Program-made: the position numbers and the translations under genes
Shown here: piece by piece, positions 1 through 4,411 of the stretch
Layout of the letters: every line of letters begins with the position of its first letter
How positions within the stretch are numbered: the first letter of the stretch is position 1
Notes under the pieces: model-generated
The model's input: the letters and a program-made list of their open reading frames with translations, nothing else
What the model was told of the DNA's origin: nothing
Databases searched by the model: none
From: a virus
Taxonomy: Duplodnaviria > Heunggongvirae > Uroviricota > Caudoviricetes
Direction: 5' to 3' (one strand)
Virus record (IMG/VR): IMGVR_UViG_3300014784_000061
Coordinates: 1 to 4,411 of that record
Length of the DNA: 4,411 bases

Positions 1-242
1 ACGGTAGCCGGGTTAGCCTCTGCTATGAATTCAGCGTTTGCATAAGCCTGAGCATCTGTTTCAATCAGGCAGTTAATATGACATTCCGCAATCACGCCAC
101 CGGGTTCTCCTTTCCATTTTTGGCAAACAAAAACTCCTGTTAAATTGCCGTGCTGGTTAACAGATGTATGCCCTACGATGTAGCTTCCTTTAGTTGCTTT
201 CTCTGCCTTTTCACGCAGTGCCTGATAGTCAATCTTGCTCAC
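1..242 (-). CDS. Ead/Ea22-like family protein, N-terminal 80 aa only (gene continues beyond position 1)
   Basis: GTG at 242..240 is preceded by a strong SD (minus strand AAGGAGGCAGCCA-GTG) and overlaps the upstream stop. The frame is open to the window edge: MSKIDYQALREKAEKATKGSYIVGHTSVNQHGNLTGVFVCQKWKGEPGGVIAECHINCLIETDAQAYANAEFIAEANPAT.... The pattern ALRE..AEKAT.G...(about 45 aa)...ANAEFIA.ANP matches my recollection of the conserved N-terminal domain of Ead/Ea22-like prophage proteins. Confidence 0.45.
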   Translation of the reverse strand, partial: MSKIDYQALREKAEKATKGSYIVGHTSVNQHGNLTGVFVCQKWKGEPGGVIAECHINCLIETDAQAYANAEFIAEANPAT

Positions 243-543
243 TGGCTGCCTCCTTTGCCGGGATTTCTAACTTTTGAGTGGTTGTATCAAATTCAAACAA
301 CTTAACCACGTCATCAAACAGGACATAATCACCATCAGGATCTTCAGTCATATCTGCGCCACAATCCTGACCGCACGAGTCGCAACCATCCATATCAAGC
401 TCGTATCGCTTCAGGTTTGCGATATTTGATAAATTCAGCGCCAGTACAGCCAGGTCATAAACCTCTTCGGCAGTGACATCGCTGTTCAGTCCCATTTCAT
501 GGCGATATATGATTTTTTCTACTCGTTGTTTTGTGATCGTCAT
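229..543 (-). CDS. Hypothetical acidic protein with Cys cluster, 104 aa
   Basis: Track ORF begins with TTG at 567. ATG at 543..541 lies downstream of GGAG (minus strand CGGAGTGAAGAGAAAA-ATG). Protein MTITKQRVEKIIYRHEMGLN...DMDGCDSCGQDCGADMTEDPDGDYVLFDDVVKLFEFD... is highly acidic in its second half and has a C-x2-C-x3-C cluster. Stop TGA at 231..229. Confidence 0.5.
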   Translation of the reverse strand: MTITKQRVEKIIYRHEMGLNSDVTAEEVYDLAVLALNLSNIANLKRYELDMDGCDSCGQDCGADMTEDPDGDYVLFDDVVKLFEFDTTTQKLEIPAKEAASEQD

Positions 544-573
544 TTTTCTCTTCACTCCGATATACAAGGATTA

Positions 574-813
574 CTACACCCCCTCTGCTGATTGCGCGAG
601 CTGGATCCCCTGGTTCCATGCCGTCAATTCCGAAGGCTTCGAAAATGCATCCATTGCCTTCTGGCGTTGCTCCTGCTTACGGCGTTTATTCCATTTTTTC
701 ATGAACAACAGTGACAGCCATCGTCCGCTGCAGAACATGATGTAGAAATAACCAAGAAGTGCCAGGCCGGTGTTCAGGGCCATATCAATCGTTATCGCCG
801 GGTCAATATTCAC
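574..813 (-). CDS. Small membrane protein, 79 aa (one predicted TM helix plus basic segment)
   Basis: GTG start at 813..811 with AGGAGG 6 nt upstream (minus strand CAGGAGGTGGGCA-GTG), overlapping the DUF4406 stop by 11 nt; alternative ATG at 783. Hydrophobic stretch ALNTGLALLGYFYIMF followed by basic KKWNKRRKQEQRQK. Stop TAG at 576..574. Confidence 0.5.
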   Translation of the reverse strand: MNIDPAITIDMALNTGLALLGYFYIMFCSGRWLSLLFMKKWNKRRKQEQRQKAMDAFSKPSELTAWNQGIQLAQSAEGV

Positions 814-1105
814 TGCCCACCTCCTGAAAAATCACCGCATGGCCCAGTTTCTCCGCCAGTGCCAGCTCAGCCCTTGCACCTGCCGACTGCTGCCAGCCTT
901 TCAGCATGTAAACCGCATCCACGCAACGGAGCATTGCCATGCAAATATCCATGTAGTGTGGTTGAGTCAGCCCGTCCGGAAGTACTGCCGGGTTTAAAAC
1001 GGTATGCCCTTCCCGTTTCAGTACCTCTTCCGCATTGTGAAACGCCTCACGGTTGAAATTTTTATACCCGGTCATTGGACCGGCGATATAGACTCTCACC
1101 CTCAC
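803..1105 (-). CDS. DUF4406 / nucleoside 2-deoxyribosyltransferase-like protein, 100 aa
   Basis: GTG start at 1105..1103 overlapping the upstream stop, preceded by AGGAGG about 7 nt upstream. N-terminus M/V-RVRVYIAGPMTG carries the YIAGPMTG glycine-rich signature that I associate with the nucleoside 2-deoxyribosyltransferase-like / DUF4406 family, whose members are small proteins of about 100 aa in phages and prophages. Confidence 0.65.
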   Translation of the reverse strand: MRVRVYIAGPMTGYKNFNREAFHNAEEVLKREGHTVLNPAVLPDGLTQPHYMDICMAMLRCVDAVYMLKGWQQSAGARAELALAEKLGHAVIFQEVGSEY

Positions 1106-1494
1106 TCCATCACCTCCTGAAAGTTTCCCCGATAGAACGCCAGCACACGCTGCATAACTTCGCTCCTCCTGCTCTCACGACAAATTATGTTCTGCCGTCT
1201 GTTGTAACGACGTATTTCTCCGTCAGGTAACTTTCGAATCAGTGTCGGGTCAGCAGCCTTCTCCGGTGTCTTACGCCATACGCGATACGCCTGCTCTGAT
1301 GGAAATACCCCGCAACCAGAGAGCCAGACATCACCACTGGCCGCAAGCGCACCAGATAAACGACGAATAGCGGTCTTACTGACACCCGTTTTATCTGCCA
1401 GTTGTCGAAAAGTTTCTCGTCCGCTCAGGCGCACGAATTCCACAATGCGCGCCTTCACTTCTTCCCGCTCTTCTGGTGTAAATACTTTTGCCAT
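1102..1494 (-). CDS. Hypothetical HTH / winged-helix protein, 130 aa
   Basis: Track ORF begins with TTG at 1509. ATG at 1494..1492 follows GGAGG with 5-nt spacing (minus strand CCGGAGGCGCTT-ATG). Stop TGA at 1104..1102 overlaps the next start (GTGA). HTH-like segment ETFRQLADKTGVSKTAIRRL resembles the wH segments of the upstream 241-aa protein. Confidence 0.55.
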   Translation of the reverse strand: MAKVFTPEEREEVKARIVEFVRLSGRETFRQLADKTGVSKTAIRRLSGALAASGDVWLSGCGVFPSEQAYRVWRKTPEKAADPTLIRKLPDGEIRRYNRRQNIICRESRRSEVMQRVLAFYRGNFQEVME

Positions 1495-1509
1495 AAGCGC
1501 CTCCGGCAA

Positions 1510-2235
1510 TCACTTTTCCGATACAACACGGCGGGAAGAATCAGTAATCTGTCGAACAATATCCCGGTGCTTGTTCAGCTCCCGCAGCGCGGCGCAGACT
1601 CGCTCCCACTTCTGAACCTGACCTTTTGCCCGGCGCAGCTCGCGGTTAGCCACATGCAGCGATGGTAAAATCAGACCATCCGGATGTTTTCTGGTGAACG
1701 ACGGCTGTGACTGCACTGTGACCGCCACACTTTCCGTTTTTATTTCTTCCTGTGTTTCTGCTTCCCGGACAGGTAACGCAACACCTGCTGGCTGAGGAAA
1801 GGCCTTACCATCATTTTCCGTTACCGGCACGGCTTTCGGCTCTGCTGGTAAATTATCGCCCGGCATGCAGTAACGAAATTTACCGCCCTGATTCACGCGA
1901 ATCAGACGCCCTTTGCTGATTGCCATTGCCAGCGATGAATTCGCACGGCGGGAGGTAATTCCGAACATCAATGCCAGCTCATCCGCCGTTTGTGGGCCAT
2001 GTTGTTCAATCGCCTCTGTCAGCATTTGCGCCGTCACTTTTGGTGGTTGTATCACAGATTCACTTTCCCCAGCCTGAGTCAGCCACCACATCGCCCCCCT
2101 GTTATCCGCTTCACCACGGCGTTTCAGTTTCCACAGTTCGTTGACAGCCTCTTCACGACTGATTCCAAGGCGCGCAGCCACCACATGTGAAGAGGCTTTT
2201 TTCAGTGCTTTCAGTGCGTCAGATACGGTTTCCAT
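1510..2235 (-). CDS. Hypothetical prophage protein, 241 aa, two tandem winged-helix-like segments plus a C-terminal predicted coiled coil
   Basis: Track ORF 1510..2253 begins with TTG. ATG at 2235..2233 has an excellent SD (minus strand TCGGAGGAAATTTTA-ATG), giving [13 protein letters not shown].... Two similar HTH/wH-like segments: [26 protein letters not shown] and [32 protein letters not shown]-terminal part [35 protein letters not shown] looks coiled-coil. Reminiscent of uncharacterised prophage DUF families; I cannot assign one without a search. Confidence 0.6.
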
Positions 2236-2268
2236 TAAAATTTCCTCCGACAAAATCGTTTCTCAGAT

Positions 2269-2931
2269 TCAAATAAAACCAGCTGCCTTCCGGCGTTCGT
2301 ATTCCTGTTTCAGCCGTTCAATTGGCGTTGGCCCTTGCGGGTGTTTCGCCCCTTCCAGTTGTCGTCGCACTGGCGGAACACTCATCCCGTTACCAACATG
2401 CTTTGCCCATTTCGTCAGTTGCCGTTCCGCAAGTCGTTTTAACTCACCCTGCGTCATCTGGCGCTCAATCCCTCTGGTACGCATTTCGAGGCAGATGTGG
2501 TACAGCACAGGCTGTGGCCACGGGTATTTATCACTCCCGTCGTATCGCCAGGATTCATTGCGCCAGCGCCGGTACTCTTCCATCACGGCATCCACCGTAA
2601 GACCAAATGGATTTGCCCCACTCTCCGAAATCAGCGCAACAAACTCAGCCAGGTCCGGGGGCCACGTTTCACCCGCCCGGCAGCGGTCCATGCACTGACG
2701 GCAGACCAGCCGGATTTGCTGTTCAGTCATCGTGCCAATCTGGGCAATCCAGAGCTTCGAAGGTGCGGCCCCGTTCTTCTGTGTCCAGCGGTTCGAATAC
2801 ACCTCCCCCATAAGCTCCCACAGCTTCCAGGCCATTTCCGTTGCTGATAAATCCGTTGTCTCGTTCCCACTGTTCGCGTGCTGCCCGGATTTCCTGAACT
2901 GCCCGTGATGCCGTGCCACCTGATGCTGCAT
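2269..2931 (-). CDS. Lambda P-like replication protein (DnaB helicase loader), up to 220 aa; start uncertain
   Basis: ATG at 2931..2929 has a strong SD (minus strand AAGGGGGTAAGCC-ATG); stop TGA at 2271..2269. Internal in-frame alternatives are ATG 2835, 2811 and 2730. From about residue 58 the protein (SKLWIAQIGTMTEQQIRLV...DLAEFVALISE...YPWPQPVLYHI...) resembles lambda P as I recall it (...IRRQWVLAFRENGITTMEQV...PSPGQFVAWCREE...YPWKSNAHYWLV...). No Walker A motif, so it is not DnaC-like. Confidence 0.65.
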   Translation of the reverse strand: MQHQVARHHGQFRKSGQHANSGNETTDLSATEMAWKLWELMGEVYSNRWTQKNGAAPSKLWIAQIGTMTEQQIRLVCRQCMDRCRAGETWPPDLAEFVALISESGANPFGLTVDAVMEEYRRWRNESWRYDGSDKYPWPQPVLYHICLEMRTRGIERQMTQGELKRLAERQLTKWAKHVGNGMSVPPVRRQLEGAKHPQGPTPIERLKQEYERRKAAGFI

Positions 2932-3760
2932 GGCTTACCCCCTTGCTGACTGGTTTTACCTGTGCCCTGACGTGCTGCACGTGGCGGGCAAATTTCTGCT
3001 CCCACTGAACCTGTGTGAAAACCTTCCCCTCCGCCATCCAGTAATCCCGGAATGCGGCAAGCTCTGCAGGTGTAAATTCCGGCTCAGGCAGAGCCATACC
3101 CCACACTGCTGCCCGTTGTCGAAAATCCGGCGACGGCTGCCAGACAGTGGTCATCGAAAATTTCCCGATCGGTTCGCTCAGGCCGTCCAGGTATTCAGGT
3201 TCGGCTGTCTGCAACGGCGCACCATGCGACTCACCGGTTGGAGCACTCTCGCGCATGCGCGCGTTATGTGTGGGGTTTAATTCTGTATCTGTATCTTTAT
3301 CTGTCGTGACTTGTCGTGACAGATGCGTGACACGTCGTGACTCATCGTGACAATCAGCATCATATTTCCGCAGCTTTTCGCGCTCCCGCTGCGCTCTCTT
3401 GCGCTCTGCCGGGGATTTTGCCGTTTGCGAAACGTTACCATTGTCCTCTTTCAGCACCTGACGTTTTTCCCATCCGGAAATAAGGTCACCATCCAGAACC
3501 CGCCCCTGCATTGCATGCAAAATTGAATCAATTACGTCTTCCGTCACATCAAGCGCACTTGCTAAATCTTCCGTCGTGACATCAATGTGACCACGTAGTG
3601 ACACGCCGTGACATGTCGTGACATTTCGTGACGCGCTCACCAGAAGGTGGATATACACTGCCATCACTGTTGCGATTGGCTGTCCTGATACCCTGGCAAT
3701 CGTTCGCCACTTGGGGTCATTTGGCATGTCATGCCACAATCTGAGCCAGGCATTAGCCAT
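2723..3760 (-). CDS. Phage replication initiator (lambda O position), 345 aa, with C-terminal DnaT-like domain; contains the putative ori iterons
   Basis: ORF 2723..3766 in the track begins with GTG; ATG at 3760..3758 is preceded by GAGG (minus strand AGAAGAGGTGAGT-ATG), so I place the start at 3760, with 3766 as an alternative. C-terminal region IGKFSMTTVWQPSPDFRQRAAVWGMALPEPEFTPAELAAFRDYWMAEGKVFTQVQWEQKFARHVQHVRAQ aligns by eye with the C-terminal domain of E. coli DnaT (recalled as ...[68 protein letters not shown]). Two iteron clusters lie inside the coding sequence, as in lambdoid O genes. Confidence 0.75.
   Translation of the reverse strand: MANAWLRLWHDMPNDPKWRTIARVSGQPIATVMAVYIHLLVSASRNVTTCHGVSLRGHIDVTTEDLASALDVTEDVIDSILHAMQGRVLDGDLISGWEKRQVLKEDNGNVSQTAKSPAERKRAQREREKLRKYDADCHDESRRVTHLSRQVTTDKDTDTELNPTHNARMRESAPTGESHGAPLQTAEPEYLDGLSEPIGKFSMTTVWQPSPDFRQRAAVWGMALPEPEFTPAELAAFRDYWMAEGKVFTQVQWEQKFARHVQHVRAQVKPVSKGVSHAASGGTASRAVQEIRAAREQWERDNGFISNGNGLEAVGAYGGGVFEPLDTEERGRTFEALDCPDWHDD
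3281..3300. repeat. AT-rich short tandem tract (tctgta/tctgta/tcttta, continuing into tctgtc) flanking iteron cluster A; candidate DNA-unwinding element
   Basis: Sequence ttctgtatctgtatctttat directly abuts the first iteron. It is locally AT-rich relative to the surrounding GC-rich coding DNA. Iteron arrays next to an AT-rich tract are typical of lambdoid origins. Confidence 0.4.
3301..3351. repeat. Iteron cluster A: 5 direct repeats with 10-11 bp period, core (T)CGTGAC
   Basis: Plus strand: ctgtcgtgac (3301-3310), ttgtcgtgac (3311-3320), agatgcgtgac (3321-3331), acgtcgtgac (3332-3341), tcatcgtgac (3342-3351). Immediately adjacent to an AT-richer 6-bp periodic tract at 3281-3300. Confidence 0.8.
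3571..3632. repeat. Iteron cluster B: 6 direct repeats with 10-11 bp period, core (C)GTGAC
   Basis: Plus strand: ccgtcgtgac (3571-3580), atcaatgtgac (3581-3591), cacgtagtgac (3592-3602), acgccgtgac (3603-3612), atgtcgtgac (3613-3622), atttcgtgac (3623-3632). One-helical-turn phasing. Lies in the N-terminal coding part of the initiator gene (encodes ...RNVTTCHGVSLRGHIDVTTEDL...). Confidence 0.8.
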
Positions 3761-3828
3761 ACTCACCTCTTCTGATACCGAACTTTACCCACGAACTTCC
3801 GGAAGAAATCCGGTATAAATATTGTTGG

Positions 3829-4254
3829 TCAATGCACAACAACAGCATTACCAGGCTGACCACCACTGTTAGTCAGGGTGCCCCAGGCGATCGCCGCTGC
3901 GACAAAATCATCCACATCTTTCACCAGCCGATCCCTCCGTTCGACGATCTCACGGTAATATTCAGAACTGTGGCTGCGCATACGGGCCACCAGCAAAGGC
4001 GGCATCGCCTTTTCGATCGCCGGTAACAGAGCCTGCATTTTTTCAACAGCATCAGGGGTGTCTTTATCCAGCCAACGGAAAATTTTCTGTGTATTACGGG
4101 CCAGGGCTTCCGGATGGCTGTCGTCGTACAGTTCAGGGAACGTCATCCCCAGTTCGAAATAAGTCCGGGCTATTTCAGCTGCAGGAACTTTCTCACCGTC
4201 CGGATAGGCCCAGGCATTGATCGCCATGCGGATGTGCTCATGCTTGATTTTCAT
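3829..4254 (-). CDS. ydaT: YdaT-family protein (141 aa) at the lambda cII position
   Basis: ATG at 4254..4252 preceded by AGGAG with 8-nt spacing (minus strand CTAGGAGCTTGATTC-ATG); stop at 3831..3829. Protein MKIKHEHIRMAINAWAYPDG... matches what I recall of E. coli Rac-prophage YdaT (about 140 aa, same N-terminus). It sits between the Cro-like gene and the replication initiator. Confidence 0.6.
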   Translation of the reverse strand: MKIKHEHIRMAINAWAYPDGEKVPAAEIARTYFELGMTFPELYDDSHPEALARNTQKIFRWLDKDTPDAVEKMQALLPAIEKAMPPLLVARMRSHSSEYYREIVERRDRLVKDVDDFVAAAIAWGTLTNSGGQPGNAVVVH

Positions 4255-4411
4255 GAATCAAGCTCCTAGAAAGTGGTTGTGTTAACGTTTTGGTATCTTC
4301 CAGCTCAGGCCAAATATTCATCCAATCAAAAGGCCTTAGTTGCTGACGTGTAACTTCACCATTACTGGCTCGCTCAATAAGGACACATAACGATGCCCCT
4401 AACACTTGGCC
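4238..4411 (-). CDS. YdaS-like Cro-type HTH regulator, C-terminal part only (gene starts beyond position 4411)
   Basis: Minus-strand frame is open from the window edge to TGA at 4240..4238. It translates ...GQVLGASLCVLIERASNGEVTRQQLRPFDWMNIWPELEDTKTLTQPLSRSLIHENQA. The segment C-x-LIE-x(3)-G-x-VT-x(3)-LRP-x-DW matches my recollection of the conserved C-terminal block of YdaS/Cro-like prophage regulators. The 3' end overlaps the start of the next gene by 17 nt. Confidence 0.5.
   Translation of the reverse strand, partial: GQVLGASLCVLIERASNGEVTRQQLRPFDWMNIWPELEDTKTLTQPLSRSLIHENQA

What the first reader, a model, noticed from the sequence alone, without database searches (positions are those of the whole stretch)
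803..1105. DUF4406 / nucleoside 2-deoxyribosyltransferase-like small enzyme in the early operon: candidate nucleotide-targeting anti-defence or metabolic hijack gene
The YIAGPMTG signature places this 100-aa protein in the Rossmann-like N-glycosidase superfamily (nucleoside 2-deoxyribosyltransferase and related N-hydrolases), a superfamily whose enzymes cleave or exchange N-glycosidic bonds of nucleosides or nucleotides. It is expressed with the replication genes and translationally coupled to its neighbours. It could remodel the dNMP pool (for example, removing modified or unwanted bases) or degrade a nucleotide-based signalling molecule made by a host defence system. This family has, to my knowledge, no established function in phages.
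Basis: partly seen in the sequence, partly recalled or inferred. Interest (0 to 1): 0.55.

Follow-up and report, generated by a model that had tools for sequence, protein, structure and literature searches.

The report
Small phage nucleotide-cleaving enzyme, function untested
This is a real, well-conserved 100-residue prophage gene of the catalogued but uncharacterised DUF4406 family; it most likely cuts the base off DNA building blocks (dNMPs), it is common and ordinary in E. coli prophages, and nothing found here links it to anti-defence.

Summary
Window 803-1105 (minus strand) encodes a 100-aa protein with YIAGPMTG at residues 6-13. It matches Pfam DUF4406 at E=7e-37 over the whole profile. 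It is 100% identical to a RefSeq "DUF4406 domain-containing protein" of E. coli NCTC9112. About 22% of complete E. coli genomes carry it, under strong purifying selection (median dN/dS 0.08).

The predicted fold (pLDDT 90) and a broad family profile place it in the nucleoside 2-deoxyribosyltransferase/DNPH1 superfamily.

Residue mapping onto solved enzymes:
- Tyr6 and the nucleophile Glu80 are present.
- Ser74 occupies the position that is Ser in nucleotide-monophosphate N-glycosidases (DNPH1, BcmB) and Asp in nucleoside transferases.
- The canonical general-acid Asp is replaced by Cys55.

In other phages the domain is fused to, or sits directly next to, (d)NTP pyrophosphatases (MazG-like, PF18909, dUTPase). 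This mirrors the characterised phage pair DutZ-DmtZ (dATP to dAMP to adenine).

Best reading: a minimal dNMP N-glycosidase, possibly also a base-exchanger, made from the early operon. Its base specificity and physiological role are unknown. The anti-defence idea has no support here. The finding is an ordinary member of a known but uncharacterised family, of moderate to low interest.

The parts
803..1105 (-). DUF4406 coding sequence (100 aa, stop included). It is a minimal member of the NDT/DNPH1 superfamily with four beta strands.
   Evidence: Pfam PF14359 E=7e-37. AF2 model pLDDT 90 with order b1-a1-b2-a2-b3-a3-b4. RefSeq annotates the same coordinates. dN/dS 0.077.
1113..1118 (-). Shine-Dalgarno AGGAGG, 7 nt before the GTG start. 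It lies inside the last codons of the upstream DUF977 gene.
   Evidence: Sequence read directly.
1102..1105 (-). GTGA overlap of start and stop, joining the DUF977 stop to the DUF4406 start (translational coupling).
1088..1090 (-). Codon for Tyr6, the Tyr of the NDT catalytic triad. It aligns with CtNDT Y7, DNPH1 Y24 and DmtZ Y6; the CMP-specific BcmB has Phe here.
   Evidence: 84% Tyr and 10% Phe in the family.
1067..1081 (-). Codons for Gly9-Pro10-Met11-Thr12-Gly13, the loop after strand 1. It aligns with the DNPH1 loop G27-S-I-R-G31, whose backbone amides bind the 5'-phosphate.
   Evidence: hhalign to DNPH1 (weak, E=0.07). Phosphate contacts of rat DNPH1 from PMC3834327.
989..991 (-). Codon for Pro39, invariant in the family. 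It aligns with the Pro conserved in the deoxyribosyltransferases and with DmtZ P57; DNPH1 and BcmB lack it.
   Evidence: Role of this Pro as described in PMC12884076.
941..943 (-). Codon for Cys55, which occupies the column of the canonical general-acid Asp/Asn (CtNDT D62, the Asp of BcmB and of the 6EVS NDT, the Asn of the T. brucei enzyme).
   Evidence: Profile-to-PDB alignments. Actinophage DUF4406 members keep Asp in this column, as in 'RADIK'.
947..949 (-). Codon for Asp53. It is invariant in enterobacterial homologues but only 45% conserved family-wide. It is not at the canonical acid column and its role is unknown.
866..886 (-). Codons for the S74-A-G76-A-R-A-E80 motif, which holds the phosphate-type Ser, the ribose/phosphate Gly and the Glu nucleophile. 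Ser, Gly and Glu are invariant in the broad family alignment.
   Evidence: DNPH1 has S98-L-G100-V-G-Y-E104, and the PDB holds an E104Q variant of human DNPH1. Transferases have Asp at the Ser position.
1102..1494 (-). Upstream gene: DUF977 / Ren-like / 'LygF' HTH protein. The probable ATG start is at 1494; the mechanical ORF starts at 1509.
1510..2235 (-). DUF1627 (ydaW-like) gene.
2269..2730 (-). Lambda-P-like helicase loader. The probable start is ATG 2730, overlapping the stop of the O-like gene.
2723..3766 (-). O-like replication initiator with a DnaT domain. It contains the TCGTGAC iterons.
3829..4254 (-). cII-like / YdaT-family gene.
574..813 (-). Downstream DUF4752 gene, frameshifted in this window.
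   Evidence: RefSeq marks it 'frameshifted'.

Best explanation
The gene encodes a minimal enzyme of the nucleoside 2-deoxyribosyltransferase/DNPH1 (DrHyd) superfamily. It most likely acts on 2'-deoxynucleoside 5'-monophosphates.

Proposed mechanism (inferred): Glu80 attacks C1' and Tyr6 positions Glu80. Ser74, Gly76 and the Gly9-Gly13 loop hold the 5'-phosphate and the sugar. The base is released, leaving a deoxyribosyl-5-phosphate-enzyme intermediate. Water resolves this intermediate (N-glycosidase, as in DNPH1), or possibly another base does (phosphodeoxyribosyl transfer, as in DmtZ; suggested by the invariant Pro39).

The protein is made from the early rightward operon together with the O/P replication genes. 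It would therefore reshape or clean the dNMP pool while phage DNA is being replicated.

Shown: the gene is real and under constraint; it belongs to the family and the superfamily; the residue mapping holds; the domain is linked to dNTP pyrophosphatases in other phages.

Inferred: the substrate class. The base specificity, the oligomeric state and the benefit to the phage remain unknown. Cys55 at the general-acid column means the chemistry may differ from the textbook triad.

For: 2. Residue mapping. Y6 aligns with CtNDT Y7. E80 aligns with CtNDT E88 and DNPH1 E104. These are the residues mutated in PDB entries 9EMW (Y7F), 8PQQ/8PQS (E88Q/A) and 8QHQ (E104Q). S74 aligns with the Ser of DNPH1 (S98), BcmB and 1T1J, whereas the nucleoside transferases have Asp there (CtNDT D82, the T. 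brucei 'EPDCGTAFE', the 6EVS 'YDDTGTAWE'). In rat DNPH1 the equivalent Ser87 side chain, the Gly89 amide and the loop amides bind the phosphate (PMC3834327).

3. Conservation. P39, S74, G76 and E80 are invariant in the broad alignment. Y6 is 84% Tyr. dN/dS is 0.077.

4. Context elsewhere.
- Mycobacterium phage Redno2 gp158 is a DUF4406 + PRA-PH/MazG-like fusion, found full-length in 50 phage records.
- PF18909 dATP/dGTP diphosphohydrolase is the most frequent neighbour family. It is the immediately downstream gene in L104, L105 and L109.
- BFVD holds proteins named for the PF18909 domain that contain this fold at 32-40% identity.
- A dUTPase gene follows with a 4-nt overlap in Vibrio phage 1.093.O.
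- DUF550 sits next to it in phage DrDrey.

5. Precedent. The phage pair DutZ + DmtZ (fused in phage Wayne) converts dATP to dAMP to adenine. DmtZ is dNMP-specific, and its Y6A and E103A mutants are dead (PMC12884076).
Against: - No biochemical data exist for any DUF4406 protein.
- The canonical general-acid Asp/Asn column holds Cys55. Asp53 is not conserved family-wide. In DmtZ even an Asn-to-Asp change at that column lowered kcat/Km about 100-fold, so the catalytic rate or the substrate of this clade may differ.
- The protein lacks the C-terminal segment that supplies second-subunit phosphate and ribose contacts in DNPH1 (Ser117'/Met119' in rat). The model ends after strand 4.
- The alignments to DNPH1 and DmtZ alone are statistically weak (E=0.07 and 0.19).
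- No pyrophosphatase partner is present in this window or in the homologous prophages inspected.
- In 80 E. coli viral contigs the neighbours are replication genes upstream and 13 unrelated gene clusters downstream. The local context therefore says nothing about substrate.
- The enrichment of neighbours was not tested against a background rate.
Confidence: 0.5

Rival explanations
1. It is a classical nucleoside 2-deoxyribosyltransferase, as PHROG 355 and many actinophage records label it. It would swap bases between free deoxynucleosides for salvage.
For: PHROG 355 carries this label, as do many GenBank phage records. The best single PDB match by profile and by Foldseek is an NDT. The invariant Pro39 aligns with the Pro of the transferases.
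Against: The Asp that sits six residues before the nucleophile in every aligned transferase is an invariant Ser here, as in DNPH1 and BcmB, which act on 5'-monophosphates. The general-acid Asp is missing. The partners in fusions and neighbourhoods make dNMPs, not nucleosides. The database labels are inconsistent: the same single-domain protein is also called 'dCMP deaminase', 'MazG-like' and 'hydrolase'. They are not evidence.
Confidence: 0.12
2. It is an anti-defence enzyme. It would cleave the N-glycosidic bond of a nucleotide immune signal or alarm molecule (cADPR isomers, other ADPR-derived signals, or a modified dNMP such as m6-dAMP), or it would otherwise act on NAD-related molecules.
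Against: There is no PADLOC hit and no literature link. Tyr6 is the residue said to exclude ribose substrates, which argues against cADPR, NAD and cyclic oligoribonucleotides. A published survey reported that viruses carry only ADP-ribosyl-cyclase-type DrHyd domains, and only rarely, so that survey did not count this family as NAD-directed. The recurrent partners are dNTP pyrophosphatases. The methylase association was not tested against the high base rate of methylases in phages.
Confidence: 0.1
3. It is a non-catalytic nucleotide-binding protein (a sensor, sponge or regulator) that kept the fold but lost turnover.
For: Cys replaces the general-acid residue. The domain is truncated to four strands and lacks the second-subunit contacts. 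Inactive, ligand-binding versions are known in the TIR/DrHyd/SLOG clade.
Against: Glu80, Ser74 and Gly76 are invariant and Tyr6 is nearly so, across a family with more than 12,000 representative clusters. This is what is expected for a working active site. The fusions to pyrophosphatases suggest consecutive catalytic steps.
Confidence: 0.1

Closest known systems
DNPH1 / Rcl (2'-deoxynucleoside 5'-phosphate N-hydrolase; PDB 4FYH, 4P5E, 8QHR)
   Same: Same fold. Tyr and the Glu nucleophile are in the same columns. The S-x-G-x-x-x-E motif has identical spacing (S98...E104 against S74...E80). The Gly-rich loop after strand 1 aligns with the DNPH1 phosphate loop.
   Different: This protein hits PF14359, not PF05014. 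It is 100 aa against a core of about 145 aa, and it lacks the C-terminal segment that gives Ser117'/Met119' from the second subunit. Cys55 replaces Asp80. Pro39 is present, whereas DNPH1 has no Pro there. The pairwise profile alignment is weak (E=0.07).
DmtZ of Gordonia phage Ghobes / Arthrobacter phage Wayne (dAMP N-hydrolase and deoxyribose-5-phosphate transferase; PMC12884076)
   Same: It is a phage-encoded NDT-superfamily enzyme. Tyr6, the Pro and the Glu align. It has an uncharged small residue at the position 6 residues before the Glu and is specific for dNMPs. It works with, or is fused to, a dNTP pyrophosphatase, just as DUF4406 domains are fused or adjacent to MazG-like, PF18909 and dUTPase genes.
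   Different: There is no significant sequence similarity (E=0.19). DmtZ is about 160 aa with five strands and gives only a weak PF05014 hit. It has Asn at the acid column, where this protein has Cys. It belongs to the PurZ0 2-aminoadenine pathway, which is absent from this E. coli prophage.
Nucleoside 2-deoxyribosyltransferases (T. brucei 2A0K, C. thermalis 8QC0, B. psychrosaccharolyticus 6EVS, L. leichmannii 1F8X)
   Same: These are the best sequence-profile and Foldseek matches. Tyr, Pro and Glu are conserved.
   Different: The transferases have Asp at the position 6 residues before the Glu (Ser74 here) and Asp/Asn at the general-acid column (Cys55 here). They are also longer, at 135-160 aa.
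BcmB / MilB / BlsM (CMP and hydroxymethyl-CMP N-glycosidases)
   Different: BcmB has Phe where this protein has Tyr6, in line with its ribo-specificity. It keeps Asp at the acid column. These enzymes belong to antibiotic biosynthesis clusters.
DUF1937 (PF09152; P. aeruginosa structural-genomics protein, PDB 1T1J)
   Different: It too is functionally uncharacterised. In the alignment it has 'FSQVS' where this family has 'LNPAE', so no Pro aligns with Pro39, and it has Phe at the Tyr column ('KIFLACP').
NDT-like effector of retron Ec86 (Eco1) and TIR/ThsB NADases
   Same: They belong to the same broad Rossmann-like clade.
   Different: Those are host defence effectors acting on NAD or adenine nucleotides within multi-component systems. 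This gene is a solitary phage early gene with no PADLOC match.

Membership tests
Pfam DUF4406 (PF14359) | Score above the curated gathering threshold across the whole profile | tested here: met
   126.1 bits against a cut-off of 22; profile positions 2-91 of 91.
Pfam DUF4406 (PF14359) | Family-invariant residues present (P39, S74, G76, E80; near-invariant G9, G13, F22) | tested here: met
   Alignments A1, A3 and the 86-sequence set.
NDT / DNPH1 (DrHyd) superfamily | Rossmann-like three-layer alpha/beta fold that matches solved members | tested here: met
NDT / DNPH1 (DrHyd) superfamily | Statistically significant sequence-profile relationship to solved members | tested here: met
   The A3 profile hits 2A0K at E=1.5e-6, 4JEN at 3e-5 and 6EVS at 1.4e-4. 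The single sequence and the narrow A1 profile did not reach significance.
NDT / DNPH1 (DrHyd) superfamily | Catalytic Glu nucleophile | tested here: met
   E80 aligns with CtNDT E88 and DNPH1 E104 and is invariant.
NDT / DNPH1 (DrHyd) superfamily | Tyr of the catalytic triad at the end of strand 1 | tested here: met
   Y6 aligns with CtNDT Y7, DNPH1 Y24 and DmtZ Y6.
NDT / DNPH1 (DrHyd) superfamily | Asp (or Asn) general acid of the triad | tested here: not met
   The column of CtNDT D62, the BcmB Asp and the T. brucei Asn holds Cys55. Asp53 lies two residues upstream and is only 45% conserved. More distant DUF4406 members do keep Asp in this column.
NDT / DNPH1 (DrHyd) superfamily | Dimeric assembly with a composite active site | not testable with these tools
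   Only monomer prediction is available, and no coordinates are returned.
Nucleoside 2-deoxyribosyltransferase sensu stricto (the PHROG 355 label) | Asp six residues before the Glu, as in every transferase aligned here | tested here: not met
   Ser74, invariant in the family.
Nucleoside 2-deoxyribosyltransferase sensu stricto (the PHROG 355 label) | Pro after strand 2 that shields the active site from water | tested here: met
   P39 aligns with the Pro of 2A0K, 8QC0, 6EVS and DmtZ P57.
Nucleoside 2-deoxyribosyltransferase sensu stricto (the PHROG 355 label) | Match to Pfam PF05014 (Nuc_deoxyrib_tr) | tested here: not met
   This protein has no PF05014 hit. Some actinophage DUF4406 proteins give sub-threshold hits.
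DNPH1-type (d)NMP N-hydrolase | Ser and Gly of the S-x-G-x-x-x-E motif, plus the strand-1 loop, that bind the 5'-phosphate | tested here: met
   S74, G76 and G9-G13 align with DNPH1 S98, G100 and G27-G31. The contacts are described in PMC3834327.
DNPH1-type (d)NMP N-hydrolase | Second-subunit Ser/Met contacts from the segment after strand 4 | tested here: not met
   The protein ends at residue 100, just after strand 4. The alignment to DNPH1 stops at its residue 116.
DNPH1-type (d)NMP N-hydrolase | Hydrolysis of dNMP to base plus deoxyribose 5-phosphate | not testable with these tools
   This needs an enzyme assay.
DmtZ (phage dAMP hydrolase/transferase) | Sequence relationship to Ghobes AOE44404.1 | tested here: not met
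   hhalign E=0.19. The two proteins hit different Pfam families.
DmtZ (phage dAMP hydrolase/transferase) | Genomic linkage to PurZ0/DutZ (the 2-aminoadenine pathway) | tested here: not met
   No such genes occur in the window or in the homologous prophage regions.
Known anti-phage defence or anti-defence protein families | Match to a curated model | tested here: not met
   No PADLOC family matches. No anti-defence library is available, so that part is untested.

The most novel reading that the evidence does not exclude
DUF4406 proteins may be natural phosphodeoxyribosyl-transferases/N-glycosidases in which a thiol (Cys55) replaces the usual acid. They would selectively destroy or re-base a particular non-canonical dNMP. 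One candidate is a methylated dNMP such as m6-dAMP, released from methylated DNA. Destroying it would both prevent re-incorporation and erase a nucleotide alarm that some defence systems sense. On this reading, a gene present in about a fifth of E. coli genomes and in hundreds of phages would be a widespread 'nucleotide alarm eraser'.
Probability: 0.08. Interest if true: 0.75.

Novelty: new member of a known kind. Interest (0 to 1): 0.33.

Why it matters
DUF4406 is one of the more common small accessory genes of temperate and lytic phages. It appears in 584 phage records, in more than 12,000 representative clusters at 50% identity, and in 1,210 of 5,426 complete E. coli genomes. No member has been assayed.

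The residue mapping and the pyrophosphatase fusions give a specific, cheap experiment: base release from dNMPs, wild type against E80Q, with and without acceptor bases.

If the prediction holds, many mislabelled phage genes ('nucleoside deoxyribosyltransferase', 'dCMP deaminase', 'MazG-like', 'hydrolase') could be re-annotated. The two-step route of dNTP to dNMP to base, recently shown for phages with 2-aminoadenine genomes, would then turn out to be a general phage strategy for editing nucleotide pools.

For this particular window the gene is an ordinary, already annotated member of the family.

Tried and rejected
- Asp53 as the catalytic acid. Rejected after broad alignment and profile-to-PDB mapping put the acid column at Cys55.
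- Sequence searches of the PDB with the single protein and with the enterobacterial profile. These gave nothing significant. Only the broad profile A3 worked.
- NCBIfam, PADLOC and Rfam. No hits for this gene or window.
- Long representative proteins (235-358 aa) carrying the domain. Their extra parts have no Pfam match, so they gave no functional clue and may be gene-calling artefacts.
- GenBank labels 'deoxycytidylate deaminase' and 'MazG-like pyrophosphatase' on ~122-aa actinophage proteins. These proved to be single-domain DUF4406 proteins, so the labels are mis-annotations. The true MazG-like fusion exists only in the ~248-aa proteins of Redno2-type phages.
- DmtZ membership. Rejected.
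- The NDT proposed for the 2-aminoadenine pathway in a 2025 preprint. That is PF05014, not this family.
- Local neighbourhood in 80 E. coli viral contigs. There is no constant partner beyond the replication module.
- Literature searches on DUF4406, PF14359, DrHyd, DNPH1 + bacteriophage, and deoxyribosyltransferase + phage/prophage/anti-defense. No functional study of this family was found.
- Two key enzymology papers (PMC3585086, PMC3750073). They are not held. The roles of the Asp/Ser switch and of Tyr/Phe therefore rest on the alignments made here and on statements in PMC12884076 and PMC3834327.
Full report
**What is in the window.**
All substantial genes lie on the minus strand and form the early rightward operon of a lambdoid (Rac/Stx-type) E. 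coli prophage:
- cII/YdaT-like, 3829-4254
- O-like initiator with a DnaT domain, 2723-3766
- lambda-P-like helicase loader, 2269-2730
- DUF1627, 1510-2235
- DUF977 (Ren-like, 'LygF'), 1102-1494
- the gene in question, 803-1105
- DUF4752, 574-813
- a PHROG-3126 protein, 229-543
- the start of an ead/Ea22-like gene, 1-242

The window is a mosaic. About 90% of it matches E. coli JE86-ST05 at 96% identity. The DUF977-DUF4406 segment is 100% identical to E. coli NCTC9112, where a different O gene precedes it.

**Check of the observation.**
The ORF at 803-1105 encodes 100 residues with YIAGPMTG at positions 6-13. It matches Pfam DUF4406 over the whole profile (126 bits, E=7e-37) and PHROG 355. RefSeq annotates the same coordinates as a 'DUF4406 domain-containing protein'.

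Its GTG start overlaps the upstream TGA (GTGA), with AGGAGG 7 nt upstream. Its 3' end overlaps the GTG of the next ORF by 11 nt. A second in-frame GTG two codons downstream would give the N-terminus most homologues have.

The gene occurs in 1,210 of 5,426 complete E. coli genomes, with up to four copies per genome. Forty-three distinct alleles give a median dN/dS of 0.077 with no disrupted copies. The gene is real, functional and common.

**Family and fold.**
An exhaustive HMMER scan found 12,180 representative clusters at E<=1e-3. tblastn found the domain in 584 phage records, mostly phages of Arthrobacter, Vibrio, Gordonia, Mycobacterium and Pseudomonas.

The single sequence and the enterobacterial profile do not reach significance against PDB sequences. 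A 43-sequence profile spanning proteobacterial and actinophage members does: T. brucei NDT 1.5e-6, 1T1J 1.1e-5, BcmB 3e-5, NDT 6EVS 1.4e-4.

**Active-site mapping.**
The alignments can be read against residues that depositors mutated in C. thermalis NDT (Y7F, D62N, E88Q/A; entry titles) and in human DNPH1 (E104Q).
- Window Tyr6 aligns with Y7.
- Glu80 aligns with E88 and E104.
- Ser74 falls in the column that is Asp in every aligned transferase (CtNDT D82, the T. brucei 'EPDCGTAFE', the 6EVS 'YDDTGTAWE'). That column is Ser in DNPH1 (S98), in the CMP N-glycosidase BcmB and in 1T1J.

In rat DNPH1 the corresponding Ser87 side chain, the Gly89 amide and the amides of the loop after strand 1 bind the 5'-phosphate, and the Glu binds the sugar hydroxyls (PMC3834327). 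The window protein has counterparts for all of these first-subunit contacts: S74, G76, G9-G13 and E80.

BcmB, which prefers the ribonucleotide CMP, has Phe at the Tyr6 column. The DmtZ paper describes the Tyr as the residue that excludes ribose substrates.

Pro39 is invariant in the family. It aligns with the Pro of the transferases and with DmtZ P57, which that paper describes as shielding the site from water.

One expected feature is missing. The general-acid column (CtNDT D62, the BcmB Asp, the T. brucei Asn) holds Cys55. Asp53 looked like the obvious candidate. It is two residues upstream, invariant only in enterobacterial homologues and 45% conserved in the wider family. More distant actinophage members keep Asp in the canonical column, as in 'RADIK'.

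The protein also lacks the C-terminal segment that supplies second-subunit contacts in DNPH1.

**Context.**
In 80 E. coli viral contigs the upstream neighbour is DUF1627 (47 cases) or DUF977 (30 cases). The downstream neighbour falls into 13 unrelated clusters. The gene is thus a free-standing cassette at the border between the replication module and the variable nin-like region, with no fixed local partner.

In other phages a pattern appears.
- Mycobacterium phage Redno2 gp158 is a DUF4406 + PRA-PH/MazG-like fusion, present full-length in 50 phage records.
- Among 123 dereplicated neighbour clusters from 96 diverse viral loci, the most frequent Pfam family is PF18909, the dATP/dGTP diphosphohydrolase N-terminal domain. 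It is the immediately downstream gene in L104, L105 and L109.
- BFVD contains proteins named for PF18909 that carry this fold at 32-40% identity.
- A dUTPase gene follows with a 4-nt overlap in Vibrio phage 1.093.O.
- A DUF550 gene is adjacent in phage DrDrey.

Enzymes of these classes convert (d)NTPs to (d)NMPs; this is family knowledge and was not assayed for these particular proteins. The same logic was shown experimentally for DutZ and DmtZ of phages Ghobes and Wayne: dATP to dAMP to adenine, with DmtZ strictly dNMP-specific and also able to transfer deoxyribose 5-phosphate to 2-aminoadenine (PMC12884076).

DmtZ itself is not a DUF4406 protein.

**Interpretation.**
The most economical reading is a minimal dNMP N-glycosidase, possibly with base-exchange activity, made early with the replication proteins. 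I put this at about 0.5. It rests on homology, residue mapping and guilt by association, with no assay of any family member. The Cys-for-Asp replacement and the truncated architecture leave room for different chemistry.

Three rivals remain:
- Classical nucleoside transferase (0.12). The invariant Ser74 argues against it.
- Anti-defence cleavage of a nucleotide signal (0.10). It has no positive evidence: there is no PADLOC hit, and Tyr6 argues against ribose-based signals. The only hints are a possible association with DNA methylase genes (not tested against background) and the recent report that m6-dAMP can trigger a defence system.
- Non-catalytic binder (0.10). The invariant Glu, Ser and Gly argue against it.

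**Comparison and novelty.**
The protein is a bona fide member of Pfam DUF4406 and of the NDT/DNPH1 superfamily. It should not be filed as a nucleoside 2-deoxyribosyltransferase, because the Asp six residues before the nucleophile that all aligned transferases carry is Ser here. It cannot be filed as a DNPH1 orthologue either: the Pfam family differs, the second-subunit contacts are missing and the acid residue is missing. It probably works like DNPH1 or DmtZ.

As a sequence and as a family it is already catalogued and very common. What is new here is the residue-level prediction of substrate class, the recognition that the catalytic Asp is replaced in this clade, and the link to pyrophosphatases through fusions and adjacency. 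Interest is moderate to low for this window. It is higher for the family as a whole, because the prediction is easy to test.

Noticed in passing
window 3295-3351 and 3587-3632 (inside the O-like gene 2723-3766, minus strand): There are two clusters of TCGTGAC repeats spaced about 10 nt apart, about 260 nt from each other. They look like origin iterons within the initiator gene, as in lambda ori.
   Followed up: partly
window 574-813 and 497-619 (minus strand); homopolymer at 642-645 (+): The DUF4752 gene is frameshifted. The window has a run of 4 A (+ strand) where intact alleles (L009, L018, L019) have 5. The displaced C-terminal part is readable in ORF 497-619. RefSeq marks the same gene 'frameshifted' in NCTC9112 and JE86-ST05, and several viral contigs share truncated forms.
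   Followed up: partly
window 1111-1122 and 818-829 (minus strand): The same 12-mer TTTCAGGAGGTG (encoding FQEV and containing the Shine-Dalgarno sequence for the next gene) ends both the DUF977 gene and the DUF4406 gene. It may be a short homology that lets cassettes be swapped. This fits the alternating upstream neighbours and the 13 different downstream neighbours seen in 80 related contigs.
   Followed up: no
window 2278-2294 (minus strand): A weak terminator-like hairpin followed by a T-rich run sits at the very end of the P-like gene, in a position comparable to lambda tR2. The match is weak and such sites are not more frequent than in shuffled sequence.
   Followed up: no
window 2269-2931, 1510-2253, 1102-1509 (minus strand): The mechanical ORF list over-extends three genes. 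The likely true starts are ATG 2730 for P (ATGA-type overlap with the O stop), ATG 2235 for DUF1627 and ATG 1494 for DUF977. These agree with the RefSeq gene lengths in homologous prophages.
   Followed up: partly
neighbours of DUF4406 genes in L089-L198, and in phages PY54, Lunar, Nadeem and RHph_Y52: DNA methyltransferases of five different Pfam families (D12, Dam, N6_N4, MT-A70, C5) appear among 123 dereplicated neighbour clusters, and within a few genes in several annotated phages. This was not tested against the high background frequency of methylases in phage early regions.
   Followed up: no
L007:2477-2842, L008:2504-2869, L201:3001-3384 (GenBank phage records): Single-domain DUF4406 proteins of actinophages are deposited under inconsistent names ('deoxycytidylate deaminase', 'MazG-like pyrophosphatase', 'hydrolase', 'nucleoside deoxyribosyltransferase'). 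Pfam finds only DUF4406, sometimes with a weak PF05014 hit.
   Followed up: yes
L202 (E. coli NCTC9112 prophage next to yccA): The prophage carrying the identical gene has the layout of an Stx-type lambdoid phage: a DNA methyltransferase, tRNA-Ile/Arg/Arg and a nanS-p-like SASA esterase downstream of the Q region. No stx genes are annotated in the stretch inspected. A RelE/RelB pair sits in the immunity region.
   Followed up: no

What the first reader, a model, noticed from the sequence alone, without database searches (positions are those of the whole stretch)
2723..2931. Long out-of-frame overlap between the initiator 3' end and the P-like loader 5' end
The initiator frame stays open to TGA at 2725..2723. 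The P-like frame has its best ribosome-binding site at ATG 2931 (AAGGGGG, 6-nt spacer), giving a 209-nt dual-coding overlap. Even if P starts at ATG 2835 or 2811, the overlap is 113 or 89 nt. Resemblance to lambda P begins at about residue 58 (SKLWIAQIG...), with weaker similarity from about residue 33, so at least part of the overlap is genuinely coding in both frames. Lambdoid O/P junctions are normally abutting or overlap by only a few nt. Either this is a real overprinted region or it marks a recent recombination junction or frameshift.
Basis: seen in the sequence. Interest (0 to 1): 0.5.

Follow-up and report, generated by a model that had tools for sequence, protein, structure and literature searches.

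The report
Conserved dual-coding initiator/loader gene overlap
The last ~70 codons of a prophage replication-initiator gene and the first ~70 codons of its lambda-P-like helicase-loader gene are written in two reading frames on the same 209 bases; this overlap is conserved across enterobacterial prophages, and the loader gene is usually annotated too short.

Summary
On the minus strand the initiator ORF ends at TGA 2725-2723, and the P-like ORF is open from ATG 2931, which has an AAGGGGG Shine-Dalgarno 6 nt upstream. That gives a 209-nt +1-frame overlap.

It is not a frameshift, a sequencing artefact or a recent junction. In 38 of 40 loci from at least 17 enterobacterial genera the same architecture recurs, with overlaps of 149-227 nt (median 212).

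- **Start site:** each locus has a strong SD plus ATG at the homologous position. The SD pairing strength is in the top ~1% of positions in its own initiator gene.
- **Codon-position variability:** it switches from initiator-like to P-like at P codon ~27 (window ~2853). From there the pattern matches the non-overlapped P gene.
- **Conserved P residues:** invariant residues W38, W49, K52, N53, G54, P57 and W61 lie inside the overlap.
- **Annotated start:** RefSeq uses ATG 2730 (153 aa). That site has no SD and is not a start codon in 10 of 37 loci.
- **Structure:** the 220-aa form matches full-length lambda P. Residues 1-28 are predicted disordered and helices start at residue 28.
- **Initiator frame:** it stays open more often than chance allows, and its tail sits on unrelated initiator types.

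Translation itself was not observed. The idea that the tail recruits P is inferred. The overlap is real and moderately interesting.

The parts
2723..3760 (-). Replication initiator CDS: an N-terminal replisome-organizer-type domain, a DnaT-like C-terminal domain and a ~70-aa tail. The mechanical ORF starts at GTG 3766; RefSeq relatives start at the ATG equivalent to 3760.
   Evidence: ORF. (PF17948 DnaT domain, 62.6 bits, aa 203-269). (NF002770 DnaT, partial match below cutoff). (phrog_1408 and phrog_3729 replication initiation protein). (RefSeq WP_033805394.1, 345 aa).
2960..3160 (-). DnaT-like ssDNA-binding domain of the initiator (aa 203-269 of the 347-codon ORF). It lies upstream of the overlap.
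2938..2944 (-). Shine-Dalgarno AAGGGGG for the long P start, embedded in initiator codons (S-K-G).
   Evidence: sequence. (an SD at the homologous place in nearly every locus). (anti-SD duplex -11.8 kcal/mol here; no position in the window's own initiator gene is stronger).
2269..2931 (-). Lambda-P-like helicase loader CDS, long form (220 aa), proposed as the true gene.
2723..2931 (-). 209-nt dual-coding overlap: initiator codons ~279-347 plus stop, and P codons 1-70, with P in the +1 frame.
2854..2931 (-). Overlap segment A (P codons 1-26). Selection is dominated by the initiator frame. In P this encodes a variable, predicted-disordered N-terminal leader.
   Evidence: O3 is the most variable position; O1 and O2 are as low as 0.03-0.15. 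(segregating sites 1/7/3). (pLDDT below 50 for residues 1-28).
2861..2914 (-). Conserved initiator-frame tail motif TASRAVQEIRAAREQWER (aa 285-302). It is present on initiators of different domain types and is proposed, by inference, to be a loader-docking helix.
   Evidence: tail alignment. (different Pfam architectures upstream). (very low O1/O2 diversity).
2723..2853 (-). Overlap segment B (P codons 27-70). Selection is dominated by the P frame (first helices of P domain II). In the initiator frame it encodes a variable acidic C-terminal tail that is nevertheless kept open.
   Evidence: P3 most variable, as in the P-only region. (segregating sites 1/3/14). (invariant W38, W49, K52, N53, G54, P57, W61). 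(chance that the initiator frame stays open given the P protein: mean 0.24 per locus, yet open in 40 of 40).
2809..2811 (-). ATG of Met41. This is an alternative or possible secondary start, used by PGAP in other genera (180-181 aa).
   Evidence: (ATG in 35 of 37 loci, CTG in 2; anti-SD duplex median -6.1 kcal/mol, about the 10th percentile).
2728..2730 (-). ATG of Met68. This is the currently annotated start in E. coli RefSeq and GenBank (153 aa, 8-nt overlap). It is judged wrong.
   Evidence: annotations. (no SD; not a start codon in 10 of 37 loci)..

Best explanation
The region is a real, evolutionarily maintained dual-coding overlap between two partner replication genes of a lambdoid (Rac-like) prophage. 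The helicase loader is a lambda-P homologue. It is most likely translated from ATG 2931, using its own Shine-Dalgarno that lies inside the initiator's coding sequence. That gives a 220-aa protein equivalent to full-length lambda P. The initiator is read in the -1 frame relative to P and continues for ~70 more codons to TGA 2725-2723.

The two frames share the DNA by dividing the constraint.
- **First ~26 P codons (2931-2854):** the initiator frame is the constrained one. It encodes a conserved motif, TASRAVQEIRAAREQWER. P encodes only a free-to-vary, disordered N-terminal leader, the counterpart of lambda P's N-terminal 'lasso'.
- **From P codon ~27 to the initiator stop (2853-2723):** P is the constrained frame. 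It encodes the first helices of its domain II. The initiator encodes a variable acidic tail whose sequence is largely dictated by P, but whose frame is kept free of stops.

**Shown here:** both ORFs; their conservation; the SD-ATG; the switch in codon periodicity; stop avoidance; homology and fold equivalence to lambda P; and the presence of the same tail on initiators with unrelated upstream domains.

**Inferred:**
- (a) ATG 2931 is the start actually used.
[quoted passage not shown] Writing it inside the P gene would then keep the docking peptide and its cognate loader together when replication modules recombine (my probability ~0.3-0.35).
- (c) Ribosomes translating the initiator pass over the P start site, so P synthesis is coupled to or tuned by initiator translation.
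For: **Architecture is conserved.**
- 38 of 40 analysable loci have the initiator stop 29-101 nt past the P W49 codon, with P always in the +1 frame. The loci were found through P-core peptides, not through the overlap.
- Overlaps are 149-227 nt, median 212.
- All 37 distinct sequences among 80 close viral contigs keep both frames intact.

**Start site.**
- An SD (GGAGG, GGGGG or GAGG) lies 5-9 nt before an ATG, 39-50 codons upstream of W49, in nearly every locus.
- The anti-SD duplex is median -10.2 kcal/mol, in the top ~1% of positions in the same initiator gene. The values are -6.1 for Met41 and -2.1 for Met68.
- The ATG is an island of conservation (diversity 0.10/0.10/0.00) within variable flanks (0.5-0.7).

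**Frame-specific selection** (diversity given as P1/O2, P2/O3, P3/O1).

| Region | P1/O2 | P2/O3 | P3/O1 |
|---|---|---|---|
| Initiator only | 0.285 | 0.523 | 0.313 |
| P codons 1-34 | 0.250 | 0.421 | 0.342 |
| P codons 35-67 | 0.181 | 0.127 | 0.404 |
| P only | 0.176 | 0.122 | 0.511 |

- The switch occurs at P codon ~27.
- The same pattern appears in segregating sites of close relatives: 1/7/3 in P codons 1-26, 1/3/14 in P codons 27-67 and 2/2/16 in P only.

**P protein.**
- M1, W38, W49, K52, N53, G54, P57 and W61 are invariant. Met68 is Leu or another residue in many relatives.
- The phrog_109 'P-like helicase loader' profile, positions 18-236, matches aa 14-220. Residues 1-67 alone score E=4.6e-4.
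- About 58 of the 150 best remote representatives match in one stretch that begins at residue 36 or earlier and runs past residue 98.
- A profile of the family aligns its positions 56-188 with lambda P residues 69-202, so W61 corresponds to lambda P W69.
- AlphaFold gives pLDDT below 50 for residues 1-28 and helices at 28-53, 59-66 and 70-85.
- The best PDB matches are lambda P chains of 9oa1, over 197-200 columns, E=1e-5.
- Lambda P has a disordered domain I (1-29) and a compact domain II (~30-119) (PMC12661323).

**Initiator frame.**
- Given the P protein sequence and local codon usage, the initiator frame would stay open to its observed stop with mean probability 0.24 per locus. It is open in 40 of 40.
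- P3 diversity in the overlap (0.404) is below that of P only (0.511).
- The tail is conserved on initiators with different architectures: replisome-organizer+DnaT, DUF1376+DnaT, HTH_36+DnaT, Phage_rep_O N-domain without DnaT, and DUF1376 without DnaT.
Against: - **No expression data:** there is no direct evidence of translation from ATG 2931 (no ribosome profiling or N-terminal proteomics).
- **Weak openness test in segment A:** given the initiator's amino-acid sequence, the P frame there would be open by chance with mean probability 0.72 per locus.
- **Segment A looks initiator-only:** P residues 1-26 are poorly conserved and predicted disordered, and the substitution pattern there is what initiator-only coding would give. 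The case for M1 over a start nearer codon 27 therefore rests on the SD-ATG conservation and on the lack of any other conserved start.
- **Met41 is a live alternative:** it is ATG in 35 of 37 loci, has a moderately SD-like context, and PGAP uses it in Salmonella, Klebsiella and Citrobacter.
- **Moderate model confidence:** the AlphaFold model has mean pLDDT 68.6. The Foldseek superposition has a high global rmsd because the domain orientation differs.
- **Tail sequence is largely forced:** much of the initiator tail in segment B (EPLD.EER) is dictated by invariant P residues (NRW..KNG), so its conservation says nothing by itself about function.
- **Non-independent loci:** the loci share ancestry, so per-locus probabilities cannot simply be multiplied.
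- **Untested idea:** the docking-peptide hypothesis has not been tested at all.
Confidence: 0.8

Rival explanations
1. The loader starts at ATG 2811 (Met41), so the overlap is 89 nt. The P-frame ORF upstream of that, including ATG 2931, is not translated, or gives only a minor isoform.
For: - Met41 is ATG in 35 of 37 loci and its context is moderately SD-like (median -6.1 kcal/mol, about the 10th percentile).
- PGAP annotates 180-181-aa proteins from this start in Salmonella, Citrobacter, Klebsiella, Pectobacterium and others.
- phrog_33198 begins there.
- P codons 1-26 show initiator-type periodicity only.
- Given the initiator protein, the P frame would often be open there by chance (0.72 per locus).
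Against: - P-type periodicity starts at codon ~27, not 41.
- W35 (at least 90% conserved) and W38 (invariant) lie upstream of Met41.
- The predicted helix runs from residue 28 to 53.
- Remote homologues align from residue ~14-36.
- Position 41 is CTG in two loci, and its putative SD (TGGGAG) is lost wherever Glu40 is Gln, Thr or Arg.
- The upstream SD-ATG is far stronger and sits at a homologous position in every lineage.
Confidence: 0.13
2. Both proteins are made as proposed, but the overlap has no function of its own. The initiator simply reads on until the first stop that the P codons allow, and its last ~35 residues are a neutral by-product.
For: - In segment B the initiator-frame residues are variable, or are dictated by invariant P residues.
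- The stop position varies from +29 to +101 nt after W49, and three loci end 11-12 codons earlier.
Against: - The initiator frame is open to its stop in 40 of 40 loci, although resampling P's synonymous codons leaves it open in only ~24% of trials per locus.
- The stop lies at +65 or +68 in most loci.
- Synonymous (P3) diversity is lower in the overlap than in the rest of P (0.404 against 0.511).
- Segment A of the tail is strongly conserved in the initiator frame.
Confidence: 0.15
3. The annotated model is right: the loader starts at ATG 2730 with an 8-nt overlap of the translational-coupling type, and the long upstream ORF is a chance open frame in G+C-rich DNA.
For: - RefSeq and GenBank annotate 153 aa.
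- ATGACTGA is a classic coupling junction.
- A single 48-codon open off-frame stretch has p of about 0.12.
- All three minus-strand frames happen to be open across the overlap in this window.
Against: - Position 68 is not a start codon in 10 of 37 loci and has no SD.
- Seven invariant P residues and P-type codon periodicity lie upstream of it.
- A 153-aa product would lack about half of the domain equivalent to lambda P domain II.
Confidence: 0.02
4. The overlap marks a recent recombination junction, an indel or frameshift error, or a programmed frameshift that makes an initiator-loader fusion.
For: - Lambdoid replication modules are mosaic. Similarity to other phages starts inside the initiator gene.
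- phrog_15931 is a 482-position profile matched by both proteins.
- One database protein fuses DUF1376 to P (P0106).
Against: - The same overlap, frame relation and start signal are present across at least 17 genera.
- P0106 is an in-frame deletion joining the DnaT domain to P residue ~103, not a frameshift product, and it is a singleton.
- No fusion is recurrent among 172 homologues.
- I did not run a systematic search for a slippery site.
Confidence: 0.02

Closest known systems
Bacteriophage lambda O/P replication module (lambda P helicase loader, Pfam PF06992; structures 9oa1, 9oa2, 8v9s)
   Same: - The loader is a sequence and fold homologue of lambda P, with a matching layout: disordered N-terminal leader, two helical domains and a C-terminal helix.
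- It lies directly downstream of an initiator gene that carries clusters of iteron-like repeats.
- In lambda the initiator's C-terminal domain is the part used with P in the structural work (PMC12661323).
   Different: - Lambda O and P overlap by 4 nt; here the overlap is 209 nt.
- The initiator is not lambda O. It has a replisome-organizer-type N-terminus and a DnaT-like domain.
- The tail shows no detectable similarity to lambda O. BLASTP of the tail-bearing L023 initiator against lambda O aligned only the N-terminal domain.
- Identity to lambda P is only ~25% over residues 85-192.
Overprinted / dual-coding gene pairs of phages (lambda Rz/Rz1, phiX174 A/B/K and D/E, MS2 L); from general knowledge, reviewed in PMC8227390
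   Same: - Two proteins are read from one DNA stretch in different frames on the same strand.
- One frame is constrained while the other is compositionally odd and disordered in each segment.
- Synonymous variation is depressed.
   Different: - This is a tail-to-head overlap of two partner proteins, not a gene embedded in another.
- Dominance is reciprocal: the initiator frame dominates the first ~78 nt and the loader frame the remaining ~130 nt.
- Neither product is an orphan. Both belong to known families.
E. coli primosomal protein DnaT (PF17948 / NF002770)
   Same: The initiator's aa 196-271 match the DnaT C-terminal ssDNA-binding domain.
   Different: - The match is partial: 94 bits against an equivalog cutoff of 201.
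- The NF002770 DnaT profile (179 positions) is matched only to position 156, at initiator residue 271, so the ~70-residue tail lies outside any detectable DnaT homology.
- This protein also carries an origin-binding N-terminal domain.
Current database gene models for this locus (RefSeq WP_000139447.1-type 'replication protein P', 153 aa; 180-181 aa in other genera; 216-223 aa from other pipelines)
   Same: Same gene. The long form already exists in public databases as 220-223-aa 'replication protein' entries.
   Different: - The three model lengths are mutually inconsistent.
- The comparative evidence here favours the long form, and I found no record or paper that points out the conserved overlap. 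Absence from that library does not prove it has never been described.

Membership tests
Lambda-P family helicase loader (Pfam PF06992 Phage_lambda_P; PHROG 109) | Sequence match to the family profile above the curated threshold | tested here: met
   PF06992 at 58.3 bits against cutoff 26, aa 58-187. phrog_109 E=2.4e-62, aa 14-220 against profile 18-236. The lambda P PDB chain is matched at E=9e-7 by the family profile.
Lambda-P family helicase loader (Pfam PF06992 Phage_lambda_P; PHROG 109) | Four-part architecture of lambda P: disordered N-terminal lasso, domain II, domain III and C-terminal lasso helix | tested here: met
   The AlphaFold model has residues 1-28 disordered, helices 28-104 and 113-180, and a C-terminal helix 203-216. 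Foldseek's top hits are lambda P chains over 197-200 columns, and domain III superposes at 1.1 A. Domain definitions come from PMC12661323. Model confidence is moderate (pLDDT 68.6). The architecture is met only with the long (ATG 2931) form.
Lambda-P family helicase loader (Pfam PF06992 Phage_lambda_P; PHROG 109) | Binds the host DnaB helicase and delivers it to an initiator-bound origin | not testable with these tools
   No biochemical data. Inferred from homology and gene context only.
DnaT-domain phage replication initiators (PF17948) | DnaT C-terminal DNA-binding domain above the Pfam threshold | tested here: met
   62.6 bits against cutoff 25, aa 203-269. The same domain is found in L001 and L002 initiators. 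This is not bona fide DnaT: the NF002770 equivalog scores 94 against cutoff 201.
Functional same-strand overlapping (dual-coding) genes | Both reading frames intact across diverged homologues | tested here: met
   38 of 40 genome loci and 37 of 37 distinct viral-contig sequences.
Functional same-strand overlapping (dual-coding) genes | Purifying selection attributable to each frame (codon-position signature) | tested here: met
   Initiator-type periodicity in P codons 1-26 and P-type periodicity in codons 27-67. Each frame shows its own signature in only one segment. In the other segment the evidence for that frame is stop avoidance and start-signal conservation.
Functional same-strand overlapping (dual-coding) genes | The subordinate frame is kept free of stops more than codon usage predicts | tested here: met
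   Initiator frame within the P-dominated segment: 0.24 expected per locus, 40 of 40 observed. P frame within the initiator-dominated segment: 0.72 expected per locus, 40 of 40 observed, which is weak per locus and significant only over many lineages.
Functional same-strand overlapping (dual-coding) genes | Direct evidence that both frames are translated across the overlap | not testable with these tools
   Needs ribosome profiling or proteomics of an induced lysogen.
Programmed ribosomal frameshift producing a fusion protein | Conserved slippery site and a recurrent fusion product | tested here: inconclusive
   The only fusion found (P0106) is a deletion derivative. No systematic slippery-site search was done. 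The presence of an independent SD-ATG makes a frameshift unnecessary.

The most novel reading that the evidence does not exclude
The initiator's loader-docking peptide is encoded inside the loader gene itself. Any initiator gene that recombines in frame just upstream of the loader's ribosome-binding site would then read ~70 codons into the loader gene and acquire the tail cognate to that loader. On this reading the overlap is a 'portable adaptor'. It keeps two interacting surfaces genetically inseparable while origin-binding domains are shuffled among lambdoid prophages. The evidence does not exclude this. The same tail is found on at least five initiator architectures. Its first half is under strong initiator-frame selection and its second half is kept open.
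Probability: 0.3. Interest if true: 0.7.

Novelty: new variant of a known kind. Interest (0 to 1): 0.55.

Why it matters
**Annotation.**
- The RefSeq model used for this 'replication protein P' in E. coli is 153 aa.
- It starts at a Met that is not conserved and has no ribosome-binding site.
- It removes about 67 residues, including half of the domain equivalent to lambda P domain II.
- Related DNA is present in 2,995 of 5,426 complete E. coli genomes, and models of 153, 180 and 220 aa coexist.

**Biology.**
- This is a clean, deeply conserved ~200-nt same-strand dual-coding region in a bacterial virus, with reciprocal frame dominance.
- It links two proteins expected to act together at an origin.

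**Testability.**
- If the initiator tail is the loader-recruiting element, the overlap would explain how mosaic replication modules keep cognate initiator-loader contacts.
- Two point mutations, each silent in one frame, allow direct tests.

Tried and rejected
- **BLASTP of the 220-aa protein against lambda P:** only residues 85-192 aligned. Profile and fold comparisons were needed to place the N-terminus.
- **NCBIfam:** no model hits the loader.
- **Protein search with the 73-aa initiator tail alone:** it returned only partial E. coli fragments and said nothing about tail distribution.
- **The two loci without an overlapping initiator (L035, L042):** I first took these as independent proof of an unoverlapped N-terminus. 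Their upstream genes are a PP-loop ATPase and a PTS permease. They are probably prophage remnants, so I do not rely on them.
- **Openness of the P frame in segment A:** codon resampling showed it is weak evidence per locus (0.72), so I rely on the SD-ATG signal instead.
- **Co-folding the initiator tail with the loader using a paired alignment:** I rejected this. The two peptides are encoded by the same nucleotides, so their columns co-vary for trivial reasons and could mimic contacts.
- **Initiator-loader fusion by frameshift:** the one fusion protein found is a deletion.
- **Lambda O similarity:** BLASTP of the tail-bearing L023 initiator against lambda O aligned only the N-terminal domain, not the tail. 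A direct comparison of the window's tail with lambda O failed because I gave wrong coordinates, and I did not repeat it.
- **Rfam:** no RNA family in the window.
- **Literature:** four full-text searches and one paper check found no description of this overlap.
Full report
**1. What is in the window.**
All genes run on the minus strand. In order they are:
- a YdaT-family gene (4254-3829);
- an initiator (ORF 3766-2723, probably starting at ATG 3760);
- a lambda-P-like gene;
- a DUF1627 gene (2253/2235-1510).

The initiator carries a DnaT-type domain at aa 203-269 (PF17948, 62.6 bits). The P-like ORF matches PF06992 at 58.3 bits over aa 58-187. The initiator frame is open to TGA 2725-2723. The P frame is open from ATG 2931 to 2269 (220 aa). 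A P-frame stop lies one codon before the ATG, and AAGGGGG lies 6 nt upstream of it.

P is in the +1 frame relative to the initiator, so P1=O2, P2=O3 and P3=O1. A change that is silent in one frame therefore almost always alters the other. This makes comparative data very informative here.

**2. How the locus is annotated elsewhere.**
Related DNA is present in 2,995 of 5,426 complete E. coli genomes.
- PGAP and the GenBank phage records for Rac-SA53 and vB_Apl-pPE4 call a 153-aa 'replication protein P' from the ATG equivalent to 2730, with an 8-nt overlap.
- The PPompW phage records aa.
- In Salmonella, Citrobacter, Klebsiella, Pectobacterium and Brenneria, PGAP-181 aa from the Met41 equivalent.
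- Other pipelines-223 aa.

Three incompatible models are therefore in circulation.

**3. The loader protein begins well upstream of the annotated start.**
In alignments of 31 and 48 homologues (43-90% identity), M1, W38, W49, K52, N53, G54, P57 and W61 are invariant, and W35 and M41 are nearly so. All lie upstream of Met68. Met68 itself is Leu in many sequences.

Further evidence comes from profile and remote-homologue searches.
- The PHROG 'P-like helicase loader' profile (236 positions) aligns from position 18 with residue 14. Residues 1-67 alone hit it at E=4.6e-4.
- In an exhaustive search of 1.84 billion representatives, about 58 of the best 150 hits match in one stretch that starts at query residue 36 or earlier and runs beyond residue 98. 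Many of these are only 25-40% identical.
- A family profile aligns its positions 56-188 with lambda P residues 69-202, so W61 here corresponds to W69 in lambda P.

Lambda P has a disordered domain I (residues 1-29), a compact domain II (~30-119), domain III (120-192) and a C-terminal lasso (PMC12661323). The AlphaFold model of the 220-aa form has the same layout:
- residues 1-28 have pLDDT below 50;
- helices lie at 28-53, 59-66, 70-85 and 94-104, then at 113-180;
- a C-terminal helix lies at 203-216;
- mean pLDDT is 68.6.

Its best PDB matches are lambda P chains of 9oa1 over 197-200 columns (E=1e-5), and domain III superposes at 1.1 A. A 153-aa protein would lack about half of domain II.

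**4. The overlap is conserved.**
Thirty-seven genome loci were retrieved through two peptides of the loader core, not through the overlap. Together with six annotated relatives and the window, this gave 40 analysable loci.

In 38 of them the initiator ORF ends 29-101 nt after the W49 codon of P, most often at +65 or +68. P is always +1 relative to it. Measured from the SD-associated ATG, the overlap is 149-227 nt with a median of 212.

The genera are Escherichia, Salmonella, Citrobacter, Enterobacter, Klebsiella, Pluralibacter, Phytobacter, Kluyvera, Scandinavium, Pectobacterium, Buttiauxella, Dryocola, Rahnella, Erwinia, Serratia, Samsonia, Limnobaculum, Rouxiella and Yersinia.

The two loci without an overlapping initiator have non-phage upstream genes and are probably remnants. 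One locus (L041) has a broken P frame and one (L044) is a pseudogene. This breadth rules out a recent junction, an indel or an assembly error.

**5. Which start?**
Nearly every locus has GGAGG, GGGGG or GAGG 5-9 nt before an ATG that lies 39-50 codons upstream of W49. This holds although the surrounding initiator sequence is highly diverged.

| Candidate start | Median anti-SD duplex (kcal/mol) | Rank among positions in the same initiator gene | Codon across 37 loci |
|---|---|---|---|
| Upstream ATG (M1) | -10.2 | top ~1% | ATG at the homologous position in all |
| Position 41 | -6.1 | ~10th percentile | ATG in 35, CTG in 2 |
| Position 68 | -2.1 | ~median | not a start codon in 10 |

In the 20-locus nucleotide alignment the M1 codon is an island of conservation (diversity 0.10/0.10/0.00) between flanks at 0.5-0.7. 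ATG 2835 (Met33) is Thr in the closest relatives.

I conclude that ATG 2931 is the main start. Met41 could be a secondary internal start.

**6. Frame-specific selection.**
Mean pairwise diversity by codon class across 20 loci:

| Region | P1/O2 | P2/O3 | P3/O1 | Reading |
|---|---|---|---|---|
| Initiator only | 0.285 | 0.523 | 0.313 | wobble = O3 |
| P codons 1-34 | 0.250 | 0.421 | 0.342 | still initiator-type |
| P codons 35-67 | 0.181 | 0.127 | 0.404 | P-type |
| P only | 0.176 | 0.122 | 0.511 | P-type |

A 7-codon sliding window places the switch at P codon ~27, window ~2853. That is where the predicted first helix starts.

An independent, shallow data set shows the same pattern. It consists of 80 IMG/VR contigs at 94-100% identity, giving 37 distinct sequences. 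Segregating sites, in the same class order, are:
- 1/7/3 in P codons 1-26;
- 1/3/14 in P codons 27-67;
- 2/2/16 in P only.

Both frames are intact in all 37.

**7. Is the subordinate frame also maintained?**
I resampled synonymous codons of the dominant frame using each locus's own codon usage.
- The P frame would stay open through segment A in 72% of trials per locus. This is weak for one locus and persuasive only over many lineages.
- The initiator frame would stay open to its observed stop in only 24% of trials per locus, yet it is open in 40 of 40.
- Synonymous (P3) diversity is also lower in the overlap than in the rest of P (0.404 against 0.511).

The initiator's tail is therefore kept by selection. 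However, much of its sequence in segment B is dictated by P: EPLD.EER is the -1 reading of NRW..KNG.

These tests ignore phylogeny. The loci are related, so I give no combined p-value.

**8. The initiator tail travels with the loader.**
Aligning the last 150 residues of the initiators shows a common ~70-residue tail. It comprises a Gly-Gly that forms the SD, [HN]-A that forms the ATG, then [ST]ASRAVQQ-IRAAREQWER, a Gly-rich stretch, and EPLD.EER plus an acidic end.

This tail sits downstream of unrelated sequences. Pfam confirms different architectures:
- replisome-organizer type + DnaT (window);
- DUF1376 + DnaT (L001);
- HTH_36 + DnaT (L002);
- lambda-O N-terminal domain without DnaT (L023);
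- HTH_36/DnaD_N (L024);
- DUF1376 without DnaT (L025, L027).

The motif at initiator residues 285-302 (2914-2861) has very low diversity at O1 and O2 (0.03-0.15).

**9. Mechanism.**
*Shown:* two intact, selected reading frames; an internal SD-ATG; reciprocal dominance; and equivalence of the long loader to full-length lambda P.

*Inferred:*
- The loader is initiated independently inside the initiator message, so ribosomes translating the initiator traverse its start site. This could couple or limit loader synthesis.
- The disordered loader leader (the counterpart of lambda P's N-terminal lasso) and the acidic end of the initiator tail are the 'cheap' segments that tolerate the partner's constraint.
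- The conserved tail helix is a candidate loader-recruiting element. This is by analogy with the lambda O C-terminal domain, which works with P (general knowledge; construct use in PMC12661323).

If the last point holds, the overlap keeps docking peptide and loader together during module exchange. I give that idea about 0.3.

**10. Comparison with known systems and novelty.**
The parts are known: a lambda-P-family loader, a DnaT-domain initiator, and same-strand overlapping genes in phages. The long ORF already exists in databases as 220-223-aa entries.

What appears not to be described is the conserved ~200-nt dual-coding junction with reciprocal dominance, and the fact that the common RefSeq model truncates the loader. 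Four full-text searches and one paper check found nothing, which is not proof of absence. I class it as a new variant of a known kind.

**11. Verdict.**
- Met41 as the sole start: about 0.13.
- The annotated Met68 start: about 0.02.
- The artefact or junction readings: about 0.02.
- Interest: 0.55.

Noticed in passing
window 3303-3351 and 3573-3632 (minus strand): There are two clusters of GTCACGAC-like repeats at ~10-11-bp spacing inside the initiator gene: about 5 copies and about 5-6 copies. The window has 25 matches with up to 1 mismatch, against 12.5 expected, and 0 of 200 shuffles reach that number. They look like origin iterons within the initiator gene, as in lambda ori.
   Followed up: partly
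RefSeq/GenBank relatives: L001, L002, L003, L004, L005, L006; proteins P0015-P0031: Gene models for the same loader are inconsistent. They are 141 aa (PPompW phages), 153 aa (E. coli PGAP, Rac-SA53, vB_Apl-pPE4), 180-181 aa (PGAP in Salmonella, Citrobacter, Klebsiella, Pectobacterium) and 212-223 aa (other pipelines).
   Followed up: yes
PHROG phrog_15931; protein P0106: One 482-position PHROG profile is matched by both the initiator (positions 1-347) and the loader (positions 279-482). This suggests the family mixes initiators with a fused initiator-loader call. The one fusion protein inspected (P0106, 333 aa) is an in-frame deletion joining the DnaT domain to loader residue ~103.
   Followed up: partly
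L035 (Erwinia sp. CGal63) and L042 (Erwinia sp. MMLR14_017): These loader homologues have no initiator upstream. Their neighbours are a PP-loop ATPase and a PTS EIIC/EIIB permease. They still keep 40 and 24 codons before W49, with an ATG. They are probably prophage remnants or orphan loaders.
   Followed up: partly
L041 (Leclercia adecarboxylata NCTC13032) and L044 (Ca. Symbiopectobacterium): The loader frame is interrupted upstream of residue ~70 in L041. In L044 the gene is degraded to an 80-codon fragment. Both are apparent pseudogenes.
   Followed up: no
window 2727-3005 (minus strand, third frame): The third minus-strand frame is also open across the whole overlap (a 92-aa ORF from GTG, 118 codons open). 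All three forward frames are therefore stop-free here. This is not conserved: it appears only in the near-identical L004 and, partly, in L021. It is probably chance in G+C-rich DNA.
   Followed up: partly
loader residues ~20-110 (window ~2600-2870); Many remote representatives (25-40% identity, 120-260 aa) match only residues ~20-110. The domain-II-like module may therefore occur on its own or with other C-terminal parts in other proteins.
   Followed up: no
PP818812.1 (L003): A record named Actinobacillus phage vB_Apl-pPE4 carries this module at 87% nucleotide identity to the E. coli prophage sequence. That is unexpectedly close for a Pasteurellaceae phage.
   Followed up: no
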